Below are positions 1 to 64,000 of a stretch of DNA of 64,000 nt, one piece after another. The notes beneath the pieces were generated by a model. The model ran no database searches. It was not told the DNA's origin and saw only the letters and a program-made list of their open reading frames with translations. The translations under genes were made by a program, and so were the position numbers. The stretch is from the IMG/VR virus record IMGVR_UViG_2974587864_000001; one strand, 5' to 3'. The number at the start of each line of letters is the position of its first letter. Positions within the stretch are counted from its first letter, which is position 1. This DNA comes from a virus (taxonomy: Duplodnaviria; Heunggongvirae; Uroviricota; Caudoviricetes; Straboviridae).

Positions 1-2
1 AG

Positions 3-131
3 CAAATACTTGTTGAAAAGATTCTCGATAAGTATTATCCTGTTCTTGCAGTGGACGACAGGGATACACCAGTCGGGATGTGGCGAATGAACGGCATCCC
101 ATGTTTCCAGGTTGATTACGGCGACTTCTAA
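3..131 (+). CDS. 3' end (last 42 codons) of an ORF that starts upstream of the window
   Basis: open frame from window edge to TAA at 129-131; no start visible. Confidence 0.3.
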   Translation, partial: QILVEKILDKYYPVLAVDDRDTPVGMWRMNGIPCFQVDYGDF

Positions 132-137
132 AAACAG

Positions 138-173
138 TTGACAGTTAGTGCGGGTGTGATAAGATACCCGCAC
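138..173 (+). promoter_or_regulatory. sigma70-type early promoter TTGACA-N16-TAAGAT with TG extension; 6-bp inverted repeat GCGGGT/ACCCGC brackets the -10
   Basis: TTGACA 138-143, TAAGAT 160-165, IR 151-156/166-171; 25 nt upstream of ATG 191 with AAGGAG RBS. Confidence 0.45.
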
Positions 174-190
174 AAACAAAGGAGAATATT

Positions 191-457
191 ATGGTTATTC
201 GTGAAAATGAAAATGTGATGGTTGAACTGGGTGATCGTGTTAAAGTTGAGAATCCTGTTGAACTTCAACTGAAACTCAACCAGTTAGGCCAGCGCATTGC
301 TGATAAAATTCCTGCTGGTTATACAGTGAAGATTGTCCGCGATGGTCAGTTCTCCTTCCTTCTGGGTATTTTGAGTCAACGTAACATCGTTGAACAACAG
401 TTCGGGATTCAATGGAATCCGGTATCTAAATTCGTAACATGGGCGGCAGTATTATGA
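191..457 (+). CDS. hypothetical protein (88 aa)
   Basis: ORF with AAGGAG RBS directly downstream of consensus early promoter. Confidence 0.6.
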   Translation: MVIRENENVMVELGDRVKVENPVELQLKLNQLGQRIADKIPAGYTVKIVRDGQFSFLLGILSQRNIVEQQFGIQWNPVSKFVTWAAVL

Positions 458-714
458 GCGAAAATGTAAAAATCAGGAAGATCCACCAGGCGTGGCTTTG
501 TACTGAAAAACAAATGCTTCGTTATGGCTGTGTGTTTGGACTGGTTGACAATGATCCGTTACAGGACATCGCAACAAGTCCGGTTGTAGAATACGCGATC
601 CCATCGAACAAATCGTTTGTTGAAGTGGTGACCCGTTCAGGAACTACGTATCACATCGTTGACCCTGATAAACATTTCATCAAAGACATTCTGAAATACA
701 TGGATGATAAATGA
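454..714 (+). CDS. hypothetical protein (~86 aa)
   Basis: ORF; likely start at ATG 454 overlapping upstream stop as ATGA (track start 439). Confidence 0.5.
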   Translation: MSENVKIRKIHQAWLCTEKQMLRYGCVFGLVDNDPLQDIATSPVVEYAIPSNKSFVEVVTRSGTTYHIVDPDKHFIKDILKYMDDK

Positions 715-1235
715 AACTACTTCACATGATCCGCGCTATACAGCATAGCCAGGCTTCTCGTTGCATTTCTACCCGTGTAGGCGCGGTGATTGTAATGAAT
801 GGGCGTGTTGTGTCGCAGGGTTCAAACAATACAGTTGATTCTGATTGTCGTTGCGCTGATCATAACGAGCATATGCTGAACGACGAAGGAAAGCTGAAAG
901 CGGTTCATCGTCCTGAACATTCTGCATGGTCGAACGATAACGAGATCCATGCCGAAATGAAAGCCTTGTTAAGTGCGCATACTAATGGTATCATGCTTAA
1001 CAATGCGGAGTTGTACACAACCGCATCGCCTTGCCCGAACTGCGCGAAACATATCGAATGGTATGCAGCAATCGGCGCAATCACAGCGGTTTATTATCTC
1101 GATAAATACGATCGTGGTAATGATGAATGGATTTCGCGTTTACAGAAATATGGCTGTATCGTGAAACAAATTAAACGGGAAGAGTTAGAACCTCATGTTA
1201 ACTTTTCCAGATTAGTGTTTAACAACAATGAGTAA
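711..1235 (+). CDS. cd: dCMP deaminase
   Basis: cytidine/deoxycytidylate deaminase zinc motifs HAEMKAL and SPCPNCAK; overall resemblance to T4 Cd. Confidence 0.85.
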   Translation: MKLLHMIRAIQHSQASRCISTRVGAVIVMNGRVVSQGSNNTVDSDCRCADHNEHMLNDEGKLKAVHRPEHSAWSNDNEIHAEMKALLSAHTNGIMLNNAELYTTASPCPNCAKHIEWYAAIGAITAVYYLDKYDRGNDEWISRLQKYGCIVKQIKREELEPHVNFSRLVFNNNE

Positions 1236-1584
1236 AGAAATGTCTGAACTGAAAGTAAAAGCATCCGGCGAATATGTAATTATCGAAGCTACTGCGCGTC
1301 CGCAGGGTTCCGAAATCAAATCTGAATCTGGCATCGTGGTTGGTGTACGCCAGCACGGGGAACAACCTTTCTATGGTAAAGTTGTTTCTGTAGGCGCAGA
1401 TGTTCCAGAAGAAGTGGCAGAACGTATCCTGGGTAAATTTATCCCACTGCCAAGCGCTCACATGGCGAATGTTCCTGACCCTGATCTGGTTGCGGGTTAC
1501 ATTTCCGAAAAAGAAGCAAAAGAGAAGGAAACAAAATACGTTTCCGCACATTACAAAGCAATCCAGGCAATCTACGAGATCTAA
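1228..1584 (+). CDS. 31: co-chaperonin GroES-like (T4 gp31 homolog) for capsid protein folding
   Basis: GEYVIIEA...SGIVVG pattern and C-terminal HYKAIQAIYEI matching T4 gp31 C-terminus (..CHYKAIPCLYK); adjacent to cd as in T4. Confidence 0.75.
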   Translation: MSKEMSELKVKASGEYVIIEATARPQGSEIKSESGIVVGVRQHGEQPFYGKVVSVGADVPEEVAERILGKFIPLPSAHMANVPDPDLVAGYISEKEAKEKETKYVSAHYKAIQAIYEI

Positions 1585-1586
1585 AA

Positions 1587-1838
1587 ATGGCTAAATCTAT
1601 TCAAGCAATTATCGCTGATACCGTCAGCAAATCCAAAAAGCTGTTCGACAAAGGCGAAATTCTGGAAGCCCCAGCGCGTATTGACGTAATGACAGCAATG
1701 ATCATTGATGCGCATCAGGGTAAACTTAAATCCCGTGCCGATGAAGTCATGGCGTACATCGTCCAGTTCGAAGACGTATGTAAGTACGCGAAAGATGTTG
1801 ATCCGCTGGTTCGCGAAATCTATCGCAAACAGTTCTAA
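1587..1838 (+). CDS. hypothetical protein (83 aa)
   Basis: ORF starting 3 nt after gp31 stop. Confidence 0.5.
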   Translation: MAKSIQAIIADTVSKSKKLFDKGEILEAPARIDVMTAMIIDAHQGKLKSRADEVMAYIVQFEDVCKYAKDVDPLVREIYRKQF

Positions 1839-1845
1839 AAAATTT

Positions 1846-1921
1846 GCAGGTGTAGTTCAATTGGTAGAATATCTGGTTTCCATCCAGATTGTTGAGGGTT
1901 CGAGTCCCTTCACCTGCTCCA
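1846..1921 (+). tRNA. tRNA-Gly (anticodon UCC)
   Basis: cloverleaf readable: acceptor GCAGGTG/CACCTGC, D-arm GTTCAATTGGTAGAAT, anticodon loop TTTCCAT (TCC), T-arm GGGTTCGAGTCCC, discriminator T then CCA encoded. Confidence 0.85.
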
Positions 1922-2070
1922 ATTCGGGTGCGTAGCGCAATGCCGTTAAATGGTTCGGAATATGCAACCATATCCTACGGGATAGGCTCTGTTGGTATCC
2001 GGTAATAGGTTCCCCGGAATGCGGGGTGAAGTAAAGAAACTTCCAGCCCATCAAACAATGCGAGATTTAT

Positions 2071-2355
2071 ATGAAACTTCGTGAAAATACGGCGTATGAC
2101 TCTAAGTTAGACAGAACAATCCACACGTTCAAAGTGATTACGCCAGCGCAATTCAAAGAGCGGTACGGCATTACATTCAACGAATGGAAAGCGGGGTTGT
2201 GTAAAAACGATTACCGATATAAATTAAAATTCCGTGAATGTTATGTTGATGACGATCCTTATGCAGCAGATGTATGTGGTGAAACAGTACCAATTATCGA
2301 GAATTCGCCCGACGCACTAATCCAATCTTGTATAGACGCAGCATATGAAATTTAA
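2071..2355 (+). CDS. hypothetical protein (94 aa)
   Basis: ORF. Confidence 0.5.
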   Translation: MKLRENTAYDSKLDRTIHTFKVITPAQFKERYGITFNEWKAGLCKNDYRYKLKFRECYVDDDPYAADVCGETVPIIENSPDALIQSCIDAAYEI

Positions 2356-2366
2356 AAGAGAAAAAT

Positions 2367-2786
2367 ATGAAAGGTCTTCAAAAGCTGTTTGAATTAACCC
2401 CAAAAATTCGCGAAATCGTCGCTGCATCAACTGAAAAAGAAATCAACGGTAAATTGATGAAACTGTTTACCGAAGAAATCCCAGATTTCGATAACGAATA
2501 CCGTAAAGCGTTCGATGCGTATTCTGTTGATGGTTTCTTTGCATCACCGCAGGTGAATAGCAAACACGAATATCATCGACGATTCTTTGACTGGTCGATC
2601 GTCAATATCGTTCGTCGAACTGACATCGAACCTACAAACCATCAATTGATCTCTATGGATTCTTCTGTATTCTTTATCCAGTACCTTATCACTGGTGGAT
2701 TTAAAGCAGAAGGTATCCCGTTCTGTAACGAAGCTCTGGAAGAAGAGTTCGCAGAAGCGTATAAGTATATCAAAGCAGTTCGTTAA
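2367..2786 (+). CDS. hypothetical protein (139 aa)
   Basis: ORF with AGAGAAAAA-ATG spacing; followed by terminator. Confidence 0.55.
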   Translation: MKGLQKLFELTPKIREIVAASTEKEINGKLMKLFTEEIPDFDNEYRKAFDAYSVDGFFASPQVNSKHEYHRRFFDWSIVNIVRRTDIEPTNHQLISMDSSVFFIQYLITGGFKAEGIPFCNEALEEEFAEAYKYIKAVR

Positions 2787-2791
2787 TCAAC

Positions 2792-2816
2792 AGGCTATCT
2801 TCGGATAGCCTTTTTT
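2792..2816 (+). terminator. rho-independent terminator
   Basis: AGGCTATC-TTCG-GATAGCCT hairpin followed by TTTTTT. Confidence 0.65.
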
Positions 2817-2828
2817 CTGGAGAAGCAT

Positions 2829-3398
2829 ATGCGCTTTTTGAAATACGCAAGCTGGCTTGTACTGGTTCCCCTGGATATTCTTTCGGGTGTTCTGGCTATT
2901 CTGCTGGCTCCTTTCGTGGTTCCGTTCTATAGTGAAGAAACCGGACACTTACCTAAAGGGTTCCGTTGGATGGAAACATTCGATAACCCGATCGATGGTG
3001 ATGGTGGACATATCCGGCGTTGGGCTAACATCCGGTATCACTTAGGCGCTCTGGGTGTGTATGCGCAACGTGTAGGCTGGTTGTGGCGTAACAAGGCGTA
3101 TAACTTCGCTTATAACGTCTTAGGGCGTGAAGCACAATCAGACTTCGCCTGGAAGGGCAACCCGAAAACAGAAGGTGGTTCCGATCCATCACGTCACGGT
3201 TATCTGTTGATGTGGAATGATTCGGCATGGGGGCTTTATGTCTTCAAACCGTGGCTTAAAGTCGGAAAGGTTCAGTTCTGCTTACGCGTGTATTGCGGGT
3301 GGAAACTGAAACAGGAAGTAACTGACCCTAACGGGCTGGATCGTGCAATGCTGGCGTTCCATATCAACCCGTTGCGTTATTATGTCGTAGAAAGGTAA
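2829..3398 (+). CDS. membrane protein, unknown function (189 aa, N-terminal TM helix)
   Basis: ORF with GGAGAAG RBS; hydrophobic N-terminus [25 protein letters not shown]. Confidence 0.55.
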
Positions 3399-3402
3399 TA
3401 CA

Positions 3403-3765
3403 ATGAAAGCATATCAGATTTTAGAAGGTTTACACACTGGTACAATCTACCTGGAAGAAGGTAATGATGTTCGTGTGGTGGTATCCAAAACCCTCGAAAT
3501 GGATTCAGTGATCGGTAAAGCTCGCGTTGCTCCATTCGCAAAACGTGAAGTCGATATTGAATTTCAACCCACTGTTAAAGTGGAAGGTGGACAACACTTA
3601 AACGTAAACGTGTTGCGCCGTGAAACTCTGGAAGATGCTGTGAAGCATCCAGAAAAATACCCGCAGTTAACGATCCGTGTGTCCGGCTATGCAGTGCGTT
3701 TCAATTCACTGACTCCCGAACAACAGCGCGACGTTATCGCCCGAACCTTTACAGAGAGTCTATAA
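3403..3765 (+). CDS. grcA: autonomous glycyl radical cofactor (GrcA/YfiD-like; T4 Y06I-like)
   Basis: C-terminal ~60 aa ([61 protein letters not shown]) matches the glycyl-radical domain of E. coli GrcA/PflB C-terminus essentially residue for residue (from memory). Confidence 0.85.
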
Positions 3766-4046
3766 TGGCGATTGAAGACGTACAGGGCTATAAGCCCCAC
3801 TCGAAAGAAAAGATCGACAAAGTAAACCGCATCAAGGCCGCAGAAGTTGCCCTGGGCGAAATCTTCAAAGAACTGGATGAAGAGTATTCAAGTGATTATG
3901 CGGTATCCGATACCGATTCGTTCACTACAGAAGAACTCGATGCGATGCTTGAACGTATCCATCAAATCCAAAAGGCGAAAGACCGACTGAAAGAAGCCTC
4001 TATGTGGGCGTGTCGTGCGGTGTTCCAGCCAGAAGAAAAGTATTAA
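3765..4046 (+). CDS. hypothetical protein (93 aa)
   Basis: ORF, ATGA-type overlap with grcA-like gene. Confidence 0.5.
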   Translation: MAIEDVQGYKPHSKEKIDKVNRIKAAEVALGEIFKELDEEYSSDYAVSDTDSFTTEELDAMLERIHQIQKAKDRLKEASMWACRAVFQPEEKY

Positions 4047-4053
4047 AAATCAA

Positions 4054-4082
4054 GCCGTTGCCGAAAGGTAGCGGCTTTTTTC
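4054..4082 (+). terminator. rho-independent terminator (imperfect hairpin + T-run)
   Basis: GCCGTTGCC-GAAAG-GTAGCGGC followed by TTTTTT. Confidence 0.5.
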
Positions 4083-4117
4083 GTTTTTATGCAAAATAAT
4101 GCTTGCACTGAATCGTG

Positions 4118-4168
4118 AGTGTGGTAAAGTACACACATCGAAACGAAACAGAGAAAAGGAACGAGAAA
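4118..4168 (+). promoter_or_regulatory. promoter/leader cassette: extended -10-like TGGTAAAGT followed by conserved leader ACACACATCGAAACGAAACAGAG
   Basis: same 5' leader recurs at >=8 other gene starts in the window; TGCTT (MotA-box-like) at 4101-4105. Confidence 0.4.
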
Positions 4169-4369
4169 ATGATTAAATTAAACCCAATCGACGCAGCAAA
4201 ACATTTCGTAGTAGTTGATAATGGTGTTGTGGTTGCAGAAGTTAAGGAAATCGCTTTCTCTGACCCAGACGCGGAAATGAAAAGAATGGGCTACTCTTAC
4301 CGGATCGAGCACAAAAACGGTGAAGTAGAATACGCCGACGATATCTCTGACGTTCAGGCGAAATTCTAA
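4169..4369 (+). CDS. hypothetical protein (66 aa)
   Basis: ATG 4169 preceded by AAGGAACGAG RBS inside conserved leader; track ORF start 4115 lies inside leader and is rejected. Confidence 0.55.
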   Translation: MIKLNPIDAAKHFVVVDNGVVVAEVKEIAFSDPDAEMKRMGYSYRIEHKNGEVEYADDISDVQAKF

Positions 4370-4375
4370 AAAGTT

Positions 4376-4405
4376 GTTGACCTAATCTGGGGGCTGTGAG
4401 AATAT
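4376..4405 (+). promoter_or_regulatory. sigma70-type early promoter TTGACC-N17-GAATAT with IR GGGGCT/AGCCCC bracketing the -10
   Basis: same architecture (IR-gtga-[-10]-IR) as promoter at 138; followed by shortened leader CCATCGAAACGAAACTGAGG. Confidence 0.4.
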
Positions 4406-4437
4406 AGCCCCATCGAAACGAAACTGAGGATGACATT

Positions 4438-4728
4438 ATGAAAACTTACAACATGAAAGAACTGGTTTGCTTCAACACTCGTCGTGAAGCCCGTGCGTAT
4501 GTTCTGGCTGCTGGTAAAAATACCTCTGCTGTAATCGACCTGGGTACTGATAAAGATGTTGGCGCACGTTGGGCTGCTGTTGTGGTTATCGCTGCTCCTG
4601 TGACTCCTGTTAAAACTCTGGTTCTGGGTGCGCGTAAAGCCGAAACTCTGAAAACCAGCACTTGCAATAACAGAGGTGTTCATAATGTCACCGTCATCAA
4701 AAAACGTAGCTTTGGTTTGAGGGCTTAA
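4438..4728 (+). CDS. hypothetical protein (96 aa)
   Basis: ORF with GAGGATGACATT-ATG. Confidence 0.55.
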   Translation: MKTYNMKELVCFNTRREARAYVLAAGKNTSAVIDLGTDKDVGARWAAVVVIAAPVTPVKTLVLGARKAETLKTSTCNNRGVHNVTVIKKRSFGLRA

Positions 4729-4731
4729 CCA

Positions 4732-4962
4732 ATGAGTACCAAAGAATTAGAACAGAAAGTAATGGGGTTCATGAGTAACAGCGAAGATCGCTATGCAAAA
4801 CACCTCATTGTCGAACTGATCACCGCGTTACGTCGCCGCGACAAAGAGATCGAAGAACTTAAAAATGCATCGGTTCAGGTTGTCTATAAAGATCGCGAGC
4901 GTAGTAGCTGGGAAAAAGAATGGGATGCAAACCCCCAAGACCGCCACCTTTTCGGGAAATAA
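4732..4962 (+). CDS. hypothetical protein (76 aa)
   Basis: ORF. Confidence 0.5.
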   Translation: MSTKELEQKVMGFMSNSEDRYAKHLIVELITALRRRDKEIEELKNASVQVVYKDRERSSWEKEWDANPQDRHLFGK

Positions 4963-4964
4963 TC

Positions 4965-5192
4965 ATGAGTTCCATTAACACAGAAAAAGATTTTGTGATG
5001 TTTGTTGGGGTACAGACTGTAAAGAAAGATATCTTCGGTAAACTGTATCTGTCAAACGACGATCGCAACCCCGCATCATTCGAAACCGATGAAGATGCAT
5101 ATATCGCGAAGAACAACAGCGATAACGAAGACATTCGCCAGTATGCGCGGATCTATAACCGTGAAGTAACAACCCGTCTGGAGAGAGCATGA
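4965..5192 (+). CDS. hypothetical protein (75 aa)
   Basis: ATG 4965 right after upstream stop (track start 4920 overlaps upstream gene in another frame). Confidence 0.45.
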   Translation: MSSINTEKDFVMFVGVQTVKKDIFGKLYLSNDDRNPASFETDEDAYIAKNNSDNEDIRQYARIYNREVTTRLERA

Positions 5193-5440
5193 TGCGAGAA
5201 GGTATTGAAGTAAGAACGTTCCAGTTCGAAATGCGTCGTATCCCAGAAGCATCAATGAATCTCATTCGAGAACACAACGTGAAAATCGTAGAAATTGATG
5301 CATACGCGGGTACTGATCTTTATAATGATGCGAAGATTGACAGCATTGATTTAGACCTTGAGGGTGATATCGGGGATCTGAATAAGCTGGCTATTGCATT
5401 GAATGCAGAAACCAACAAATACGGGTATACAATCAAATGA
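5189..5440 (+). CDS. hypothetical protein (83 aa)
   Basis: ORF, ATGA overlap. Confidence 0.5.
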   Translation: MMREGIEVRTFQFEMRRIPEASMNLIREHNVKIVEIDAYAGTDLYNDAKIDSIDLDLEGDIGDLNKLAIALNAETNKYGYTIK

Positions 5441-5667
5441 AATATATTCTCGAATATCATGAGCATCAAATTACCGAAGCAATGATCGATAAGATGCGGG
5501 TATATAACCAAAACATTACCAGCATCAAACCGCTATCAGTGTGTCGTGAATTTGGGGGATACTCCTTCGCGATGTACACAAATTCCGAAGACGACGCAAC
5601 CGCGTATCTGAAAAGTATCGGTGCAATATTCGACAAATTCGAAAAAGTATGGAAGGTAGGTTTCTAA
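5437..5667 (+). CDS. hypothetical protein (76 aa)
   Basis: ORF, ATGA overlap. Confidence 0.5.
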   Translation: MKYILEYHEHQITEAMIDKMRVYNQNITSIKPLSVCREFGGYSFAMYTNSEDDATAYLKSIGAIFDKFEKVWKVGF

Positions 5668-5828
5668 TGAAAAAGTATTTTATTGAAGCGGCAGATCGTA
5701 TCGTTCTTGCTCTGTTGAACTGGAACCGTCGCCAGGATGTCTCTATCATGGCATCAACCAACGGGACAACATATGACCGTTATGATCCGGCGCGTGGACT
5801 CCATAAACCTTACGAGGTGAAAGAGTGA
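5667..5828 (+). CDS. small hypothetical protein (53 aa)
   Basis: ORF below track threshold; ATG overlaps upstream stop (TAATG). Confidence 0.3.
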   Translation: MKKYFIEAADRIVLALLNWNRRQDVSIMASTNGTTYDRYDPARGLHKPYEVKE

Positions 5829-6129
5829 ATGTCGAAACGATGGATGTAATGTTGGTCATTGTATCTTTTATTTTGGGTTATTGGGCGGCATCATGAAATA
5901 CTATGGATTCAAAACGAGTCATTTCGGTAAAGCATACCGCACTGACAACATCGATCGCAAACGTCCGTACTATGATTCACTGGTACGCGCAGGGCGCAAA
6001 CGTGCTCGCCAGGAAGGGAAGAAGCAAGGAGAATCCGAGTTATGAACTGGAAACAAATAGTCGGAATTATTGCAGGTGTTATCATCGGGCGCGGTTTGTA
6101 TGATCTAATCTTTTCGGCGGGGGTTCATT

Positions 6130-6570
6130 ATGGACATTGGTTCGGGTAGTCAATATCCATCATGCGCATTGAGCAACTTCTCCCCGCATCCGTTCACGTT
6201 CGACGGGGTAGAGTGTGCATCAATGGAGGGCTTTTTACAAAGCCTGAAATTCAGTAATCCAGATATGCAAGCGCATGTGTGTACGCTGGTTGGTAAAGCC
6301 GCCAAGTTCAAAGGCAAGAAAAAGAAATGGTATCGCGATCAGACCTTATACTGGAAGGGTACACCGATTCACCGTGAGTCCGAAGCGTATCAGATTCTTA
6401 TCGAAAACGCGTACAATGCTCTTTTCCTGAATGACGGGTTCCGCCGTGCGCTGGCTGCAACCGGAAAAAGTACCTTGACTCATTCAATGGGAAAGAATAA
6501 GATGAATGAAACGGTACTCACTGAACGCGAGTTTGTCCGAAATTTAACCCGATTGAGAGATCTGTTATGA
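6130..6570 (+). CDS. NADAR-domain protein (YbiA/DUF1768-like; NAD- and ADP-ribose-associated, putative ADP-ribosyl hydrolase)
   Basis: motifs FSNFSPHPF..DG...S.EGFLQSLKF ... KF.. ... ENAYNALFLNDGFRRALAATG characteristic of NADAR/YbiA family. Confidence 0.65.
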   Translation: MDIGSGSQYPSCALSNFSPHPFTFDGVECASMEGFLQSLKFSNPDMQAHVCTLVGKAAKFKGKKKKWYRDQTLYWKGTPIHRESEAYQILIENAYNALFLNDGFRRALAATGKSTLTHSMGKNKMNETVLTEREFVRNLTRLRDLL

Positions 6571-6845
6571 TAGAGTATAAAGATTATGATGAAAGAGTAG
6601 AATGCGCGTTCCTGTTCAAAGGCGCGATTAACCCGCTGGCATTACTCCACGCGCAGGGCGCTTTGAGTTCTACCCTGATTATGGGTGTTATCTACAAAGC
6701 GGGTGTGTATTACGTTACCATCGGCGCGAACAACATTAACGTGATCAACAGCTACGTTGAAAAATGTAAGCTGAGAGATATTGTTTTCGATAAAGTCGAA
6801 ATGGATGTTCCGGGCTTCGATGCTGTTTATATGTACAAGGGTTGA
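6567..6845 (+). CDS. hypothetical protein (92 aa)
   Basis: ORF, ATGA overlap. Confidence 0.5.
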   Translation: MIEYKDYDERVECAFLFKGAINPLALLHAQGALSSTLIMGVIYKAGVYYVTIGANNINVINSYVEKCKLRDIVFDKVEMDVPGFDAVYMYKG

Positions 6846-7096
6846 TAATGGAATACGCAGTTATTTTCGAATGTAGTGATATTGATTCTGTCGTGTTCTC
6901 GCTTGCGCGTAAGTGCAATCAGGATGTTGTGTCTGTAGAGACATATCGCCGTGATATGCGCCCATCACCAGAACCGACTACATTCATTCGTATTGGGTTC
7001 AAATCGAATCGTCGTTTTGAAATGGATATGTTTCTTGCGTCATTAAATGCTCGCAAATCTGAAATATTTTATGACCGTTATGAGGTTAAATCTTGA
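6842..7096 (+). CDS. hypothetical protein (84 aa)
   Basis: ORF, ATGA overlap. Confidence 0.5.
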   Translation: MIMEYAVIFECSDIDSVVFSLARKCNQDVVSVETYRRDMRPSPEPTTFIRIGFKSNRRFEMDMFLASLNARKSEIFYDRYEVKS

Positions 7097-7710
7097 AACC
7101 AGTTATTCTTACCGACATTGACGGGATCGTCGTAAAATGGCAAAGCGGCCTCCCGTTCTTTTTGTCAAAACACAACATGCCGACCGATATTGCCCTGGAT
7201 ATGGTTACGGATGAAAAGTTCCGTGATATGACCGAAATCTTCGGGTGTGATCATCAACTGGCGAAAATCTTAATGGAAGAATACAATAACAGTTCGTTTA
7301 TTCGCTATCTAAGCGCGTATGACGATGCGTTAATTGTGATCAACCGTCTGAAAACCAAATACGATTTCGTGGCTGTCACGGCGCTGGGAACCACTCCTAC
7401 GGCAAGCCTTAACCGTATTGCGAACCTGAATACGCTGTTCCCTTCTGCATTCAAAGAAGTGATGGTTGTCGGGCATGGTGAAACCAAAGTACACCGCTAT
7501 CTGGAAGCGAAAGCCAAATATGGTAATCGTCTGGTTTGCTTCGTTGATGATCTTGCGGTAAACTTAAACGAATGTCATAACGTCATCAGTCAGTTGCCGT
7601 TATTCCATATGTTGCGTGGTGAACGTGAAACCCCGTGGTCGCCTCACCAGTCAGTTAAATCATGGTTTGAAATCGAAGAGAAATTAAATGATCTTACAGA
7701 TTCTAAATGA
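7093..7710 (+). CDS. HAD-superfamily hydrolase, 5'(3')-deoxyribonucleotidase-like
   Basis: N-terminal ILTDIDGIV (DxDG nucleophile motif) and later VDD motif typical of HAD phosphatases/NT5C-type nucleotidases. Confidence 0.5.
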   Translation: MKPVILTDIDGIVVKWQSGLPFFLSKHNMPTDIALDMVTDEKFRDMTEIFGCDHQLAKILMEEYNNSSFIRYLSAYDDALIVINRLKTKYDFVAVTALGTTPTASLNRIANLNTLFPSAFKEVMVVGHGETKVHRYLEAKAKYGNRLVCFVDDLAVNLNECHNVISQLPLFHMLRGERETPWSPHQSVKSWFEIEEKLNDLTDSK

Positions 7711-9211
7711 ACTCGCTTCGACTCTGAAAATCTCAGAGAAGGAAGCGATCCTGAAACGTAATGCAGGTAATGACCTGCTGAAAGAGATTTTCCGCATTAC
7801 GTACACGAAACAGATTATGTTTCACATTAAGAAGTTTCCGCAGGTGGACGGCAAGCCAGGCACAACCCCGCTATCGAATGCTATCGCGGATTTGATGTCT
7901 GATTTGGCAACGCGCAAATATACGGGTAATGCAGCCCGTGATCGTCTGCTGGATATCGTATCATCAGTGAATGAGAATGATCGCGAAGTTCTTCGCCGTA
8001 TCATTAACCGCGATCTGGAATGTGGTGCTGGTACAACGTTACCAAACCGCGTATGGAAGAAACTCATTCCAGAACAGCCCCAATGCCTCGCTACGCCGTT
8101 TAGTGAGAAAGCCTTAAAACGTATTCGATTCCCTGCTTACTCGCAGCTTAAAGCCGATGGTGCGCGTTGTATGTCCGATCTGTTAGAGAATCAGATCCGC
8201 AAAGCAACCCGCGCGGGAAATGAGTATGAAGGTTTGGTGAATCTGGACAAGGATCTGAAAAAGATTCGTGAATATCTGGGTTATGATGTTGTACTTGATG
8301 GAGAACTGATTTATGTCCCTGCTGAAAAAACTGCTGTCGTTCCTTCGAACAGCGTTCCATTTAGTCTTGCTGGGTTTATGGGCGATGACGACGATTCTGT
8401 TTCTGAACTTGTGGCAGATGTTAGGCGGGAAGCTACCGAGAACGAGACACAAGCGGAAGCGAAACGCGAAGAGGGCAACGGGATTGTAAACAAATCCCTG
8501 AAAGGCACTATCAGCGACGAAGAGCAGCGCAATATCGTTTATGTTGTCTGGGATATCGTACCGTATGAAGTATACTATGGCGATGCTCCGAGTGTTCAAC
8601 CATATTGCGATCGTTTCTCTATCCTGGAAGGTGCGCTGGCTGGCTCTGGTGTAACATCGGTTAAGCTGATCCCTTCTATCCTGGTGCAGAACTATGCGGA
8701 AGCGAAAAAGGATTACAACAATTACCGCAATGACGGTAAAGAGGGTTCAATCCTGAAAAACGTTGATTTCAAATGGAAGGATTCACGCGTTGCGGATCAG
8801 GTGAAGTTGAAGAACAAAACCCCGATCGAACTGCGAATCATCGACGTGTACGAACACACCAAAGAACCTCATAAGGTTGGCGGGTTCGTGGTTGAGGACT
8901 TATCAGGAGAAGCCAGAACAAACACAGGTTCCGGTCTGACTGATACGGACTACCGATACGATGAAGACGGTATTAACCGCGTGTACATCCCGTTAGAAGA
9001 ACGTGGTGAACTGGATCGCGAATACATCATGGCGAACAAAAATGACTATATCGGCGCTATCGTCGAAATGGAAGTTGACGGACTCCAGAAATCGAAAACG
9101 CGTAAGAAAGGCGAACCTGAGTTCAGTTTCTTCCTGCCAATCATCAAGAAGATTCGACGCGATAAGACCGAACCGGATGATATTCACGTTATCTTCGCTG
9201 ATCTGTTTTAA
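7688..9211 (+). CDS. 30: ATP-dependent DNA ligase (T4 gp30 homolog)
   Basis: N-terminus MILQILNELAS..EKEAILKRNAGNDLLKEIFRITY parallels T4 ligase MILKILNEIAS..KQAILEKNKDNELLKRVY; adenylation site QLKADGARC; LIPEQPQ. Confidence 0.9.
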   Translation: MILQILNELASTLKISEKEAILKRNAGNDLLKEIFRITYTKQIMFHIKKFPQVDGKPGTTPLSNAIADLMSDLATRKYTGNAARDRLLDIVSSVNENDREVLRRIINRDLECGAGTTLPNRVWKKLIPEQPQCLATPFSEKALKRIRFPAYSQLKADGARCMSDLLENQIRKATRAGNEYEGLVNLDKDLKKIREYLGYDVVLDGELIYVPAEKTAVVPSNSVPFSLAGFMGDDDDSVSELVADVRREATENETQAEAKREEGNGIVNKSLKGTISDEEQRNIVYVVWDIVPYEVYYGDAPSVQPYCDRFSILEGALAGSGVTSVKLIPSILVQNYAEAKKDYNNYRNDGKEGSILKNVDFKWKDSRVADQVKLKNKTPIELRIIDVYEHTKEPHKVGGFVVEDLSGEARTNTGSGLTDTDYRYDEDGINRVYIPLEERGELDREYIMANKNDYIGAIVEMEVDGLQKSKTRKKGEPEFSFFLPIIKKIRRDKTEPDDIHVIFADLF

Positions 9212-9232
9212 ATAGCACTTTTTGCTAAAGAA

Positions 9233-9303
9233 GCCCCTTGCATATGTGAGGGGCTTTTTGTATATTACACACATCGAAACGAAACAGACAAAAGGAACAT
9301 CCC
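9233..9303 (+). promoter_or_regulatory. stem-loop + extended -10 (TGTATATT) + conserved leader ACACACATCGAAACGAAACAGACAAAAGGAAC cassette (PeSL-like)
   Basis: hairpin GCCCCTTGCATATGTGAGGGGC + TTTTT (terminates ligase) immediately followed by promoter-like element and the repeated leader. Confidence 0.5.
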
Positions 9304-9576
9304 ATGCAAATCACTAAAGAACTCGAAGGCAAAGTAATCGTTCTGGTAAATGAAGACCGTTTGGCACAACTGGGTAACGGTGGTGAAAAACTGCCAGCGG
9401 ACGCACTCGAAAGCCTTTCTAAAATGCGTGTGATGTGTGTTACTGACGGTTGGGTTACTTGTCTGCCTCTGAACGACGAAGACAAAGCCGTATACGATGC
9501 ACAAGCGGATTCATGGGATATCGAAGTACCTCTGGTGAACATCGAAGTTGAAGAGTGCTACGAAATCGAAAAATAA
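9304..9576 (+). CDS. hypothetical protein (90 aa)
   Basis: ORF after conserved leader. Confidence 0.55.
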   Translation: MQITKELEGKVIVLVNEDRLAQLGNGGEKLPADALESLSKMRVMCVTDGWVTCLPLNDEDKAVYDAQADSWDIEVPLVNIEVEECYEIEK

Positions 9577-9644
9577 TGCTTGCTTCCTGGGTAGTGTAGT
9601 GATACATTACCCACATCGAAACAACACGGAAAGAGGAAAATATT
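9574..9644 (+). promoter_or_regulatory. possible middle-type promoter (TGCTT box) with degenerate conserved leader CCACATCGAAACAACACGGAAAGAGG
   Basis: AATGCTTGCTT at 9574-9584; leader variant before ATG 9645. Confidence 0.3.
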
Positions 9645-9887
9645 ATGTCAATGGCTCACTTAACTAAGAAAGCGGATTTTCTGGCTCTGATTGCTGGCAT
9701 GAACGCACCGCGTTTAACTCGTAACAACATTCAGGTGTTTGTGTATGACGAGAAGCCAAGCAATAACGAAGTTCAGTTCCCGACTCTGATCTATTGCGCT
9801 TCTAATTTCCGTGAAGAAAGCTACATCGCAGCACAGAACAAATTGTGGAAATTCCGCGATTGGATGAACGAGGCGAAAAATGGTTGA
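9645..9887 (+). CDS. hypothetical protein (80 aa)
   Basis: ORF. Confidence 0.5.
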   Translation: MSMAHLTKKADFLALIAGMNAPRLTRNNIQVFVYDEKPSNNEVQFPTLIYCASNFREESYIAAQNKLWKFRDWMNEAKNG

Positions 9888-10164
9888 TATGAGTAAAGAA
9901 GCCGTTGAAGCACGGGTTGCGGAAGCGCTGAAAGATATTGATTTCGGTCGCTTCCTTGATAATGCTCCAACGATACCGGACACAATCTGCCTTAATTGTG
10001 GGCGTTGTGTTATGGTTGGAAAATGCTGTGATAACCCGAATATTGTTATCATGGAAAGGAAAGAAGTTTCGGAAGAAGTCTGGAATCAGATTCAGGAAAT
10101 CATTAAGAATCCACCAGAACCGACGAAGCGTTTGCGTGAAATCATGAGCAGGAATAAATTATGA
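9880..10164 (+). CDS. small Cys-rich protein (94 aa; CLNCGRC...GKCC)
   Basis: ORF; probable zinc-binding cysteine cluster. Confidence 0.5.
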   Translation: MVDMSKEAVEARVAEALKDIDFGRFLDNAPTIPDTICLNCGRCVMVGKCCDNPNIVIMERKEVSEEVWNQIQEIIKNPPEPTKRLREIMSRNKL

Positions 10165-10535
10165 AATCAGAACCAAGTAAAACTATCCGCCTGATCCGTT
10201 GGGAAGGGCAAGAAATCCGTTATGAAGACGACGATCGCGAATTCGTTCATGAAATGCTTGCTCATAATCTGGGGTTCAAAAACGCCGCGCTGGTGATGAT
10301 GCAGCAAACCAGTGATGAAGACACCTGGCAATGCGTCATTCTCGATCTGGACAAAAACAAGGATTACACCGAAGATGAACTGTTCGCGCTCACAGAGAAC
10401 GCTACAGCGCGTCAGAAGTGCTTCATGATCGATATGCCTCGCGAGAACTACGAGAATATCAAGAAAGCCCGTAAACAGAACAAGAACAACGTGTTCGACC
10501 TGTTCATGGGCTATCATGAAGAAACTACGGCCTAA
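10161..10535 (+). CDS. hypothetical protein (124 aa)
   Basis: ORF, ATGA overlap. Confidence 0.5.
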   Translation: MKSEPSKTIRLIRWEGQEIRYEDDDREFVHEMLAHNLGFKNAALVMMQQTSDEDTWQCVILDLDKNKDYTEDELFALTENATARQKCFMIDMPRENYENIKKARKQNKNNVFDLFMGYHEETTA

Positions 10536-11635
10536 GCCTCACTGGTTTTACTGGTGTCGTTCGTAGCCGCTGCCACCTGTACACATTCCAATGTTTGCAG
10601 GTGGAAATCTTTTGATACATCGCGGATACATTCAACGATCAGATACTTCCCTGAATATTCATCCCCTAACACCTCAATCAATGCCCCCACTTTAACATCC
10701 ATTCGACCCTGATTGATATCAAACCGAATACGTTTTTCATAACTGGATAACGTCTGACACTTCACAGCCTGGAACGGTTGACCCTGTTTGTCTGGGTTCT
10801 GGAAGTTGTTCTCATATACCGCGTTCCGGTTCATGGTGATCCATGCGTTTTCAATATCGGTACTCGCAAGGATATCACTGTACAGTTTTTTATCCGTCAT
10901 CGAGAAACTAAAGAAACTTGCATCCCCTAACAGGGTAGTGTTATCCTTATGGGTAATGTATTCTGCTTTAGTGAATACCAAAGCGTCACCTAAAAACGGG
11001 TTACTTACGTTGAACTTGTAAGCCTTTAACGGGGTTTGTGCGAGGATCTCCGTATTGCTTTTCATAAAGATACCGGAACCATCTTCCCACAGATAACAGA
11101 AGTCAGACGAATCTACGCTCTGCCCGTTGTCACGGATGTAATCAAACACGGTTTCATACGTCCCGCTCAGGCAAGCCGGAGGAATACGCACGTTTGATGC
11201 GTCGATAGGCGGCGTAATCAACTTCATATCGTTATACAGTGCCGTCATGCACTCTGTAATCGTCTGTACGGCGTTGTTACTGAACGAACGGGAAAACTTA
11301 CGACGAAACACCGTATGCACCGGAGAAAGGTTTAGGCGCAGTATAGAGCGGTTCATATCATCGGTTTCGACGTTTGAATACAGAACACCGTAGTAATGCT
11401 GTTCTAACGTTTCGTTATACTGGAAGGATACCTGAATAATCGGTTTCTCTGTCAACTGATAGATTAACTGGTTATCATAGATCTGCATCAATGTTTCAGA
11501 AGTACCGTTAATGATGGTTTTCTCACTCATTGAGACAAGGGCAGGTAACAATTCAAGATAGACGTTATCAGCGAACTTTTCATATGTTGGATATAATTTA
11601 ACCGACACGACGCGGTTTATAACTTTACTGGACAT
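10532..11635 (-). CDS. 27: baseplate hub subunit (T4 gp27 homolog)
   Basis: N-terminal VKLYPTYEKF...TLMQIYDN resembles T4 gp27 VKLFDSYDAW...GMLQFYDS; C-terminal ...IVECIRDVS vs T4 VDEVIHELS; size 367 vs 391 aa. Confidence 0.65.
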   Translation of the reverse strand: MSSKVINRVVSVKLYPTYEKFADNVYLELLPALVSMSEKTIINGTSETLMQIYDNQLIYQLTEKPIIQVSFQYNETLEQHYYGVLYSNVETDDMNRSILRLNLSPVHTVFRRKFSRSFSNNAVQTITECMTALYNDMKLITPPIDASNVRIPPACLSGTYETVFDYIRDNGQSVDSSDFCYLWEDGSGIFMKSNTEILAQTPLKAYKFNVSNPFLGDALVFTKAEYITHKDNTTLLGDASFFSFSMTDKKLYSDILASTDIENAWITMNRNAVYENNFQNPDKQGQPFQAVKCQTLSSYEKRIRFDINQGRMDVKVGALIEVLGDEYSGKYLIVECIRDVSKDFHLQTLECVQVAAATNDTSKTSEA

Positions 11636-11657
11636 TAGACATCCTCCCTTTATATTC

Positions 11658-11677
11658 TATTTACTAAATAGTAAATA
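11658..11677. promoter_or_regulatory. 20-bp near-perfect palindrome TATTTACTAAATAGTAAATA in divergent gp27/gp28 intergenic region; candidate bidirectional late-promoter (TAAATA) element
   Basis: palindrome read directly; TAAATA-type motifs also precede gp53/gp4, gene 3, gp2 and 55554 gene. Confidence 0.35.
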
Positions 11678-11697
11678 TCGGGATACTTGAGGCGATC

Positions 11698-12276
11698 ATG
11701 AAAGAGAAGAAAAACACACTTGATAAATTTATGGTTACGCGTTTAAACATCAAGAACAGCAAAAATAAAGTAGTCACGTTGCCTACTGGTGAACAGGTTA
11801 CGATCCCCCGTCTGGGCTATCGTCATTTCACCCAGATTAAAGCAATGAAAGACCCAATGCAGTTGCTTGAGTATATCATCAAAGAGATTCAACCGCGCGA
11901 ATTAACCGCAGCAGAAACCGAATTCCTTTTGATTCACCTGCATTATCATAATGACGATAAAGCAATGGCTGTATTGAAAGAGATCGGTATTAATCTGGAT
12001 GATATGAAAATCAGCGAAGCTAAGTATGAACATACTTTTGATAACCTTCGATTGGTCTTCAACAAACCGACCCTAATGCTGGATGATCTGGCATTACTGC
12101 TTAAAGAAGCGTATGACAACGGGAAGCCGATCGAACTGACGGACGAAAACCGTATTCAATTAATTAACTGCCTGTATCGTTATGAATATGACGATGTAAA
12201 ACGTGGCGTACTCCAGGAAGTCTATATTGTGCATGAGGGGAAAACCATTAAAGGGCTTAACATCATCGGTGAATGA
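11698..12276 (+). CDS. putative baseplate hub distal subunit (gp28-like, by position/size)
   Basis: first gene of gp28-29-48-54 block; 192 aa vs 177 aa in T4; no motif-level confirmation. Confidence 0.4.
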   Translation: MKEKKNTLDKFMVTRLNIKNSKNKVVTLPTGEQVTIPRLGYRHFTQIKAMKDPMQLLEYIIKEIQPRELTAAETEFLLIHLHYHNDDKAMAVLKEIGINLDDMKISEAKYEHTFDNLRLVFNKPTLMLDDLALLLKEAYDNGKPIELTDENRIQLINCLYRYEYDDVKRGVLQEVYIVHEGKTIKGLNIIGE

Positions 12277-14021
12277 TAATGGCTAGCAATCCATATTTTA
12301 ACGAAGAACAACGTCGCCGGATGCAGAATCCACCAAAACCACAGGCGCAACCGACTGTTCGTAAGATCCAGGCAACGTTAGATAAAGATTCGATGCGCGA
12401 GTTAAAGGATATCAATGATAATACCCTTGAAACCGCGCTGAATACACTGGACATCAAAGACAGTGTGAAATCCTTTGAGGATCGTTTCAAAGAGAAATTC
12501 GCTGGCTTCCAGGAACAATACGAACAGGATCAGCAACCACTTGCTGAACAGTTGCCCGATTTTGTTGGGCCAGCGCGTCCACCATCATTAACAGACAACA
12601 GCACAACCAGTGTTGATAACTCCGTCAGTGTATCGAACCAGCATAACCCATTTGCGAAAATCGAAACATACACCGGAACGATTGCAGAAGCAATCACCAA
12701 GTTTATCGAACTCGCTGAAAAGAAACCAGCCCCCGCGCCGGAACCTGAACCAGTACCGGAAGAGGAACCGGAGGTCGATCGGGACAAGAAGAAGATCCGC
12801 GATAAGGATAAAGACGAGAAGAAATTCAGCAAGAAAGTATTGTCTTTGCTGGGTGCAATCAAGGATAATACATCCGGTCTTCTGGCTCGCTTTATCGGTT
12901 ATTCTCTCGAAGCGCTGGCGAAGTTTGCAAAATGGACTCTGATTATCGGTAGTATCGTATTTGCGATCGACGTACTGAGTAAGGTTGTTCAGAAGTGGTT
13001 CCAGGATATTCTTGCAGAGGGTGAAGCCTCGAAAGATTTGTTTGGTTCATACTTCGGGAATATCAAAACCCTTGCTGAGAAAATCAACGAAGGTCTGCAA
13101 AACTTCGATATGAGTAATTTGGGCGAATCGCTGAAAAACTTATTCCTTGAACCGTTTAAGGTTCTGGGCGATACCATCAAAACCGCAATCACGGAAGGTA
13201 TCGGTAATCTGATTTACGCTCTGGGTGAATATACCGGATCTGAAACGATTACCAACGCCGGACGCGGAATGAAAGTATCAGCACTGCGCGACAAACAAAA
13301 ATACGGTCTTGAAATTGATCCCGATGATCTGATTCTGCTGAAACAGCAGGAGATCCAGGATCAGAATGATAAAGTGGTTGAGGCACGTTCTAAGGTTGTC
13401 GAACAGGTTAAGGCTACCCAGGGCGCATTCTCATATAGTTTCGGGCAGCAAACAGACGCACAGAAAGCATTGTCTAAGCAATTGGAACAGATGCGCGATC
13501 GTGTGGCTATTGAAGAAAAGATCACCGAAGAGAAGAAGAAAGAACTGAAAGCATTGCAGGAAAACCCCGCACTGTTACAGGCTGAGGTTGATAAAGAGAA
13601 TACCGCTAACCGTAAGCGCGTGGACGAAACCAAACAGATCGAAGCAGCACAAAAGGCTGAGAAGCCGAAAGCGGAAAATGATTTCGATCGTGGTGATCAG
13701 ATTCTTGATAAAGAAAATATCACCAACGAAGACAAGAAAGCAATGGAGAAAATTCTTGAATCACTTGAAGAGAAAAACAACTCCAAGAAACTTGACGAAG
13801 ACGATAGCGAACGATTCCGCTCAATGCTTGACCAGTGGCAGAACAAGATCGCCGCAGTACCGGAAAGCAGTGCAAGTATTGACAAGCAACCGGAACCTGT
13901 GAAATCACCTGTTCAGCCTACAACGCCTAACAGCGTTCAGGTCAACAACAAAACAGTAAACAACACGGTTCAGCATTCAGTACAACGAACTGACCGTAAA
14001 CCATTGATTGCATTAGCTTAA
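12273..14021 (+). CDS. 29: baseplate hub subunit / tail tube length determinant (gp29-like)
   Basis: 582 aa (T4 590 aa), long low-complexity coiled-coil regions (PAPEPEPVPEEEPE, KK/EE repeats) typical of tape-measure-like gp29; synteny. Confidence 0.55.
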   Translation: MIMASNPYFNEEQRRRMQNPPKPQAQPTVRKIQATLDKDSMRELKDINDNTLETALNTLDIKDSVKSFEDRFKEKFAGFQEQYEQDQQPLAEQLPDFVGPARPPSLTDNSTTSVDNSVSVSNQHNPFAKIETYTGTIAEAITKFIELAEKKPAPAPEPEPVPEEEPEVDRDKKKIRDKDKDEKKFSKKVLSLLGAIKDNTSGLLARFIGYSLEALAKFAKWTLIIGSIVFAIDVLSKVVQKWFQDILAEGEASKDLFGSYFGNIKTLAEKINEGLQNFDMSNLGESLKNLFLEPFKVLGDTIKTAITEGIGNLIYALGEYTGSETITNAGRGMKVSALRDKQKYGLEIDPDDLILLKQQEIQDQNDKVVEARSKVVEQVKATQGAFSYSFGQQTDAQKALSKQLEQMRDRVAIEEKITEEKKKELKALQENPALLQAEVDKENTANRKRVDETKQIEAAQKAEKPKAENDFDRGDQILDKENITNEDKKAMEKILESLEEKNNSKKLDEDDSERFRSMLDQWQNKIAAVPESSASIDKQPEPVKSPVQPTTPNSVQVNNKTVNNTVQHSVQRTDRKPLIALA

Positions 14022-14032
14022 AGGAAATTTAA

Positions 14033-15118
14033 ATGAAAATTACAGTATTGCAAGACACTGTACAATCATTTGCTGAAATCAAAAATGCTGGCATCCCCTC
14101 TGGGGGTGCTGCAACAACTAAAAACGCGTTGACTCAACCGATCGTAACAGCGGAATTTCCTTCCCAACGTGCAGCAGGTATTGATAACGCTTATAATGCA
14201 TCAAGCCTGTATAATAACGGCTTGCTGTTCACAGCATATGATTTCACGGGTGGACTTGCACCAGGCAGTAAAGACAACTACCGCTCATTACGTCAGGCAG
14301 CACAGAACGCGCAACAGATCCTTAGTGCTAACACTGGGAACGTTCGATACAAACAGGTTTTGAATACCCGTACTATGGGTACACTTAACCCCATTTGTCA
14401 AATACTTTTACCGCGAAGCCTGAACGATAACGAAGTGAACTCACACCGTTATCAGGATGCAACCGATAGTATTGTTGCTAAAGGTTTATCCCGTGCGGTA
14501 TCAAACGTTATCTGGGGCGCTGTAGAATCCGTTTCTGGTGGTATTCTGGCAGACCGTAGGGAAGCAATCGACATCGGTACTAAAGCAGCGTTTCAAGGCT
14601 CTGATAAGCGCACAAAGATGTATTACAATACATTCGTTATCGAAAGCCGTTATGACCTGCTGGAACTGATTAAAATCTATTACCTGTTCACGGTGCTGGG
14701 TTATGGTACTACTTCGGGCGGTACTCCAGCAGAATTAGCCGGACTGGTTAAACAAGCGTATAATTCCAGTGCTTCGAAGGTTGCAAACGTTTTTGCACCA
14801 TCAACAAACCAGACGACAGCAAGCGATTTCAACGGCAGTATCGGGGATCAGATTGTTGACTTCGTATCGAACGTTGAAGTTATTAAATCGCCTCCTGTGT
14901 GGTTTATTCGTGACTTCCAGACAGGTGACAGTTTGCGGTTCCCTCATTCCACGTTCGGGCCAGCAGGTATTACCAGCGTTCGTTTCGGGCGTACAATGGA
15001 CAACATTGTAAATACGTTGAGAGAATCACCGAACACCCCGATCGCAGTTGAAATCGAAATTCAGTTTATGGAACTGATCGATATGCGTCAGGATTCGATT
15101 TTTGATACGCAGTATTAA
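14033..15118 (+). CDS. 48: baseplate tail-tube cap (gp48-like)
   Basis: 361 aa (T4 364 aa), position after gp29. Confidence 0.5.
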   Translation: MKITVLQDTVQSFAEIKNAGIPSGGAATTKNALTQPIVTAEFPSQRAAGIDNAYNASSLYNNGLLFTAYDFTGGLAPGSKDNYRSLRQAAQNAQQILSANTGNVRYKQVLNTRTMGTLNPICQILLPRSLNDNEVNSHRYQDATDSIVAKGLSRAVSNVIWGAVESVSGGILADRREAIDIGTKAAFQGSDKRTKMYYNTFVIESRYDLLELIKIYYLFTVLGYGTTSGGTPAELAGLVKQAYNSSASKVANVFAPSTNQTTASDFNGSIGDQIVDFVSNVEVIKSPPVWFIRDFQTGDSLRFPHSTFGPAGITSVRFGRTMDNIVNTLRESPNTPIAVEIEIQFMELIDMRQDSIFDTQY

Positions 15119-15127
15119 GGGGGAACA

Positions 15128-15991
15128 ATGTTCTATAGCGTAGATGAATTTTTGTCAGGAATGGCAAATAGAGACTTTCAGCGAAGCAACCTGTTTAGTG
15201 TTGTATTCGCAACCAGTCCAGCATCACGCATTCTCGACAGCACGATCGGGAGTATCCGCGATACTTTAATAGATGGTACTATGAGTTCCATTAACGCGAA
15301 TAACCCGAACGAGTTCATGAACGCTATTACAGGGGGCGTAAGCAAGCTATTCAGCTATACGGTTGATAAAGCTATTATGTCCCTGAACAAAACAGGTTTC
15401 AGTAAAATCATGGGGGCGTTAAGCCCTCGTTTAATTACTTCCCTGTTTGGTGATAGTGTTTACGGACAGATGCTAACAGAATTCCGTGACAAAATGATGT
15501 ATAATATGGGGTTGAGCATCGTTGGTGTTCAGTTGCCTGGTAAAACACTGGGTTATGAATACGTGTATAATGGCGGTGTACCCCAGATCCGATTCACCCG
15601 ACCGGAGAATGGTGAATTATCGCTAACGTTCCGTGTGGATTCAGAAGCGCGTAACCTGAAAGTATTCAACGAATGGTTATCAGCTATTCGTGATGATGTC
15701 TCAGGCCAGTTCGCATTCATTGATGAAGTATCAAGCGCGATCCAGGTAAACTTACACAATCGCGATGGTGTCCCGCACAGCACGTATGTATTCCAGAAGT
15801 GTTTGCCTGTTAAAGTCAGCAACCCAGAACTGAGTTATGAAAGCAATAACGAAATCTGGACATTCACTGTTGACTTTGCTTATAAAACAGGCTGGCTTGT
15901 TGAAGCAGATAAAGAAGGTTGGGACGGATTCAAACAATCACTTATCGAAGGTGCAGCAATTGCCGTTCGTGGTGTGGTTACAGGACAATAA
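15128..15991 (+). CDS. 54: baseplate tail-tube initiator (gp54-like)
   Basis: 287 aa (T4 320 aa), position after gp48. Confidence 0.45.
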   Translation: MFYSVDEFLSGMANRDFQRSNLFSVVFATSPASRILDSTIGSIRDTLIDGTMSSINANNPNEFMNAITGGVSKLFSYTVDKAIMSLNKTGFSKIMGALSPRLITSLFGDSVYGQMLTEFRDKMMYNMGLSIVGVQLPGKTLGYEYVYNGGVPQIRFTRPENGELSLTFRVDSEARNLKVFNEWLSAIRDDVSGQFAFIDEVSSAIQVNLHNRDGVPHSTYVFQKCLPVKVSNPELSYESNNEIWTFTVDFAYKTGWLVEADKEGWDGFKQSLIEGAAIAVRGVVTGQ

Positions 15992-16010
15992 GGGGCGAAA
16001 GCCCCTTTTG
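15991..16010 (+). terminator. short hairpin + T-run
   Basis: AGGGGCGAAAGCCCCT followed by TTTG. Confidence 0.4.
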
Positions 16011-16018
16011 AGGTTAAA

Positions 16019-16762
16019 ATGATTGATATAATCCGCGTAAAACTCCCTGGTGGAGTGAAGCGATTCCCTATGTTTACCGTGCGCGATCAGTTGAGTTTCT
16101 TACTCACAAGCGCGGACATGGAAGGGAAGACGCTCACAGAACAGCAAGAAATGCTGGATGAAATTTTAGATATTCTGTATCCGGGTTATTCCCGCACCGA
16201 ACAGGAAAACATTTTCACTAAGGTGTATTGTGTATCGTTCGGTAAGAACGCAATAAAGATCCGAATCAAAGGAAGCAGCGGACAATCAGAAGCATTCATG
16301 CATGTAACTGATTACGTTTTGCAAAATGAATATGCCCTTGATGATTCGCTTACTCTGGGATTCAAATTCCCGAAACATCGTAACAACAGTGAACAATTAT
16401 TCCTTGAATGTATCCAGTATGTCAAGCAGGACGGCGAAAGATACGAATGGAATGCATTAGACGAGGATACAAAGAACGCGATCCTGGATCTGGTGTCTAT
16501 TGAAGATATGGAAAATATCGTTAAACTGTTACGCAAGTCCTGTCATGTTACCGTGCGTGATATTGAGTTCAGCGACTTATTGACACTGTACAAAATCCTG
16601 TTCAACAAATCAGAACTGAATGAGTTCTTCAAAACCAACTATTTGTTAAATAAGAATACCGTACAGATTGAACCTATAATGAATGGAAGCCCGATGGAAC
16701 GTTCAATTTACGTTGCATTGCTGGCGGAAGACTTGAAACGAAAAGAGAATGCAAATGCGTAA
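16019..16762 (+). CDS. hypothetical structural-module protein (possibly gp51-like baseplate hub assembly protein, by size/position only)
   Basis: 247 aa vs T4 gp51 249 aa; located between gp54 and gp25. Confidence 0.3.
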   Translation: MIDIIRVKLPGGVKRFPMFTVRDQLSFLLTSADMEGKTLTEQQEMLDEILDILYPGYSRTEQENIFTKVYCVSFGKNAIKIRIKGSSGQSEAFMHVTDYVLQNEYALDDSLTLGFKFPKHRNNSEQLFLECIQYVKQDGERYEWNALDEDTKNAILDLVSIEDMENIVKLLRKSCHVTVRDIEFSDLLTLYKILFNKSELNEFFKTNYLLNKNTVQIEPIMNGSPMERSIYVALLAEDLKRKENANA

Positions 16763-17312
16763 ACATACACCCCGACATATCCCAAAATATAATGTGACTT
16801 ATCGCCCGTTAACCATTGGCGATCTTGATGACACGGATAACTTCATTATTGAAGGTGATGTGTTCAAGCATCAGCGCGATTATGTTTACATTATGGCTCT
16901 GTTCGACAGTATCAACAAAGAGACTGTAGATCTCCAAATCAAATGCCCTGAATGCGGGGAACTGATTAAGTTTGTGCTCAATCGTCATCATATCATGGTG
17001 GATGAATACGAAGAAAAGCTGTACGGCAATGAGATCAAGATTTCAGTCGAACCACACCGCACCGGAAAGGAAGAGTTACCCGAACTGATTAAGTTTGTAG
17101 TCATCGACGGTGAACAAATCTTATGGGATGACTGTAAAGAGTCAGAGAAAGAAGCCGTTCTGGATAGTATCGACTATCCGGTCTTTAAATCAATAAATAG
17201 CGCTCTGGATAAGCCAGCAATCGTTGCAAACATTCCGGTAAGGTGTTCGTGTGGCTACGAGCATATCGTTGCACTGAGAGGCTTAGAGGCGTTTCTAAAG
17301 GTGGTTGGATAA
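16749..17312 (+). CDS. hypothetical structural-module protein with CxxC...CxC zinc-ribbon (possibly gp26-like)
   Basis: 187 aa; CPECGE...CSCGYEH; position before gp25. Confidence 0.3.
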   Translation: MQMRKHTPRHIPKYNVTYRPLTIGDLDDTDNFIIEGDVFKHQRDYVYIMALFDSINKETVDLQIKCPECGELIKFVLNRHHIMVDEYEEKLYGNEIKISVEPHRTGKEELPELIKFVVIDGEQILWDDCKESEKEAVLDSIDYPVFKSINSALDKPAIVANIPVRCSCGYEHIVALRGLEAFLKVVG

Positions 17313-17313
17313 A

Positions 17314-17706
17314 ATGGGTGTTAACCTTCGCTTACTGTATAGCGATATCGATCCCAACTTAACAAAAGACTGGAACAATGACGTAACCGCCTCGAAAGGG
17401 GCGGCAGCGGTAAAGAATAGTCTGATCGGTATCGTAACAACACAAAAAGGCACACGGCCTTTCGATAGCAACTTTGGTTGTGAGATCGGGGAACAGATTT
17501 TCGAGAACATGAACCCGCTAACAGCGGAAGCAGTAAGGACTTCGATTGTCTCCGCGATCCGCGCATACGAACCCCGTGTTTACAATCTGGATGTTGAAGT
17601 GATTCCGCAGTATGACGAAAACGCAATCACCGTGACGATTTACTACAGCATCATTGATGAACCGGAAGAAGTAGAAAGAATCAAACTCCAGCTATCATCC
17701 TCATAA
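17314..17706 (+). CDS. 25: baseplate wedge subunit (T4 gp25 homolog)
   Basis: LYSDIDPNLTKDWNNDV...KNSLIGIVTTQKGTRPFDSNFGCEIGEQIFENMNPLTAE...IKLQLSSS parallels T4 gp25 nearly colinearly. Confidence 0.85.
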   Translation: MGVNLRLLYSDIDPNLTKDWNNDVTASKGAAAVKNSLIGIVTTQKGTRPFDSNFGCEIGEQIFENMNPLTAEAVRTSIVSAIRAYEPRVYNLDVEVIPQYDENAITVTIYYSIIDEPEEVERIKLQLSSS

Positions 17707-17731
17707 CAAAAAGCCCCGAAAGGGGCTTTTC
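17707..17731. terminator. bidirectional rho-independent terminator between convergent genes
   Basis: AAAAAGCCCCGAAAGGGGCTTTTC. Confidence 0.65.
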
Positions 17732-18229
17732 TTATTCCATCACGATCCAGCCCATTAGCTGTTGATATCGCAATTCGAACGGGGTGATGAAAGAGCGGTT
17801 ATTGATAACCTTCGTCCCGTTGTAGGACTTAATCACTTCCTCACCACGAAGCACATATTCATATACTTCGTCCATAGTGTCGTAACGCACTTCTTCGACT
17901 TCGAAGCAGAAGTTGGAATATTCAATCATTCCGATCTTGTTCGCGTAACGGCGTTCGATGCAGCCCTGTTTTTCAATCTGAGTGATCGCAGTATCAATGA
18001 ACTGCGCAAGTGCTTGCATGAAATTACCACATTCGACTTCACGACCCCCGCTTGAGATAGCCAGGTAAACGCGGCTCAATCCATCATTGCCGATGTAACC
18101 GATACAGTCACCGCCAATATAGACAGACCAGACTTTACCCATCGGCCCCATACCCATACGATTCTCACTACGAGAAACACCTTTCAGTAACAGTGCCATG
18201 ATACCGCCGCGAACGTAATTCATTTTCAT
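17732..18229 (-). CDS. hypothetical protein (165 aa)
   Basis: ORF. Confidence 0.5.
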   Translation of the reverse strand: MKMNYVRGGIMALLLKGVSRSENRMGMGPMGKVWSVYIGGDCIGYIGNDGLSRVYLAISSGGREVECGNFMQALAQFIDTAITQIEKQGCIERRYANKIGMIEYSNFCFEVEEVRYDTMDEVYEYVLRGEEVIKSYNGTKVINNRSFITPFELRYQQLMGWIVME

Positions 18230-18239
18230 GATAAGCCCC

Positions 18240-18470
18240 TTATTTTTTCAGGTTGATTAACCAAGATGGTTGGGTTTCTAAACTAACCGCTTTCCAAGCA
18301 TATGCAACACTATAACCGGAATACGTCTGACATACAACAGCATTTTCATTTAAATATTTCACTTTGTGATCTGCCTCTTGTTCATCCAGGGCAGCACACA
18401 CGATATTCTTTTCATACACTCCGCCGTTTGGCTGGATAATGGTTTCTTCAATCAGATAAACGCTGTTCAT
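18240..18470 (-). CDS. hypothetical protein (76 aa)
   Basis: ORF. Confidence 0.5.
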   Translation of the reverse strand: MNSVYLIEETIIQPNGGVYEKNIVCAALDEQEADHKVKYLNENAVVCQTYSGYSVAYAWKAVSLETQPSWLINLKK

Positions 18471-18682
18471 GCTAATTCCTTCTCGATTGCTTCGATGATG
18501 TGGAGAACGTAACCGTTCAGTTCTTTTGCTTTATCAGCGGCTTCAACCATACCGTAACGAGGAACTTCTAAAACGTTCGCACCTTCGAGCAGGTTGCTTT
18601 CGATGTCTACGATTACGTAGCTCTCACCGATTACTGCGCCTTTTCTCCAGTCTTTTACGAACTTCACCATTTTAGCTTTCAT
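18467..18682 (-). CDS. hypothetical protein (71 aa)
   Basis: ATG 18682 preceded by AAGGAACGAG RBS within conserved leader; track start 18739 lies inside the leader/promoter. Confidence 0.55.
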   Translation of the reverse strand: MKAKMVKFVKDWRKGAVIGESYVIVDIESNLLEGANVLEVPRYGMVEAADKAKELNGYVLHIIEAIEKELA

Positions 18683-18760
18683 GTTCTCGTTCCTTTTGGC
18701 TGTTCCGTTTCGATATGTGTAATATAACAAAGCCCTCACGCGAACGCAAGGGCTTTTTTG
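18683..18760 (-). promoter_or_regulatory. stem-loop + TGTTATATT extended -10 + conserved leader cassette (PeSL-like)
   Basis: minus-strand reading: GCCCTTGCGTTCGCGTGAGGGC-TTTGTTATATTACACATATCGAAACGGAACAG..AAGGAACGAGAAC-ATG. Confidence 0.5.
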
Positions 18761-18762
18761 GA

Positions 18763-19416
18763 TTAACTGAATTTATTATAGAGAGTGAAATTAATCCCTA
18801 TAGAATTCAATGCTTTACATGTTGCATCAAGATCGGTTGGTTCGATTTCGATGATGTATTTCAACGCTGTGTTTACTGGAATGGTTTCTGGTTCTTCGAA
18901 AGATGCCAGGGTTGGCGCTTTCACCGTTTCTGGTTCAGCAAGCGCGGTTTTCTTTACGTCAAACGCTTCTTTGAACTTGTTGATCCTTTTTAGCAGATCA
19001 TCAATCAATTCGATGTTGGCTCCGTCGAATTGTTTGGTTTGTTCCAGCATACTCGTAATCTTTCCGTATGTAGTGCGTCTGGTTTGTTCCGTGTAATTCC
19101 CTACTTCATAACGGTCGATCCGGTCGATGATTGCCCGAACATGTCCAAGATTCGCGCGATCGAAATACGCAATCAACTTAGATTTTCTGAACACGAACAT
19201 ATATGGAGCATTACCGACAATGTAATGAGTTGCCGTTAGACCAAAACTAGGATCGATCAGAATTTTAACCGTGTTGAAATACGGGATTAAATTTATTTCA
19301 CGTTCAGGCAAACGGAAAACTTCATCTTTAAAGTTCTTCCCAATCCGGTCGATCTCTTCCAGAGTTTTACCCATCATCGACGAAATTATTTCAATTTTTT
19401 TAGATACATAAGCCAT
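18763..19416 (-). CDS. hypothetical protein (217 aa)
   Basis: ORF. Confidence 0.5.
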   Translation of the reverse strand: MAYVSKKIEIISSMMGKTLEEIDRIGKNFKDEVFRLPEREINLIPYFNTVKILIDPSFGLTATHYIVGNAPYMFVFRKSKLIAYFDRANLGHVRAIIDRIDRYEVGNYTEQTRRTTYGKITSMLEQTKQFDGANIELIDDLLKRINKFKEAFDVKKTALAEPETVKAPTLASFEEPETIPVNTALKYIIEIEPTDLDATCKALNSIGINFTLYNKFS

Positions 19417-19434
19417 TTTTCAATTCTCATTTAA

Positions 19435-19725
19435 TTAATGCATAAAAGATTTGACGTACTTCACGATTTCTTCACGACACATATCGACCGGAGTATCCTC
19501 AGCAATAGCAGCATGACAGAAGATTTCACCATCCAGCCAGAACGATAGCATGTACTGAATATCCCGACCTTCGTTTTCTTTCTGGTGTTTCTTGATGCGA
19601 TCAAATGCATCATCCATGCTTTCGGTAGCTGTAAGCATTTCAGATTCACCCGCTACAGCAGCCATTTCCCCAGCTTCATCACTGAATTCGCTTTCCAGTT
19701 CTTCCCAGTATAATATCGTTATCAT
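19435..19725 (-). CDS. hypothetical acidic protein (96 aa)
   Basis: ORF. Confidence 0.5.
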   Translation of the reverse strand: MITILYWEELESEFSDEAGEMAAVAGESEMLTATESMDDAFDRIKKHQKENEGRDIQYMLSFWLDGEIFCHAAIAEDTPVDMCREEIVKYVKSFMH

Positions 19726-19858
19726 GGATTACCCCAAACAGATTTTACATTTACAGAGAGGACATTCCGCCTCTTTAACGCGCAAGCGCTTTGTTGCTGT
19801 TCGCTTCGCTGTGTTGTGATCATACACATGCAAACAGCGATAACAGATCACCAATCGT

Positions 19859-20332
19859 TTAGCCGTCATAACCACCACCGCAACGAACATCACCTTCAAT
19901 GAACAGTTCGCGGTTATCTCTCAGGAGATTGTATTTCTTTTCGAGTTCCGGCCCGAATGCGTCCGCGTCGTCATACCAGTCATAGTTATAACTTCCGGTT
20001 TCCTCGTCGTATTCCGGTTCGTCGCCGCACTCATTGAAGTGAACGATTTTAACATCATCCAGATTCAGTTCTTTCAGCTTGTCCCAGATGCGGGTTATTT
20101 CGACGCTATTACATCCGAACGCTTCCAGTGTGATTGTACCGTCATCATGTACTTGAGGAACACCCCAGCGCGGACGATGATGAATTTCGGTGATCATATC
20201 CATCAGCGATTCAACGTTTGACTCACCGTAAATCTTTGCAACTTCCTGTTCTTTACCAGGGCGGACAAGTCCTATCCCGATAATGAAACTACTGCTTGAG
20301 CTATTGCTCACGAACCCAGAACGGATCTTCAT
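19859..20332 (-). CDS. hypothetical protein, paralog B of MKIRSGFVSNSSSSSF family (157 aa)
   Basis: N-terminal 16 aa identical to product of 23770..24282; last gene of vWA operon. Confidence 0.55.
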   Translation of the reverse strand: MKIRSGFVSNSSSSSFIIGIGLVRPGKEQEVAKIYGESNVESLMDMITEIHHRPRWGVPQVHDDGTITLEAFGCNSVEITRIWDKLKELNLDDVKIVHFNECGDEPEYDEETGSYNYDWYDDADAFGPELEKKYNLLRDNRELFIEGDVRCGGGYDG

Positions 20333-20520
20333 CGCCTTGCCTCGTATTTCGCGTTATCTGCGATTTTCTCATGATACAGGTTGTATGACAACACCAGCGG
20401 GATACAAGCTACTATAAGCCCGATGATAGCCAGTTGATATTCGCGTTTATCGAACGCCATGAATGTAATCGTAGCGCCCAGAATAAACACACCTAACGCA
20501 ATGATGAAGAATAATGTCAT
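20329..20520 (-). CDS. small membrane protein (63 aa, two predicted TM helices)
   Basis: LFFIIALGVFILGATITFMAF ... IIGLIVACIPLVLSY. Confidence 0.5.
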   Translation of the reverse strand: MTLFFIIALGVFILGATITFMAFDKREYQLAIIGLIVACIPLVLSYNLYHEKIADNAKYEARR

Positions 20521-21143
20521 TTTGGCAGGGTATCCATTTCACGAGATTTTGCTTTCAGGATGTCAATCACAGTAGTCATCGCCTGTTCTACATCACCATC
20601 ATAGTGAACCAGGAATGTTTTGTGAAGTCCCATGATCAGACGATTGATGATATAAGCCATTTCTGACGGTAACAGTTTACCATTCTGACGATCGTACTTT
20701 CCAAACAAGCGGTAGAGTTCTGCGCTGTTGCCTGGCTTCTCAATGCTGAAATTATGCATCCCAGACAGAATACCATCCAGATACAGAACAGTTTTGTTAT
20801 CACTACGCAGGTGTCCGCCGACCTTGTAGTAGTTGCTGAATACATACGGTTTTTCGCGGATATCTTCGATATCGAAATCACCATGATCTTCGATGTTGCC
20901 AACATGGGCGAAGAAATGATGATCTTCCAGTTCGAGAAGGATTGCACCCTTTTTGTATGGGAATCCGACTAAATCGATCTGCCAGCCATTTTCACCGACA
21001 AAGACATCATCGACAACCACGAAATCCGGCAGCATAGGCGCGTATGCGTGGTTCTTTTCGTTGTTTTCACGATAGGCTTGTGGTTCGGACAGATACAGGA
21101 TATCGCCTTTTACAACTTCACCCCAGAATACGTTACGTGACAT
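20517..21143 (-). CDS. hypothetical protein (208 aa)
   Basis: ATG 21143 with GAGGAAAATAAT spacing (track start 21182 rejected); directly downstream of vWA gene. Confidence 0.5.
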   Translation of the reverse strand: MSRNVFWGEVVKGDILYLSEPQAYRENNEKNHAYAPMLPDFVVVDDVFVGENGWQIDLVGFPYKKGAILLELEDHHFFAHVGNIEDHGDFDIEDIREKPYVFSNYYKVGGHLRSDNKTVLYLDGILSGMHNFSIEKPGNSAELYRLFGKYDRQNGKLLPSEMAYIINRLIMGLHKTFLVHYDGDVEQAMTTVIDILKAKSREMDTLPK

Positions 21144-21184
21144 ATTATTTTCCTCAATATGCCCCCTTTCGGGGGCGGTCATTG

Positions 21185-23431
21185 TTAGATTTTGACTTCT
21201 TTTTCTTCCAGGACGATTTCACATTCGAATGATGTGGTTTCCCAGACTTTCCAGAAATCGGATGGAATATTATCTTCTTTCGGAAGAATATCTTTTGCAG
21301 CGATAGAAACTTTGGTTTCTTCGAAGTCCAGATCCGCGAACCATGCATGGGCTACTACAACACCGTACATTACGCGACTTAAACGGGCATTCAGTTTACG
21401 GACTTCCTGAATCGTTGCCTTTGTCTGCTTATCAAGATACTCGACTACCTGATCTTTGTCAAGCGCATCCAGTTCAGATTTCACCTGATCGTAAGCCCAC
21501 AGGATAATCAGGTCGCCGTTGTTCAGTTTCTTCTTACCTTCTTCACGCTTCGCGACGGTAGCCGCTACAGCAGGAAGGGAGGAAACACCCTTGATTTTCA
21601 CGTTCAGTTCTTTCGACATGTAAACATCAGTCGATTCTGTGCGCTCAACCTTCGGAGAGAACCCGTAATCACGAATACCCTGTTCAGACAGCCATTCACC
21701 CGCAGCCTCACCAAAGCGCTGTTTCAGCCCTTCTGCGTTGCGCAGTCCGATCGCGTTGTCACGGAAGAACTTCATAACCTTCTGACGGCCTTTCAGGATT
21801 TCCAGACGCACGTTATCAGTCACGAACTCTTTACCGCTTAACCCGCGAGTCATGCCACGGTTAACCAGAGGCAGAGAGGTAAAGTCTACCAGAACCGACA
21901 TACGATCATCACCGATTTTTTCCAGCGGCTTGATAGTCAGGCCAGAAGCACGAAGGTTTTTCAGTGTCGGAATATCGGTTTCCAGCGGCAGAACTTTAAC
22001 GTTCACGATACCATCTTTAACGATGGTGAAGTTACGCACCTGCTTAGTTTCGACTTTTTCCGGCAGACCGAATTCTTTCTGTTTGCTTTCTGGGATAGTC
22101 ACATACCCTTCCAGATCCGTGTTGATGGAAATGTTCGGACGGGAACTGTTACCCACCAGATGTTTAACCGATACTTTGGTTGTGGTTTGGGTAAATTTCG
22201 GTGTCCAGACTTCATGCGCTACCATTTGCGCCGCCAGTGCTTTACGTTCTTCTGGGGTTGCAGCGTTTGCGATCTGTTCGGTCAGTTGATCCAGTGTATC
22301 ATCTTCTTTCTGTACAGTCTGACGGCCTGTGCGGTTATACGCCCAGTGCTCAGAAGACAGGTCGATCACTGTGTCAGTTTGTGCCAGCAGTTCGAGCGCA
22401 TCAACCAGAGTAAACGCGTTTTCGTCTGGAACCATGTTGTAATCAATACCATCAACGAAACGCTGTGATGGATCTACAACAGCCTGTGCAATCAGGTCTT
22501 TCGCGTTGGAGTAGTCCTGTTTGGTAAAGCAGTTGTCATACGCTTTGATCAGACGGACATCACCCAGCTTTTGAAGCACTTTCCATGCCAGATCAGGGTT
22601 CATTGTGTGCAGTGCATGATAAAGCACGACATACAGAACTTGCTGTTCGCTGGCGATGTTCGGATCGAATCCGTCAACATCATTAATCGCGTTTTCACCC
22701 AGCGCCCAGATGTTTTTGATGTGTTCTGGAACCAGCACAACACCGTTTGCAGCGTTCAGGACATACACGCGCCCTTCGTCCAGGTAGATCGCATGGGTAG
22801 CATCAGCAACTTTGACTTCGATACGTGCGGAAGTCTGCGCGGTGATGATTTCGTTAAATGCTGGTTCGTATGCGTCGAAACCTTCAACGAATTTGTGCAA
22901 TGCGTTGGTTGCTTCTGCCATTTTTTCCAGCAGAGGACGGTTTACATAATAACCGTATTCCAGGAACGCGATACTGTTGAAAGTCAGTGGCAGAACCGCA
23001 CACGCTTTCAGAATATCATCGGTACGCCAGCAGTTATCATAACCGTCTGTCAGGAAGATCAGGCTGTTCAGGTTGCCGTTTTCGGATTGCAGGTCGGTAG
23101 CGATTTCCGCAGCCAGATTCAACGGCTCAACAAAGCCAGTGCAACCCGTAGGTTTCAGATAACGGTCGATAGCCGCGCAGATGTTAGACAGGTCAGACAC
23201 ATTGCTAACCTTCTCACCACGGAACACCGTGCCGTAATCGCCTTTGCTGGAGAAGTACAGGATTGAAACGGTATCATCCTGTTTAACCAGACTCGCCAGG
23301 TTTGCTTTCAGATGTTTACGGATCTTAGGCAGTTCGTTATACATTGAACCGGATACGTCACACACGAAAACATGGTTTGTCGGGGTTGGCTTCGATACAG
23401 CGTTTTTGAATTCGATATTTGTGATTGACAT
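21185..23431 (-). CDS. von Willebrand factor A (vWA/MIDAS) domain protein, 748 aa
   Basis: N-terminal VFVCDVSGSMYNELPKI ... DTVSILYFSS ... TGCTGF ... LIFLTDGYDN = DxSxS...T...D MIDAS pattern. Confidence 0.7.
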   Translation of the reverse strand: MSITNIEFKNAVSKPTPTNHVFVCDVSGSMYNELPKIRKHLKANLASLVKQDDTVSILYFSSKGDYGTVFRGEKVSNVSDLSNICAAIDRYLKPTGCTGFVEPLNLAAEIATDLQSENGNLNSLIFLTDGYDNCWRTDDILKACAVLPLTFNSIAFLEYGYYVNRPLLEKMAEATNALHKFVEGFDAYEPAFNEIITAQTSARIEVKVADATHAIYLDEGRVYVLNAANGVVLVPEHIKNIWALGENAINDVDGFDPNIASEQQVLYVVLYHALHTMNPDLAWKVLQKLGDVRLIKAYDNCFTKQDYSNAKDLIAQAVVDPSQRFVDGIDYNMVPDENAFTLVDALELLAQTDTVIDLSSEHWAYNRTGRQTVQKEDDTLDQLTEQIANAATPEERKALAAQMVAHEVWTPKFTQTTTKVSVKHLVGNSSRPNISINTDLEGYVTIPESKQKEFGLPEKVETKQVRNFTIVKDGIVNVKVLPLETDIPTLKNLRASGLTIKPLEKIGDDRMSVLVDFTSLPLVNRGMTRGLSGKEFVTDNVRLEILKGRQKVMKFFRDNAIGLRNAEGLKQRFGEAAGEWLSEQGIRDYGFSPKVERTESTDVYMSKELNVKIKGVSSLPAVAATVAKREEGKKKLNNGDLIILWAYDQVKSELDALDKDQVVEYLDKQTKATIQEVRKLNARLSRVMYGVVVAHAWFADLDFEETKVSIAAKDILPKEDNIPSDFWKVWETTSFECEIVLEEKEVKI

Positions 23432-23770
23432 TTAAATTTTCTCGTATTTGAATTTTTCTAAAATTTCGTTAACTTTATTGCTTACTGCTTCGACTGTACG
23501 ATCACACCCGAACTTACGCGCCAGGAGTTCAACGTATTCATCCATCGTCGTGAGTTTGGATTCTGCAATGTCAAACGCAAGCGCATACATTACTGGATTC
23601 CATACCCGAACGATTTGGAGAGTATACTCGTTCAGTTCAAAACGTTCAAGATATTTTCGCAAAGAAAATACATCAAACGGTGCGGGGCGATCCTGGCTAA
23701 AGGGGATCGAATCCCCTAATGCATAGCGAGGCATAACAACACAGACTTCGGTTTTCAGTTTATTATCCAT
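23432..23770 (-). CDS. hypothetical protein (112 aa)
   Basis: ORF, stop/start overlap with neighbours. Confidence 0.5.
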   Translation of the reverse strand: MDNKLKTEVCVVMPRYALGDSIPFSQDRPAPFDVFSLRKYLERFELNEYTLQIVRVWNPVMYALAFDIAESKLTTMDEYVELLARKFGCDRTVEAVSNKVNEILEKFKYEKI

Positions 23771-24282
23771 CAGTGATGACTCTTTGATGTGTGTTCAAGG
23801 TTACGGAAGATGTTTCCATGTTCCAGTTGAGTTCCGATCGGGCCGCATTCATCGGAGTACGTGAATTCATAGATAAACACGCCGTCCTGATTGCCATACT
23901 TCGCGTTGTACTCTTCATACAACCACATTTTGATCAGAGCGTCTTTCTCTTCTGTTTCCAGATCGTACCAGTCTCGCCCGTCATACGCAAGCGCAATTTG
24001 AGGGTTTGAACGGTAACGGTTTTCCGCGCTTTCTTCGGTTTCCCAGTCATAGCGCTTATCGTCGTAGAACGATTCAAAGCTATTACCCAGATGACCGCCT
24101 AAGTCACGATGAACGTGATTGACCACTTCTTCCGCTGTCAACGGCGGATCGTAGTAACCACAATCAGGGACGCAATCGCCCATCATTTCGCGCAGGTTGT
24201 CGATATTAGTCGGATCTTTCGGGAACCGGACGATGAAACTACTTGATGAACTATTGCTCACAAAACCAGAACGGATTTTCAT
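23770..24282 (-). CDS. hypothetical protein, paralog A of MKIRSGFVSNSSSSSF family (170 aa)
   Basis: N-terminal 16 aa identical to product of 19859..20332. Confidence 0.55.
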   Translation of the reverse strand: MKIRSGFVSNSSSSSFIVRFPKDPTNIDNLREMMGDCVPDCGYYDPPLTAEEVVNHVHRDLGGHLGNSFESFYDDKRYDWETEESAENRYRSNPQIALAYDGRDWYDLETEEKDALIKMWLYEEYNAKYGNQDGVFIYEFTYSDECGPIGTQLEHGNIFRNLEHTSKSHH

Positions 24283-24512
24283 TTTACATCCTCAAATTGT
24301 AAGTTTTCTTTGGTTGCGTTCGCAATGGCTTTTTCGTTGCTCAGTGTTACTATGCGCAGACGTTCGCCAGTAAAGCCGTCGCATTCAGTGATACTCACCC
24401 AGTCAAAAGGTTTAGCCATTTCAATCGCACGTTCCAGCGATACGGTAGAACCGACCAAATCACTAAATGTATAGTAATCTTCGCTTAAACTTTCAACAGT
24501 ATAAATTTTCAT
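24279..24512 (-). CDS. hypothetical protein (77 aa)
   Basis: ORF, ATGA overlap. Confidence 0.5.
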   Translation of the reverse strand: MKIYTVESLSEDYYTFSDLVGSTVSLERAIEMAKPFDWVSITECDGFTGERLRIVTLSNEKAIANATKENLQFEDVK

Positions 24513-24751
24513 GATACTTTACCCTTTGTTTCGGATTTCAGGACGATGTTACTGTAAGGATCTTTTGCTACCAGTTCCCACAGGTCGCCAGGATGTTCCC
24601 CGCTACGGTAGACGGATGAACGGATGATTTCGTTAAACTTGCTCAGGGCTTCGTCGATGTCGTCATACCCGCGTTTGAGGGGCTTACGATTGCAACGAAT
24701 GAAGAACATTTCGTTGGTATTCTCCCCGCGTTCGGCGTTTTTATTTTTCAT
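24509..24751 (-). CDS. hypothetical protein (80 aa)
   Basis: ORF, ATGA overlap. Confidence 0.5.
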   Translation of the reverse strand: MKNKNAERGENTNEMFFIRCNRKPLKRGYDDIDEALSKFNEIIRSSVYRSGEHPGDLWELVAKDPYSNIVLKSETKGKVS

Positions 24752-25020
24752 TCGATCACCATTTTACCAATAACTTCTTCGTAGGTCACAGGGTTCGGTT
24801 CATAACCGTTAGCGCCTATTGTATCGCCTACTCTGTTCCCCACCAATACAGCAACCGCAACTTTCTTACCGTCTTTCCATGCGATGAATTCGAGATCATC
24901 GGCAACATACGGGAAGGTTTCGTGATTGTTCACTGCGTCGATACAGTCCAGAATAGTATCCGATGCGCAAATCAGATTACCAGGCTCACAATCAACAAGA
25001 CATTCAACAGTATAGATCAT
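24748..25020 (-). CDS. hypothetical protein (90 aa)
   Basis: ORF with GAGGAAG RBS. Confidence 0.5.
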   Translation of the reverse strand: MIYTVECLVDCEPGNLICASDTILDCIDAVNNHETFPYVADDLEFIAWKDGKKVAVAVLVGNRVGDTIGANGYEPNPVTYEEVIGKMVIE

Positions 25021-25034
25021 AATAACTTCCTCAC

Positions 25035-25056
25035 GAAAAAAGCCCCTTTCGGGGCT
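25035..25056 (-). terminator. rho-independent terminator (minus strand)
   Basis: GCCCCGAAAGGGGC + TTTTTT on minus strand. Confidence 0.6.
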
Positions 25057-25063
25057 TGATTAA

Positions 25064-25342
25064 TCAGTGTCCGAACACACCACGGATAGACTCTGCGAAA
25101 GCGTACAGTTCAGGGTTTTTCGCTTTCACTGTTTCGATTTGTTCCAGGATGTAATCTGGTTTGTATTTCGCACCGAACCAGCAGTAAGAGAAAGAACGAT
25201 CCCACATGAACACGTTGTAGTATTCACCGTTACGCACTTCAACCATCACGTAACCTGGATTAGAACCCAGCGGGTAATCTTTCAGGAGATTGAATTTCGC
25301 ACCAGCGCCAGTACATCCGTTAAACAGGTCATTAAAAGTCAT
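25064..25342 (-). CDS. hypothetical protein (92 aa)
   Basis: ORF. Confidence 0.5.
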   Translation of the reverse strand: MTFNDLFNGCTGAGAKFNLLKDYPLGSNPGYVMVEVRNGEYYNVFMWDRSFSYCWFGAKYKPDYILEQIETVKAKNPELYAFAESIRGVFGH

Positions 25343-25384
25343 TGGTATGTTCCTTTTCAGTTTCGTTTCAACAAGGCCAATATA

Positions 25385-25600
25385 TTACACTTCGTTAAAC
25401 CATGCAAGATATTTCTTCTCTTGTCTGTTCAAAACGTCATAACAAGAGGCGACACAAACGGTTTCCCACACAACTTCATCGTAAGCATTCACGAAGCGAA
25501 TGATCAGAGTTTTGCCATTAGTCATCAAAGCCGGAGTGAACCCAAGTTCTTTAACCGCTTTTACTTTCTTCTGGAATAACGCTTTAGTCATGTTAGCCAT
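25385..25600 (-). CDS. hypothetical protein (71 aa)
   Basis: ATG 25600 with AAAGGAGG RBS and partial conserved leader (CGAAACAAAGGAGG). Confidence 0.5.
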   Translation of the reverse strand: MANMTKALFQKKVKAVKELGFTPALMTNGKTLIIRFVNAYDEVVWETVCVASCYDVLNRQEKKYLAWFNEV

Positions 25601-25646
25601 TTTGTGCCTCCTTTGTTTCGGTAAAGCTAAGGTATCACTATCCTGG

Positions 25647-26183
25647 TCAGTATGCAATGTTTAATTTTGCAAATTTACCAAAATGTTTTATCGCTTCCCG
25701 ATCGTATGCTTTTGCAGCCTCGTATTCATCACGATAGGAACCGATATGTTTAACCTTACCATCAATCTTTATCTGTGCAATGTAACGTATTCCTGTTGGT
25801 TGATTGCGCACACATACACCCTTGAATCGACTGGTTGCTACTTTTCGTTTAGTTCGGTTCTGGCAGTTTCGAGATTGATCCGCTTCACGCAAGTTGTCAA
25901 TCCCGTCGCCAGCCTCAACACCATTTTTGTGATCAATCACATCAGGCAGTTTTCCGGTTGCAACGTAGTATATGATTCGATGACGTAGATAGTTTTTCCC
26001 ATCAACTTTAAGACGGGTATACCCTTCTTTCATCTTCGTGCCTGGTTCAGTACCGACGAGTGTAGATTTCTTGTGTTTAACCCAAACAATCTTACCCGTC
26101 TGTACGTTTACCGCAACGTTTTCAAGAAGGGCATCAATGCCCCTCTTTTCCTCTTCAATTGTTCTTAACCCGTTATGTGACAT
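25647..26183 (-). CDS. HNH homing-type endonuclease with AP2-like DNA-binding domain
   Basis: HNH_3-like DVIDHKNGV...DNLREADQSRNCQN motif; C-terminal FKGVC...IRYIAQIKIDGKVKHIGSYRDEYEAAKAYDREAIKHFG AP2 signature. Confidence 0.75.
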   Translation of the reverse strand: MSHNGLRTIEEEKRGIDALLENVAVNVQTGKIVWVKHKKSTLVGTEPGTKMKEGYTRLKVDGKNYLRHRIIYYVATGKLPDVIDHKNGVEAGDGIDNLREADQSRNCQNRTKRKVATSRFKGVCVRNQPTGIRYIAQIKIDGKVKHIGSYRDEYEAAKAYDREAIKHFGKFAKLNIAY

Positions 26184-27088
26184 AATGCTTTCCTGATTTG
26201 TTTCGCTATGGCTTCGATCACGGGTATTGAAACTGAATTTCCCGCTTGACGATATGCCTGTTTTTTACTATCCGGTATGATAAATGAATCAGGGAATCCC
26301 TGCAAACGAAAACACTCACGGGGAGTAAGTCTTCTGGGGTTCTTTCCTTCCTGCAACACCAGACATTGAACGCCGTCCTTGTAATACTGCTGGGTGATAG
26401 TCCCAGTGTGCGCAGAATCGCTTGTGACGGCCTGATAACCGAAACCCTTACCGTTTGCCTTATTTCGTTCCTTACGCTCTCTAAAGCCTTTCCATGCGTT
26501 ATCTGAGAGGGTGAATGAATCATCAGCATCTTCGAGGATGTCGCCTACTCGCGTAGGGGTGCGCGGGGGAACCGGAAACGAAAAGAACACGTCATCCAGG
26601 AAGCAGACAATAAACACGCGTTCGCGTCTTTGAGGTAGTCCGAAATCCTTTGTGTTCAGACGTTGATAGAATACATTGTATCCTTCGGCCTCCAGAAGCC
26701 CGTAAATCGTTCTGAATGTCTTCCCCTTGTCATGGGTTAGCAGTTCAGGCACGTTCTCAAAAAACAGCACACGGGGCTTTTTAGCGTGTATAATGCGGAG
26801 GATTTCGAAGAACACCGTACCGCGTACATCATCGAATCCCAGTTTCAATCCGGCTTTACTGAACGCCTGACACGGGAACCCCGCCAGCAGGATATCATGA
26901 TCCGGTACTTTGTTTTCATCAATGGCGAATAGATCACCCTGTAGGTTATCATCGCCCCAGTTTTCGATATATGTTTGCTGTGCGAACTTGTCGATTTCAG
27001 ACGTTAAAAGGCATTCGACACCGCCGAACGCCTTATCAAATCCTAATCGAACCCCGCCCACACCAGCGCAGAGGTCAATTATTTTCAT
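26165..27088 (-). CDS. DNA (cytosine-5)-methyltransferase (Dcm-type)
   Basis: motif I DLCAGVGG, motif IV GFPCQAFSKAG, ENV motif, QAGNSV near C-terminus. Confidence 0.85.
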   Translation of the reverse strand: MKIIDLCAGVGGVRLGFDKAFGGVECLLTSEIDKFAQQTYIENWGDDNLQGDLFAIDENKVPDHDILLAGFPCQAFSKAGLKLGFDDVRGTVFFEILRIIHAKKPRVLFFENVPELLTHDKGKTFRTIYGLLEAEGYNVFYQRLNTKDFGLPQRRERVFIVCFLDDVFFSFPVPPRTPTRVGDILEDADDSFTLSDNAWKGFRERKERNKANGKGFGYQAVTSDSAHTGTITQQYYKDGVQCLVLQEGKNPRRLTPRECFRLQGFPDSFIIPDSKKQAYRQAGNSVSIPVIEAIAKQIRKALCHITG

Positions 27089-27354
27089 ACGTCAAAATCA
27101 ATCTCGTCAATTTTGTATGAGTTTTCATCAATGTCCGCCCATAGGGTTACATTAACGTGTTTGCTATCTTCGTACAACTGGCGACCATCAATCCCGCCCG
27201 TGTAATTGCTTTCGGTACGTTCAGTAACTTCCAGTCGGAGGCTATCGCGCATGATCTGAACAACAGCCTGTTCCAGTGTAACCGCGTCTGGGTTTTTGGT
27301 ATCGCCCAGTACAACATCTTTAACGTTCAAAATAACATCAGTCATTAGTGCCAC
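27085..27354 (-). CDS. hypothetical protein (89 aa)
   Basis: ORF. Confidence 0.5.
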   Translation of the reverse strand: MALMTDVILNVKDVVLGDTKNPDAVTLEQAVVQIMRDSLRLEVTERTESNYTGGIDGRQLYEDSKHVNVTLWADIDENSYKIDEIDFDV

Positions 27355-27587
27355 TCCGTTTTAATACCGTGTCGGTATGCGTCAATCCCCAGTGGGGTAA
27401 TCAGCAACCATGCTTTCGAATTATCGTGATAACCCGTTACCCTTCGAGCGTAACCTTTTTGAATCAGGGCATCACGCCCTGATTTGCTGGGTACGTCATC
27501 GAAATCTAAGTCTAGCACTTTAGTTGCGTATCCGTAAAGTTTATACAGAACATCAATTTCAGCGCCGGACAATTTAGGATACATCAT
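27345..27587 (-). CDS. hypothetical protein (80 aa)
   Basis: ORF. Confidence 0.5.
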   Translation of the reverse strand: MMYPKLSGAEIDVLYKLYGYATKVLDLDFDDVPSKSGRDALIQKGYARRVTGYHDNSKAWLLITPLGIDAYRHGIKTEWH

Positions 27588-28585
27588 TTGTAATACCCCA
27601 CAACATGATCGCTGTATACGCGTTCGATGAAATCGTTCCAGAATTCGCGATCAACTTCTTTCGGATATGTTGAAATCGCTGCAAGGCGTTCGACTTCACC
27701 CATGACTTCTTCCAGCTTTTCCTGTACGGTTGCAAACGGTACGCCGCCAGCTTTAACCAGTTTCAGGAATGCGCTATCAGGCAGAGGATAAACGATATCA
27801 CCATCTTTGTAAATCTGGATCAACTGCATACCGCCGCGCAACGCGTGACTTAATGCTTTCCAGTCGATCCCGTTGTTGGCTTCTGCTTGTCGTGCGCGTT
27901 CTCCGTATTCATCCCAGAGTTTATACACAGACTTGCGCATTTCATTGGCTTTGATCGTGAACTGGAATTTACGCCCCAGCACTTCATAGAAGTCCTGACA
28001 ACCAGATTTCATTGTTGTGTCGGTAACGAATCGACAGAACTCGTTTGTAGGGAAACGATCCTTGATGTCAGACACTTTCACTTCACGCGTATAGCGTTTC
28101 ATATCTGGTGTGAATTCCTGAATACCGCCGATCGTTTCGGTTTCTTTCAGTACATCGACAACTTCGCGCAGTGCAGCCAGTCGGGAACCCTTCACACCAT
28201 ATTTCGCGGCTTGCTTACGAACATAACCGAACAGGCCAGTTAGTTCAGTGGTGTAAAAACGCCAGCGGTTAGCGCGGATATACTGCCAGATTTCAGAGTT
28301 AGCGATCAGCTTGTCATCCGAAGCGTGAAGCATATCGAGCGCTACGGTATCACCATCACACGCAAGACTAATGAACTTAGTCAGACTATACAACTGACGG
28401 TCAACGTCGTCTACGGTGTTTTTAGAGCTTTTATCGCCTGTGCTGGTGTCAATAGTCTTCGGGGCTTTCCCCAGGAGAATATCGCGCGGGTGCGGGAGAA
28501 AGATCCCTTTATAGTCTTTGTCGCTTGTCGGTGTGTTCAGTCCGTACAGGTGAGAACCGAACACGGTTTCCATTACAGTTTTCAA
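27584..28585 (-). CDS. Pol-beta-superfamily nucleotidyltransferase-like protein (333 aa)
   Basis: N-terminal FGSHLYGLNTPTSDKDY = [GS]-x10-DxD nucleotidyltransferase motif. Confidence 0.5.
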   Translation of the reverse strand: MKTVMETVFGSHLYGLNTPTSDKDYKGIFLPHPRDILLGKAPKTIDTSTGDKSSKNTVDDVDRQLYSLTKFISLACDGDTVALDMLHASDDKLIANSEIWQYIRANRWRFYTTELTGLFGYVRKQAAKYGVKGSRLAALREVVDVLKETETIGGIQEFTPDMKRYTREVKVSDIKDRFPTNEFCRFVTDTTMKSGCQDFYEVLGRKFQFTIKANEMRKSVYKLWDEYGERARQAEANNGIDWKALSHALRGGMQLIQIYKDGDIVYPLPDSAFLKLVKAGGVPFATVQEKLEEVMGEVERLAAISTYPKEVDREFWNDFIERVYSDHVVGYYK

Positions 28586-28980
28586 AATTCAACCCCCAGG
28601 GTTTTTGCGATACCGCGCAGTTCAGCGGTAGTGATATTTGGTACACGCGTTACATGTCCACGACCGAACGCGTCTTTGATTTTATCAGTAAGTTCGACAC
28701 GGTACAAATGTTCTTTGTATTCGTCTTCGCTGTGATAACCCTGTGTATGGTTATTCCAGTCATTAGCGCTACCAGTTTTTCGATCCAGTCGCTCAACACG
28801 GAAATCTTTGATATCGGTAATATTCGGATCTTCCGACGCATACAGATATTGACGGGCAACCTTGATCACATGCAGGGTGCGCGGTCGTGGGGTGTTGTGA
28901 TGACTGTATCGACGAATACCAGGATCAAAAAGGGTATCACCCACTTTCACATCAGTTAAATCTATCATTTCATTTTCCAA
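28582..28980 (-). CDS. hypothetical protein (132 aa)
   Basis: ORF. Confidence 0.5.
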   Translation of the reverse strand: MENEMIDLTDVKVGDTLFDPGIRRYSHHNTPRPRTLHVIKVARQYLYASEDPNITDIKDFRVERLDRKTGSANDWNNHTQGYHSEDEYKEHLYRVELTDKIKDAFGRGHVTRVPNITTAELRGIAKTLGVEF

Positions 28981-29216
28981 CGTTTTGACTTTTCACAGTA
29001 GAACACCGGAAGACGTGCCAGAACTGGCTTCACTACGTCTTCCCCTGTGTTCGTGTTATGAACTACTTCGATTGTAAGGGATTGCCCTTCGGACGGCCTT
29101 ACTATGTCCAGTTCCAGGATCTCACGATTACCCTTTGTATTGATTTCCGCTACGTAGTAATCGTGTCCGTTGATGTTTACGACATCACCCATAATAACGC
29201 TAATTGTGTGAATCAT
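28965..29216 (-). CDS. hypothetical protein (83 aa)
   Basis: ORF. Confidence 0.5.
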   Translation of the reverse strand: MIHTISVIMGDVVNINGHDYYVAEINTKGNREILELDIVRPSEGQSLTIEVVHNTNTGEDVVKPVLARLPVFYCEKSKRWKMK

Positions 29217-29770
29217 GAGTATGCAAACTTAATTTTAACATTCAGGGAATCCAGCAGGATCGCATCACGTCCATCAATGATAGTCAATCCCATGTATTTG
29301 TTATCGTCTGCGCTCTTACGGGAGTACATGCGACAAACCAGAGAACCATCTTGTGCGATGTATTCAACGTGGTATTCACGGCGTTCTGACGTGAAGATGT
29401 CACCAACTACAACAGGACGATCAACACTTTGGCGTTTAGTCCCTTCATAGGACAGTTTGCCGTTACCGTCTGGGGTACATTCCGCGCCTTTCAACAGGAT
29501 TTGTGTCACTCGGACAGATTCTACGGTTCCCGCAATCAACATTGCTGGATCAGCGGTTCCCATTTTCAGGATCAGCGTTGAACTTGTTTTGTATCGTGAT
29601 GGTTCAGTGACGAACACGTAAACCATATCGTTCTTATCACGGGCAACAGATTGCAGCGTGAATTGCATTTGACCCGGAATACCCGACATCGCAATGTGAA
29701 CACGATTACCAGGTTCCAGCGCCATACGACATTTTACATCAGTGATCCCGCTAAGGGTTGCTACTTTCAT
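29213..29770 (-). CDS. hypothetical protein (185 aa)
   Basis: ORF. Confidence 0.5.
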   Translation of the reverse strand: MKVATLSGITDVKCRMALEPGNRVHIAMSGIPGQMQFTLQSVARDKNDMVYVFVTEPSRYKTSSTLILKMGTADPAMLIAGTVESVRVTQILLKGAECTPDGNGKLSYEGTKRQSVDRPVVVGDIFTSERREYHVEYIAQDGSLVCRMYSRKSADDNKYMGLTIIDGRDAILLDSLNVKIKFAYS

Positions 29771-30039
29771 GATTTAATTCCTTCAAAGTCTTCATTAGAT
29801 TTCCAGTACACGTTAAAGTTACGGCAATCGTGATCAGAAGTCAACGTATATTTTTCTTTTGTTTTCTCGTCGGTGATCACCATCGTTTCATTTTCGATGG
29901 AATCCACGCCATAGACGAACACTTTATCACCGCGCTTATTCAGGAACGCGTCACCTGTTTGAATCAACTGCCAGCAGTTGACAGGTAAACCACCCGCGCA
30001 GATAGGACGGGTTACTAAACAGTAAGGGTGTTTCATCAA
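29767..30039 (-). CDS. hypothetical protein (90 aa)
   Basis: ORF. Confidence 0.5.
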   Translation of the reverse strand: MMKHPYCLVTRPICAGGLPVNCWQLIQTGDAFLNKRGDKVFVYGVDSIENETMVITDEKTKEKYTLTSDHDCRNFNVYWKSNEDFEGIKS

Positions 30040-30221
30040 TCAGCCAGCCTTATATTGTTTGGATCAGGAACGAATGTATCTTTCTGGGTAATCATGAACA
30101 CCAGGAAAGCAGCGACTTCGGGATCTTCAATCACATTGAACTTGCGATTGCCTTTCCAACGTACCGCGATTTTACCATCATCGAGTTTTCTGATTTCGGC
30201 TACTTCTGATTTCTTGCTCAT
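30036..30221 (-). CDS. hypothetical protein (61 aa)
   Basis: ATG 30221 with GAAGGAGG RBS inside conserved leader. Confidence 0.5.
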   Translation of the reverse strand: MSKKSEVAEIRKLDDGKIAVRWKGNRKFNVIEDPEVAAFLVFMITQKDTFVPDPNNIRLAD

Positions 30222-30290
30222 AATTACCTCCTTCGTTTCGATGCCCCTAATATAACAAAAGCCCTCACGCGAACGCAAGGGCTTTTTTCA
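30222..30290 (-). promoter_or_regulatory. stem-loop + TGTTATATT + leader cassette (PeSL-like)
   Basis: GCCCTTGCGTTCGCGTGAGGGC-TTTTGTTATATTAGGGGCATCGAAACGAAGGAGG on minus strand; hairpin identical to that at 18733. Confidence 0.5.
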
Positions 30291-30297
30291 TCTTTTA

Positions 30298-31353
30298 TCA
30301 GAGTCCCGTAAACGCTACGATAATCTGATAGTGGTCATCGAAGAACTCACCACGATTTTGTTTGACTTCGTGCATAGGCATCCAGAACGCGTCTAACGCA
30401 TCGTCAGAACCGCCCATAATACGGGGCAGACTTCCATCATTGTTAGGTTCTAACTTGATGTACTGCGCCACAGTCGGTTTTGAGAAGTATACGGAACGTT
30501 TCGGATGATCGAACAGCATCGAATTACGGATTGAACCACGAATAACCTTTTCAGGAACCTTGATTCGTACCTCTTCGAGCAGTTCGCGGATTGCACAATC
30601 CAGGAACGTTTCATTTGCGTTTTTGTGTCCACCAGGAAGGGCTAACGCGTCTTTACCTGGTGCGAACTTACGACGAATTACCAGCAGGTGATTGTTACAC
30701 ACAACCACACTATCACCCGTGCAGCAGTTCAGCGCGTCGGGGTATGGGTAGTTTTTGAATTTCTCCAATTCGCTTTCCCATTTCTCGTATTCGTAGAATA
30801 AACGCCAGAACGTGTCTTCCATCATCCATTTGTCGATATAATCGACGGTTGCTTGAGGAACAAAGCGCAACAGTTTCTTATCCCATCCGTTTTTGTGGTT
30901 GAAGATAATCGGACGCAGATCGGTTGCTGATAGATCCTTGCCGTCAACCTGAACAGGATCAACAGGTACGTGTGTCCATCCGAACGCTTTAAGCCAGTAT
31001 GAACCCGCATCTTTTTCGTAACCGTAGATAGCGATTTTGTCGCCTTTGGTTTCCCTGATAGCAGTACGAACAGAGGTTTTCCATTTCTCTTCGTTGTAAA
31101 GATAATCTGGAATATGTTCAAACTGAACACGAACAACATCTTCGATCGGGAAGTTAGCGTTTAACCATGAGAAGATCATCGTTTGACGCTCACGCGCTGT
31201 CAGAGGGTTTAAAACGTTAGGGTAAGCATATGCTGAACCCAGAAGGATGTAAACGATCTTTGCTTCTTCGAGTGCTTTACGCACCATTGCTGCATGACCA
31301 TTATGGAAGGGTTGGAATCTGCCAATTACGACAGCTTTATCAAATTGTTTCAT
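30298..31353 (-). CDS. bifunctional nicotinamide-mononucleotide adenylyltransferase / Nudix ADP-ribose pyrophosphatase (NatV/NadM-Nudix-like)
   Basis: N-terminal VIGRFQPFHNGH (HxGH nucleotidyltransferase motif); C-terminal Nudix box GGHKNANETFLDCAIRELLEEV; start moved to ATG 31353 (GGAG RBS). Confidence 0.8.
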   Translation of the reverse strand: MKQFDKAVVIGRFQPFHNGHAAMVRKALEEAKIVYILLGSAYAYPNVLNPLTARERQTMIFSWLNANFPIEDVVRVQFEHIPDYLYNEEKWKTSVRTAIRETKGDKIAIYGYEKDAGSYWLKAFGWTHVPVDPVQVDGKDLSATDLRPIIFNHKNGWDKKLLRFVPQATVDYIDKWMMEDTFWRLFYEYEKWESELEKFKNYPYPDALNCCTGDSVVVCNNHLLVIRRKFAPGKDALALPGGHKNANETFLDCAIRELLEEVRIKVPEKVIRGSIRNSMLFDHPKRSVYFSKPTVAQYIKLEPNNDGSLPRIMGGSDDALDAFWMPMHEVKQNRGEFFDDHYQIIVAFTGL

Positions 31354-31529
31354 AACGTGCTCCACGTTTAAAGGTTAATCATAAAACAGACGCAATCACC
31401 AATACACCAAGAAAACCGCCAATAAAGCCGAAGAATAGCGAAATGAAGATAGTAAGGATGATCTGTTTTATGTTCATTATAGTATTCTCGTTTTAGGAGT
31501 CAAGCCCCCAGAGTGGGGGCTTTAAAACC

Positions 31530-32456
31530 TTATTTACGAGAATCGAAAATCACTTGTCCATCGTAACCCGCACCCATTACGGTATGTGGAACACCGCCCT
31601 GGTATTTCTCTGCGCGTTTCATCTGAACGTCAAGTTCTTTCCAGCGAATCATTTCTGGTGTAATGGTACGCTGTAACACGGCGTTCGCTTCGGCTTCTTT
31701 CTTAGCCGCATACAGACGGGCATCAGCATCACGCTCGTTAGCCTGTGCAGCATTGCTACGGGCTTCTTTATCGGCAATTGCCTGAACAACTGCCTGTTGA
31801 GCGATTTGCTCTTTACGTGCCAGTTCTGCTTTTTCTGCGTTCACCTGTTCTTCACGAATTTTCGTGTTTTCAACCTGTTTCTTAATCGCTTCCGGCAGGT
31901 CGATGTCCTGCAAGAATACCTGTTTCACGGTGTAACCGTAAGGACGGGCATACTCTTCAACTTCCTGCTGAATTGCGATCTGTAGCTGGCTTTGAACTTC
32001 TGCGTTATACAGATCCTGTGCTTTCGGTACAGATTTACCGAACTCACGGACGGTAGACAGAAGTTTTTCGGTCACGTACTTATCAAGCGCCTGATCCTGA
32101 TTACCCGCGTTGATACGGTTGATCGGGGCTTTGTTACCATCGAACTGCAACATCACGGTCATATCCACAGTGGATTTGAATTTATCCTGGGACGGAACCT
32201 GCAATTTGTCAAACTTCATTGCGATGTCTTTGGTGTTGAACACCTCGAAATCAGCCAGTGGGTTTACCAGGTGGAAACCAGGCAGAACAGGTTTCGGTGA
32301 AACTTTACCCATGAAGGTTTGAGTTTTTACCGTACCATCCTGAACGATGGTGTACGAGTTCGGAATCAGCCACAGTGCAGCGATTACGCCCAGAGCGATC
32401 AGAGTGGTTTTCTTTGGGTTGTTTACGATAGTGTTTAAGTTCATCATTATTTCCAT
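31530..32456 (-). CDS. SPFH/band-7 (stomatin/prohibitin/HflKC-like) membrane protein
   Basis: N-terminal TM helix then TVKTQTFMGKV...LQFDGNKAPINRINAG... followed by long coiled-coil EEQVNAEKAELARKEQIAQQAV. Confidence 0.65.
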   Translation of the reverse strand: MEIMMNLNTIVNNPKKTTLIALGVIAALWLIPNSYTIVQDGTVKTQTFMGKVSPKPVLPGFHLVNPLADFEVFNTKDIAMKFDKLQVPSQDKFKSTVDMTVMLQFDGNKAPINRINAGNQDQALDKYVTEKLLSTVREFGKSVPKAQDLYNAEVQSQLQIAIQQEVEEYARPYGYTVKQVFLQDIDLPEAIKKQVENTKIREEQVNAEKAELARKEQIAQQAVVQAIADKEARSNAAQANERDADARLYAAKKEAEANAVLQRTITPEMIRWKELDVQMKRAEKYQGGVPHTVMGAGYDGQVIFDSRK

Positions 32457-32517
32457 TGGGTTTATGTTTCAATTCGATAGTTATTCTATCATCACTTTTT
32501 CGCTTGTCAAACTCTTT

Positions 32518-32907
32518 TTAAGAAAGTTTTGTCAGCTTGTAAATCGTTTGATAGCACAAGCCTTTGATCTCGTCCAGGACGTTCTTCAATGAACTATCTA
32601 CTGAATCATAGATTGTGTCGGCTTCGGTTGCTATTTTACGGAGATACACCACCGTGTCAAGCACATTTTCTGTTTTTAATACGGGTTTATATCGACCAGT
32701 GATACCAATATGGATTTCGGTGAATTTATCAACCAAATCCTGCATATCTTCGTAAAAACTCTCAAACGCTTTATGTTGAGAATACGATCCGGTCGCAAAG
32801 TGTGCGCTGTGCATGTACGTTACTGACATCAGACACATACCGATAAAGGCATCTACTTTGCTTGAGTTATCACGATCCGTTACTTCGTTAAATGTTTGCA
32901 TCTTCAT
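32518..32907 (-). CDS. hypothetical protein (129 aa)
   Basis: ORF. Confidence 0.5.
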   Translation of the reverse strand: MKMQTFNEVTDRDNSSKVDAFIGMCLMSVTYMHSAHFATGSYSQHKAFESFYEDMQDLVDKFTEIHIGITGRYKPVLKTENVLDTVVYLRKIATEADTIYDSVDSSLKNVLDEIKGLCYQTIYKLTKLS

Positions 32908-32910
32908 CCC

Positions 32911-33201
32911 TTATGAACGATGAATAGCGGCAAATTCACTTGCAACCCGTAGCCCTAAACGTTTACATTCGGGTTCAGATTTGCATTGTTTTTGCTGCCA
33001 TTTTCGTTCCATGTAATTATAGAATAGTTCACTGGTATTTACGCTGGGAGGGATGGTGTCAAGATATACCTGTAGCGCCGCGTTGATGTAGTAATCGAAC
33101 TCTTTGGCGACTACGGATCTATCATCAGCATGTGATGACGGAGACAAGATTAACAAACCAAACATCAGCGCTTTAGATATGCGTTTAATGTTCATAAGCA
33201 A
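32911..33201 (-). CDS. small secreted protein (signal peptide ...SPSSHA-DDR)
   Basis: N-terminal MLMNIKRISKALMFGLLILSPSSHA signal-peptide-like; 4 Cys. Confidence 0.5.
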   Translation of the reverse strand: MLMNIKRISKALMFGLLILSPSSHADDRSVVAKEFDYYINAALQVYLDTIPPSVNTSELFYNYMERKWQQKQCKSEPECKRLGLRVASEFAAIHRS

Positions 33202-33302
33202 TTCTCTACGTGCTTACGGATCAACAATAGATCCGTTCCTGTATATATTTATAGCAAAAAAGGGGCGAATCGCCCCTTATGTAAAATTAGTCTAAAAATA
33301 CA

Positions 33303-33695
33303 TCAAGTTATCTCATACCAGCATAAGCTACGCTCAAAAGCGCGGATCTTATTTGCGTTCTCGATATTTTCATCCCATCCAATCACGCCAGCTTTCATCC
33401 GGCGTAACTCCTGACGCATTTTAGCGCGTACTTTCGAATCAATCTTTTTGACTGCGATCGAAAGCATCGCGGAGATATCACCATGAGCTTTGTTACCGTC
33501 ACGATTCAGGTTTTTATCGAATCGGATATATGCACAACCTGATTTGTGTTTCCAGTTGGTTGTGTACCAACGCAAACCATCAGGGCTTTCTCCGTGCTGT
33601 GCATAATACTGTGAAAATGCTTTTGTCTCTTCGATTTGTTCGATAGAGGACTTATCACGGACTGGAACATATTTCTTACGGTAAGTACGGCTCAT
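33303..33695 (-). CDS. hypothetical basic protein (130 aa)
   Basis: ORF. Confidence 0.5.
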   Translation of the reverse strand: MSRTYRKKYVPVRDKSSIEQIEETKAFSQYYAQHGESPDGLRWYTTNWKHKSGCAYIRFDKNLNRDGNKAHGDISAMLSIAVKKIDSKVRAKMRQELRRMKAGVIGWDENIENANKIRAFERSLCWYEIT

Positions 33696-33725
33696 AGTGT
33701 TCTCCTTTGTTTGTCTGAATACACC

Positions 33726-34310
33726 TTAACAGTTCAGACCAACATTATCAAGAAGTTTTTCGTGATAATGTTTGCGACAGAGCGAAACGTATTTGTCTTC
33801 GGCTCCGATCTCAACCTGCGCCCCTTCGGTTACGAAGTTGCCTTGTGCGTCGATACGTGCAACCGTAGTTGCTTTACGCCCACAGTGACACATTCCCCGC
33901 AGTTCTCGGATCTCGTCTGCCCAGGCCAGCAACCAGTAAGAACCCTCGAACAGATTCAACTGGAAATCAGTACGCAGACCGTAAGCCATTACAGGGATTT
34001 CGAGTTCATCGACAACGCGACATAGATCGAAAACGTTTTTCTTCGAAAGGAATTGCGCCTCGTCAACGAAGATGCAAGCAATTTTATTCCGGCGCTGAAT
34101 GTCCCAGAACAGATCCATATCAGGCGCAATCAATTCACACTTTTCGTTCAGCCCGATACGCGAACTCACTGTGTTTGATGTGCGGGTGTCGATTGCTGGC
34201 TTATAGATTACAACACGCATACCGCGTTCTTTGTAATTGTGTGCGTCCGTCAACAGTCGCGCACTCTTTCCAGCGTTCATTGATGCATAGTGATAATACA
34301 GTTTAGCCAA
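33726..34310 (-). CDS. tk: thymidine kinase
   Basis: LAKLYYHYASMNAGKS...VDEAQFL...YGLRTDF...CHCGRKAT parallels E. coli Tdk over the whole length; probable TTG start at 34310 aligned to Tdk N-terminus. Confidence 0.85.
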   Translation of the reverse strand: MAKLYYHYASMNAGKSARLLTDAHNYKERGMRVVIYKPAIDTRTSNTVSSRIGLNEKCELIAPDMDLFWDIQRRNKIACIFVDEAQFLSKKNVFDLCRVVDELEIPVMAYGLRTDFQLNLFEGSYWLLAWADEIRELRGMCHCGRKATTVARIDAQGNFVTEGAQVEIGAEDKYVSLCRKHYHEKLLDNVGLNC

Positions 34311-34563
34311 TTGTAAACCATCCGTTACCCATGAGTTTTTTGTTACGTCGCGCAAGATGCTCTTTGATTTCTGGCATCTGGATCGCAATATCATACTCTT
34401 CTTTCGTCATAGTATGATTTGCGCAACCCATACACCCGCACACCTGCGCGTTACACCAACGGAGTGTTCCGTATGTCGCAATCACCTTCATTGCTTTAGC
34501 TTTGATTTTGTCAGTCATGATTATAACCGCCCATTTCGCTATCTTGTGCTTTATGGATATCAA
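34303..34563 (-). CDS. small Cys-rich protein (CNAQVCGCMGCANH)
   Basis: ORF; start uncertain (possibly ATG 34518). Confidence 0.45.
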   Translation of the reverse strand: MISIKHKIAKWAVIIMTDKIKAKAMKVIATYGTLRWCNAQVCGCMGCANHTMTKEEYDIAIQMPEIKEHLARRNKKLMGNGWFTIG

Positions 34564-34798
34564 GATACCACATATTGATTTTGCTTTTTAGTTCGCCCAT
34601 TTCTTTATCCAGCCCATCATCAACAAGACAGAGAATGTCAACCACCGTTTTACGTTGGGTGATGTTGATTTTGTTTGCTTTCATGGACTGCGCCAGCGCT
34701 TCACAGGTTTTCACCAGTGCGGCGCGTTGCCCTTTGATTGTGGCGATCCGCTTGTTCGCTTTCTTGATCGCCCGACCTGCTTTGATAGGATCAATCAT
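34511..34798 (-). CDS. hypothetical protein (95 aa)
   Basis: ORF. Confidence 0.5.
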   Translation of the reverse strand: MIDPIKAGRAIKKANKRIATIKGQRAALVKTCEALAQSMKANKINITQRKTVVDILCLVDDGLDKEMGELKSKINMWYLDIHKAQDSEMGGYNHD

Positions 34799-35003
34799 GA
34801 TTAGCTCTCTCCACTGCTACCGCATCACGAACAGCATCTTCGATTTCATTTTCAACGAAATCCAGGATATCCGCTGTAATGTCGTCGATACAGGATTGAT
34901 TATAGTTGCGTGAATCAGGATCATCATCTTCGGCATAATCCTGATACGCTTCGCCCAGTTGTTTCAGCTTGTGTTTTAACAGCTTTTGTTCTTGCGGTCT
35001 CAT
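34791..35003 (-). CDS. hypothetical acidic protein (70 aa)
   Basis: ORF. Confidence 0.45.
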   Translation of the reverse strand: MRPQEQKLLKHKLKQLGEAYQDYAEDDDPDSRNYNQSCIDDITADILDFVENEIEDAVRDAVAVERANHD

Positions 35004-35500
35004 GATAAATCCGCCTTACGTGGATCAACCGATGGATCGAAGTGAACAACGATGATCGGGTAATCTCCCGTACACTCGTCAATAATAGCGCTAATACGCA
35101 GCCAATCGCCCCCAGCAAGCCCCGCACCGATAAGAGGGGTAACGATAGGCAATTTTTCAGGAAACGCACTGGCGCGTTCTACGGCGCTCACAAAGCATGA
35201 CCGGATTGCATCATAATCCACTTGTGGGCCAGTACCCCAGAATTTAAACTGAGTGTAGGCATTGAAGACAATCTGACCTTCTTCCGTCATGTAGATGGAG
35301 TTAGTGCCTAACTTACGCTGATCGCCTTTCATCGTCAGCGCATCAATTTTGAACGCACCAGGGATTTTGTGCTTCACTTCTTTAGCAATACCCGCGCCCA
35401 TGTTGCAATAGCAGTTACACCCGTGAATCAAGTGTACTTTTCGTTTCAGGAACAACTCTACAGCGTTCCCTTTGATTTCTTTAATAATCATTTTCATCAC
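35000..35500 (-). CDS. macro-domain protein (ADP-ribose binding / ADP-ribosyl hydrolase family)
   Basis: HGCNCYCNMGAGIAKE ... TPLIGAGLAGGDW match macro-domain ligand-binding loops. Confidence 0.7.
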   Translation of the reverse strand: MMKMIIKEIKGNAVELFLKRKVHLIHGCNCYCNMGAGIAKEVKHKIPGAFKIDALTMKGDQRKLGTNSIYMTEEGQIVFNAYTQFKFWGTGPQVDYDAIRSCFVSAVERASAFPEKLPIVTPLIGAGLAGGDWLRISAIIDECTGDYPIIVVHFDPSVDPRKADLS

Positions 35501-35579
35501 CTGTATAGTGGCGGTAAGCCAGCACAGCCAGCCCCGCGATCACAACAATAACACACATTAAGATATAACCTGTGTTCAT
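35481..35579 (-). CDS. tiny membrane protein (32 aa)
   Basis: MNTGYILMCVIVVIAGLAVLAYRHYTGDENDY; ATGA overlap with next small ORF and overlaps macro start. Confidence 0.3.
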   Translation of the reverse strand: MNTGYILMCVIVVIAGLAVLAYRHYTGDENDY

Positions 35580-35722
35580 TTAAATTCGTCGTCCCATCTT
35601 TGCCACGCTTCCAACTCGTCATCATATACAGGGAACGAGCTTTCGTTTGGCTTTTTAACGTAATACCAGATAATGATTGCAGCAGCAATCACACACCCGT
35701 AAAAGATTACTAATCCCATCAT
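35576..35722 (-). CDS. small membrane protein (48 aa)
   Basis: MMGLVIFYGCVIAAAIIIWYYVKKP...; replaces spurious track ORF 35497..35688. Confidence 0.3.
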   Translation of the reverse strand: MMGLVIFYGCVIAAAIIIWYYVKKPNESSFPVYDDELEAWQRWDDEFK

Positions 35723-36042
35723 CAGTATAATCCTATGCCAGCAACATATTCATCAACCAGGTAAGTACGGAGTTTTTCACAACGTTCCTTATTTGGCGCA
35801 TTGGTACAGAGGTTCATCATTGGTTCAGACTGTAAAAACTCATGCAGTTTAACCAACTTCTGACGCTTGAAGAGGTGCGCGTTTTCTTCGCCCCATACAT
35901 AAGCCGCGTCCAGTTGTTCAGCGATTACCTGTTCACATACCGCAACGTCTTTAATGTCGCGATGGTTGCAGAGTTCAGCCAGTCGATCATCAGCATGTGC
36001 AAAGCCAGCAAACAGAGTGAGCAACAGCGCAAGTTTTTTCAT
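35722..36042 (-). CDS. small secreted protein (signal peptide ...FAGFAHA-DDR)
   Basis: MKKLALLLTLFAGFAHA signal peptide; 6 Cys; same HADDR junction as 32911..33201 product. Confidence 0.5.
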   Translation of the reverse strand: MKKLALLLTLFAGFAHADDRLAELCNHRDIKDVAVCEQVIAEQLDAAYVWGEENAHLFKRQKLVKLHEFLQSEPMMNLCTNAPNKERCEKLRTYLVDEYVAGIGLY

Positions 36043-36051
36043 CGTTTTACC

Positions 36052-36663
36052 TTAGTATGAATCTTCTTCGATAGGGGTATAATAATGGGTTTCGCAGATA
36101 TACGCAAGCACTGATCGCAAACTATCGCTTTCAAATTCCGGCTTTTGATTGCGTTTCAGGCTCCAGCCAGTGAAACACATCCAGCGTTCTTCCGCAATAT
36201 CAAAGGCTAGCCAATATGTGCTGAACTGTGAACATGTATGTTCGAAGATATCGAACAGCAATTTACCGCCGATCGGCTTCACATATGGCTTCACGCGTTG
36301 AAGCGATTTCAGGACTGTTTCGAGGTTACTGCGATCCTCATTCATCGCGATACGAAGAATATGCTGATTGGTTTCTGGGTTGTATCCATCAATCCCCAAA
36401 CCCATATCCTGGAAGAACTTAGTCGCATCACGGAAAATTTCATGTCCGCTGTTCGGTGAATTGATGTAAAACTCCATACGTTGTTTTGGAGTCATCGCAC
36501 GGACGCGGGACGCGGTAGCCTTGTCGATCTCTTCTTTGATCTCCTGACGGCCTTTCAGTAACCCGTTCAGCTTTTCCTGATAGGGTTTCATTACCGCCCT
36601 GATCTCGTCGATACGTTCATCAACGATCGCTAACTGCTGTTCCGGTGTCAGTTTAGTTTCCAT
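36052..36663 (-). CDS. hypothetical protein (203 aa)
   Basis: ORF. Confidence 0.5.
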   Translation of the reverse strand: METKLTPEQQLAIVDERIDEIRAVMKPYQEKLNGLLKGRQEIKEEIDKATASRVRAMTPKQRMEFYINSPNSGHEIFRDATKFFQDMGLGIDGYNPETNQHILRIAMNEDRSNLETVLKSLQRVKPYVKPIGGKLLFDIFEHTCSQFSTYWLAFDIAEERWMCFTGWSLKRNQKPEFESDSLRSVLAYICETHYYTPIEEDSY

Positions 36664-36664
36664 G

Positions 36665-37069
36665 TTAAGCCCCTACGCGCACAAAGCGATCTTCAATTGC
36701 ATCATTAACACATTCGTAAATGCTAACGTCATTCGGGACGTGCTTACGAATACCCACTTTCACGATATCCATGATCTCTTTGTTGCTACCCCACACGTTC
36801 AGGTTGAAGTAAACACCGCCGCTATGAATTGTGTTGTTGCCAACATCAAGATACGTATCTTGACTTTCGCAGATAAACAGTTTGCGTTTTTCTTCTCCAT
36901 ATGCAAAGTAGATACTGAACGATTCCATACGATGACGATCGACCGTGATGGTTTCCACTTTAACCTTTGGATCTTTGTTCAGTTCATCTAACACACCCTG
37001 AATGATGTGCAGCATGTTCGGCTTGATGATAGTCGGGTGACTGGTAATAACTCGATGTGATGTGCTCAT
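36665..37069 (-). CDS. hypothetical protein (134 aa)
   Basis: ORF. Confidence 0.5.
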   Translation of the reverse strand: MSTSHRVITSHPTIIKPNMLHIIQGVLDELNKDPKVKVETITVDRHRMESFSIYFAYGEEKRKLFICESQDTYLDVGNNTIHSGGVYFNLNVWGSNKEIMDIVKVGIRKHVPNDVSIYECVNDAIEDRFVRVGA

Positions 37070-37102
37070 AATTTAATCCTCAATAGTTGGTACACACATA
37101 AT

Positions 37103-37135
37103 AAAAAAGCCCTTGCGAAATTGCAAGGGCTTTTT
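37103..37135. terminator. bidirectional rho-independent terminator
   Basis: AAAAAAGCCCTTGCGAAATTGCAAGGGCTTTTT. Confidence 0.65.
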
Positions 37136-37136
37136 A

Positions 37137-37784
37137 TCAGATAATGCGTTTTTCTTCTAACAGCTTCGCGGTATGGTTAACCATGCGAGCATAATCACGG
37201 GCTTCTTTCTTTGAATACTTGAATCCCGCGTTGTAACTCGCCAGCGCCTTTTTCAAGTCGCCTTTGTGGTAATCAAGCCAGTATTCCAGTTCGTGAAGTG
37301 CATACTTGGAACCACCCCGAAGGGTTTCGAGCTTATTGATTACTACGCGTTTGGAATATGATTTATCCATTCGTGCGGACGCGCTACGGGCTGTTACTTG
37401 AAAACAACCATAAGCATGATGATTCTTTTTGCCTTTCCCTACGTTCTCACATGCGCGAGACTCGATCCAGGCAATAGCCGCTAAATGATATCCCAAACGT
37501 TTCGATGTTTCCGATTCAACTGGCTTTGCAGTTTTGCGATCGTACTCATTTCCGATCCTGAAAGCGTACTCCAAAACCTTTTTCTGCTTTGGTGTAATAT
37601 CGTCCAATTCCTTAACATAACTGGGGGCATTGGCTGGCGCTTTCTTCATTACTGTTGCTTGTTGTAGCGGTAAAGTTGACTTCACAGAAGGGAGTGTTTG
37701 GATAAACTCTCCTAACGGATCGGTCGCCGCGTTGCCAGAAAAAGAGCATAAGAAAATGCTGGCAGCAAAGATAATTTTCTTCAT
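37137..37784 (-). CDS. secreted soluble lytic transglycosylase (SLT domain) with signal peptide
   Basis: MKKIIFAASIFLCSFSGNA signal peptide; SLT motifs AIAWIESR, GCFQV, ALASYNAG. Confidence 0.65.
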   Translation of the reverse strand: MKKIIFAASIFLCSFSGNAATDPLGEFIQTLPSVKSTLPLQQATVMKKAPANAPSYVKELDDITPKQKKVLEYAFRIGNEYDRKTAKPVESETSKRLGYHLAAIAWIESRACENVGKGKKNHHAYGCFQVTARSASARMDKSYSKRVVINKLETLRGGSKYALHELEYWLDYHKGDLKKALASYNAGFKYSKKEARDYARMVNHTAKLLEEKRII

Positions 37785-37848
37785 TGTAATACCTATTTGT
37801 AACAAGAGAGGGCTATGATACCCTCGTCTTATTATTTATGCAACCATT

Positions 37849-38406
37849 TTAAATGGTTTTCGCATCGCTCAGTTTGTTCTCGATGAATTCAGCAAGATTA
37901 TAGTTCGAAATTGATACGTTCGGATCGTATAGTGCAACGATTTCATCGAACGACACCATAACAGCCCGTTTAAAGTAAACGCTCCAGCTAGTCGTAAAGA
38001 TTTCGCTGTGATCAAATCCACAATTAGGACTGAACAAGGCGCGGTATTGGTATCCGCTGTATTTGGTCAGACGGCTTGTGCTGTGCGCGTTACTGGTGAT
38101 CAGGAATTTCCCTGTGTGAGTCTCAATCACGAAGAAATAACCCAGACGTTCTTTATTGTCCAGCATAGTTTCAAACTTACGATTGTTTTCTTCGCGGTCA
38201 ACACGGGTTTCGATCATCTTCCAGACCTGTTCATATTCAGGCCAATCATGCTCGACAACAACCCCTTTTATGGGTTCTTTGCCTTGCTCTTTACGATAGC
38301 GATCAATTTTATTCACTACCGCAGAGAGAAGCAGTTTGTCGCTATCACTTAACGCGGCATCAATATCCGCATATTTAAACACTGCATAACGTTCTTCGCG
38401 TTTCAT
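37849..38406 (-). CDS. hypothetical protein (185 aa)
   Basis: ORF. Confidence 0.5.
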   Translation of the reverse strand: MKREERYAVFKYADIDAALSDSDKLLLSAVVNKIDRYRKEQGKEPIKGVVVEHDWPEYEQVWKMIETRVDREENNRKFETMLDNKERLGYFFVIETHTGKFLITSNAHSTSRLTKYSGYQYRALFSPNCGFDHSEIFTTSWSVYFKRAVMVSFDEIVALYDPNVSISNYNLAEFIENKLSDAKTI

Positions 38407-38573
38407 ACTACTACATCCTTATCACAGACCGGACACCGGATCACACGATACACATCACGACCGCCAGTGTAATCGGTTGATACCTTTTCTTTGACATCCT
38501 GCGCAGTGTATGACAGGACAGCACCACAACGACAGGTAGTTTGTTTTGGGGTAATGCTTACAACTTGAACCAT
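38403..38573 (-). CDS. small zinc-ribbon protein (56 aa; CRC...CPVC)
   Basis: ORF below track threshold, ATGA overlap with downstream gene. Confidence 0.35.
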   Translation of the reverse strand: MVQVVSITPKQTTCRCGAVLSYTAQDVKEKVSTDYTGGRDVYRVIRCPVCDKDVVV

Positions 38574-38580
38574 AATAACC

Positions 38581-38775
38581 TCACAAGAATAGTTTCACTT
38601 CGCTACCGCATTTCGGGCAGACGATATGTTTTTTCACGATGTAATCAGCAGCACGGAAGAAACCGTTATAGAACACTTCGTTTTTCTTCTGTACATCAGA
38701 CAGTTCATACTCTAACCCACTTTTGCAGTTAGCGCAAACGGTAATTAGCTTTGGACTAACAATAACGGTGATCAT
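38581..38775 (-). CDS. small zinc-ribbon protein (64 aa; CANC...CPKC)
   Basis: ATG 38775 with GAGGT RBS after the phoH terminator. Confidence 0.45.
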   Translation of the reverse strand: MITVIVSPKLITVCANCKSGLEYELSDVQKKNEVFYNGFFRAADYIVKKHIVCPKCGSEVKLFL

Positions 38776-38785
38776 GTATACCTCA

Positions 38786-38809
38786 CGAAAAAAGGGGCCG
38801 AAGCCCCCT
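38786..38809 (-). terminator. rho-independent terminator after phoH
   Basis: GGGGGCTTCGGCCCC + TTTTTT on minus strand. Confidence 0.6.
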
Positions 38810-38812
38810 TGA

Positions 38813-40210
38813 TTAAAAGTTCTCTTCGACGAATGCAGCCAGTCGCCCACGATATACGGTATCCAGGATCACATGACTTGAATGTCCGTACTCTTTAAGT
38901 TTTTCAACCGCATACACAAATCCGTTGTTAACAGCAGTGTTGCGCGGGTTGTCAATCTGTTTAATGTTCCCGCATAGTATCAGAAGGGTGTTCTCACCGC
39001 AACGGGAAATGATGGATTTGATTTCGTGATTGCTCAAGTTTTGACATTCATCAACAATCAGAACCGAACCTTTACCCGGATCAGGATGCCCGATTGAGCG
39101 CCCACGGAAGTAATACAGGCTAGGGAACTGGACAACGTTTTTCTCCAGCAGCCCTTCTACATATTTGTCAACTTCCGGTTGATCCTTAAACAGAATGTTC
39201 AGGCTCGTAATACATGGTTCCACAGCAGGACGCAGTTTTTCGCCCAGAGTACCAGGTAAGAACCCGATTTCGCCCGACAGAGGACTATCCGATTTAACAT
39301 ACATCAGGTTTGCAAAGTGTCCGGCGTTAACCAGGTGCATTGCACCAGCAACAGCCAGCATTGTTTTACCTGAACCAGCAGCGCCCATAATGGTCACCAC
39401 ATCTGTATTTTTATCCATAATTGCATCAATGAATGATGCTTGCAGTGCATCGCGAGGCTGAATTGTTTTCATCAGCTTACGTTTCATCGCGGATTCGTGT
39501 TTGATTGGTAAGAGTTCAAGCTGATACTCTCCAGCAGCCACTACACGCCCTACAAGTTCACCATCCGATAGAATGTATTGGTTCGGGTAATAATCGCCGT
39601 CAGGAAGCGAGGAATAGCTTATTTGGGCTACTTCCCCAACATATCCTAACACCTCGACATCATCCCAGAATCCAGGGATATCGACATAACCAGAATACAA
39701 CACATCGCTATCTTTCAGCGAGTCATCGCCCGTGTATTGTTCAACAGGACATCCCTTAGACATCGCGATCAACAGCATGTTAATGTCGCGGGTGATCAGG
39801 GTTGCGTTTTCCTGCATACAGGTTGCAATGATTCGCGCATCTTGTTTATCAAGCGGGAACTCTTCTGAACCGATATAATCAACGATACGGAGTTTCACGC
39901 TTTCCGGCAGTGCTGGGTTCGTCAGGTTCAACGAAACCCCTGTTTGGGTAATTGCTTCGTACTTCTGCCCCAGGATTACTTTAGACAGGAGGCGGATCGC
40001 CAATCGTGCTTCATGAGCGGTTCGCTCTTTGCTTTTCAGGTGATCCAGTTCTTCCATTGTCGCAGAGGTGATAATGATTTCAGTATCCGCCTCAACGAAT
40101 GAGAAGATTGAATATGGGTTCGAGATTAAAACGTTGGTATCTAGAACATATTTCATAGAAGTTTTCCTGTTAATTGCGGGGTACGCGGATTCGCACCCCG
40201 CGCACTGCAA
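38813..40210 (-). CDS. phoH: PhoH-like ATPase with N-terminal PIN domain (PhoH2-type)
   Basis: N-terminal YVLDTNVLISNP (PIN); Walker A GAAGSGKT, LIVDECQN. Confidence 0.8.
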   Translation of the reverse strand: MQCAGCESAYPAINRKTSMKYVLDTNVLISNPYSIFSFVEADTEIIITSATMEELDHLKSKERTAHEARLAIRLLSKVILGQKYEAITQTGVSLNLTNPALPESVKLRIVDYIGSEEFPLDKQDARIIATCMQENATLITRDINMLLIAMSKGCPVEQYTGDDSLKDSDVLYSGYVDIPGFWDDVEVLGYVGEVAQISYSSLPDGDYYPNQYILSDGELVGRVVAAGEYQLELLPIKHESAMKRKLMKTIQPRDALQASFIDAIMDKNTDVVTIMGAAGSGKTMLAVAGAMHLVNAGHFANLMYVKSDSPLSGEIGFLPGTLGEKLRPAVEPCITSLNILFKDQPEVDKYVEGLLEKNVVQFPSLYYFRGRSIGHPDPGKGSVLIVDECQNLSNHEIKSIISRCGENTLLILCGNIKQIDNPRNTAVNNGFVYAVEKLKEYGHSSHVILDTVYRGRLAAFVEENF

Positions 40211-40681
40211 TTACATACCCAAACGGATAATATGGATATATGGGAACGGATGAAGATGACTTGAACGCATACACAAGGTCAGCGTTTTTGCCAGTTCAAA
40301 CCGTTCGTCGATCGTCGTGTCACATTCATCGAAAATCAGGTTGATTGCCTGATACTTGATCGTTTGTCCACGGAAAATGGAAGTCAGATCTTGACGTTTC
40401 GACAGAATGAAAGACGAATCAGCGCCCTTATCCAGTCCATGTTCTACCGCAGCACAAATACCCATCTGCTTTGTCGGTGCAACGTAGATATTCAGTGTCC
40501 CTTTAGACTGCTTGATGATATCGAAAGCCGCTTTGGTTTTACCCGACATCCGACCCATATCCAGCGCAGTTTCGAAGATAGACACACCGCCGCATTCTTG
40601 CCCCCAACGCCCATCAATGATTCGCGCAAGGTGCAGGTTACGTGACTGCTTTACAGCGTCAACATAGAATTGTGAAATCAT
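40211..40681 (-). CDS. small P-loop NTPase (156 aa)
   Basis: Walker A GRMSGKTKAA, Walker B LIFDECD. Confidence 0.45.
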   Translation of the reverse strand: MISQFYVDAVKQSRNLHLARIIDGRWGQECGGVSIFETALDMGRMSGKTKAAFDIIKQSKGTLNIYVAPTKQMGICAAVEHGLDKGADSSFILSKRQDLTSIFRGQTIKYQAINLIFDECDTTIDERFELAKTLTLCMRSSHLHPFPYIHIIRLGM

Positions 40682-40690
40682 GTTGTCGCC

Positions 40691-41086
40691 TTATGCAAGT
40701 TCAACGTGTGGTGCGTCGATAAATTTCGTTTCAATCGGAAGGTTTGGATCGTTCTTCCAGTTGATGCCGTAGCGCAGTTTTACACCCAGTTCATCAGCGG
40801 CTTGTTTCACTGCATTCAGGACAGGCAACCACACTTTCGGGTTAGTCTGCCAGCCAGCAGGGAGAACGCTAGGATACAGATCCACAGCATCACCAGTGAT
40901 GTGTTTTGAGTTCATGGTCTGGGAAACACCCTTGCGGACGTTCTCGCGCTGTTGCTCTACGGTGCGCAGACCTTCGCGTACACCAAAATCAACAGGCGAG
41001 AGTTCCAGAGCACGTTTTACCACCTTAACCAGTTCCGGCTTCACGCCTTGCAGGTTGTTCAGGCTTTTCTGACTAAATTTAAACAT
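40691..41086 (-). CDS. endolysin, L-alanyl-D-glutamate peptidase (M15 family, T5 Lys-like)
   Basis: KPELVKVVKRALELSP.DF...GLRT...SKHITGDAVDL...LGVKLRYG...HVELA parallels phage T5 endolysin. Confidence 0.8.
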   Translation of the reverse strand: MFKFSQKSLNNLQGVKPELVKVVKRALELSPVDFGVREGLRTVEQQRENVRKGVSQTMNSKHITGDAVDLYPSVLPAGWQTNPKVWLPVLNAVKQAADELGVKLRYGINWKNDPNLPIETKFIDAPHVELA

Positions 41087-41153
41087 ACATACCTCTTTAT
41101 GAAAATACCCTATGGGCTACACAGGGTATTTACGGTTTAAGAGGCGCAACGTT

Positions 41154-41579
41154 TTACATGTAACCCCAAATTGCATCTTCCGCGCGATCGCGTTTCCAGC
41201 GAATCGTCATTTCAACACTCTCCTGTTTGTCATCAGGAGGAAGTTTATCATTATTGATTTGTTCAATATATGCTTGCGCATCTGCTTCGCTACGGAACAA
41301 CGCATGGAAATTATAATGGTTGCGCCCAGTTACGTTACGATCATCCAGAGAGAATTGACCTTTATTTTCCCAATCATCATACACAGTGATTCCGTTAACA
41401 AACAGCCCCAGCCCACGATGTTCACGCGGGAAGCCAGTGATGATATGTTTTCGACCCATCTGTGCCTTTTCACCAGTGATACTGATTACTTCGTACAGGA
41501 TTGCGCCAGGTTTGATATCTTTCAGGACAGCACGTTTTTCAAAAGCGTTCATAATGTATTCCTCACAATTAGTTTTCAT
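41154..41579 (-). CDS. hypothetical protein (141 aa)
   Basis: ORF. Confidence 0.5.
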   Translation of the reverse strand: MKTNCEEYIMNAFEKRAVLKDIKPGAILYEVISITGEKAQMGRKHIITGFPREHRGLGLFVNGITVYDDWENKGQFSLDDRNVTGRNHYNFHALFRSEADAQAYIEQINNDKLPPDDKQESVEMTIRWKRDRAEDAIWGYM

Positions 41580-41607
41580 ATACAGATTACCACAATCTGT
41601 TTTGATG

Positions 41608-41928
41608 TCAACAAGGTCTATCGTTTTTATTTGGGAAAGTTAACGTGAACAGGCGATCGTGTAATGCTTCGATCCGTTCATACGCTTGTTTCAGGATCGT
41701 CTTATCTTCTGGGTTCGTTGTCTCGATGCAGATCAGTTCGTCCGAGTCGATAGCAATCACATCATCCATCAGTGAAGCGAATACGTTCACGTCAGGGTGA
41801 GTCAATTCCTTTATCTCCGCTTCCATCCCGTCATGCTGGGATAACAGTTCGATGATATCGCGCTGTAAATCTCCCTGGTACGGGAATCCGGTTTGAAGAT
41901 GGTTGATAATTCTTTCTGCTTTGGTCAT
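41608..41928 (-). CDS. hypothetical protein (106 aa)
   Basis: ORF with AGGTGA RBS. Confidence 0.5.
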   Translation of the reverse strand: MTKAERIINHLQTGFPYQGDLQRDIIELLSQHDGMEAEIKELTHPDVNVFASLMDDVIAIDSDELICIETTNPEDKTILKQAYERIEALHDRLFTLTFPNKNDRPC

Positions 41929-41940
41929 ATTTCACCTACA

Positions 41941-41961
41941 AAAAAGCCCCTTTCGGGGCTG
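41941..41961 (-). terminator. rho-independent terminator
   Basis: GCCCCGAAAGGGGC + TTTTTT on minus strand. Confidence 0.6.
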
Positions 41962-41964
41962 GGA

Positions 41965-42228
41965 TTAAATGTCTTTGCACTGGCAAACACCATATTTGGT
42001 GAAAGGCTTGTCACCGCTCAGGTAAGACCAGAAATCACAAGCCTGTTCAGCGGTTTCGAAGATTGCAGCATCATAGAAGCCGTGTTCTTCGTTACCGTCT
42101 TTATTGAGGAACACAGGAAGCCAGCTTTGCGGTTTGAAGCAGTCAGTAACAACTACCCAACCTTCTTTCGCTTTCATTGCTTCTTTGTTCGCTTCAACCA
42201 TTTCCAGCATTTCGTTCAGTAAGTTCAT
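41965..42228 (-). CDS. hypothetical protein (87 aa)
   Basis: ORF downstream of consensus early promoter. Confidence 0.55.
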   Translation of the reverse strand: MNLLNEMLEMVEANKEAMKAKEGWVVVTDCFKPQSWLPVFLNKDGNEEHGFYDAAIFETAEQACDFWSYLSGDKPFTKYGVCQCKDI

Positions 42229-42261
42229 TTTAATCCCCTTGTTTATCTGTTTCGTTGTCTA

Positions 42262-42295
42262 CGAGAGAGATATTATCACAACGGGGATTAGTGTC
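42262..42295 (-). promoter_or_regulatory. sigma70-type early promoter TTGACA-N16-TAATAT (TG-extended) on minus strand
   Basis: minus-strand reading TTGACACTAATCCCCGTTGTGATAATAT; followed by partial leader GACAACGAAACAGATAAACAAGGGGATTAAA-ATG. Confidence 0.45.
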
Positions 42296-42300
42296 AACAG

Positions 42301-42564
42301 TTATTCGAAACGAATTGTGCTATTTTTGAAAAACATTCCAGAGCACACAGATCCTTTGATCTGCTTGCCGTTCACACCAGTTGCTTCGAATCCGGTTGAA
42401 TATGTGTCTTTTTCGGAACACGCAAACCACTTGTAACCCGTGAACTGGATGTTCGTATAACCCTGTGCTTCTAGGATACGCTGTGCCTCTTTCTCGTCAG
42501 TACAGCTTGACTGCAAGAACACAACAACGACAACCATCAAAATACACACAACAATTTTCCACAT
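42301..42564 (-). CDS. small putative lipoprotein/exported protein (87 aa)
   Basis: hydrophobic N-terminus ending LQSSC (lipobox-like); 5 Cys. Confidence 0.45.
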   Translation of the reverse strand: MWKIVVCILMVVVVVFLQSSCTDEKEAQRILEAQGYTNIQFTGYKWFACSEKDTYSTGFEATGVNGKQIKGSVCSGMFFKNSTIRFE

Positions 42565-42567
42565 AAT

Positions 42568-43026
42568 TTATACTCTTTTAAGGTTAGTTTTGCTGGCTTC
42601 GATCCAGCCTGAATAGTTCGGGGAGAAATCCTCCGCCATACCCAAACAAACGGTAGTATGTCCTAATGGGTTCGGTGTCGTTACTTTACTATTGGGATTG
42701 ATCGGAAGTTCACTAGCCCCAACACTGGTTGCAAACACCATACCACCAGTTACGTAAATGGTTTGAATATGCCCGTAAGCGTCACCAGGCCACTTGAAAC
42801 GGTATTCAGTGTTCCAGACCTTGACGTTATACACGTCATATTCATCGAAGAGGGGATCGTTGCCCTTTGTCGCTTCGTAAAGCGCACCGCGCCATTCAAC
42901 TAAATCCGCTTCGATATCACTTACACAAAACTCTTCTTTTGCGCTCAGTTTATCAAGCATCATTTCAATAGTGCGGATAGCCATGCTTAATTCACGATCG
43001 AGTTTCATAATCAATTTCCTTAACAA
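42568..43026 (-). CDS. hypothetical protein (152 aa)
   Basis: ORF. Confidence 0.5.
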   Translation of the reverse strand: MLRKLIMKLDRELSMAIRTIEMMLDKLSAKEEFCVSDIEADLVEWRGALYEATKGNDPLFDEYDVYNVKVWNTEYRFKWPGDAYGHIQTIYVTGGMVFATSVGASELPINPNSKVTTPNPLGHTTVCLGMAEDFSPNYSGWIEASKTNLKRV

Positions 43027-43222
43027 CGGTTAAATGTTTTTCCGTTCTTAGTCTGAATAATTCCAGCGCTTCTTCTGGGGTTCTTCCATCGTATTGGATA
43101 GTATGAATACCAGATTTAAAAGTCAACGGAACCCAGAAAAACCCAAATACTCGTTTCTCTAACTTGTATGTTCTTTCAGGAACCCATCCAGGCGTATGAA
43201 CTTCAACTACCCGAATTTTCAT
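42992..43222 (-). CDS. hypothetical protein (~76 aa)
   Basis: likely start ATG 43222 (ATGA overlap); track start 43282. Confidence 0.4.
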   Translation of the reverse strand: MKIRVVEVHTPGWVPERTYKLEKRVFGFFWVPLTFKSGIHTIQYDGRTPEEALELFRLRTEKHLTVVKEIDYETRS

Positions 43223-43632
43223 ACAATACCCTCTTCTTCGAGCACTTCCCAGATCAGGCGATCCAGGTGCATCAGGTTCCACATAACCGAGTCATACGAA
43301 CCCAGCGAGCGGGAGTAAATCACTCCCCATGAACGATAAGCCTTTTGGAATGATTCAGCACTGTTTTCATCGTGCGGCATATCGTCACCCGAAGCGATCA
43401 GCAGTTTCAGAACCATCAGGCTATTGAGCGCCTTTGGCGTGAATTCCTGTTCGCTTAACTTCATCGCGTACCGTTCGATGACCGCGATTGACTTCGGATC
43501 TTTAATACGCCCATCTGTACGGCGCGTTTTAAACGCGCTCATTAATTCATCGACTACGGCGGTACACTTCATATGCTTCATCCTTTTCCTGTGCAGACAT
43601 CCGATTATAGCGGATCTCTTCGCGCTGTTCAA
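43219..43632 (-). CDS. hypothetical protein (137 aa; start uncertain)
   Basis: ORF. Confidence 0.45.
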   Translation of the reverse strand: MNSAKRSAIIGCLHRKRMKHMKCTAVVDELMSAFKTRRTDGRIKDPKSIAVIERYAMKLSEQEFTPKALNSLMVLKLLIASGDDMPHDENSAESFQKAYRSWGVIYSRSLGSYDSVMWNLMHLDRLIWEVLEEEGIV

Positions 43633-43927
43633 CTTCTCTCACGGCTTCGGCTTTCTTTTCAGCGGTCAGTATGTGATGTACTACAGCGTTTCGGATTCCC
43701 CAGAGATATTCAATCATCTGCATATCTTCAACGGTGTGATAGCCTTTCGTATCACATTCAAATACAATTTCATCGCGTTCTGCCATTGCCACCTGTGCGG
43801 TAGAAGGACAAATAACCATTCCAGAGTATTTTTCAATCAACGATTCCAGTGTACGCGGTTTTGTTGGAATGTCAATAGATACCGGAACCATTCGCATCGT
43901 TGAATCATTATGGGATTGATAAATCAT
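43547..43927 (-). CDS. hypothetical protein (126 aa)
   Basis: ORF. Confidence 0.5.
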   Translation of the reverse strand: MIYQSHNDSTMRMVPVSIDIPTKPRTLESLIEKYSGMVICPSTAQVAMAERDEIVFECDTKGYHTVEDMQMIEYLWGIRNAVVHHILTAEKKAEAVREVEQREEIRYNRMSAQEKDEAYEVYRRSR

Positions 43928-44220
43928 CAGAATGTGATCTCCGCAAACTGCATTCTACGCTCAATCGCATGGATAGCGTTATCACGCTGTTCTTTGTTTT
44001 CATATCCAGCCCAGGTAATCGGGGTTGAACAGATCAGGTGAAAAGTGATTGCTGGGTGTCTCTTCCCTTCAACAACGATTGTTGCATCATCTTCGATCCA
44101 GGTTACATGATCCAGATTCACCGGATAGTTTCTTACGGTAACAGTTTCACCAACCATAGGCGACACATCCAGAATATCACGATCGCGGACATATGATTTA
44201 ATACGAGATACGATTAACAT
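43927..44220 (-). CDS. hypothetical protein (97 aa)
   Basis: ORF. Confidence 0.5.
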   Translation of the reverse strand: MLIVSRIKSYVRDRDILDVSPMVGETVTVRNYPVNLDHVTWIEDDATIVVEGKRHPAITFHLICSTPITWAGYENKEQRDNAIHAIERRMQFAEITF

Positions 44221-45371
44221 TATTTCAACTCCACTGCATATACATCGGTTTCAGGGGCTTTGTGTACGCGCATATCTTTACCACATACCGCATAAGCCGG
44301 ACAATTACGGCAACCGTTATGATCCTTGTTGCCAGTCAGTTCTTTACGGAACTGTTTTGTTTTCGGGTGTTCCCAGATATCCTTCACAAAATCTTCGGCT
44401 TCCAGAACATCCAGACCTTCTTCCCAGCCACCTTCAACCCAACGTTCGGTAAACGAGCAAGGGAAGAACTGACCACGTTCGTTGATGTAAGAGCTAAACA
44501 TCGTCGCTTCACAGTCTTCGGCGTATTGCTTGTACTGTTCGAAGTTCGGGTGTCCCTCCATCGCTTCAACGAAAGCGGGGGCTGAACAGCTATCGAATCC
44601 AAATCCTACACCAGAATCGAGGCAATATTCAACAAGTTTTTTATATTGTTCGCGGGTAACGGTGTCCCAGTTCTTACCGCGTCCTTTTTGTTTCAGTCCC
44701 AGGAACACGATCGCGTTGACTTGTTTCAGGCGCGGATCATTCTTCACGGCATCAACCACGTTAAACGCATCATCATAGGTTTTCGAGCTAACCATGAAGT
44801 GAAGGTTGATTTGCTGTTGTCCGGCTTCTGTCAGGTTCGCTACTGAGTCGAAAGCGACATCAAAACCAGCGTGTTTATAAACCGATACCGCAACAGCCCC
44901 AGCAACCGCCGCTAAACGCGCTGCAACGTCTTTTGATACGTCAGCAATGGTAAGGTTCGGCACAATGCCTTTAGAACGCGCATACGCCATCATATCGAAC
45001 ATATCGGGGTTTGTTTGCCCCTGTGCATCAGCACCGAGTGCGCATTGAGTAAGCCAGGGCATTTTGTCGATGATTTTTTTGAAGTTGGCAAGATCCATGT
45101 TGAACCCGTTCGGGTTATTGGACTTGTAGCAGAACCCGCAGAGTTTACCCGCTGGCCCGTTGCATTTGGTAGTGATCTCGATATCGAGAATTTCGGGGAA
45201 TGGTGCGTATTCTGGATCGTGGGAATATGTTGCACCCCAGCGAGCGAATTCACCAGTATCAACGTTGAAATTATAGTTGTAGAACTTCGAGCGAGCGAAG
45301 CGCATATTGCCGTGTTGATAGATGAACAGGGACGGCGCTTTGATGCTGGTAACGATATCGACAGTTTTCAT
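44220..45371 (-). CDS. radical-SAM-like enzyme with non-canonical CX7CX2C cluster and C-terminal SPASM/twitch-like Cys cluster
   Basis: EITTKCNGPAGKLCGFCY (radical-SAM-like context with 7-residue insert); C-terminal CSF...GCRNCPAYAVC; start set to ATG 45371 just after upstream stop (track start 45488 overlaps neighbour). Confidence 0.45.
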   Translation of the reverse strand: MKTVDIVTSIKAPSLFIYQHGNMRFARSKFYNYNFNVDTGEFARWGATYSHDPEYAPFPEILDIEITTKCNGPAGKLCGFCYKSNNPNGFNMDLANFKKIIDKMPWLTQCALGADAQGQTNPDMFDMMAYARSKGIVPNLTIADVSKDVAARLAAVAGAVAVSVYKHAGFDVAFDSVANLTEAGQQQINLHFMVSSKTYDDAFNVVDAVKNDPRLKQVNAIVFLGLKQKGRGKNWDTVTREQYKKLVEYCLDSGVGFGFDSCSAPAFVEAMEGHPNFEQYKQYAEDCEATMFSSYINERGQFFPCSFTERWVEGGWEEGLDVLEAEDFVKDIWEHPKTKQFRKELTGNKDHNGCRNCPAYAVCGKDMRVHKAPETDVYAVELK

Positions 45372-45381
45372 AATATAATTC

Positions 45382-45588
45382 TCAAAATTTAACATGGGAT
45401 TGGAAGACAGCGCGAGCAAGGCTTTCATTGTCGAACGGTATCGACTGGTGTTTCTCTTTGCTGTCAATGTTAACGCGCCAGAACTCACTCGAACCGTTTT
45501 TGGTGGAGTAATGCATCAGCGTTACCGTTTTATTCTTTTCCAGGAAAGTACGTTTGTCAATCTCTGTTTTGATTTCGTGCTGCATCAT
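45382..45588 (-). CDS. hypothetical protein (68 aa)
   Basis: ORF. Confidence 0.45.
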   Translation of the reverse strand: MMQHEIKTEIDKRTFLEKNKTVTLMHYSTKNGSSEFWRVNIDSKEKHQSIPFDNESLARAVFQSHVKF

Positions 45589-45845
45589 TTTACACTCCGT
45601 TTCAGTTTACGTTCGTCAGCCAGTTCTTTTTTGTACGTTTTGATGTACTTCCCGTTAAGGATGCGAAGCTGTTGGAAAACCTTGTTACACAAAGCACGTT
45701 TCGCTTTGTATTCCGGCGTATTGCGGATTGATTCGATCGTCATACCCATTTCGTTTTTAGGGTACGCGCTCAACTCCCTGCCGATCTCTCTGTGCCAGTT
45801 GCTTAACTGATCACGCTGTGCTTTGTACTCTTCAAAAGTTAACAT
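45585..45845 (-). CDS. hypothetical basic protein (86 aa)
   Basis: ORF. Confidence 0.5.
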   Translation of the reverse strand: MLTFEEYKAQRDQLSNWHREIGRELSAYPKNEMGMTIESIRNTPEYKAKRALCNKVFQQLRILNGKYIKTYKKELADERKLKRSVK

Positions 45846-45990
45846 TATAACTGATCTCCGTAATCTTTCGCTGCATCTTCGGGGGTTGCGTCCAGTCGGT
45901 AAAGCTCAACGGCTAACGGACTGGGTTTGATTTCGCGGTTCAGGATCTCACTGATACCGCGAAGGAATTCGATATAAGGACGGAATCTCA
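45843..45990 (-). CDS. small hypothetical protein (49 aa)
   Basis: ORF below threshold filling gap; ATGA overlap with upstream gene. Confidence 0.3.
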
Positions 45991-46239
45991 TTTGATACGT
46001 ACCGCGTTAAAAGCCTGGTTGCGAAGTTCATAAGCCTGTTCAAGCTGTTCTGTAGTGAACAGAGGACTATCGGTATTAGTGGTGAAACTGCAAATGGTTT
46101 TGTTGTCGGCGTTTACTTCTTCAACAACGATTTCATAACCCCAGATCCCGCTGTACTCACATTTCACGTTACGGTACTTGATGTAAACCGCAGCAACATC
46201 TTCTTTTTTGTAGTTCTTGCTTTTGTATATGATTTCCAT
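45988..46239 (-). CDS. hypothetical protein (83 aa)
   Basis: ATG 46239 with GAAGGAGG RBS after conserved leader variant. Confidence 0.55.
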   Translation of the reverse strand: MEIIYKSKNYKKEDVAAVYIKYRNVKCEYSGIWGYEIVVEEVNADNKTICSFTTNTDSPLFTTEQLEQAYELRNQAFNAVRIK

Positions 46240-46290
46240 GATTTCCTCCTTCGTTTCGATGTGTGTACAATAACAGATCAGGGTTATCGA
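46240..46290 (-). promoter_or_regulatory. leader/promoter variant (TGTTATTGT-ACACACATCGAAACGAAGGAGG) without upstream stem-loop
   Basis: minus-strand reading CTGTTATTGTACACACATCGAAACGAAGGAGGAAATC-ATG. Confidence 0.4.
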
Positions 46291-46310
46291 GTTTTAGCAA
46301 TTCGTGCTAA

Positions 46311-46589
46311 TTATGCCATTTTCTTAGCGATTTTCCAGGCAGCTTTGAACGCCGGAACATCTTCAATCTCAACCCAGAAACCAGAACCGAAACCATCATT
46401 GTAGCAAGGGCAACCGTCGCAGTAGTTTTCCCAGGTCATCACTTTACCACCAACAGAAGCACCAGTTTCCATCGCACGTAATGCATCTTCAACCTTTTCC
46501 AGTTTTTCTGCATTGTCGTCATAAATGATGAAGTACCATTTTCCGTTATATTCGTTACCCAGTTTGATTGCTTCGCGAACAAGTTTCAT
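46311..46589 (-). CDS. hypothetical protein (92 aa)
   Basis: ATG 46589 (MKLVREAIK) after conserved leader; track start 46637 lies in leader. Confidence 0.55.
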   Translation of the reverse strand: MKLVREAIKLGNEYNGKWYFIIYDDNAEKLEKVEDALRAMETGASVGGKVMTWENYCDGCPCYNDGFGSGFWVEIEDVPAFKAAWKIAKKMA

Positions 46590-46668
46590 GATGATTTCCT
46601 TTTTGTCTGTTTCGTTTCGATGTGTGTAATATAACAAAAGCCCCTGGCGGTTGCAAGGGGCTTTTTAA
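46590..46668 (-). promoter_or_regulatory. stem-loop + TGTTATATT + leader cassette (PeSL-like)
   Basis: GCCCCTTGCAACCGCCAGGGGC-TTTTGTTATATTACACACATCGAAACGAAACAGACAAAAAGGAAATCATC-ATG on minus strand. Confidence 0.5.
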
Positions 46669-46678
46669 ACAAAAAGTG

Positions 46679-46927
46679 CTATTTTGTTTCTTCGAGGATT
46701 CGAAGGATTTCGGCGCGGGTGATCGGATGTTTTGCCAGCTCACGGATCGCATGATCAACATGTATCTTACACATCAAAAACTTCTCCCCGCACTTGTCGC
46801 ATGTTGCATACATATCGCCATGTATACGCCCGATCCCATCGGTTACGGAATGATGCATCCAGGCGTAAGGAGTTCCCCGCATCCATCCGGTAGCAACATG
46901 TTTACATTCTCGTTTTCGTCCGAACAT
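46679..46927 (-). CDS. small Cys/His-rich protein (82 aa; CDKCGEKFLMCKIHVDH)
   Basis: ORF. Confidence 0.5.
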   Translation of the reverse strand: MFGRKRECKHVATGWMRGTPYAWMHHSVTDGIGRIHGDMYATCDKCGEKFLMCKIHVDHAIRELAKHPITRAEILRILEETK

Positions 46928-46928
46928 A

Positions 46929-47531
46929 TTACCACCCGTTAGGATTACGGAAATGTGTTTGCCAGTAGCGCAGTTGTTCGCGGTTCATGTTTTGGGTATC
47001 AATCACCATACCCTGAATCATCTGCAACATCATGCGGGTTTGATTGACATCCTCCAGGCTCGCTATACGCTGTTTTAAGGCTTTGTTTTCCTCTTCTAAC
47101 TCAACCATACGGTTGTATGCGTTGACGCGCTCCAACGGCATATCAGGACGCTCTTTGAGGACACGGGCGCGGGATACTTCACATTCATGATTTGCTTTCC
47201 AGTGTGCGGCTTCTGATTCTGCTTTTTGCTTGTCTCGAAGCGCGAGTGATAGATCGCTAACCAGATCCAGAACCGTTTGCGGATCTACGGTTTCCAGATA
47301 TTTTCCGAGACCCTCTTCCCAGCTTTTAATCTGTGTAGGGCTGTCGCCATATGGAACACCATATGAGAACGCGCGTTTATACTCTTTGCCCCTGAAACCA
47401 TATTCCTGATTTCCCTGGATGCTCATATTTTCAACGAGAGTCCACTTACTACCCATCATAGAAGAAATCGAACGGGCTGATTTTTCAATTTGTTCAAGTT
47501 TTTCACTTGTTACTTTCATTTTGTACTCCAC
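46929..47531 (-). CDS. hypothetical protein (200 aa)
   Basis: ORF. Confidence 0.5.
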   Translation of the reverse strand: MEYKMKVTSEKLEQIEKSARSISSMMGSKWTLVENMSIQGNQEYGFRGKEYKRAFSYGVPYGDSPTQIKSWEEGLGKYLETVDPQTVLDLVSDLSLALRDKQKAESEAAHWKANHECEVSRARVLKERPDMPLERVNAYNRMVELEEENKALKQRIASLEDVNQTRMMLQMIQGMVIDTQNMNREQLRYWQTHFRNPNGW

Positions 47532-47932
47532 AAATCATGTTGTGCGCGAAGGATAGCGTAAAGGCTACCGATATTGATTGAGTCGACCGGACACTGGAAC
47601 ATATCAGAGCGCATCATATTGAACTCGATACTGTTCTGTTCAATGAAGTTACCAATCATTGATGTCCAACCCATTACCAGGTTATATCCGTCTTCGGATA
47701 ACCCATAAGCCAGATTAACCCGGATACAACGCTTATCAGCCAGTTCTACGCTGATACAGTTACTTGAATGCATAGAATTGCATGGAAATTTGCTAGGAAA
47801 CTTACGGAACATCTGGGTAAGGAGTTTAGCCGTTTCAATGTTGATTGCGCGTTCCTGATCCCTTTGCGCCTGGTTGTCATGACGGCGATTCAGATACTTT
47901 TCCATTTTTGGGTTGAGATTCACATGTTGCAT
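47516..47932 (-). CDS. hypothetical protein (138 aa)
   Basis: ORF. Confidence 0.5.
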   Translation of the reverse strand: MQHVNLNPKMEKYLNRRHDNQAQRDQERAINIETAKLLTQMFRKFPSKFPCNSMHSSNCISVELADKRCIRVNLAYGLSEDGYNLVMGWTSMIGNFIEQNSIEFNMMRSDMFQCPVDSINIGSLYAILRAQHDLWSTK

Positions 47933-48141
47933 AATATATTCCTCACAGGTTTAAAGCGTTCTTTTCCGGTTCCATTACATGAACTGCATTTCGGAGATCG
48001 GTCGCTATCATATCGCCCCGATCCGTTACATGCAACACATTTCCGTAATTTCCAGCCATACACGAACCGCATGTAATAATCGGTTCGTGCGGCCTTGCGT
48101 TCGTGGAAGTTCATACTTTGTTGTAAACCTGAACCAGCCAC
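47920..48141 (-). CDS. small zinc-finger protein (73 aa; CVACNGSG...CSSCNGTG)
   Basis: two CxxCxGxG motifs (DnaJ-type zinc finger-like). Confidence 0.5.
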   Translation of the reverse strand: MAGSGLQQSMNFHERKAARTDYYMRFVYGWKLRKCVACNGSGRYDSDRSPKCSSCNGTGKERFKPVRNILCNM

Positions 48142-48314
48142 ATTTCGATGTTCGGCGCGTAAGTAACGTTTACCATCGGCATAGTGCGGTATTTGTAAGC
48201 GGCTTTGTACGCATCGAGTTCAGTCGGAACACAGAAAGAGAAACCGTTGTCATAACGTTCTGCGTTAGAAACTTCACAACCAACTACAGCGGCAATGTTT
48301 TTGTTCATGTTCAT
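48111..48314 (-). CDS. hypothetical protein (67 aa)
   Basis: ATG 48314 (MNMNKN) with AAAGGAAAAC RBS in conserved leader. Confidence 0.5.
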   Translation of the reverse strand: MNMNKNIAAVVGCEVSNAERYDNGFSFCVPTELDAYKAAYKYRTMPMVNVTYAPNIEMWLVQVYNKV

Positions 48315-48390
48315 GATGTTTTCCTTTCTCTGTTTCGTTTCGATGTGTGTAATATAACAAAGCCCCTGCATTGCTGCAAGGGCTTTTTCA
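48315..48390 (-). promoter_or_regulatory. stem-loop + TGTTATATT + leader cassette (PeSL-like)
   Basis: GCCCTTGCAGCAATGCAGGGGC-TTTGTTATATTACACACATCGAAACGAAACAGAGAAAGGAAAAC on minus strand. Confidence 0.5.
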
Positions 48391-48392
48391 CT

Positions 48393-48701
48393 TTAATCGA
48401 ATTTTTCTGGCAACTGATCTACAATTACCTGAGTTTGATGGATTTCTTCACTCAATTTATCGCGGTAATGAACCAGTTCACGGGTTCTTGATGCGGAATA
48501 GCTAATGATTTTATCAGCGGTAGCGGTGTAACCGTAACCAGCACACGCGATTTCCAGTTTTGCGTTATCGCCATTCGGTACGCGGATATGAGCATACGTC
48601 AGCAAGTTTTTAACCGCTTGTAACAGTTCATGATCTTCTTTACCGATGATAAACTGATTTGGTTCTACTGAATCAACATTCAGTTCTTCGTCTTTGTTCA
48701 T
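48393..48701 (-). CDS. hypothetical protein (102 aa)
   Basis: ORF. Confidence 0.5.
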   Translation of the reverse strand: MNKDEELNVDSVEPNQFIIGKEDHELLQAVKNLLTYAHIRVPNGDNAKLEIACAGYGYTATADKIISYSASRTRELVHYRDKLSEEIHQTQVIVDQLPEKFD

Positions 48702-49231
48702 TTTACAGCCTTATACATTTCAAGGACGCGGTTCATATGCTCTTGTGATTGAGGCACACCCGCGAAGTTCAGTTTGATGAAGAATTCCAGACGATCCTTT
48801 TTGGTGCATTCATCCAGCCCCAGGGCAGGTAATGAAATGTTTTCAAAGGCTCTCTGTTCGTGTCGTGGCATTTCGTCCCAGAACAAACGGGAACCGTCCG
48901 GCATAGGAATCCCAATTTCACCTTCGTAGACTTTGATAATCGTCGTCAGGCGTTGTTTGCCGTCGATCACTTCTACCCAGTGAGTTTCGTTGAACTGGCT
49001 ATCAACCGCGATCGCGATGATACCGCAAGGGAAACCACTGATCAGAGTAGTCAAGAACGCATCTTGCTCTTTCTGCGTCCACACATAGGGGCGCTGGTAA
49101 GATGGATTCAGATCCAGATCTTTATGCTTCCACCAATGCAGATAACTCCCAACCATGATCGCGTGATCGCGACTGCGAAAAGTTAACTGATCGCGGATAC
49201 GGTTATGAACCGGAATATCATCTTTAGACAT
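48698..49231 (-). CDS. DUF262 / ParB-like nuclease-domain protein (GmrSD N-terminal domain-like)
   Basis: NPSYQRPYVWTQKEQDAFLTTLISGFPCGIIAIA ... VIDGKQRLTTI = DUF262 hallmark (QR..VW, DGQQRLT). Confidence 0.6.
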   Translation of the reverse strand: MSKDDIPVHNRIRDQLTFRSRDHAIMVGSYLHWWKHKDLDLNPSYQRPYVWTQKEQDAFLTTLISGFPCGIIAIAVDSQFNETHWVEVIDGKQRLTTIIKVYEGEIGIPMPDGSRLFWDEMPRHEQRAFENISLPALGLDECTKKDRLEFFIKLNFAGVPQSQEHMNRVLEMYKAVK

Positions 49232-49553
49232 GATTCACCACCAACCAGAGCAAGCCAGTATTGACAACAGCAACAGTCAAGCAGATCACCGCATACACCC
49301 GCGCGTTGTGGACTTTGGTTTTCAGTTCTGCGATCTCCTGATCCTTTTCACTTTCGAACTCTTCGCGGGTTCCATAGTAACCAGGATCAGCAGCGGTTGC
49401 CGGACGTACTGCATCCTTTTCAACGATGGTTGCATAACCGCTCGTTACTTTAGTTGCGCCGTACCAGTCACCGCGATCGTTGTTGATGATCAGGTGATCA
49501 CCCTTCGCGTTATGCTTCGACTTGCCAACGACAACTACACGTTCACCATTCAT
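49224..49553 (-). CDS. hypothetical protein with C-terminal TM helix (109 aa)
   Basis: ORF; VYAVICLTVAVVNTGLLWLVV. Confidence 0.5.
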   Translation of the reverse strand: MNGERVVVVGKSKHNAKGDHLIINNDRGDWYGATKVTSGYATIVEKDAVRPATAADPGYYGTREEFESEKDQEIAELKTKVHNARVYAVICLTVAVVNTGLLWLVVNHV

Positions 49554-49559
49554 AATATA

Positions 49560-49820
49560 TCACTCTTTCACGTTTTGTTGTAAGAACTCTAACAGCTTTC
49601 CTTCGGCCTGTAAAGCATAAAGTTTATTCAGCTTTGCGATGTTCTCAAAGTCTGATTTTTCGCTGAACGACCAGACCCCATCATCGGAAACCATCGCACC
49701 GATTGATACGCCAGTTTCAGGATCACGCGTCAACGCCAGCCCCAGTGGATGCAGGATATCTTTATTGATTTTCCAAATCAGCCCCAATTGGGATAAGGTG
49801 TTGAAATCAACGTGACTCAT
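49560..49820 (-). CDS. hypothetical protein (86 aa)
   Basis: ORF. Confidence 0.5.
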   Translation of the reverse strand: MSHVDFNTLSQLGLIWKINKDILHPLGLALTRDPETGVSIGAMVSDDGVWSFSEKSDFENIAKLNKLYALQAEGKLLEFLQQNVKE

Positions 49821-50197
49821 TTAGGCAATGCCCCGAAAGACAGCAGCCCCATACGATGATCGTTATCTGATTCACCAGTGCTAAATTCAAATTCTTCACC
49901 GCTGATACTGATAGCGCGGAAACCGTCTTTCAGGTATGGCAACAGATACAGAGGGATCAGCATCATGTTTGAATCGTCGCTCCACTTACGGAAGCCCAGA
50001 TTTTTCATTTCTTCCAGCGTCAAATCATTCGGATCGACGGGTTCGAAATCAGGGGAAGCGTAAAGGCGTCCAGGCAGATCGCGAATATTTTTCACGGTGA
50101 ATGAATCACCCCATGACTGATACGCGATAGGTTCAGCGGCGCGGGTTGCGGTAGCCAGAAGGATCATTTGACAGATTTGAAAAGTTGTTGCTTTCAT
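49817..50197 (-). CDS. secreted protein (126 aa, signal peptide)
   Basis: MKATTFQICQMILLATATRAAEP. Confidence 0.5.
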   Translation of the reverse strand: MKATTFQICQMILLATATRAAEPIAYQSWGDSFTVKNIRDLPGRLYASPDFEPVDPNDLTLEEMKNLGFRKWSDDSNMMLIPLYLLPYLKDGFRAISISGEEFEFSTGESDNDHRMGLLSFGALPK

Positions 50198-50607
50198 GAT
50201 GTATATCCCACAAGTTTAGATAGAAGGTGTCCCATAGTCTTACGCGCATGATCGCGGATCTGGCTATACGGAACATATTTGAAACCGTCCATTTCTGTGA
50301 TGGTTCGCCCGTTCTTCACGAACGTTGACGCACAGAAGCATTTATCGGCTTCGGGGTAATTATCGCCTTTATACACGAATAAGTAAAGCTCTTTTTTACT
50401 GGTATAATCCAGTCTTCCGAGGCTTTCCAGTTCGTGCGGTTCAACAAGAACTCCGGTTTCTTCGAAGCACTCACGGATCGCAGCGTGAATAGGTTCTTCG
50501 CCTTTTTCGATATGCCCCTTTGGGATGTCCCAATGAGGCGTTTCGGTTGCGTGACCCATCAAAACGCTGCCGTTATTCAGGAAGAGAATACCAGCAGACC
50601 GTTCCAT
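50194..50607 (-). CDS. Nudix hydrolase
   Basis: Nudix box GHIEKGEEPIHAAIRECFEETG. Confidence 0.75.
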   Translation of the reverse strand: MERSAGILFLNNGSVLMGHATETPHWDIPKGHIEKGEEPIHAAIRECFEETGVLVEPHELESLGRLDYTSKKELYLFVYKGDNYPEADKCFCASTFVKNGRTITEMDGFKYVPYSQIRDHARKTMGHLLSKLVGYTS

Positions 50608-50846
50608 TACTGCGCCCTGAACTTGCGATCGTATGCTGCCAGCGCTTTATCTGCTGCATCAACAGCCTGGGTGTGTTTGTTAGCGGATTTTTCGCTAAAC
50701 ACTTCGCGGTAAATGCTAACCCAGAGAGATCGGCGGGTATGTTCGCTTTCTTCGTTGACGCGAGAAGCCGCAAAAGCGTTATGCTCTTTGATTAGTTGCG
50801 CCAGTTGCACATCATGATTGTTTTGTTGAATAGCTGTAGAAGTCAT
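50607..50846 (-). CDS. hypothetical protein (79 aa)
   Basis: ORF. Confidence 0.5.
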   Translation of the reverse strand: MTSTAIQQNNHDVQLAQLIKEHNAFAASRVNEESEHTRRSLWVSIYREVFSEKSANKHTQAVDAADKALAAYDRKFRAQ

Positions 50847-51109
50847 AATTCACCTATTTCTTTCAGTTCAGTTTTCAGTTTTTCGAGGGTTGATTGGTAC
50901 TGAATGCCGTTTTCTGGGTTTGGCAGACGGGCATAATACAGCGTACCAGTTTTGTTGATTTCCGACAACACCTCTTGATCGAGGGTAGCCGGATCAATAC
51001 CGAAAGCCATTTTAAACATGGTTTCAGCGTCTGGGGCGAATCCGTGAGAGAATGCAAACCCCAGATTTTTATCAAACTGCATCAGGGATACTTTATTCAC
51101 TTTTTCCAT
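50843..51109 (-). CDS. hypothetical protein (start uncertain: ATG 51109 or 51082)
   Basis: track ORF 50843..51229 overlaps 51093..51410 by 137 nt in another frame; shortened to internal Met. Confidence 0.35.
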   Translation of the reverse strand: MEKVNKVSLMQFDKNLGFAFSHGFAPDAETMFKMAFGIDPATLDQEVLSEINKTGTLYYARLPNPENGIQYQSTLEKLKTELKEIGEL

Positions 51110-51410
51110 AATGTTCTTCGTAGTCATCGCATTCAGGGAGATAAGTTTCGCAGAACATGCACAGCGTGAAGAAAGTAGGCTGGCGAATCCCGATATTATC
51201 AGGTAAGTACATCCAGAACGTGTTAGCAAACACGATGAACGTTTTCAGGTTTTCAACGGTTACGGTACTGACACCATCATAACCGGATTGAGCAATTGCG
51301 CGTTCCAGGGGAACAGGATATTGCTCACAGTAGTTGGCGTAATGTTCGCTTGTTACCAGCGAATTAGCCGCCTTTACGAGATCGGTAATTTTCATTCGAT
51401 ATAACCCCAA
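51093..51410 (-). CDS. hypothetical protein (105 aa)
   Basis: ORF. Confidence 0.45.
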   Translation of the reverse strand: MGLYRMKITDLVKAANSLVTSEHYANYCEQYPVPLERAIAQSGYDGVSTVTVENLKTFIVFANTFWMYLPDNIGIRQPTFFTLCMFCETYLPECDDYEEHYGKSE

Positions 51411-51658
51411 CGAATTTTTACGTTATCGCTTGATGCCGGACTTGTAGGAGTCGGGTACGGATAGCTTTGCGCTTCCCACAGATAAACAACAGCATGTTTT
51501 GTCAATTCTTCGATAACTTCATCGAAAGTCCCGACACTGGTTTGTAAAGGCAACGCGAACGGTTTATCACTGGTTTCGACTTGAGCGATCGGCCCATCTA
51601 CCAGGATGACACGAACCGTTGTATGCTCAATCATATGAGCGTATATTTTGTTTTTCAT
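51392..51658 (-). CDS. hypothetical protein (88 aa)
   Basis: ORF. Confidence 0.5.
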   Translation of the reverse strand: MKNKIYAHMIEHTTVRVILVDGPIAQVETSDKPFALPLQTSVGTFDEVIEELTKHAVVYLWEAQSYPYPTPTSPASSDNVKIRWGYIE

Positions 51659-51993
51659 CCTCTTACATATTCCACTTTGACAGGTTTTGCAATAAGGCGT
51701 TCTTTGGTGAAGCCTTGCCCGTTACAGATATCACAGGTAACGTTGAAATCTTCCATCTGGTCAACCCAGCCAGAATCCGGTAAACCAGAAGGATACGTGT
51801 TAACACGCACAACTTCGAACCCTTTACCCTCGCATTTCGGGCATTTGTGTGGGTACTGGGATTTAACCATACTCAGCAGTTGCCCCAGCGTTGTTGAACG
51901 ATCGAAGCGTTCGACCAGTGCCATTACATCAGCAATACGAATCGAACCAGCATCAATAACGGTATACAGGTTTTTCGGTACATTTGAGCGCAT
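51655..51993 (-). CDS. zinc-ribbon protein (~112 aa; CPKCEGKG...CDICNGQG)
   Basis: likely start ATG 51993 (MRSNVP); track N-terminal extension to 52107 overlaps small TM ORF. Confidence 0.45.
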   Translation of the reverse strand: MRSNVPKNLYTVIDAGSIRIADVMALVERFDRSTTLGQLLSMVKSQYPHKCPKCEGKGFEVVRVNTYPSGLPDSGWVDQMEDFNVTCDICNGQGFTKERLIAKPVKVEYVRG

Positions 51994-52003
51994 AGTATAT
52001 TTC

Positions 52004-52144
52004 TCACTTAAAAATTTTTTTGATGAAAGAGAGGAACAATCCACCACCGAACATGATCCAGTATCCAGCGCCGTCACCGTTAAACAGGACATACACAGCG
52101 ACACCATAGCAAAAGATTTCCGCGATATTCAGTAAGTTTCTCAT
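52004..52144 (-). CDS. small membrane protein (46 aa)
   Basis: GGAGGGAGTT-ATG RBS; MRNLLNIAEIFCYGVAVYVLFNGDGAGYWIMFGGGLFLSFIKKIFK. Confidence 0.35.
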   Translation of the reverse strand: MRNLLNIAEIFCYGVAVYVLFNGDGAGYWIMFGGGLFLSFIKKIFK

Positions 52145-52233
52145 AACTCCCTCCTTTGTCTACACCAGGTATTTTACCAGAAAGTAGATTACTGTCAACA
52201 ACAAAGTTTTATCAACCCACTTATCACCAGTCA

Positions 52234-52374
52234 TTAGTAATCCTCTACAGGTTGAGAAGATGCAACGCTCAGGATACGGAAAGAGCATTCATTCCATTTG
52301 CAGTAAGTTTTCGCACAGTGAACAGTGCCTTTCATTACAAACCCGTTTGAGAACACCAGCCAGTAAAGTTTCAT
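52234..52374 (-). CDS. small hypothetical protein (46 aa)
   Basis: ATG 52374 with AAAGGAGG RBS in conserved leader. Confidence 0.45.
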   Translation of the reverse strand: MKLYWLVFSNGFVMKGTVHCAKTYCKWNECSFRILSVASSQPVEDY

Positions 52375-52446
52375 GATTGCCTCCTTTGTTTCGACACCCC
52401 TAATATAACAAAAGCCCCTGCACGAATGCAAGGGCTTTTTTCAAAT
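52375..52446 (-). promoter_or_regulatory. stem-loop + TGTTATATT + leader cassette (PeSL-like)
   Basis: GCCCTTGCATTCGTGCAGGGGC-TTTTGTTATATTAGGGGTGTCGAAACAAAGGAGG on minus strand. Confidence 0.5.
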
Positions 52447-52680
52447 ATTTTTCAACATATGCAGTTGAGGCGGACAATCTTTTGAAGCAATCAGGCGATC
52501 CAGGCGTGACATAACGCGTCTGTAGCCGTCATACTCAAACTTGATTTTGGGTGTGCAAGGGCTTTTTTCAAATATTTTTCAACATATGCAGTTGAGGCGG
52601 ACAATCTTTTGAAGCAATCAGGCGATCCAGGCGTGACATAACGCGTCTGTAGCCGTCATACTCAAACTTGATTTTGGGTG
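52427..52680. repeat. perfect tandem direct duplication, 2 x 127 bp
   Basis: 52427-52553 and 52554-52680 identical; unit = last 35 codons of gene 52568..53125 plus half of its terminator hairpin. Confidence 0.85.
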
Positions 52681-53125
52681 CGATGTAGTTCACATGGATC
52701 GCGTTTCGCGTGTTCAGGCTCAACGTGTACTCAGGGATAACGGTTCGGAATCGTACAGCAATCACTGGTTTTTCGTGAGCAACCGAATCATCCATGTTTT
52801 CGAACATCTGGACGGTGAACGCACAGGCAAACACTTTGCCATTGATCCGGCGATATGCAATGACTTCCTGCATACCTTCGTTTTTCGCTTTCACCGCGTA
52901 ATACAGAACGTTACACGAATAATGTTTAGCGAGACTATTAAGAATTTCACTGTAGATCGCAAAGTCTTTTTTGACTGACGCGGAACGATCCAGGAATCGG
53001 TCTGCGATGTGATCTGTAGTCATTGAAACCTTTGTCACATACCAATCACTTAACGCTTTACTGAAATTTTGGTTAACTTCTCTGCGTAAGTTATTGATAA
53101 AATACATCAATCGTGCTCTGTTCAT
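52568..53125 (-). CDS. hypothetical protein (185 aa)
   Basis: ORF; 3' end duplicated downstream. Confidence 0.5.
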   Translation of the reverse strand: MNRARLMYFINNLRREVNQNFSKALSDWYVTKVSMTTDHIADRFLDRSASVKKDFAIYSEILNSLAKHYSCNVLYYAVKAKNEGMQEVIAYRRINGKVFACAFTVQMFENMDDSVAHEKPVIAVRFRTVIPEYTLSLNTRNAIHVNYIAPKIKFEYDGYRRVMSRLDRLIASKDCPPQLHMLKNI

Positions 53126-53128
53126 AAA

Positions 53129-53752
53129 TCACCCATTATGTTTAAAGTATTCGATCTGACGCAGACGTTTTTCCGCTGCCTCTTTCGAATCATATTCACC
53201 AAGTTCTTTCGTGCGATCATGGTTCAGCACAACCCACTTATCGCCGCGATGTTCGATGTGCTCCGTGATGTCTTCGACTTTCTTATCAAGATCCAGCGGT
53301 TCAGCATCTTCCTCGATAATAGTCAAATCTACGGGCAATGTCAACAGTCTTTTAACTCCGCTGATATCTTCGATGCGGGAATCATACGCGAGGGTTACAT
53401 GTGGTTTGTAATCGTCATAATCGTATGTTGCTCCAGCATCCATTGCATCTTTGAAGCGGCTATGGAGATAATCAGACTCCAGAACGCCCACGATCGTATT
53501 ACCGTATTTCGTTTCCCACTTCTCCACGTCAACCAGTCGGGCAGGTTCAGAGATACCGGATGCAGGGAACAGATCAACCGTCTTACGGCTATACACAATC
53601 GTTGTATGCAGCTTTGCAGCGGAAACAGGATTCTCTACACCCAGAAGTTTTTGCACCTTCGCGAGCGCTTCACAGGAAGCCTGATCGAACTTCGCACACA
53701 TATAGATCCCCGGATCAACTACGGGTTTCGCTACTTCAATAAAACTTTTCAT
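53129..53752 (-). CDS. 2H phosphoesterase (LigT-like; anti-CBASS Acb1-like candidate)
   Basis: two H-x-T-x motifs (LHTTIVYS, PHVTLAYD); occupies the 57B position next to 57A-like and gene 1. Confidence 0.6.
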   Translation of the reverse strand: MKSFIEVAKPVVDPGIYMCAKFDQASCEALAKVQKLLGVENPVSAAKLHTTIVYSRKTVDLFPASGISEPARLVDVEKWETKYGNTIVGVLESDYLHSRFKDAMDAGATYDYDDYKPHVTLAYDSRIEDISGVKRLLTLPVDLTIIEEDAEPLDLDKKVEDITEHIEHRGDKWVVLNHDRTKELGEYDSKEAAEKRLRQIEYFKHNG

Positions 53753-53764
53753 GTGTACTCCGAA

Positions 53765-53787
53765 TGAAAAGGGGGCTTTCGCCCCCA
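53765..53787 (-). terminator. rho-independent terminator (minus strand)
   Basis: GGGGGCGAAAGCCCCC + TTTTC on minus strand; second IR AACGCTTAGGCGTT adjacent. Confidence 0.5.
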
Positions 53788-53810
53788 GTGGTTAAACGCC
53801 TAAGCGTTAA

Positions 53811-54077
53811 TTATGCTTTTGATGCATCAATCGCTTCATCGTCGCCAGCGGTTTCTGCTGTTGCTGGCAGAAGTGCTTTGATCGCGCCGACCAGTGCATC
53901 AGGGGATACACCCTGCGAACCGTCGATTTCCAGAAGACTGCAAATTTGGCCTACGAGTTGACGGTGATTTGCCAGTTCTTGTTCTTTACCCTGAATGATT
54001 TCGTTCAGGTCGAATACACGGGCTTTCAGGATCAGGACATCGTTTTGAAGCTGTTGGGTTTGGTTTTGTTCAGTCAT
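53811..54077 (-). CDS. gp57A-like tail-fiber assembly chaperone candidate (88 aa coiled-coil protein)
   Basis: small acidic coiled-coil protein immediately downstream of gene 1, as 57A in T4. Confidence 0.45.
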   Translation of the reverse strand: MTEQNQTQQLQNDVLILKARVFDLNEIIQGKEQELANHRQLVGQICSLLEIDGSQGVSPDALVGAIKALLPATAETAGDDEAIDASKA

Positions 54078-54080
54078 TGT

Positions 54081-54749
54081 TTACACTCTTAAAAGATTGA
54101 ATACATTAAGCACGTTACGTTTCAAATCGTCTAACGTACCATTATTTAGGATTGTATAATCACTCAAGCCAGGTGTCAAACCTTGCTCCGTTGAATGATT
54201 ATCTTCAATACCAGTTTCACGTTCAAGGAACACAAAGCGAGTCCCGAACTTGCTCAGGTATTTATATTCATGCGGTTGACGCACATCGGTAATGATAAAG
54301 TGATCCGCGTAGGATTTCAACATTTTTTGAAGCGCAATTGAAGTCCAGATAGACGGATCTATTTTACAAACAATATCAGTCCCGAACACCTGCATCAAAC
54401 GGCGAATCGTCCAGGGCTGGCTGTTTTCTTCGCAAATTTTATGAGCGATAACATCTGCGTTACTCATGAAGAACCCGCGAGAACTTAATTTTTTGATACC
54501 GCTAGAAAACAGCGCGTATGCATCGTTATTGGACATCACCAGCGGGGCTTCACGATCACCCTCATAGAATGGGTTCTTCGCTGCCAGCGCTCGCAATTGC
54601 GTGTTATCGTGATGTTCCATAGAACGTTTCAGGATAGCTTTGATTTCGTCGGCTAACGCGATAACTTCAACATTACGGAAGTTATGCACAACCATTTGAG
54701 CAACGGTATCTTTACCCGTTCGCTTTTTACCACAAATACCATAAATCAT
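54081..54749 (-). CDS. 1: deoxynucleoside monophosphate kinase (T4 gene 1 homolog)
   Basis: GKKRTGKDT P-loop, WTIRRLMQVFGTDIV, DVRQPHE parallel T4 gp1 SGKDT / RRLMQALGTDL / DTRQDHE. Confidence 0.75.
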   Translation of the reverse strand: MIYGICGKKRTGKDTVAQMVVHNFRNVEVIALADEIKAILKRSMEHHDNTQLRALAAKNPFYEGDREAPLVMSNNDAYALFSSGIKKLSSRGFFMSNADVIAHKICEENSQPWTIRRLMQVFGTDIVCKIDPSIWTSIALQKMLKSYADHFIITDVRQPHEYKYLSKFGTRFVFLERETGIEDNHSTEQGLTPGLSDYTILNNGTLDDLKRNVLNVFNLLRV

Positions 54750-55297
54750 TTTTGCGTTTTCCGTGGAGTAGGCACGATCACCCGTCCGTCGATCTCAATT
54801 TCCATGTGAGCGAAGTTGAACATCGTCATACAGGATACGGCTTCATCCGAATCATTGGTATACATAAGCTCAAGCTCTCCGAGGTTGGAGGGCCAAGCGC
54901 CATAGAAGCGAAATGTCGCTACAGTTTTTGACTGCGAGTTATCCAGGATATGCAAAGCCATTGCTTGTTGTGGTTCACTCCAACGCACGGAATCGAAGGT
55001 GTTAAAATCGACAGTACCGAGCATCCAAAGGTAAACCCCAAGATACGATCGCAGTTCTTCATCAACAGCAAAACGAATAGTCAGTGGATCGAACTCCATT
55101 GCAGATCCTGGGATCTTCCCTCGAATCATTGGGTTCAGTGGGACATCCGTAATTGGAATGTTGATAGCAGGTAGTGTAACACCCTGAACTTGTAGTTTCA
55201 ACCCTTTTACATAATCATTGTCAGGAATATCTAACATGAAGTTAGTAGGTGAAATCTGGTTCAGGATCATAGCAGTTGTATTCATGATGATCTCCAT
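54746..55297 (-). CDS. tail completion / sheath stabilizer protein candidate (gene 3 position)
   Basis: 183 aa (T4 gp3 176 aa) between gene 1 and gene 2 homologs. Confidence 0.4.
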   Translation of the reverse strand: MEIIMNTTAMILNQISPTNFMLDIPDNDYVKGLKLQVQGVTLPAINIPITDVPLNPMIRGKIPGSAMEFDPLTIRFAVDEELRSYLGVYLWMLGTVDFNTFDSVRWSEPQQAMALHILDNSQSKTVATFRFYGAWPSNLGELELMYTNDSDEAVSCMTMFNFAHMEIEIDGRVIVPTPRKTQK

Positions 55298-55553
55298 TTT
55301 ATAGATATTTAGATCAAGACCGTGAGCGAAGCGAACACACGAACGAAGTGAGTGTTATGTACGATGTACTGTTTATAATATTTATATTTTATATATAGAG
55401 AAAACAGTACATTTCCGTATACTTTTTATACAATCGTTAACTATCCGTCTTCGCTTCGCTTGACGGAACTCGCTTCGCTCGCGATCTAATTTTTAGTTGA
55501 TCTATTCAATAAATAGGTATATCATACCTATACTTTCAAAAGAGATTGAAAAC
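55298..55553. promoter_or_regulatory. 256-bp divergent intergenic control region: AT-rich core (55355-55444) flanked by inverted GCGAAGCGA-type repeats; TAAATA late-promoter-like motifs on both strands
   Basis: left arm GAGCGAAGCGAAC 55324-55336; right arm CTCGCTTCGCTC 55467-55479 plus second copy TCGCTTCGCT 55451-55460; palindromes GTACGATGTAC, ATAATATTTATATTTTATATAT. Confidence 0.45.
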
Positions 55554-56339
55554 ATGAAATCATTCAAAGAACTACTTTCTGAATCTGTTCAGAACAAAAA
55601 ATTTGCTAAGACCGTTGATCTGGTTGACCGTGGTAACGCTGCAAAAGGTCAGATTGGTTTCCTGCATTTTGCACATGGTGCTGATTACGATGTGTATGCG
55701 CCGGACTCCCACGATCTCGCTTACTTCGGTAAAGGTGTTGTCCGCCTGAAAGGTAAAACCACTGGCAAGACTCAGGCAGCGTATATTGACTGGGCGAAAG
55801 GTACTGTTTCATTCTACAGCGGTGATCCTGCTGATGACCTGAAATTCGACAAGCCACTGAAATTCAAAGGCGCTTCTCTGTACAAAGAAGCAGAAGAAAA
55901 CCTGGATCTGTATAATCAGTTGGCGGAAGATTTCGAAATTGATCTGCCTCTGGATGAAGCATTGGTGAAAGGAAAGGTGTACAAGCTCCCAAGTAACGAT
56001 ATGTGCTTGCTGTATACCGGACGTACCAAAACCAAAGAAACAGGTGAATACGCCGTGTTTACGGTTGTAGATGTCTCTGGTAAGCCTCGTCTGGTATCGG
56101 GTAAACGCTTTACCCAGGAATACAAAGGCGATGTTCTGTCTAAACTGGTTCTCGCTGAATCGGAAGATCTGAACGAAGCCGCTAAAGATATTCGCGAAAA
56201 AGTTATTGCGGTGTTGGTGAAACGTGGGTTTAACGAAAAAGACGCAGAAAAGATGGTTGATAAAAACCTGAAAGATGCGATGAAGGTTCGACCTGGCGCA
56301 ACCCCTGGCAAACTCGCGGAAATCGTGAGTACCCTGTAA
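55554..56339 (+). CDS. hypothetical protein (261 aa), lineage-specific insertion between genes 3 and 2
   Basis: ATG 55554 (MKSFKELL); even, host-like codon usage; strong terminator downstream; antisense track ORF 55809..56462 rejected. Confidence 0.55.
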   Translation: MKSFKELLSESVQNKKFAKTVDLVDRGNAAKGQIGFLHFAHGADYDVYAPDSHDLAYFGKGVVRLKGKTTGKTQAAYIDWAKGTVSFYSGDPADDLKFDKPLKFKGASLYKEAEENLDLYNQLAEDFEIDLPLDEALVKGKVYKLPSNDMCLLYTGRTKTKETGEYAVFTVVDVSGKPRLVSGKRFTQEYKGDVLSKLVLAESEDLNEAAKDIREKVIAVLVKRGFNEKDAEKMVDKNLKDAMKVRPGATPGKLAEIVSTL

Positions 56340-56344
56340 AAATA

Positions 56345-56374
56345 AAGCCCCTTCCTTTCGGTTGGGGCTTTTTG
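56345..56374. terminator. bidirectional rho-independent terminator
   Basis: AGCCCCTTCCTTTCGGTTGGGGCT + TTTTT. Confidence 0.65.
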
Positions 56375-57229
56375 TTAATATCTGTTCCAAACTTTCTTCG
56401 CGCTGTATGGTTTTCCTTTGGACTGGAAAGCCTGTGTAGGCAACCAAACTGCTTTCGCCCAATCTTTTGGGGCGATCTCTGCAAGTGGTGAACGTAGATG
56501 GGCTGGCAGATATGCTTTGATCATTTGATCAGCCCCACGCATTCCCTTCACGTTGTTCCAATTGATTTTCAGTCTGGTTTTGTTAGAAAGTCGATCTGTT
56601 GATCCGTAGCCACGTTTCAGGAGTTCTTCTAAAAACTCTTGACGTGCTCGCGGTGGCGCATAGTGCAAGTTCAGCCCGTACAGAACCAAGTTACCCGCTT
56701 TCGAACGTCCTGAACCCAGGAAAATGATCAGCGGGAACCGATCCCAGTATGGAAGGGTGTCTTTGTATTTCGCATCGTAGATGAACGTATACAAGCGACC
56801 CGTTGCTGGTTTCGCAACCCTGTGCGTCTTAATGCTGGTTTTGATGAAATCACCAAACCAATCGGTCGAATCTTTCTGACGTTTCGCAGCGGTTACACCA
56901 ACAGTCATTTTCTTCAAACTGTTGCGGAAATCGTTTACGATATCAACCGCGTGTTTTTTACGATAGTCATTACGTTTGCGTCGGGCTTCGGTTTCTGCTT
57001 TACGGCGTTCGATTTCATCATCAATCTGCTGCTTATAGCGGTGCATAGACTTTGTGAACGTTGCGTATGCAATCCCGTTTTCGTCCGCGAACTTTTTGGC
57101 TGTCATGCCTTTTAATTTTGCGCGTCGGAATTTGATACCAAGTTCAACCCATTCACCCAGCTTTCGCTTCGGTGGCGGTTTTGGTTTGTCTTCTTCTGCG
57201 ATGATCTCGAACTCAAAAATAAAACTCAT
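56375..57229 (-). CDS. 2: DNA end protector protein (gp2-like)
   Basis: 284 aa basic protein (T4 gp2 274 aa) between gene 3 and gene 4 homologs; AATAAATA late-promoter-like motif upstream. Confidence 0.55.
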   Translation of the reverse strand: MSFIFEFEIIAEEDKPKPPPKRKLGEWVELGIKFRRAKLKGMTAKKFADENGIAYATFTKSMHRYKQQIDDEIERRKAETEARRKRNDYRKKHAVDIVNDFRNSLKKMTVGVTAAKRQKDSTDWFGDFIKTSIKTHRVAKPATGRLYTFIYDAKYKDTLPYWDRFPLIIFLGSGRSKAGNLVLYGLNLHYAPPRARQEFLEELLKRGYGSTDRLSNKTRLKINWNNVKGMRGADQMIKAYLPAHLRSPLAEIAPKDWAKAVWLPTQAFQSKGKPYSAKKVWNRY

Positions 57230-57250
57230 AATTCCCTCCGTTTAGGGTAT

Positions 57251-57718
57251 TTATTGCCCTTTCCATCCGAACACACGTTTCAACGTGTCCTCTGTGATGA
57301 TTTTGAACTCCCAGCCCTTTTGTTTTGCTGCTGCATTCGCGGCTTTCCATTTGTCAATGTTTACCGCATAAGTATACAGCGCATCAACAAATTTCTTTTT
57401 GTTGTGAACGTTGTTGTTCGCTGGCTTAGGTGGGGGCAACGTTTCTTTCATCGGTTTGACTTCCCAAAGGTAGGTCACGCCGTTATCCATTTCAACATAG
57501 AAATCCATGAAGTAGCGCCGTCGCTTTCCGTCTGCGTTGCTGAAATAAGGGATCACAACCTCTTCACTGTTCCAGCGTTTCACATGCGGGTTTCTATCAA
57601 GCCAGTTCATAATATATTTTTCCCAGCTTGAACGATACGTTATCTTTCGCGGATCTCCCTTATATTTCTGTATGTTCTGGGGCATAAAAGACCCCTTGTA
57701 TGTCTGTCTTCCAGCCAT
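57251..57718 (-). CDS. 4: head completion protein (T4 gp4 homolog)
   Basis: MAGRQTYKGSFMPQNIQKYKGDP.KITYRSSWE...W.SEEVVIPYFS...YLWEVKPMKETLPPP parallels T4 gp4 MAGKHYRGSFKPRNPEKYRGN..IIYRSSWE...EWSSEEFFIPYVS...EVKPKAETMPPT. Confidence 0.8.
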   Translation of the reverse strand: MAGRQTYKGSFMPQNIQKYKGDPRKITYRSSWEKYIMNWLDRNPHVKRWNSEEVVIPYFSNADGKRRRYFMDFYVEMDNGVTYLWEVKPMKETLPPPKPANNNVHNKKKFVDALYTYAVNIDKWKAANAAAKQKGWEFKIITEDTLKRVFGWKGQ

Positions 57719-57761
57719 TTTAGATCCTAAATATAGTAAACATTAGATAGGGGAAATTACA

Positions 57762-58316
57762 ATGTTATTTTCGTTCTTTCCACCAGTTGATTACAAAGGC
57801 ACACCAACTACTGATATCTACCGCGATTATCGTTTTTACTTTAACCGCGTGATCAGGAATTATAAGCCGCGTACATATCAACTGACAGGTTCATTAAGAC
57901 CCGAACAATTAGCGGAAACGCTATACGGAAACCAGCAATACTACTGGGTTATCCTGATGCTTAACGATAATTACGATCCGTTTTACGGATGGATTACCGA
58001 TCAGGAAACGGCTTATCAATGCGCTATCCAGCGTTATTCAAAAGCAGGTGGCGAACAGGTTCTTTATCATATGGATGGTAAGGGCAACCGTTATTACAAT
58101 TTGGTTGAAGACCCTACGAATCCCGGTCATTGGTATGACAAAGGCGATAAGAACATGCGTTATTTGCAGTACCAGGGAACATTAGTCCCTGTAGATATTT
58201 ATGAAGATGCGGTGCTTCAAAATGAAGCAAAACGAACCATCAAGATTATTAACCCCTCTGATATTCAATCGTTTGTAAGCGATTATATCAAGGAAATGGA
58301 AAAGGCAAACCTATGA
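57762..58316 (+). CDS. 53: baseplate wedge subunit (T4 gp53 homolog)
   Basis: MLFSFFPP..YK..TDIYRDYRFYFNRV...RTYQLTGSLRPEQLAETLYGNQQYYWVILMLNDNYDPFYGWITDQETAYQ parallels T4 gp53. Confidence 0.85.
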   Translation: MLFSFFPPVDYKGTPTTDIYRDYRFYFNRVIRNYKPRTYQLTGSLRPEQLAETLYGNQQYYWVILMLNDNYDPFYGWITDQETAYQCAIQRYSKAGGEQVLYHMDGKGNRYYNLVEDPTNPGHWYDKGDKNMRYLQYQGTLVPVDIYEDAVLQNEAKRTIKIINPSDIQSFVSDYIKEMEKANL

Positions 58317-60073
58317 AATACGGTGGAAATAAATACTCCCCTTTCTTTGAGGGGGTGGTCGAAGAAGTCGATGATCCTCGTCTACTGGGGCGTGTTCAGG
58401 TGCGTGTATTCGGTGAGCATCCGGCACAGAAACAAAAATCTGAAACTATCGGTATTCCTGTTGAGGAATTACCGTGGATGATGCCTATTCAGGATATTCG
58501 CAGCGCCGCTATTTCCGGTGTTGGTTTTTCTCCGACTGGTATCACGCGCGGTAGTTTCGTTATCGGTTACTGGCGCGATAAATGGCACCAGGACGGCGTT
58601 ATACTGGGAACCTTTGCTGGTGAGTACCGAGAGAAACCGGACACCCAGAAAGGCTTCTGTGACCCGTTTGGTGAGTATCCTCGCTATGTGGGTAACGATG
58701 TTAACGTTCTGGCTCGCGGTGGCGCAGAAGGGCGCGGTTCTTCAAGCGTCATTATCCGTGATGCAAACAGTTCGTTAGCAGTCAACCCAGACGATCGCCC
58801 ACTTGACGAGATCCCAGAAGATAACCGTCCCGATACTGGCGGATTCACTATTGAAACCATGCTGAAACAGGATGAAGGTATCCGCACGAAATGGTATATT
58901 GATAGTGAGGGTTATCCGACGATCGGGATCGGGCATTTGCTTATCATGGAGAAAACCCGTGATACTGCGAAGATCAACGCCGCGATCAGTAAAGCAGTTG
59001 GTCGAGAAGTAACCAACGGGACTATCACAGCGGAAGAGGTTTCGACTCTGTTCGCGCAGGATTTAGCAAAAGTCCGACAGGGGATCAGCAACACTTCGAA
59101 CGTTCGGGAAGTGTATGTGACGTTAAACCGTCCTCGTCAAATGGCTATTGAAAATATGTGCTTCCAGATGGGTGTTGGTGGTGTTGCCAAATTTACTAAT
59201 GCTCTGGCTGCTATGAAGCGTCAGGACTGGCAAACCGCTTACAACGAACTGCGAAACTCTACATGGGCTAACCAGACGCCAGGACGTTCTTCACGCGTAT
59301 CTAAAATCGTGCTGACGGGCAACCTTGAATCATACGGTGTTCAGGTTCCAGATCCAGAAGGGCGTTCATTGAGTGCTGCTTATAATGCGGTGGTTCTGCA
59401 AGCAAGCAACCCAGAAGATCCTTTTGTTCCTGGTGATACCCGCGTAATGTTCGAGGAACCTAAATCCGCATACAATGCTGAATATCCATACAACATGGTA
59501 TTCGAATCCCGTTCTGGACACATTCAGGAATTCGACGATACACCAGGCTTTGAACGTTACAACCGTGTTCACCCAGCAGGATCATACGAAGAAATTCGTC
59601 CTGATGGAACCCGTGTCGTTAAAATCGTTGGTGATGATTATCAAATCGTCATGCAAGGCCGCAAATTAAACGTCAAGGGTAATTTACAGGTTGTCATCGA
59701 AGGTGATGCGTTCATTTACAATATGGGTAACGTTCAACAAACTGTTGATGGTAACGTGACCGAGTTCGTGCGCGGTAACGTGAATCAAACCGTTGAAGGT
59801 GAATATGTGGGGCTGATTAAAGGCAACGCAGAATTAACCGTTGAAAAAGATGCAACCGTAAACGTGAATCAGAATTTAATGGCTAACGTTAAACAGAATG
59901 CAACCGTTGCCGTAACAGAAGATGCAACAATTACCGCAAAAAATGCTCTGATTGATATTGAACAAGATTTGGATATTGGCGCACGTAATATCAACATGCG
60001 AGCATCGAATAATACTTTCATTGATTCCGGCGCACTGACTAAGATCACTGGCGGAACAGTCCAGGTAGGCTAA
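58313..60073 (+). CDS. 5: baseplate hub subunit and tail lysozyme (T4 gp5 homolog, cell-puncturing device)
   Basis: N-terminal GVVEEVDDPRLLGRVQVRVFGEH (gp5 OB domain); internal T4-lysozyme domain (DEGIRTKWYIDSEGYPTIGIGHLL...MCFQMGVGGVAKFTNALAAMKRQDWQTAYNELRNSTWANQTPGRSSRV); C-terminal beta-helix VxG repeats. Confidence 0.9.
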   Translation: MKYGGNKYSPFFEGVVEEVDDPRLLGRVQVRVFGEHPAQKQKSETIGIPVEELPWMMPIQDIRSAAISGVGFSPTGITRGSFVIGYWRDKWHQDGVILGTFAGEYREKPDTQKGFCDPFGEYPRYVGNDVNVLARGGAEGRGSSSVIIRDANSSLAVNPDDRPLDEIPEDNRPDTGGFTIETMLKQDEGIRTKWYIDSEGYPTIGIGHLLIMEKTRDTAKINAAISKAVGREVTNGTITAEEVSTLFAQDLAKVRQGISNTSNVREVYVTLNRPRQMAIENMCFQMGVGGVAKFTNALAAMKRQDWQTAYNELRNSTWANQTPGRSSRVSKIVLTGNLESYGVQVPDPEGRSLSAAYNAVVLQASNPEDPFVPGDTRVMFEEPKSAYNAEYPYNMVFESRSGHIQEFDDTPGFERYNRVHPAGSYEEIRPDGTRVVKIVGDDYQIVMQGRKLNVKGNLQVVIEGDAFIYNMGNVQQTVDGNVTEFVRGNVNQTVEGEYVGLIKGNAELTVEKDATVNVNQNLMANVKQNATVAVTEDATITAKNALIDIEQDLDIGARNINMRASNNTFIDSGALTKITGGTVQVG

Positions 60074-60075
60074 TC

Positions 60076-62163
60076 ATGATCATGGATTATGAAACCATCA
60101 TTGATGGGATTATGCAAAATTTTCAGCATCCTTGCGATGCTGAGATCCCCGCTGGATATTACAGACGCGTTATCTGGCAGGGACACACAGAAAATTACCC
60201 CGCTGTTGGGGTAGAATGGGCGACCGAAATCATCCCGATCGGAACTCACCTGTATACGAGTTCCCCTTTCGGGCAGAAAAGCGATCCGCTTCCGGTGGTG
60301 AACTCTCCAAACGTACCAACGAATCCAGACGGAACCCCAGGGGTTTCTACTGACATTTTGGTTACGAAGATTGGTTATTATTTCGCCACTCAAGCAGATA
60401 TTGATGCCTATATCACATCGATCGGGGCTACGAAGCTCGCGGGTAATGACTGGTACGGGGCTGATCTGTCAAAAGCAAACTTGTTCAAGAACCCTGGCGA
60501 ACTCGCGATGTACAAGGTGGAAAACTCCGGTGGTTACTTGCTGACTTCCGGTCCCCGTTGCGATCCGCGAATCCGACAGGTATACAACCAGACTACAGGC
60601 GCGTTTACCAGCATTGATTATTACTGGAATGGCAACCGTATTGCGTACATGAAACACGACGAATCCCCCGCGCACCAGTGCAAATATACAGGGATGTCAG
60701 TAAACACGAACGCAGATACCAGCATTCCTCCGGTTCCTCCTGCTCTCCCGTCAACGTATGGGGCGCTACCGAGTGAAGCCAGATTGTTTTCTGCTCGCTC
60801 TGGATTGGGCTGTATTCCGGCGACCGTAGGGTTCCCGTATACGAATATCAGCGATGCTATGCTTTCCGCGTGGAACGAGACTCGTAAAACGTTCAAGCTG
60901 GCTTTCGATATGCTGACGGGTACAATTAAAAATGGCTCTGGTATCGCGACGATGTTTGACGGGCTTTCGATCGGGATGGAAGAAATCACAGCGGGTGCTC
61001 TGGCATTGTCACAACAAGCATGGCAAACCGCAATGAAGGTATTCCGGCAGATCATTAGCTCTGCGTTTAACATCGTGGGTGGGGCATGGAGTCTGATCAA
61101 TAACTTCCTCCCGACTGTTGCGATCCTGGGTGTTGCAATCAACATTTACGATCTGGTGTTTGGTGATAGTTCGGTTCAATCCCTGAAAGATTCTTTCCAG
61201 GCTCTGATTGACTCCGGCGCACAGACGTATGAAAGCGTCATAAACGCAATCTACGGGGCTATAGGCAGTTCTTACAATTATACCGTTGAATACGTCAAGG
61301 CTGGCGCTCGCGACCTTGTAGACGCTTGTAGCGCGTTATTTGACTGGTGTTTGACTATGTTCCAAAACGGTTGCGTTGCTCTGGTGGATTTGTACGGGCG
61401 TATGATGCAGATCTGGTCAATGCCTCCCGAAACACCAAACCCGCTTTGGTCTGCGGTGCTGGCTATCCGTAACATCATGCGACAGATTAAACCTCTTGAT
61501 GTGATTCTGGGCGGTAACTTCCCAGGGTTTACAGCAATGGATCTGTATCAGCAAGCGCAAGCGAAAGTGAAAGCGTTCATTGATGCATCCTATGCGCAGA
61601 TCTCCGCACTGTATGATCAGGGGCAAGAACTATTCAACACCCTGAAAGCACAGACACAGGAAAGGGATTCGATTAAACGCAAGTTCGATCAGTACCTAAA
61701 CTGGATGTGGGAACCTGTAACGGAAGCAACAACCGCTGCTTATCAGGCTGCACTTGATGCCGCTAACGCTGCTGTGAATGCGACTAAGGCCGCATATGAG
61801 GGAATCAAAGCACAGATTGCTACTCTGCAAGATGGGATGAAAGACACCTACAGCATGGCAATGACTGAACTCAAAAAACTGCCTGTAATGGCTCAGATTA
61901 ACCAGTTCTTAGGTTACTGTGGGGTTGCATTCGATGACCTGTTAAAAACGTATGAGAACGCGCTGACGGGCGCACAATCGCTATATAAAAACTTTGTTGA
62001 TAGTTCCCGCTCGTTTAAGGACACATGCAAGGTGATTTATAACCAGATTTGTACGCTTGCTCTAAGTAAGGTAACTCAATACGTAAACAAATTACTGTCA
62101 TTAATCGGACTCGCGATCACATTCGGTTCAATTAGTGTTTGCGTCCCTATGGTTCAATACTAA
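60076..62163 (+). CDS. large hypothetical protein (695 aa) with hydrophobic segments, inserted between gp5 and gp6
   Basis: ORF in same operon (4-nt gap after gp5); hydrophobic stretches AWSLINNFLPTVAILGVAINIYDLVF and LSLIGLAITFGSISVCVPMV; no T4 counterpart of this size at this position. Confidence 0.55.
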   Translation: MIMDYETIIDGIMQNFQHPCDAEIPAGYYRRVIWQGHTENYPAVGVEWATEIIPIGTHLYTSSPFGQKSDPLPVVNSPNVPTNPDGTPGVSTDILVTKIGYYFATQADIDAYITSIGATKLAGNDWYGADLSKANLFKNPGELAMYKVENSGGYLLTSGPRCDPRIRQVYNQTTGAFTSIDYYWNGNRIAYMKHDESPAHQCKYTGMSVNTNADTSIPPVPPALPSTYGALPSEARLFSARSGLGCIPATVGFPYTNISDAMLSAWNETRKTFKLAFDMLTGTIKNGSGIATMFDGLSIGMEEITAGALALSQQAWQTAMKVFRQIISSAFNIVGGAWSLINNFLPTVAILGVAINIYDLVFGDSSVQSLKDSFQALIDSGAQTYESVINAIYGAIGSSYNYTVEYVKAGARDLVDACSALFDWCLTMFQNGCVALVDLYGRMMQIWSMPPETPNPLWSAVLAIRNIMRQIKPLDVILGGNFPGFTAMDLYQQAQAKVKAFIDASYAQISALYDQGQELFNTLKAQTQERDSIKRKFDQYLNWMWEPVTEATTAAYQAALDAANAAVNATKAAYEGIKAQIATLQDGMKDTYSMAMTELKKLPVMAQINQFLGYCGVAFDDLLKTYENALTGAQSLYKNFVDSSRSFKDTCKVIYNQICTLALSKVTQYVNKLLSLIGLAITFGSISVCVPMVQY

Positions 62164-62186
62164 ATACCCGATAACGAGGGGTAATA

Positions 62187-64000
62187 ATGGCTACTACAAA
62201 GAAACAAATTAATCAGATCCCCGATATCTTTGTCGGGGCTACTTTTGACGAAATCAAATCTGACTTAATCAACTGGCTCCGAGGTCAGGACGAATTCAAG
62301 GATTATGATTTCTCCGGCTCGCGCATGAACGTACTTGTGGATCTGTTATCATACTGTACACTGTACATTCAGCAAATGAGTAACACCGCACTGTTCGAAT
62401 CGTTTATTCGTACCGCTGCATTGCGTAGTTCTGTTGTCCAACAGGCTCAGGATTTGGGCTATATGCCGGACTCCCGCACCGCTGCAAATACTGCGATCCT
62501 GATCACTGCGAAAAACCCACTGAACCCAACATCGATCCGTATTCCACGCGGTACGAAATTCATCGGTACAGTGAAAGAAACAAACAGTTTCCCGTTCGTC
62601 GTATCCGATGACGTGGTGATCGTTCGTGACAAAGACAATAACTATGTTTCGATGTTGAACATCGTTCAGGGGCGTTTAGTCCGTACCGAAGTCATCTTTG
62701 ATGGTTCGACTATCCTGATCCGCGATCCAAACATCGACCGTAGCCAGGTTCGTGTTACCGTCAACGGCGCACAATGGGATGACTGGACAAACGAAAGTAT
62801 CGTAAATGCAACGGGCGCATCAACTGTTTTCTATATGCGTGAAACTGTTGATGGACATACCGAAGTTTACTTTGGTGAAGGTGAAACCAGCCAACAGGTC
62901 GCGGGTGGTGCTCTGACTGCTGATTACATCGGGGGCTTGAAACCTGCAAACGGTTCAACCGTTGTTATTGAATATATTTCAACCAACGGCGAAGAAGCAA
63001 ACGGTGCTGAAAACTTTGTTTACGTGGATACGTTGACAAACATTAGCATTACGAGTATTGTTGAGAACCCGACTAATTCAGCGGACTATGTAGGCGCTGA
63101 TGGTGGTGGTGAACCGGAAGATATCGAACGTATTCGCGAACTCGCGCCTATCATGCGTGAGACACAGCGCCGTTGTGTTACTGCATCGGATTATGAATCG
63201 TTCTTGTCTCACCGCTTCGGTTCTGTTATTCAGGCGGTTCAGTGCTTTACTGATAAAGAAAAACCTGGCTATGCGTTCATCGCGGTTAAACCGAAATCAG
63301 GGTTGCGCTTGACCTCTGTTCAAAAAGAGGACATGCAAAACTATCTGGCGAAGTATAACCTTGCGACTATTACGCCGTCGATCCTTGACCCGAACTATCT
63401 GTATATCGTACAAAGCATCAAAGTAACGTATGATATCAGTAAGTTGGTTGAATCAGAGGAATGGTTGCGTGGTCAAGTAATCAACGAGGTTGACAGATAT
63501 TATACTGATAACGTTGAAATTTTCAACAAATCATTCAGTAAGTCCAAAATGTTAACCTATGTTGATAACGCGGACGTGTCGATTATTGGTTCTTCTGCGA
63601 CTATTCAGCTATTGCGTGAACTTGATAACTATTACAGCGCTCCGATGTCTGGTATTCACTTCTTAAACCAGGTGAAATCACGTTCTGTTGTTTCGAACGG
63701 GTTCAAATACACAAACGCTGCTGGTGATTCGTATGATGTGCGTTATGCATCAACCGATATGAACACTACAACCGGACGTGCAAAAATTGTTATCGGGCCA
63801 TTCAAAAACGGTGATATCAGTATCGCAGCCTATACAGGAACCGATTTTGATAAATATCCTGGAGTGACCGATCGTAATAAATATTACGAAGTCGGATATG
63901 TGGAACACTACACCGATTTCATTAGTTTCGATCTGGGTGTCCTGAACGTTCCATCCGAGCGATTCAGCGCTGCTTATATCGAACTGACTGGTACACCATT
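62187..64000 (+). CDS. 6: baseplate wedge subunit (T4 gp6 homolog), 5' 1.8 kb; continues beyond window
   Basis: N-terminus IPDIFVGATFDEIKSDLINWLRGQDEFKDYDFSGSRMNVLVDLLSYCTLYIQQ..NTALFESFIRTAALRSSVVQQAQDLGYMP parallels T4 gp6 IPEIFVGGTFAEIKQNLIEWLNGQNEFLDYDFEGSRLNVLCDLLAYNTLYIQQ. Confidence 0.85.
   Translation, partial: MATTKKQINQIPDIFVGATFDEIKSDLINWLRGQDEFKDYDFSGSRMNVLVDLLSYCTLYIQQMSNTALFESFIRTAALRSSVVQQAQDLGYMPDSRTAANTAILITAKNPLNPTSIRIPRGTKFIGTVKETNSFPFVVSDDVVIVRDKDNNYVSMLNIVQGRLVRTEVIFDGSTILIRDPNIDRSQVRVTVNGAQWDDWTNESIVNATGASTVFYMRETVDGHTEVYFGEGETSQQVAGGALTADYIGGLKPANGSTVVIEYISTNGEEANGAENFVYVDTLTNISITSIVENPTNSADYVGADGGGEPEDIERIRELAPIMRETQRRCVTASDYESFLSHRFGSVIQAVQCFTDKEKPGYAFIAVKPKSGLRLTSVQKEDMQNYLAKYNLATITPSILDPNYLYIVQSIKVTYDISKLVESEEWLRGQVINEVDRYYTDNVEIFNKSFSKSKMLTYVDNADVSIIGSSATIQLLRELDNYYSAPMSGIHFLNQVKSRSVVSNGFKYTNAAGDSYDVRYASTDMNTTTGRAKIVIGPFKNGDISIAAYTGTDFDKYPGVTDRNKYYEVGYVEHYTDFISFDLGVLNVPSERFSAAYIELTGTP

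Follow-up and report, generated by a model that had tools for sequence, protein, structure and literature searches.

The open reading frame at positions 6130..6570 (+) of the window, as we call the whole stretch of 64,000 nucleotides that was analysed, encodes a 146-residue protein that, judged by its sequence, is an ortholog of bacteriophage T4 gp30.3 (AdfN) and a typical representative of a family described before, hence of a kind already known. Its main role is probably (at roughly 0.8) the removal of DarT1-type guanine ADP-ribosylation from phage DNA. For this protein the analysis itself established that it belongs to the family, is orthologous to and syntenic with T4 30.3, has the NADAR fold, keeps the catalytic residues and retains its C-terminal helix; from the T4 ortholog and the biochemistry of NADARs we infer its substrate (guanine-ADPr on DNA, not thymine-ADPr), its mechanism and its role against DarTG1.

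Over bases 5000-9300, the window has the same sequence (100% identity) as Cronobacter phage vB_CsaM_leE (hereafter leE; KX443552.1 / NC_048646.1; Straboviridae, Pseudotevenvirus), whose record position ~48465 corresponds to window position 1. In that record 6130..6570 is the CDS HWB01_gp094, labelled 'hypothetical protein'. The frame, which starts with ATG and whose coordinates include the stop codon, is a real gene and not a chance ORF, because its product strongly matches Pfam PF08010 and PHROG 652 and has homologs in 1508 phage records. A G-rich run (GGCGGGGG, 6116..6123, +), read from the sequence 6 nt 5' of the ATG, is a possible ribosome-binding site, and the stop codon shares bases with the start codon of the gene that follows (ATGA). 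The gene lies inside a long co-directional series of small genes that ends at the DNA ligase. By scanning positions 4000-9500 for promoter and terminator consensus sequences, we found no more sites than in shuffled sequence and no promoter directly 5' of 6130..6570. Since no such signal rose above the shuffled background, the timing of its expression is taken from T4 only, by analogy with which the surrounding genes would form an early cluster.

Against PF08010 (Phage_30_3, 'Bacteriophage protein GP30.3'), the 146-residue protein scored 187.5 bits (E 1.3e-55; cut-off 36 bits), with residues 9-144 matching profile positions 2-138 of 138. It also matched PHROG 652 (E 8.7e-53), to which gp30.3 is assigned in a T4 record as well, and it aligned with T4 gp30.3 over nearly the full length of both proteins (residues 1-146 with 4-152, 43% identity, E 3e-35). 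We regard its place in the gp30.3/AdfN family of phage NADARs as close to certain. This family is large: 1503 of the 1508 phage records matched with a query coverage of at least 80%, a database of 5.8 billion proteins held 4498 clusters of the family, and clustering at 50% identity gave 1450 representatives. The leE protein falls into a sub-clade whose members are 62-99% identical and come from phages of Cronobacter, Klebsiella, Enterobacter, Aeromonas and Vibrio, and it is ~42% identical to Tequatrovirus-type alleles. The first-pass annotation, made from the sequence, had described a phage NADAR and had not recognised this already named gp30.3/AdfN family.

The position of the gene points to the same ortholog. 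The order in T4 is 30.3, 30.2, 30.1 and ligase, and in leE it is 30.3, two small ORFs (PHROGs 7604 and 6222), the 30.2 homolog and ligase. The 30.2 homolog (7093..7710, +, 205 aa) is 47% identical to T4 30.2 (E 3e-58) and both belong to PHROG 420; the ATP-dependent DNA ligase (7688..9211, +), homologous to T4 gene 30 according to the annotation of the identical record and the T4 gene order, anchors the synteny of the 30.x cluster. The leE protein thus resembles T4 gp30.3/AdfN in its size, its core-only architecture, its place upstream of 30.2 and ligase, its Glu, Lys and His residues and its C-terminal helix, and differs from it by its sub-clade and by the two extra small ORFs before 30.2. These ORFs (6567..6845 and 6842..7096, both +; 92 and 84 aa) have no Pfam match, and nothing stands at the same place in T4. 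As for the 30.2 homolog, it is shorter than the 278-aa T4 protein, to which it is similar over T4 residues 1-208; no Pfam model matches it, and its 3' end overlaps the start of the ligase gene by 23 nt.

Apart from these phage proteins, gp30.3-type NADAR domains were seen in fusions in five metagenomic proteins (P0127, P0194, P0206, P0167 and P0265), which may be real or artefacts of gene calling. They occur as tandem copies or as a C-terminal domain after BspA-type LRRs or after an Lgt, FtsW/RodA-like or D-Ala-D-Ala-ligase-like region. No coherent hint at function came from the domains fused to them (LRR, Lgt, FtsW-like).

The NADAR fold of the product is supported by a profile match and by the structural neighbours of a predicted model. 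The Pfam NADAR model PF08719 matched the protein only below its cut-off (15.6 bits against 35.1, E 0.02), and sub-threshold matches to it were found in 10 of 57 family members, the best at 1e-4. Phage proteins of this type are covered by a separate Pfam model, PF08010, apart from PF08719. With PF08719 below threshold, the link to the NADAR superfamily stands on profile-profile and structural evidence. By using hhalign, we compared an alignment of 57 family sequences with E. coli YbiA (93.7% probability, E 1.9e-7) and with YbiA plus the P. nicotianae NADAR (93.6%, E 2.1e-7, residues 10-146), and sequence searches of the PDB with the protein or with the family profile returned nothing meaningful. 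An AlphaFold2 model built from a 26-sequence alignment (pLDDT 87.9, pTM 0.85) has beta-hairpins at residues 22-29 and 72-81 and five helices, in agreement with the NADAR topology described in PMC9503650. Foldseek placed YbiA (2b3w, E 3.9e-5), the G. lovleyi NADAR (8bat) and the P. nicotianae NADAR (8bau) at the top of the PDB and only noise below, so that the three solved NADAR structures are the sole significant neighbours of the model. The NADAR/YbiA signature that the first-pass annotation had read from the sequence is therefore weak by PF08719 and real by hhalign and by the AlphaFold2 model. That annotation had also named the absence of a NADAR fold from a structure prediction as evidence against its call; the fold is present, and the top Foldseek neighbours are all NADARs.

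The residues expected of an active NADAR are in place. For their assignment the 8bau sequence was taken from the YbiA search and aligned via YbiA, the chain numbering of 8bau being that of the paper plus 2. The putative catalytic Glu33 (codon 6226..6228, +) corresponds to T4 E36, YbiA E48, E43 of the P. nicotianae NADAR (Pn) and E88 of the E. coli C7 NADAR (EcC7), and the predicted phosphate- and adenine-binding catalytic Lys40 (6247..6249, +) to T4 K43, YbiA K55, Pn K50 and EcC7 K95; the roles of the Glu are described in PMC11543638 and PMC11825919 and those of the Lys in PMC11543638. The Lys stands 7 residues past the Glu in every NADAR compared. Among 57 family representatives, E33 and K40 are each conserved in 56 and H118 in 55. 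His118 (6481..6483, +) lies in the last beta-strand, where T4 also has His, Pn has E125 and EcC7 has D171, and it aligns within one residue of the Glu in YbiA 'VEH' (the equivalent of Pn E125). This agrees with published work, according to which the last-strand residue separates NADARs of the YbiA type (Glu) from those of the DarG1 type (Asp) and of the phage (gp30.3) type (His) (PMC11125620, PMC11543638, PMC12945103).

Between these residues lies a basic loop, K56-W67 (KAAKFKGKKKKW, 6295..6330, +), defined by alignment over the 57 representatives and via YbiA and 8bau. By alignment, K59, G62 and K63 map to K75, G78 and R79 of the loop that shields the pyrophosphate in Pn, with residues 62-65 modelled at low confidence (pLDDT below 50). 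K59 corresponds to EcC7 K115 and to Gln in T4; G62 and K63 are Gly and Arg in T4, and Trp75 is Trp in T4 and W89 in Pn, these three positions being unmapped in EcC7. The C-terminal alpha-helix (residues 132-145, 6523..6564, +; DSSP, pLDDT ~95) is intact and can be aligned to the C-terminus of the T4 protein. The RB69 allele, which has lost its last 15 residues to a frameshift, is inactive (PMC11825919). Some tblastn matches in relatives end at residue 136 and looked like an RB69-like truncation; translation of the Invicta gene gave an identical full-length C-terminus, and we consider these ends an alignment artefact.

What is known of the family comes mostly from T4. Its gp30.3 was first recognised as a NADAR by bioinformatics and then shown in vitro to hydrolyse guanosine-ADPr on DNA and not thymidine-ADPr (PMC11125620). 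Johannesman et al. (2025) named it AdfN, for anti-DarT factor NADAR, and showed that it is both needed and sufficient for the resistance of T-even phages to DarTG1, an effect established for the alleles of T4 and T2: deletion of adfN makes T4 sensitive to DarTG1, ectopic AdfN rescues RB69, the E36A and K43A variants are impaired, and the purified protein takes ADP-ribose off DarT1-modified DNA (PMC11825919). AdfN neither binds DarT1 nor acts on DarTG2 (PMC11825919), and a transposon screen found 30.3/adfN to be conditionally essential on DarTG1 hosts (bioRxiv 10.1101/2025.11.20.689424). Full function was seen only during T-even infection (PMC11825919), and outside it T4 AdfN does not neutralise DarT1 (PMC11825919, PMC11125620). 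More broadly, 'phage NADAR' is one of four NADAR families and consists of the core domain only (PMC12945103).

By analogy, the leE ortholog would be a minimal, core-only NADAR enzyme made from the series of small same-strand genes that precedes DNA ligase. Upon infection of a host with a DarTG1-type toxin-antitoxin system, DarT1 would be released and would ADP-ribosylate guanines in the phage DNA, blocking replication. The ADP-ribose would then be held by Lys40, the basic K59/G62/K63 loop and Trp75, and Glu33 together with His118 would hydrolyse the N-glycosidic bond between the ribose and guanine N2, making the DNA replicable again. Orthology and synteny with T4 AdfN thus bear out the earlier proposal of a phage NADAR that likely reverses DarT-type guanine ADP-ribosylation. 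The DarT target named there holds for DarT1 (guanine) and not for DarT2 (thymine), which in T4 is the task of the macro protein Tk.4/AdfM (bioRxiv 10.1101/2025.11.20.689424).

The identity of the leE allele to the assayed T4 protein, a mere 43%, may count against this role. Moreover, because T4 AdfN is fully active only in T-even infection, the activity of leE AdfN may depend on a partner. A homolog of AdfA (T4 gp61.2), the other known anti-DarT1 factor, was not detected in the whole leE genome (tblastn, E below 0.01), so AdfN would be the only known anti-DarTG1 gene of this phage. No usable report of DarTG in Cronobacter, Klebsiella or Enterobacter turned up in the literature searched. We also looked for a phage-encoded or neighbouring ADP-ribosyltransferase (ART), such as the Alt-like enzymes near T4 gene 30: none is annotated in the leE record, and the neighbours of 6130..6570 are small phage ORFs, the 30.2 homolog and ligase, with no ART. 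The only large unlabelled ORF checked as an ART candidate, a 748-aa 'hypothetical protein' at 21185..23431 (-), carries a von Willebrand factor A domain at its N-terminus and is not an ART.

The leE protein can be told apart from the other characterised NADARs. DarG1, the NADAR antitoxin of DarTG1 (G. lovleyi 8bat, E. coli C7), is encoded next to DarT, has Asp in the last strand and carries an N-terminal extension (8bat, 219 aa), whereas the leE gene is an orphan without an adjacent DarT and its core-only product of 146 aa has His118; moreover, the function of DarG1 in uninfected cells cannot be replaced by T4 gp30.3 (PMC11825919, PMC11125620). Consistent with this, PADLOC found no NADAR-type DarG match in the product, only a weak match to PDC-M42C. 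E. coli YbiA (2b3w), an N-glycosidase of riboflavin intermediates, and the P. nicotianae NADAR (8bau) are ~20% identical to the leE protein, have a catalytic Glu instead of His in the last strand and differ in biological role; in the alignment, YbiA lacks the beta-hairpin insertion seen at residues 72-81 of the leE protein. AdfN(Bas32) and AdfN(Bas60) of T5-like and Vequintavirinae phages are, like T4-type AdfN, orphan phage NADARs directed against DarTG1. In contrast to the leE protein, which belongs to the gp30.3 cluster, they are reported to have been acquired independently from other NADAR branches and to be active without T-even infection.

Could the enzyme mainly serve another substrate? 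Before any biochemistry, a survey of viral NAD+/ADPr genes proposed from context that phage NADARs act on soluble ADP-ribose-derived molecules (PMC9503650), here cyclic ADPR isomers used as immune signals or by-products of RNA repair, instead of ADP-ribosylated DNA. The prediction fits the presence of Macro, Nudix and NAD+ salvage genes in the same phage, which according to that survey co-occur above expectation. Yet we found no experimental backing for it in any member of the gp30.3 family, both the phenotype of the T4 ortholog and its activity in vitro are clearly directed at DNA, and the basic surface loop fits a nucleic-acid substrate; we therefore consider soluble ADP-ribose unlikely as the main substrate. 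The nucleic acid could also be RNA, with guanosine-ADPr placed on tRNA or mRNA by host RNA-targeting ADP-ribosyltransferases as the physiological substrate and DNA as a side activity. NADARs do hydrolyse RNA G-ADPr in vitro (PMC12945103), so DNA need not be their sole substrate. However, the sole in vivo phenotype of the family is against DarTG1, a DNA modifier, and the literature covered names no defence system that ADP-ribosylates RNA specifically at guanine, which makes a primarily RNA-directed enzyme quite improbable.

An inactive or decaying allele retained by linkage only has a natural precedent in RB69, but the leE protein is full length, with its C-terminal helix and all three key residues intact; it is 95-99% identical to proteins of many related phages, and at least 80% of it is covered in 1503 of the 1508 records. 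We hold such decay to be very improbable. A housekeeping N-glycosidase of the YbiA type, destroying reactive intermediates of the riboflavin pathway, would be in line with a weak match to TIGR02464 (E 0.0016) and with YbiA being the closest solved structure by Foldseek. The match, at 18.7 bits, is far under the NCBIfam cut-off of 73.7, riboflavin genes are absent nearby, the T4 ortholog acts on DNA and the family-defining Glu is replaced by His118, a residue that by itself effectively refutes this function. A DNA-directed AdfN active against DarT1 remains the reading that we prefer.

Within the AdfN family, the leE and T4 alleles differ beside the active site. Of the 57 representatives, 47 have K and 4 have R at position 59 (K/R in 51), where T4 AdfN has Gln; position 67 is W in 53 of them and Arg in T4. 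The leE protein keeps both K59 and W67, and its loop 56-67 has 8 K/R against 3 in T4. T4 AdfN is thus off the consensus of its own family at this place (T4 locus L002:2992-3447, compared with window 6295..6330). In EcC7 NADAR, K115 is dispensable for catalysis and required in cells to neutralise DarT1 (PMC11543638). Because K59 aligns with this residue, which T4 has replaced by Gln, we tentatively raise the idea, doubtful as it is, that AdfN of the leE type may be able to act more on its own than the T4 enzyme does. The difference at K59 and in the loop could be the reason that T4 AdfN does not serve as an antitoxin unless a T-even phage is infecting the cell. If so, the leE allele alone would rescue DarT1 toxicity and unrelated phages.

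The same phage carries other genes for ADP-ribose and NAD metabolism. The earlier annotation had assigned domains to three of them, and its calls agree with Pfam: Macro (E 1.3e-6), cytidylyltransferase-like plus NUDIX, and NUDIX. It had gathered them with the NADAR gene into a dispersed toolkit, whose domains are right and whose genes are largely conserved, known genes of the T4 type (30.3, tk.4, nudE); the co-occurrence of Macro, NADAR and Nudix in large phages was already published (PMC9503650). The macro-domain gene (35000..35500, -) is an ortholog of T4 Tk.4 (36% identity, E 2.6e-25); the alignment runs from 35491, where the ATG is the likely true start. It also matches the macro region of the PADLOC DarG model (E 4.7e-8), and it sits in a tk-tk.1-tk.2-tk.3-tk.4 arrangement, as in T4. 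The T4 protein has recently received the name AdfM, as a factor against DarTG2 (bioRxiv 10.1101/2025.11.20.689424). With orthologs of both AdfN and Tk.4/AdfM, Pseudotevenvirus phages would be equipped, like T4, with one enzyme against each of the two DarTG types. The third gene, at 50194..50607 (-), encodes a 137-aa Nudix hydrolase orthologous to T4 NudE (Pfam NUDIX E 6.8e-16; 40% identity, E 1.7e-17), for which the T4 record lists FAD, ApnA, ADP-ribose and NADH as substrates.

For 6130..6570 itself, we found no support here for the links to Thoeris, DSR and CBASS that had been suggested; they are plausible only for an NMNAT-Nudix and Nampt pair. The first of these genes (30298..31365, -), annotated as 'cytidyltransferase' with a start at 31353, encodes a bifunctional protein, NMN adenylyltransferase-like plus Nudix (Pfam CTP_transf_like and NUDIX; PHROG 395/3462). 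Its Nampt (nicotinamide phosphoribosyltransferase) partner lies outside the window (L007:40170-41592; record positions 152634-154056). Together the two resemble the NARP2 pathway of NAD+ reconstitution and salvage, as far as the summary of that pathway in PMC13464706 goes. Nampt is annotated as two adjacent overlapping ORFs, gp249 and gp250, which suggests a frameshift, a sequencing error or a pseudogene.

The gene at 6130..6570 brings no new biology of its own. It does allow the 'hypothetical protein' of leE and of most of its ~1500 relatives to be given a functional name, that of an AdfN-like phage NADAR and probable anti-DarTG1 DNA ADP-ribosylglycohydrolase, which can be used for annotation and for predicting the host range of therapeutic phages of Klebsiella, Enterobacter and Cronobacter. 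Finally, we observed elsewhere in the window (27584..28585, -) a nucleotidyltransferase of the RlaP type, associated with an RNA-repair pathway, which is the ortholog of T4 NrdC.11 (52% identity).

Follow-up and report, generated by a model that had tools for sequence, protein, structure and literature searches.

The 64-kb window analysed here, i.e. the whole stretch of DNA under study, is identical in sequence to the record of the 181.6-kb Cronobacter phage vB_CsaM_leE (Pseudotevenvirus, RB43 group; leE in the following), and all genome-wide counts refer to this phage. Between the stop codon of the DNA ligase gene and the next ATG lies a compact element that recurs in two arrays of small open reading frames (ORFs), at 1-10.5 kb on the plus strand and 17.7-55.3 kb on the minus strand. 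All copies in the window fall within these arrays and are co-oriented with the genes, and none was found in the baseplate blocks of the window. The cassette behind the ligase gene and its relatives comprise the following features (window coordinates):

9210..9229, plus: AT-rich, partly palindromic AAATAGCACTTTTTGCTAAA, directly past the DNA ligase stop codon TAA (9209-9211)
9228..9259, plus: GC-rich hairpin between an A-run and a T-run, -21.2 kcal/mol; probably the intrinsic terminator for ligase transcription
9238-9243, plus: -35 hexamer TTGCAT within this hairpin, reaching from the last part of the 5' arm into the loop; 17-nt spacing
9261..9272, plus: -10 hexamer TATATT (9261-9266) and 6-nt discriminator ACACAC (9267-9272)
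9273..9303, plus: predicted transcription start and 31-nt 5' UTR, ATCGAAACGAAACAG followed by the Shine-Dalgarno sequence ACAAAAGGAAC; ATG at 9304
4052..4171, plus: cassette without overlapping hairpin; terminator hairpin 4052-4077, -35 TTGCAC 4103-4108, -10 TAAAGT 4125-4130, +1 4137, leader to 4168, ATG 4169 (gp086, an ORFan)
4366..4440, plus: cassette; -35 TTGACC 4377-4382, TG-extended -10 GAATAT 4400-4405, +1 4412, leader ATCGAAACGAAACTGAGGATGACATT, ATG 4438
9570..9647, plus: cassette without hairpin; -35 TTGCTT 9580-9585, -10 TACATT 9603-9608, +1 9615 (ATCGAAACAACACGG), ATG 9645
18680..18760, minus: hairpin cassette; hairpin 18729-18756 (-18.0 kcal/mol), -35 TTGCGT 18744-18749, -10 18721-18726, +1 18714, ATG 18680-18682
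25340..25407, minus: variant cassette, absent from the earlier list; -35 TTGCAT 25402-25407, -10 TATATT 25379-25384, +1 25372 (GTTGAAACGAAACTGAAAAGGAAC), ATG 25340-25342
25598..25665, minus: variant cassette; -35 TTGCAT 25652-25657, -10 TACCTT 25629-25634, +1 25622 (ACCGAAACAAAGGAGG), ATG 25598-25600, which opens an unannotated 71-aa ORF
30219..30290, minus: hairpin cassette with short leader; hairpin 30257-30286 (-19.7 kcal/mol), -35 TTGCGT with 18-nt spacing, -10 30249-30254, +1 30242 (ATCGAAACGAAGGAGG), ATG 30219-30221
42226..42297, minus: early promoter of a second start family; TTGACA 42292-42297, TAATAT 42270-42275, +1 at about 42263 (CGTAGACAACGAAACAG), ATG 42226-42228
46237..46312, minus: Drexlerviridae-type cassette without -35; TTAGCACGAATTGCTAA 46294-46310, whose TTGCTA lies 22 nt upstream of the -10, TG-extended -10 TATTGT 46267-46272, +1 46260, ATG 46237-46239
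46587..46686, minus: full hairpin cassette; AATAGCACTTTTTGTTTAAA, hairpin 46636-46665 (-18.9 kcal/mol), -35 TTGCAA 46651-46656, -10 46628-46633, +1 46621, ATG 46587-46589
48312..48392, minus: hairpin cassette; hairpin 48359-48386 (-21.4 kcal/mol), -35 TTGCAG 48374-48379, -10 48351-48356, +1 48344, ATG 48312-48314
52372..52446, minus: hairpin cassette with short leader; hairpin 52410-52439 (-20.3 kcal/mol), -35 TTGCAT with 18-nt spacing, -10 52402-52407, +1 52395 (GTCGAAACAAAGGAGG), ATG 52372-52374

A cassette extends from the upstream stop codon, embedded in an AT-rich tract, to the Shine-Dalgarno sequence and start codon of the next gene, and every leE copy precedes a protein-coding start. 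The AT-rich element AAATAGCACTTTTTGCTAAA is found again in 5 of the 16 leE cassettes and in Drexlerviridae promoters. The cassettes of the first-pass annotation are all present at their coordinates, and the repeat is far above chance in the window. Defined by [A/G][T/C]CGAAAC exactly 6 nt past the -10 hexamer, in-register cassettes number 11 in the window and 16 genome-wide, plus variants. Their predicted starts in the window are at 4137, 4412, 9273 and 9615 on the plus strand and at 18714, 25622, 30242, 46260, 46621, 48344 and 52395 on the minus strand; the variant starting at 25372 on the minus strand comes in addition to these 11. Allowing up to 2 mismatches, we counted 8 occurrences of the 15-mer ATCGAAACGRAACAG in the window, with 0.42 expected; 0 of 100 shuffles reached this number. 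With one mismatch allowed, TGTTATATT on its own is not enriched in the window (16 found, 22 expected). Its exact occurrences in the window are all at cassettes (5/5), each followed by exactly 6 nt and then [A/G]TCGAAAC, and genome-wide five of seven have [A/G]TCGAAAC 6 nt on.

The spacing from the -10 to ATCG is 6 nt in all in-register leE copies, and the distance from the core to the start codon, i.e. the 5' UTR, varies between 21 and 32 nt. The same register is preferred in the spacing census of IMG/VR, where at least 120 stretches have a spacing of 6, four a spacing of 5 and 28 a spacing of 7; a single lambdoid lineage contributes 84 of the 121 spacing-6 matches listed, so that independent observations are far fewer than the raw count. 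When leE promoters were defined without regard to the leader, 14 of about 43 candidates began with [A/G]TCGAAAC. Since roughly two thirds of the candidate early promoters lack this start and a second family of start sequences, CGTAGACAA, is present at leE early promoters, the core is not required for early transcription. The element at 42229-42262, previously taken for a cassette variant, belongs to this second family; its promoter is part of the same system, yet it is not an in-register copy of ATCGAAAC. In a generic promoter scan, promoter-like sites were no more common than in shuffled sequence, and generic promoter and terminator scans therefore served only to confirm individual sites.

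In six of the 11 window copies there is a GC-rich hairpin, preceded by an A-run and followed by a T-run, with folding energies of about -18 to -21 kcal/mol. The overlapping hairpin is absent from the remaining five, which have the same leader. The copy at 4118-4168 had been described as having no hairpin, which holds for an overlapping one only, as a separate terminator hairpin lies at 4052-4077. The hairpin sequence GCCCTTGCGTTCGCGTGAGGGC does occur twice, as first noted, in the copies with +1 at 18714 and 30242. By analogy, the cassette hairpins most likely terminate upstream transcription: one stem-loop of phage RB49 reduced expression of a lacZ reporter to an extent similar to that seen with the strong terminator rrnB T1 (PMC2839356). 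The view that the promoters consist of an extended -10 without a -35 had to be revised. In the hairpin copies a -35, (C)TTGCAx, is positioned 17-18 nt from the -10, inside the hairpin, where it covers the last part of the 5' arm and the loop. A -35 hexamer was counted in 12 of the 16 leE copies, both as TTGCA(T/A/G) or TTGCGT with a spacing of 17-18 nt to the -10 and as TTGCAx, TTGACx or TTGCTT with 16-18 nt to a TAnnnT hexamer; many copies have a TG extension. Published early promoters of RB43 agree, with -35 (C/G)TTGAC/TTGCA and -10 TAAAGT/TATATT (PMC1524935, PMC3486835).

Downstream of the -10, a C-rich discriminator of 6 nt differs among the copies, with a conserved C at -1. It is followed by the invariant core, ATCGAAAC(GAAAC), and then by an A-rich spacer, the Shine-Dalgarno sequence and, at variable distance, the ATG. 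Discriminator, hairpin, -10 and downstream spacer vary by copy and phage family. In short-leader copies the Shine-Dalgarno sequence takes over from about +9 or +11, so that only about +1 to +8 is constant. With the core always 6 nt from the -10, +1 is predicted to fall on the first base of the core, a placement derived from promoter geometry and from the analogy to T7 A1. The conserved core is accordingly tied, as far as promoter geometry tells, to the predicted transcription start and not to the Shine-Dalgarno sequence. Positions +1 to +20 contain 8% T (genome 27.7%) and 73% purines, and no copy has a TG or TA step within +2 to +10. The leader is unstructured (MFE -0.9). In Rfam 15, no match to it reached the gathering score, the only hit of the window being a tRNA, and the weak hits in the cassette region are caused by the terminator hairpin.

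These repeats are compact terminator plus early-promoter units among small genes, a known kind of element. As the first-pass annotation had suggested, they match the published sequence-level description of PeSL (promoter-early stem-loop) cassettes, known from RB49/phi1, T4/PST and KVP40/nt-1 (Arbiol et al. 2010, PMC2839356; Comeau et al. 2014, PMC4122927): both are intergenic repeats in which a stop codon and an AT-rich tract lead to sigma-70-like -35/-10 elements, a GC-rich stem-loop (in leE, in the hairpin copies), a Shine-Dalgarno sequence and an ATG, both sit among small early ORFs, and in both ORF insertions and deletions between relatives go along with the cassettes. One of the five PeSL subclasses has a stem-loop overlapping the -35, as in the leE hairpin copies, and RB49-type copies (Krischvirus) share the leader, bearing an identical ATCGAAACGAAAC start. 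The differences are that leE belongs to the RB43 group, previously credited only with "PeSL-like sequences" near g43, and that its -35 is TTGCAx instead of TTGACA. In their text, the PeSL papers draw no particular attention to the conserved start, its fixed register or its occurrence outside T4-like phages. With the early promoter consensus of RB43 (Nolan et al. 2006, PMC1524935; Perrody et al. 2012, PMC3486835), the cassettes share G or C at -36, a TTGACA-like -35, a TAAAGT/TATAnT -10 and an A-rich upstream region, and for the RB43 gene rki, which has such a promoter, early expression was shown (PMC1524935, PMC3486835). Judging from their text, the RB43 logos concern the promoter itself and do not address the transcribed sequence or the overlapping terminator (PMC1524935, PMC3486835). 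The "morons" of lambdoid phages are similar in that one small gene, equipped with a promoter and a terminator of its own, comes and goes among relatives; in leE, however, terminator and promoter are fused in one repeated junction element that serves many genes.

Comparison of leE, RB43 and KP15 gives clear examples of cassettes bordering ORF gains and losses, in line with the gene shuffling initially proposed. The ORFan gp086, bracketed by the cassettes starting at 4137 and 4412, is absent from RB43 and KP15 and restricted to 18 close relatives. KP15_81 has a cassette on either side, in a place where leE and RB43 have a single one. At the site orthologous to the 4412 promoter, RB43 and KP15 have a different -10 and start sequence, with -35 and Shine-Dalgarno sequence kept. 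ORFs have thus been gained or lost between two cassettes, and it is on such examples that the link to synteny breakpoints rests. In RB49, the crossovers of sequenced mini-circles fall between the -10 and the Shine-Dalgarno sequence or ATG (PMC2839356). For RB69, another T4-like phage, the G+C content of novel ORFs was reported to be no different from that of the remaining genome (PMC1524935).

The same start sequence is present in other phages. We found ATCGAAACGAAAC in register at predicted early starts of Drexlerviridae, Certrevirus, KVP40-like vibriophages and phi80-type lambdoid phages, and the core in register also in Krischvirus (RB49 type), Slopekvirus KP15 and RB43. The vibriophages include the nt-1-like CZ01 and Vibrio phage 1.135.O. 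In the group of phi80, HK225 and HK639 the core is followed by nutL, in phi80 about 400 nt upstream of gene N, and in one metagenomic promoter it stands in front of a tRNA. At the phi80-type PL/nutL (M11919.1; HK225, HK639), the identical ATCGAAACGAAAC begins 6 nt after the -10, just upstream of the annotated nutL. What follows is different, namely a structured antitermination site with a boxA-like TGCTTTTTAACAA and no ribosome-binding site; moreover, these are temperate phages with repressor operators on the promoters. The annotated starts of T7 A1 (ATCGAGAGG) and A3 (ATGAAACGACAG) in NC_001604 resemble ATCGAAACGAAACAG, and A1 and A3 are likewise strong early promoters for the host polymerase with a C-rich discriminator. 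They differ in their 7-nt discriminators, merely partial sequence identity, long untranslated leaders and the absence of an overlapping terminator.

Joint movement of a cassette and its downstream gene between families was rejected, the proteins encoded downstream in leE, Certrevirus and Webervirus being unrelated. Mimicry of a host sequence was likewise discarded: a 44-nt promoter-plus-leader query had 0 matches in 5,426 E. coli genomes, which excludes near-exact matches of at least about 24 nt only, and the shorter core was found in phi80-like prophages of 274 genomes. A 16-mer scan of 185,579 bacterial genomes (596 Gb) returned random taxa at about the chance rate, the pattern being too short to inform, and a literature search with the motif strings retrieved unrelated primers only.

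We favour the explanation, which we hold to be probable, that these are PeSL-type cassettes whose "leader" is an initial transcribed sequence that would aid promoter escape and at the same time provide a U-poor, unstructured 5' UTR and homology for recombination. That the core is fixed relative to the -10 and variable relative to the ATG, precedes nutL or a tRNA elsewhere and prefers one register argues for a role linked to transcription initiation, and the leader core is best read as a conserved initial transcribed sequence. From its composition, this start probably aids promoter escape. Escape is reported to be slowed by Ts and by TG or TA steps at the first positions and to be favoured by GA or GG near +6 (Heyduk and Heyduk 2018, PMC5961368); purine content had been tied to productive yield in earlier work, as far as can be taken from its citation there (PMC5961368). 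Such general composition rules fail to explain why the exact 13-mer is retained.

The sequences themselves show the anatomy of the cassettes, their register and copy number, their distribution across phages and the indels that they border; beyond this we infer the transcription start site and a mechanism that combines termination, promoter escape, RNA stability and recombination. Upstream transcription would run past the stop codon in the AT-rich stretch and end at the GC-rich hairpin with its A-run and T-run. Host sigma-70 polymerase would recognize an early promoter with the -35 (C)TTGCAx within this hairpin and a TG-extended -10 past the T-run, and start the transcript after the C-rich 6-nt discriminator. 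A purine-rich, T-poor start without TG or TA steps would help RNA polymerase to leave a very tight promoter fast, and the short, unstructured, U-poor 5' UTR would allow direct ribosome loading. As the longest identical stretch common to the cassettes, the core would also provide homology, through which recombination could insert, delete or swap small ORFs between cassettes. A literature search found no start-site, termination or expression evidence for leE or its genus.

Alternatively, the leader could be functionless, its identity stemming from copying or conversion of cassettes, transfer among co-infecting phages and recent common descent. Cassette-bracketed indels, patchwork replacement within a cassette, the 27/27 nt identity of leE and Certrevirus in front of unrelated downstream genes, and the RB49 mini-circle crossovers in the same interval (PMC2839356) would all suit such hitchhiking. 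However, the core is invariant while the neighbouring discriminator, hairpin, -10 and spacer differ among copies and families, its exact register to the -10 is kept behind unrelated promoters, including lambdoid ones with different operators, and its composition fits the published determinants of fast escape (PMC5961368). We therefore regard this explanation as rather unlikely.

A role of the leader at the RNA level, as translational enhancer, standby site, operator of an RNA-binding repressor or processing site, was part of the original proposal and appears rather improbable as well. The leader is A-rich and unstructured and ends in AAGGA or GGAGG near the ATG, the leE copies all stand in front of protein-coding starts, and a RegA-like translational repressor is encoded by leE according to its annotation. 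A translational element should hold a fixed position to the Shine-Dalgarno sequence or start and occur at translated genes only. The invariant core, in contrast, is anchored to the -10, with 5' UTRs of 21-32 nt and little beyond +8 constant in the short-leader copies, and it also stands before nutL and a tRNA, in phage families without shared regulators; these properties weaken the proposed operator, processing site and standby site. The leader has no Rfam match, either. Base-pairing with 16S rRNA was rejected, the best duplex (-9.3 kcal/mol) being weaker than with shuffled leaders (mean -12.0) and revealing no special complementarity. A translational operator is unlikely; the leader may nevertheless confer an extra benefit at the RNA level.

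The GenBank record of KP15 labels the same cassettes "putative middle promoter; discovered using MEME", which would make them MotA-dependent. A MotA box reads (a/t)(a/t)(a/t)TGCTT(t/c)A, with the -10 following 11-13 nt later. Some copies do hold the MotA-box-like AATGCTTGC, but TGCTTGCA is 17 nt from the -10, compared with 11-13 nt in T4 middle promoters, and the box-like stretch reads as a normal -35, TTGCAC, with 16-nt spacing. Most copies have no box at all, the only box-like sequences being AATGCTTGCA, and the same start is found in phages outside the T4 type, namely T1-like and lambdoid ones. No MotA is named in the genome annotation of leE, and in RB43, of the same genus, neither a motA orthologue nor a middle-promoter consensus was found (PMC1524935, PMC3486835). 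Given the wrong spacing and a genus reported to be without motA (PMC1524935, PMC3486835), we discarded this assignment as very improbable. Least probable of all is a site at +1 to +15 where a DNA-binding protein of host or phage would recognize CGAAA-CGAAA and repress early transcription or set its timing: there is a short direct repeat within the core, and the overlap with the transcription start is the classic position of an operator, but no candidate protein is known, and since phage families that differ in their regulators have the site in common, the protein would have to be a host factor, which nothing in the data indicates.

The start sequence as an initial transcribed sequence of early promoters invites a broader and more tentative proposal, which we consider possible but somewhat doubtful: ATCGAAACGAAAC could be a pan-phage "start module" at +1 of the strongest host-polymerase promoters in phages of Enterobacterales and Vibrio, its exact sequence being selected through RNA polymerase escape or 5'-end-dependent RNA decay and marking the left edge of exchangeable modules. 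The phages concerned, virulent and temperate, represent at least five lineages. Common descent together with horizontal transfer of cassettes could yield the same pattern. No description of such a module was found in the literature searched.

For the annotation of these genomes, the cassette anatomy is corrected in that a -35 is present, inside the terminator hairpin where one exists, and the predicted transcript start is where the "leader" begins. In the leE record, at least two genes have starts annotated through a promoter, and one small gene is missing. The RB43 group joins the phages known to have PeSL-type cassettes, and unrelated phages agree, in register, in the first 13 bases of their predicted transcripts. 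Should this agreement hold up, E. coli-type RNA polymerase would have a natural start sequence that was selected repeatedly, which would bear on defining promoters to include the transcribed start. Strong expression cassettes could then be built with it as a ready-made part, and the positions of mosaic boundaries in phage genomes might find an explanation.

The sequence at window positions 8000-12000 matches Cronobacter phage vB_CsaM_leE (NC_048646.1), a member of the RB43 group (genus Pseudotevenvirus, Straboviridae), with 100% identity; the complete leE genome of 181,570 bp was assembled from the record (record position minus 48,464 gives the window position). The repeated cassettes proposed in the first-pass annotation are real, and all of its coordinates hold: with up to 2 mismatches, the 15-mer ATCGAAACGRAACAG occurs eight times in the window versus 0.42 expected, a count attained in none of 100 shuffles. 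TGTTATATT alone, with 1 mismatch allowed, is not enriched in the window (16 versus 22 expected); its exact copies there lie at cassettes in five of five cases, with [A/G]TCGAAAC exactly 6 nt beyond each. The genome-wide motif search proposed at the outset, with alignment on the leader, yielded 16 in-register copies (i.e. with this spacing), 11 of them in the window, beside which we found an additional GTTGAAAC variant with its +1 at 25372. All copies are oriented like the surrounding small early-gene array, and the baseplate blocks contain none.

The leader-anchored alignment of all 16 leE copies contradicts the earlier statement that a -35 element is missing. In twelve copies the -10 is preceded at a distance of 16-18 nt by such a hexamer (TTGCAT/A/G, TTGCGT, TTGCTT or TTGACC/T), located in hairpin copies within the hairpin, across the end of its 5' arm and the loop. 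Published RB43 early promoters show the same pattern, with an A-rich upstream region, G/C at -36, a TTGACA-like hexamer at -35 and one of the TAAAGT type at -10 (PMC1524935, PMC3486835). Reading AATGCTTGCA, present in some copies, as a MotA box was rejected, as its distance from the -10 is 17 nt, not 11-13, and it reads as a normal -35; motA and middle promoters are both reported to be absent from RB43 (PMC1524935, PMC3486835). Six window copies have a hairpin (-18 to -21 kcal/mol, A-run 5', T-run 3'), and, as originally noted, those with +1 at 18714 and 30242 share one hairpin sequence. The same leader also occurs on five window copies without an overlapping hairpin, one of which (4137) has a separate terminator hairpin ~45 nt upstream.

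Judging from the alignment, the leader keeps its position relative to the promoter and not to the start codon. The distance from the -10 hexamer to ATCG is exactly 6 nt in all copies, with a conserved C at -1, so that the A of ATCG is the predicted +1; 5' UTR length varies from 21 to 32 nt. In short-leader copies GGAGG takes over after about +9 to +11, which leaves about +1 to +8 as the only constant stretch. With promoters defined independently of the leader (-35, -10, downstream Shine-Dalgarno and ATG), 14 of ~43 leE candidates have the [A/G]TCGAAAC start, and a second recurrent start, CGTAGACAA, was found at four of these ~43. The second start family, (C/T)GTAGACAA..., follows TTGAC(A/G)-N16-TAATAT or TAAAAT promoters, and at one orthologous promoter it alternates between phages with a ATCGAAAC start.

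Positions of the second start family
Window: 42226-42297 (-); 52142-52198 (-)
leE record: 18809 (-); 151817 (+)
Relatives: RB43 locus L134, about 5430-5470; KP15 locus L135, about 5730-5770

By sequence, we assign the leE cassettes to a known class, the promoter-early stem-loops (PeSLs) of T4-like phages. They fit its sequence-level features, including the subclass with a stem-loop over the -35 (PMC2839356); this part of the initial interpretation stands, the missing -35 does not, and the translational operator discussed below is unlikely. PeSLs were described as comprising stop codon, AT-rich tract, -35, -10, stem-loop, Shine-Dalgarno and ATG; the text of these papers does not single out a conserved start, its register or an occurrence beyond T4-like phages (PMC2839356, PMC4122927). 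Full-text literature searches turned up no phage paper mentioning the motif. In the KP15 record the same elements carry the labels 'putative middle promoter (MEME)' and 'terminator (ARNold)', which overlap each other and are not discussed further in the KP15 paper (PMC5219037).

For gene shuffling, the window was compared with RB43 and KP15. The ORFan gp086 (4169-4369), confined to 18 close relatives, is flanked by cassettes 4137 and 4412. At this site RB43 and KP15 have one promoter only, upstream of the gp087 orthologue, with a different -10 and a CGTAGRCAAGA start; RB43 retains the 4137 cassette's upstream half and KP15 that of the 4412 cassette, and all three sequences converge again at TGAGGATGACATTATG. 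Where leE and RB43 carry a single cassette downstream of the ligase gene, KP15 carries two, with an additional ORF (KP15_81) in between. Several further homology blocks end at cassette edges, e.g. at 9208/9211, 30287/30293, 46672 and 48407. Sequenced mini-circle junctions of RB49 lie between -10 and Shine-Dalgarno or ATG, the interval that holds the start sequence in leE cassettes (PMC2839356). In RB43 (L134, about 5480-5545), AACTTAACTTTGAGGATGACATTATGAA is tandemly duplicated where the gp087 orthologue begins, doubling ribosome-binding site and start codon.

Some annotation points emerged as well. The 232 nt that separate gp080 from gp081 contain a tRNA-Gly gene (anticodon TCC; window 1846-1921, +); the leE feature table has no tRNA row for this region, and at the corresponding place other tRNAs are annotated in RB43 and KP15 (Ile; Met and Gln). 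A 71-aa ORF (MANMTKALFQKK..., 25385-25600, -) begins right after the cassette with +1 at 25622, in a 304-nt gene-free gap of the leE record. The annotated starts of gp171 (TTG 46635-46637) and gp176 (ATG 48369-48371), both on the minus strand, extend back across the promoter; the cassette layout predicts ATG 46587-46589 and ATG 48312-48314, respectively, as true starts. Directly after the upstream stop codon we observed a partly palindromic element, AAATAGCAC-N4/5-TTGCTAAA, common to T4-like and T1-like phages.

Positions of the palindromic element
Window: 9210-9229; 46294-46310; 46666-46686
Loci from other phages: L006; L007
IMG/VR contigs: L136-L255

In Drexlerviridae promoters a constant 22 nt separates its TTGCTA hexamer from the -10, a distance too great for a -35.

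Sensitive BLAST with the 107-nt cassette gave unexpected matches in 50-kb siphoviruses. The loci show the leE cassette layout, with a TG-extended -10 preceded by a hairpin or AT-rich element and followed by 6 nt, ATCGAAACGAAAC, Shine-Dalgarno and ATG.

Carriers of the start sequence
Drexlerviridae: Webervirus, Nouzillyvirus
A Certrevirus: 27/27 nt identical to leE
RB49-type Krischvirus: phages in which PeSLs were defined
Vibriophages: an nt-1/KVP40-like phage; a Vibrio siphovirus
RB43 and KP15: orthologous and additional sites

Scanning IMG/VR with TANNNT-N5-CATCGAAACGAAAC (spacing 6) matched at least 120 stretches, versus four with one base fewer and 28 with one base more. Among the spacing-6 matches listed, 84 of 121 are lambdoid early promoters (phi80, HK225 and HK639 types) with diverse operator repeats, in which a stem-loop and a boxA-like TGCTTTTTAACAA continue the start sequence. 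The phi80 record places nutL 21 nt past the start and gene N about 400 nt farther downstream; this prophage segment is present in 274 of 5,426 E. coli genomes. Two related contigs among the spacing-7 matches (L260-L287) read TTGACA-N17-TAATCT, 7 nt, ATCGAAACGAAAC, with a tRNA gene (GTGCAGTAGCTCAGACGGTAGAGCAGC...) immediately behind. In the T7 record, A1 starts at ATCGAGAGG and A3 at ATGAAACGACAG, preceded by C-rich 7-nt discriminators. Four GC-rich contigs (among L136-L255) with TAGACT, 6 nt and ATCGAAACGAAACGACC(C/A)ATG, their leader of 16-20 nt having no visible Shine-Dalgarno, hint that phages of high-GC hosts may carry the start sequence too.

As to what the core does, a translational operator is unlikely, since the core is anchored to the -10 and elsewhere precedes nutL or a tRNA. 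The leader RNA is unstructured (MFE -0.9), its pairing with 16S rRNA is nothing special (-9.3 versus a shuffle mean of -12.0), and it matched no Rfam family. RNase E prefers AU-rich sites, so this U-poor single-stranded leader should be a poor substrate. Most likely, the core is a conserved initial transcribed sequence, because its -10 register is fixed, its downstream context varies (a ribosome-binding site at differing distances, nutL or a tRNA) and the carrier phages have host machinery, not regulators, in common. In leE, T makes up 8% of +1 to +20 (genome 27.7%) and purines 73%, and TG and TA steps are absent from +2 to +10 in every copy. Heyduk and Heyduk (2018) measured thousands of start sequences: promoter escape was slower with Ts in the first approximately seven positions and with TG or TA steps, and GA or GG near +6 was favourable; work cited there linked purine content to productive yield and reported start-sequence effects of >10-fold on promoter strength in vivo (PMC5961368). 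What is said here of transcription start, termination, promoter escape, RNA stability and recombination mechanism is predicted from sequence and from published work on related systems. The part worth following up is the start sequence common to several phage families.

Follow-up and report, generated by a model that had tools for sequence, protein, structure and literature searches.

A shared N-terminal motif in a very large family of small, mostly phage proteins and its genomic coupling to a radical-SAM/SPASM enzyme

The window analysed here, a 64,000-nt stretch of the 181.6-kb genome of Cronobacter phage vB_CsaM_leE, carries two small genes whose products begin with the same peptide. The ORFs of protein A (157 aa; 19859..20332, minus strand) and protein B (170 aa; 23770..24282, minus strand) both open with the 16-mer MKIRSGFVSNSSSSSF, encoded at 20285..20332 and at 24235..24282, respectively (minus strand in each case); the next residue is I, followed by I or V. 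There are no other copies of the motif in the window or in the entire genome. Between A and B lies the gene of a 748-aa vWA-domain protein (21185..23431, minus strand), with Pfam models VWA_3, VWA_2 and VWA above threshold. The gene for a radical-SAM/SPASM(twitch) enzyme (44220..45371, minus strand; 383 aa from MKTVD, in a frame open to 45488) is located 20–24 kb away from A and B rather than adjacent to them. A promoter and terminator scan was uninformative (14 promoter-like sites versus 16 expected).

The original prediction, made from this DNA alone, described an identical N-terminus on two proteins that diverge completely after it and flank the vWA gene, and all of this agrees with our results. 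BLASTP of A versus B gives no significant similarity beyond the peptide, and profile–profile comparison aligns residues 1–37 only (probability 98.9%). The DNA strings quoted for the peptide are also correct. The first 48 nt of the two genes differ at seven positions, and all seven differences are synonymous: four are third-position substitutions, and the others come from a Ser codon that is AGC in one gene and TCA in the other. This bears out the proposal of conservation acting on the protein, as opposed to a recent repeat in the DNA. Neither gene is a pseudogene fragment: A and B are intact in 174–175 cultured phage genomes (in phage KP15 they are KP15_97 and KP15_102) and have confident AlphaFold2 (AF2) models. 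Both proteins are indeed acidic (pI 4.49 and 4.67), but the Cys pairs noted at the time are no family feature, the three Cys of each protein (A: 74, 102, 151; B: 37, 41, 146) being unconserved in the family alignments.

Protein A represents a body class ending in ...CGGGYDG; in the alignment of its family the N-terminus is invariant, along with G103-D-E-P, Y115-N-Y and a C-terminal G-x-G-x-x-G. Protein B belongs to the most widespread body class (phrog_7397, E = 9e-118), characterized by Y-S-D-E-x-G ... L-E-H-G-N-I-F-R-N ... S-H-H at the C-terminus; the invariant residues of its alignment are R4, G6–S14, F16, D144, H155, G156 and F159, and the middle is variable, hence lengths of 154–266 aa. 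Searches with A and B against Pfam, NCBIfam, PADLOC and PDB sequences produced nothing meaningful, and word-indexed homolog searches with A returned close relatives only. Some GenBank records of A homologs carry the label ‘head-tail adaptor’ (phrog_132). Structural similarity to connector/adaptor proteins and a place in the structural module are what would identify an adaptor, and A did not qualify; we regard the label as a spreading misannotation that the present finding corrects.

A and B belong to an unnamed superfamily of small proteins that is very large and occurs mostly in phages. With protein clusters formed at 50% identity, a profile of B's family retrieves 9,934 of them at E ≤ 1e-3 and, at the stricter E ≤ 1e-30, still 621. 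Thus, while a shared peptide on different bodies was rightly recognized, A and B are not a private pair of diverged paralogs; likewise, the N-terminus is common and widespread, as had been considered, yet it belongs to a family with no assigned function or name. DNA-pattern scans located hundreds of viral motif loci, often arrays of 2–9 genes, and the motif occurs far beyond T4-type phages as well as in bacterial operons. The motif proteins are folded, 90–300 aa long and predominantly phage-encoded, and none has a match in Pfam or NCBIfam. An open-access literature search for the motif string or for phage radical-SAM substrate systems found nothing relevant, and an earlier description is possible.

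The family consensus is M-K-x-R-x-G-F-V-S-N-S-S-S-S-S-F. In every case it begins at residue 1, and it stays near-invariant even between representatives with <50% identity; the peptide MKIRSGFVSNSSSSSFIIGIGL covers its F7, S9, N10, S11 and S12. Counted over an unbiased sample of 583 N-termini, N10, S11 and S12 each reach 99.7%, with M1 at 100%, K2 at 99%, R4 at 99.5% and F7 at 98%. The F7-V8-S9 triplet is conserved at 93–98%; S9 is sometimes T or A, and G6 sometimes S, R, C, A or D. The bodies behind this N-terminus are highly diverse: BLAST clustering of those of 216 motif ORFs gives 82 clusters, which makes at least 82 unrelated bodies. Many body classes have an acidic element in the middle and end in a short stretch rich in Gly or His, with G as the last residue in 18.5% (5.9% in the background) and H in 12% (1.7%).

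Shuffling cassettes are present in T4-type genomes, and the motif lies invariably at the extreme 5′ end of its genes; one could therefore imagine that the conserved 48 nt serve as a cassette for recombination or as a regulatory signal in the mRNA, with the peptide as a by-product. We give this reading almost no credence. Across 376 motif genes all six Ser codons are used at each Ser position and all six Arg codons occur, the 48-nt segments have a mean pairwise identity of 67% and a third-position identity of only 0.47, and those of A and B themselves differ by synonymous changes exclusively. Free codon use at the conserved residues effectively refutes an RNA or DNA element, and the codon pattern indicates that the N-terminal motif is under protein-level selection.

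The genomic neighbourhood of the motif genes has one recurrent element. Among the matches listed, a single radical-SAM family is the most frequent neighbour in viral stretches centred on motif genes (45 of 120). The reverse also holds: of the 78 viral loci listed around the enzyme gene, 63 have 1–9 motif genes within 10 kb of it. Eight of the 15 listed loci with no motif gene nearby are from RB43-like phages, where the genes are 20–24 kb off; outside this group, 7 of 70 listed enzyme loci have no motif gene within 10 kb. In these 70 non-RB43 loci all 195 motif genes among the matches listed (195/195) are on the strand of the enzyme, 152 of the 195 are downstream of it, many of them with their start at its stop codon, and a third conserved gene was not seen among the matches listed. 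At least 33 contigs are common to the motif-centred and the enzyme-centred scans. The enzyme also accompanies motif genes in 49 of the 93 short stretches from cellular genomes and MAGs. Of 50,697 records of cultured phages, 174 have the enzyme, 174 have A and 175 have B, with an identical breakdown by host genus. We also inspected one distant cultured match, Vibrio phage D479, and the prediction was confirmed: five motif genes lie upstream on the same strand. From these arrangements the consistent partner of the motif proteins appears to be the radical-SAM/SPASM enzyme (phrog_7293).

The window encodes a member of this enzyme family: the ORF at 44220..45371 matches the HMM of the recurrent neighbour at E = 2e-130 and phrog_7293 at E = 2e-269, and the leE record annotates it as ‘putative radical SAM protein’. 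The family has the three-Cys motif and the Radical_SAM domain that define the radical SAM superfamily. The window enzyme itself passes the SPASM model only (24.5 bits; Pfam cut-off, 21.5), while three of its homologs score above the Pfam Radical_SAM cut-off. Its Cys residues are arranged as C70-x7-C78-x2-C81 and C287-x12-G-x4-C305. The CxxC (C78, C81) is invariant across the family, and the spacing of the first Cys varies, from C70-x7 here to the canonical CxxxCxxC in homolog L009 and C-x12 in homolog L034. The C-x9-15-G-x4-C signature of SPASM/twitch domains, with further Cys, is present in the window enzyme, and C262, C287, C305 and C357 are invariant; the auxiliary domain is nearer to twitch because the full CX2CX5CX3C is unconserved. 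Matches of the family to NCBIfam are weak and partial and are exclusively to radical-SAM peptide or protein maturases, rSAM_more_4Fe4S (TIGR04085) and N_Twi_rSAM (NF033640) among them. No characterized maturase family in NCBIfam scores above threshold, so the chemistry is not inferable by homology. No RRE/PqqD domain was detected.

The AF2 models help to place the peptide on the proteins. Model A has a mean pLDDT of 85, with residues 1–11 at <50 and a strand at 12–23; model B has a mean pLDDT of 83, with residues 1–10 at <50 and a strand at 13–20. In both, residues 1–10 are unplaced and S11/S12–F16 onward open a core strand, which fits an accessible arm anchored on the fold. The two models have a common strand-insert-strand-helix-strand layout. 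We found no structural neighbours of A in PDB or BFVD and none of B in PDB. Since residues 11–20 form a core β-strand in both models, the N-terminal peptide is predicted to be no detachable tag.

This bears directly on the earlier suggestion of a targeting, packaging or secretion signal, or of a common partner-binding motif, for example for the vWA protein. T4-type phages offer a known parallel in the capsid-targeting sequence (CTS) of the T4 internal proteins, a short conserved peptide at the N-terminus of small proteins that are unrelated in other respects. A tag of this kind, serving CTS-like packaging, secretion or vWA binding, would account for the same N-terminus on differing bodies. The vWA gene is flanked by motif genes in all RB43-like phages, a distant vWA homolog is found 3 kb from motif genes in a jumbo contig, and a DUF2828/DUF7788 vWA-like gene is near a motif gene in another locus. 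Still, we consider a cargo tag very unlikely. vWA homologs occur near motif genes in 4 of 120 motif-centred loci (three RB43-like loci and the jumbo contig) and are missing from the other 116, as well as from all 70 enzyme-centred loci (0/70), in both cases among the matches listed; the vWA link is thus confined to the RB43-like clade and one jumbo contig, and we rejected vWA as the common partner. A common partner, nevertheless, is the most plausible of the roles initially proposed. The peptide has no signal-peptide features: it is polar, without a conserved hydrophobic h-region, residues 9–15 being Ser/Asn and residues 16–20 a short strand followed by polar positions in most classes, so that neither Sec nor Tat signals are recognizable and a secretion role is not borne out. 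A capsid-packaging signal fares no better. The conserved (L/I)xE prohead-protease site of the T4 type is absent after the peptide (L30-R31-E32 of protein B is not conserved in its family), residues 11–20 belong to the core strand, the motif genes are in a minus-strand block opposite the late structural genes, and the motif also occurs in chromosomal Avs2-like operons of bacteria, where virion packaging would be meaningless. The T4 CTS, similar as it is in being a short N-terminal peptide common to unrelated small proteins, has another sequence and a cleavage site, whereas the motif described here lies within the fold, is linked to a radical-SAM enzyme and has spread far outside T4-type phages and into bacterial operons.

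We propose that the N-terminus is an element for work with the dedicated radical-SAM enzyme, most likely as both its docking and its modification site. The first ∼10 residues would form a flexible arm entering the enzyme, which would install a radical-mediated post-translational modification at or beside N10-S11-S12, at the junction of the arm and β-strand 1; the matured N-terminus would then be a functional group common to many different bodies. The candidate chemistries are an anSME-like oxidation of Ser C-β, a triceptide-like F7-x-S9 cyclophane, and a cut or cross-link at N10-S11. The analysis shows the family, how its N-terminus is conserved and its genomic link to the enzyme, both in phages and in Avs2-type operons of bacteria; the substrate role of the peptide, the modified residue and the chemistry are steps that we infer. 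Leader-like recognition without modification of the motif would be expected to leave an identical genomic pattern.

The docking might also be all there is. The invariant N-terminus would in that case bind the radical-SAM enzyme and stay unmodified, and the variable bodies would bring different substrates to the enzyme or regulate it, as interchangeable specificity subunits. Co-occurrence and same-strand arrays are equally explained in this way, and so are the diversity of the bodies and the flexible N-terminal arm of the AF2 models; a small accessory protein that binds the STAND protein of KpAvs2 provides an analogue (PMC11564622). However, a docking peptide or RiPP leader normally changes along with its enzyme, while here the peptide is near-invariant and enzyme homologs diverge to 36–45% identity, and an invariant Ser/Asn run would be expected of a chemical site more than of an epitope for binding. 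We rate docking without modification as unlikely.

Somewhat less probable still is a purely structural explanation, by which the motif is the conserved first strand or loop of a fast-evolving fold and the radical-SAM gene a frequent but functionally independent neighbour. In a variant, the motif is possibly an active-site or metal/phosphate-binding loop, acting with the ‘strand-S/T/G-D-D/E’ in the middle and the G-rich/His C-terminal end. The acidic element and the Gly-/His-rich C-terminus common to many body classes, the conservation of D144, E154, H155, R160 and H170 beside the N-terminus in B's family and the layout shared by both models speak for it. Yet it leaves unexplained the two-way, same-strand link to one enzyme family in three collections, the successful prediction in Vibrio phage D479 and the fact that this gene pair alone is common to phages and bacterial operons. 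The structural explanation and the modification model could hold together, were the modified residue to complete the site.

Bacterial copies come as one motif protein together with the enzyme, encoded inside Avs2-like STAND defence operons, so that coupling of the family to the enzyme is seen in both settings. The motif and radical-SAM genes are directly 3′ of a large protein matching PADLOC Avs2 (E = 1e-17 and 2e-12); an LmuA/Avs1a-like MBL gene is also present, and the set is located in defence islands and mobile elements. These operons contain two small genes and a ∼310-aa gene, and the 136–145-aa and ∼310-aa proteins have no homolog in the window or in the phage loci. The KpAvs2 operon of K. 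pneumoniae S_15PV consists of the Avs2 STAND NTPase, Avap1 (radical SAM) and Avap2, a small Avs2-binding protein assigned to DUF6375 by HHpred (PMC11564622). The bacterial copies have the same architecture (a STAND protein, a radical-SAM enzyme and small accessory proteins), and their gene context is Avap2-like, with PADLOC Avs2 matches and an adjacent radical-SAM gene; Avap1 and Avap2 are likened here by gene layout and description, and the present operons differ in gene content. By hmmscan, PF19902 (DUF6375) matches neither the motif proteins nor their small bacterial neighbour.

As a tentative extension, one that we hold to be rather doubtful, the diversifying phage arrays with their dedicated maturase could be counterparts of the Avs2 accessory component, sharing a matured N-terminal ‘warhead’: once matured, they would work as mimics or antagonists, silencing STAND receptors or serving as decoys for them, each body for another host target. 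If true, this would define a new class of enzyme-matured anti-defence proteins along with a new protein modification. As the two-gene module is found in Avs2-type operons too, the phage arrays offer an experimental handle on regulation and evasion of STAND receptors. More generally, should the proposed maturation hold, thousands of dark-matter phage genes would be brought into one system, with a single radical-SAM enzyme for the maturation of the 16 constant N-terminal residues of dozens of small, unrelated proteins; it would be a viral, protein-level counterpart of RiPP biosynthesis, probably with a new post-translational modification. Culturable phages (leE, RB43, KP15 and Vibrio phage D479) make the system readily testable.

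Several known radical-SAM systems invite comparison. Glycyl-radical proteins were rejected as a parallel: the R-x-G-F of the motif is one residue short of R-V-x-G-[FYW] and G6 is replaceable, while the activases (PflA/NrdG) have no SPASM domain and the present enzyme has a SPASM/twitch domain; a weak partial NrdG match was seen for homolog L009 only. anSME oxidizes Ser C-β, which makes chemistry on a Ser-rich target plausible. The anSME system itself was rejected, with no anSME model among the NCBIfam matches at E ≤ 0.1 and no (C/S)-x-(P/A)-x-R in the motif.

Triceptide synthases (3-CyFEs) are a further comparison. MscB links Phe-C4 to Ser-C-β at i/i+2, and F7-V8-S9-N10-S11 reads as F-x-S-x-x beside a radical-SAM enzyme with a SPASM-type domain; however, the published FxSxx motif is found at the C-terminus of short precursors, while the present peptide opens folded proteins and has N10-S11-S12, rather than F-x-S, as its most invariant residues. 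The enzyme has no match to the FxsB, XyeB and Grr (3-CyFE) models at E ≤ 0.1. Modules of an FxSxx peptide and a radical-SAM-SPASM enzyme are tied to vWA-MoxR (VMAP) conflict systems (PMC11002830; PMC7159879), and in leE motif genes likewise flank a vWA gene, a link that is clade-specific. In the HXS antiphage system, the radical-SAM enzymes HxsB and HxsC mature the HxS-repeat effector HxsA (PMC13128918). It resembles our proposal in that a protein effector is matured at a short Ser-containing motif, with N-terminal processing, and in the setting of phage–bacterium conflict, and differs in its His-x-Ser repeats, its two radical-SAM enzymes plus HxsD and its bacterial periplasmic effector; no sequence relationship was detected.

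There is also a likeness to the radical-SAM/SPASM maturases as a group (anSME, RiPP), where one enzyme is also encoded beside a substrate gene or genes with a short common sequence, in the same operon-like layout of an enzyme followed by an array. What sets the present family apart is that its conserved element is at the extreme N-terminus of folded proteins, on at least 82 unrelated bodies that are mostly encoded by phages.

The window belongs to Cronobacter phage vB_CsaM_leE (100% identity to KX443552), a T4-type myovirus of the RB43 group (Pseudotevenvirus). Two of its minus-strand ORFs, encoding protein A (19859–20332, 157 aa) and protein B (23770–24282, 170 aa), start with MKIRSGFVSNSSSSSF, and this shared N-terminus, well past chance, is confirmed. 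As originally noted, the bodies then diverge: BLASTP found no similarity between A and B past residue ∼18, and in a profile–profile comparison of the two families residues 1–37 alone align (98.9% probability). The first 48 nt of the two genes differ at seven positions, every one synonymous, with one Ser codon swapped between the AGY and TCN families; thus, the peptide is indeed kept at the protein level and is not a recent DNA repeat. These are the only motif copies in the 181.6-kb leE genome, and neither is a pseudogene fragment, since both are intact across ∼175 cultured phages. The proteins had been described as acidic with Cys pairs; acidic they are (pI 4.5 and 4.7), but each has three cysteines, unconserved in either family's alignment.

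Codon usage in 376 distinct genes with the exact motif agrees: all six Ser codons are used at every Ser position, all six Arg codons are used and mean third-position identity across the motif is 0.47. Selection targets the peptide rather than the underlying DNA. Conservation in 583 N-termini, an unbiased set fetched with a relaxed profile, was 100% for M1, 99% for K2, 99.5% for R4, 96% for G6, 98% for F7, 96% for V8, 93% for S9 (T or A tolerated), 99.7% for each of N10, S11 and S12, 92% for S13, 80% for S14, 97% for S15 and 95% for F16, with positions 3 and 5 unconstrained. The Agrobacterium plasmid copy, MKLKMDFVSNSSSTSF, indicates that changes at R4 and G6 are tolerated, with F-V-S-N-S-S-S retained.

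The motif is the hallmark of a large unnamed protein family. The B-family profile, run exhaustively against 1.84 billion representative proteins, matched 9,934 clusters at E ≤ 1e-3, of which 2,080 reached E ≤ 1e-10 and 621 reached E ≤ 1e-30; in the top matches (mutual identity <50%) the essentially invariant peptide begins at residue 1 every time. Two parts are retained in distant B relatives (154–266 aa), the N-terminus and a C-terminal block reading Y-S-D-E-x-G ... L-E-H-G-N-I-F-R-N ... S-H-H; the stretch between them is highly variable in length. A degenerate DNA pattern for the peptide found at least 120 stretches in IMG/VR, many holding 2–6 tandem copies, and 93 in a species-representative genome collection, nearly all of them MAG contigs from very diverse phyla. 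When the first 20 residues were cut from 216 complete motif ORFs of ≥70 aa from the listed viral stretches, the bodies fell into 82 BLAST clusters, among them Zn-ribbon-like, ‘...GTRSC’, ‘...GAGRNG’ (A-like) and ‘...EHGxxFR...SHH’ (B-like) classes. For 97 diverse representatives Pfam gave zero matches and PHROGs gave phrog_7397 only, through the N-terminus; neither A nor B matches anything in NCBIfam or PADLOC, and the PDB holds no sequence related to them. The peptide is thus the common N-terminus of a widespread family, albeit one without a name. In some GenBank records (PP889458, PV425437 and PQ657795) A homologs appear as ‘head-tail adaptor’ and the vWA protein as ‘minor tail protein’, labels apparently spread from PHROG-based pipelines via a partial phrog_132 match; structure searches gave these labels no backing.

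Clustering of all other ORFs in the 120 listed motif-centred viral stretches, many just 1–8 kb long, revealed one dominant neighbour of ∼345 aa, present in 45 of them. This neighbour combines a radical-SAM domain with an auxiliary-cluster domain of the SPASM/twitch type (Pfam Radical_SAM, SPASM), belongs to phrog_7293 (annotated ‘unknown function’) and has no relative with a solved structure. Its HMM matches the window at 44220–45371 on the minus strand (E = 2e-130), as well as contigs of distant A and B relatives (L005–L007). In the reverse direction, 63 of 78 listed enzyme-centred viral loci (10-kb flanks) carry motif genes, 2.9 on average and nine at most; of the 15 motif-negative loci, eight are RB43-like phages, with motif genes 20–24 kb off as in the window. 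The 70 listed non-RB43 loci hold 195 motif genes, without exception on the same strand as the enzyme gene; 152 are downstream of the enzyme gene, often starting at its stop codon; these loci have no third conserved gene, the next best occurring in 11 of 70. At least 33 contigs are common to both scans, and the enzyme is also on 49 of the 93 cellular-genome-collection stretches (each ≤8 kb). Of 50,697 records of cultured phages, 174 have the enzyme, 174 have A and 175 have B, and the three sets break down by host genus in the same way. Vibrio phage D479 (54% identity), one of two distant cultured matches, was used to test the prediction: five motif genes lie within 10.5 kb upstream of the enzyme on the same strand. 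The motif is therefore coupled to one rSAM/SPASM-twitch family whichever of the two the search starts from, and in all three collections (viral contigs, cellular genomes, cultured phages), on the same strand throughout.

The idea of a common-partner module thus holds in essence, with the enzyme as constant neighbour, but the partner proposed for it, the vWA protein encoded between A and B (21185–23431, minus strand), is not supported: vWA homologs occur in 4 of the 120 listed motif-centred and none of the 70 listed enzyme-centred loci. A packaging or secretion signal, also proposed, found no support. Minus-strand terminator-like hairpins at 18729–18756 and 25040–25057 bracket a block that includes B, the vWA gene and A; the genes of this block lie close together, their start and stop codons overlapping, which suggests one transcription unit. 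The 178-aa ORF at 25647–26183 (minus strand) shows HNH-like and AP2-like features and probably encodes a homing endonuclease; it overlaps a cytosine methyltransferase-like gene (26165–27088) at that gene's 3′ end, and the counterpart interval differs in a relative, Klebsiella phage phi1_146002 (L001).

Several other neighbours were observed. Six of the 70 listed enzyme-centred loci (e.g. L162:894–2183) encode a 433-aa protein that has a motif of the HExxH type (…LMHEADH…) and resembles metallopeptidase/vWA-like partners of MoxR ATPases, possibly a weak echo of the window's vWA association. NAD-related genes (NadE-like PP-loop enzyme, nicotinamidase-like protein, NAMPT-like phosphoribosyltransferase, macro domain) recur by motif arrays in large viral contigs (L018, L043, L059, L085, L112 and others), and leE itself has nicotinate phosphoribosyltransferase-like genes (E_250/251). 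On a contig with a B-like motif gene (L008; coordinates 3636–5168 and 13589–14510), the gene for a DUF2828/DUF7788 (TROVE/vWA-like) protein lies 750 nt upstream; unusually for a phage-like contig, it also encodes a protein with major-vault-protein domains (Vault_3, MVP_shoulder). An rSAM homolog on IMG/VR contig 3300005915_000298 (L015:3661–4638) appears to carry an intein-like insertion, …CSPAGAPVNTPDG … LLVHNC…, that splits the Cys-cluster motif region. Contigs of 80–250 kb with the rSAM gene and arrays of up to seven motif genes (L228, L246, L247, L260, L264 and L279), binned as Omnitrophota, Nanoarchaeota, Patescibacteria or ‘archaeon’ MAGs, are probably mis-binned large phage genomes.

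A single motif protein of 131–142 aa, starting MKIRxGFVTNSSSTSF or like the Agrobacterium copy, is encoded directly upstream of the enzyme in isolate genomes and plasmids, for example in Veillonella parvula, Lachnobacterium bovis, Acetatifactor muris, Oscillibacter sp. 1-3 and on Agrobacterium tumefaciens pAt. These operons, located in defence islands and mobile elements, keep one gene order: an 850–980-aa protein, a 121–145-aa protein, the motif protein and the rSAM enzyme, with a ∼310-aa protein often coming next. The 850–980-aa protein matches PADLOC models of Avs2, a STAND-type immune protein (E = 1e-17; SMEK-domain variant, 2e-12), and an adjoining MBL-fold gene matches LmuA/Avs1a. Phages share with these operons the enzyme and the motif protein, and no other gene. 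In a Sulfuricurvum MAG (L255:2451–5313) the pair is directly beside SIR2-like and HerA genes, a known antiphage combination, suggesting that the module can also join defence systems beyond Avs2.

From these sequences we infer that a flexible arm (residues 1–10) would bring the junction N10-S11-S12 to the enzyme, that the enzyme would modify this junction and that the matured N-terminus would be a functional group common to all family members. Mere docking is the less favoured reading: the enzymes diverge to 36–45% identity while the peptide stays extremely invariant, which argues for a chemical constraint. Matches of the enzyme to rSAM peptide/protein maturase models are weak and partial, and assign no chemistry. 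One candidate is Ser C-beta oxidation in the style of anSME, which oxidises this position; others are processing or cross-linking at Asn-Ser and an F7-x-S9 cyclophane of the kind that the triceptide enzyme MscB makes (PMC11002830).

Small, acidic and of early type, the motif proteins occur in diversified arrays and are related to an Avs2 accessory module. These features suggest a role in phage–host conflict, perhaps as antagonists or mimics of STAND-receptor regulation, a speculative reading that we consider rather unlikely. The A/B peptide leads to a widespread two-component system of motif proteins and rSAM enzyme, apparently undescribed in the open-access literature searched. FxSxx peptides with rSAM-SPASM enzymes have been reported as modules of vWA-MoxR conflict systems (PMC7159879); likewise, F-V-S-N-S proteins flank a vWA gene in the window, whereas the published motif is C-terminal, ours is N-terminal and the vWA link here is clade-specific. 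The KpAvs2 operon comprises Avs2, the radical-SAM protein Avap1 and the small Avs2-binding Avap2, of unknown role (PMC11564622); judged by gene make-up, the bacterial operons described here have a like architecture.
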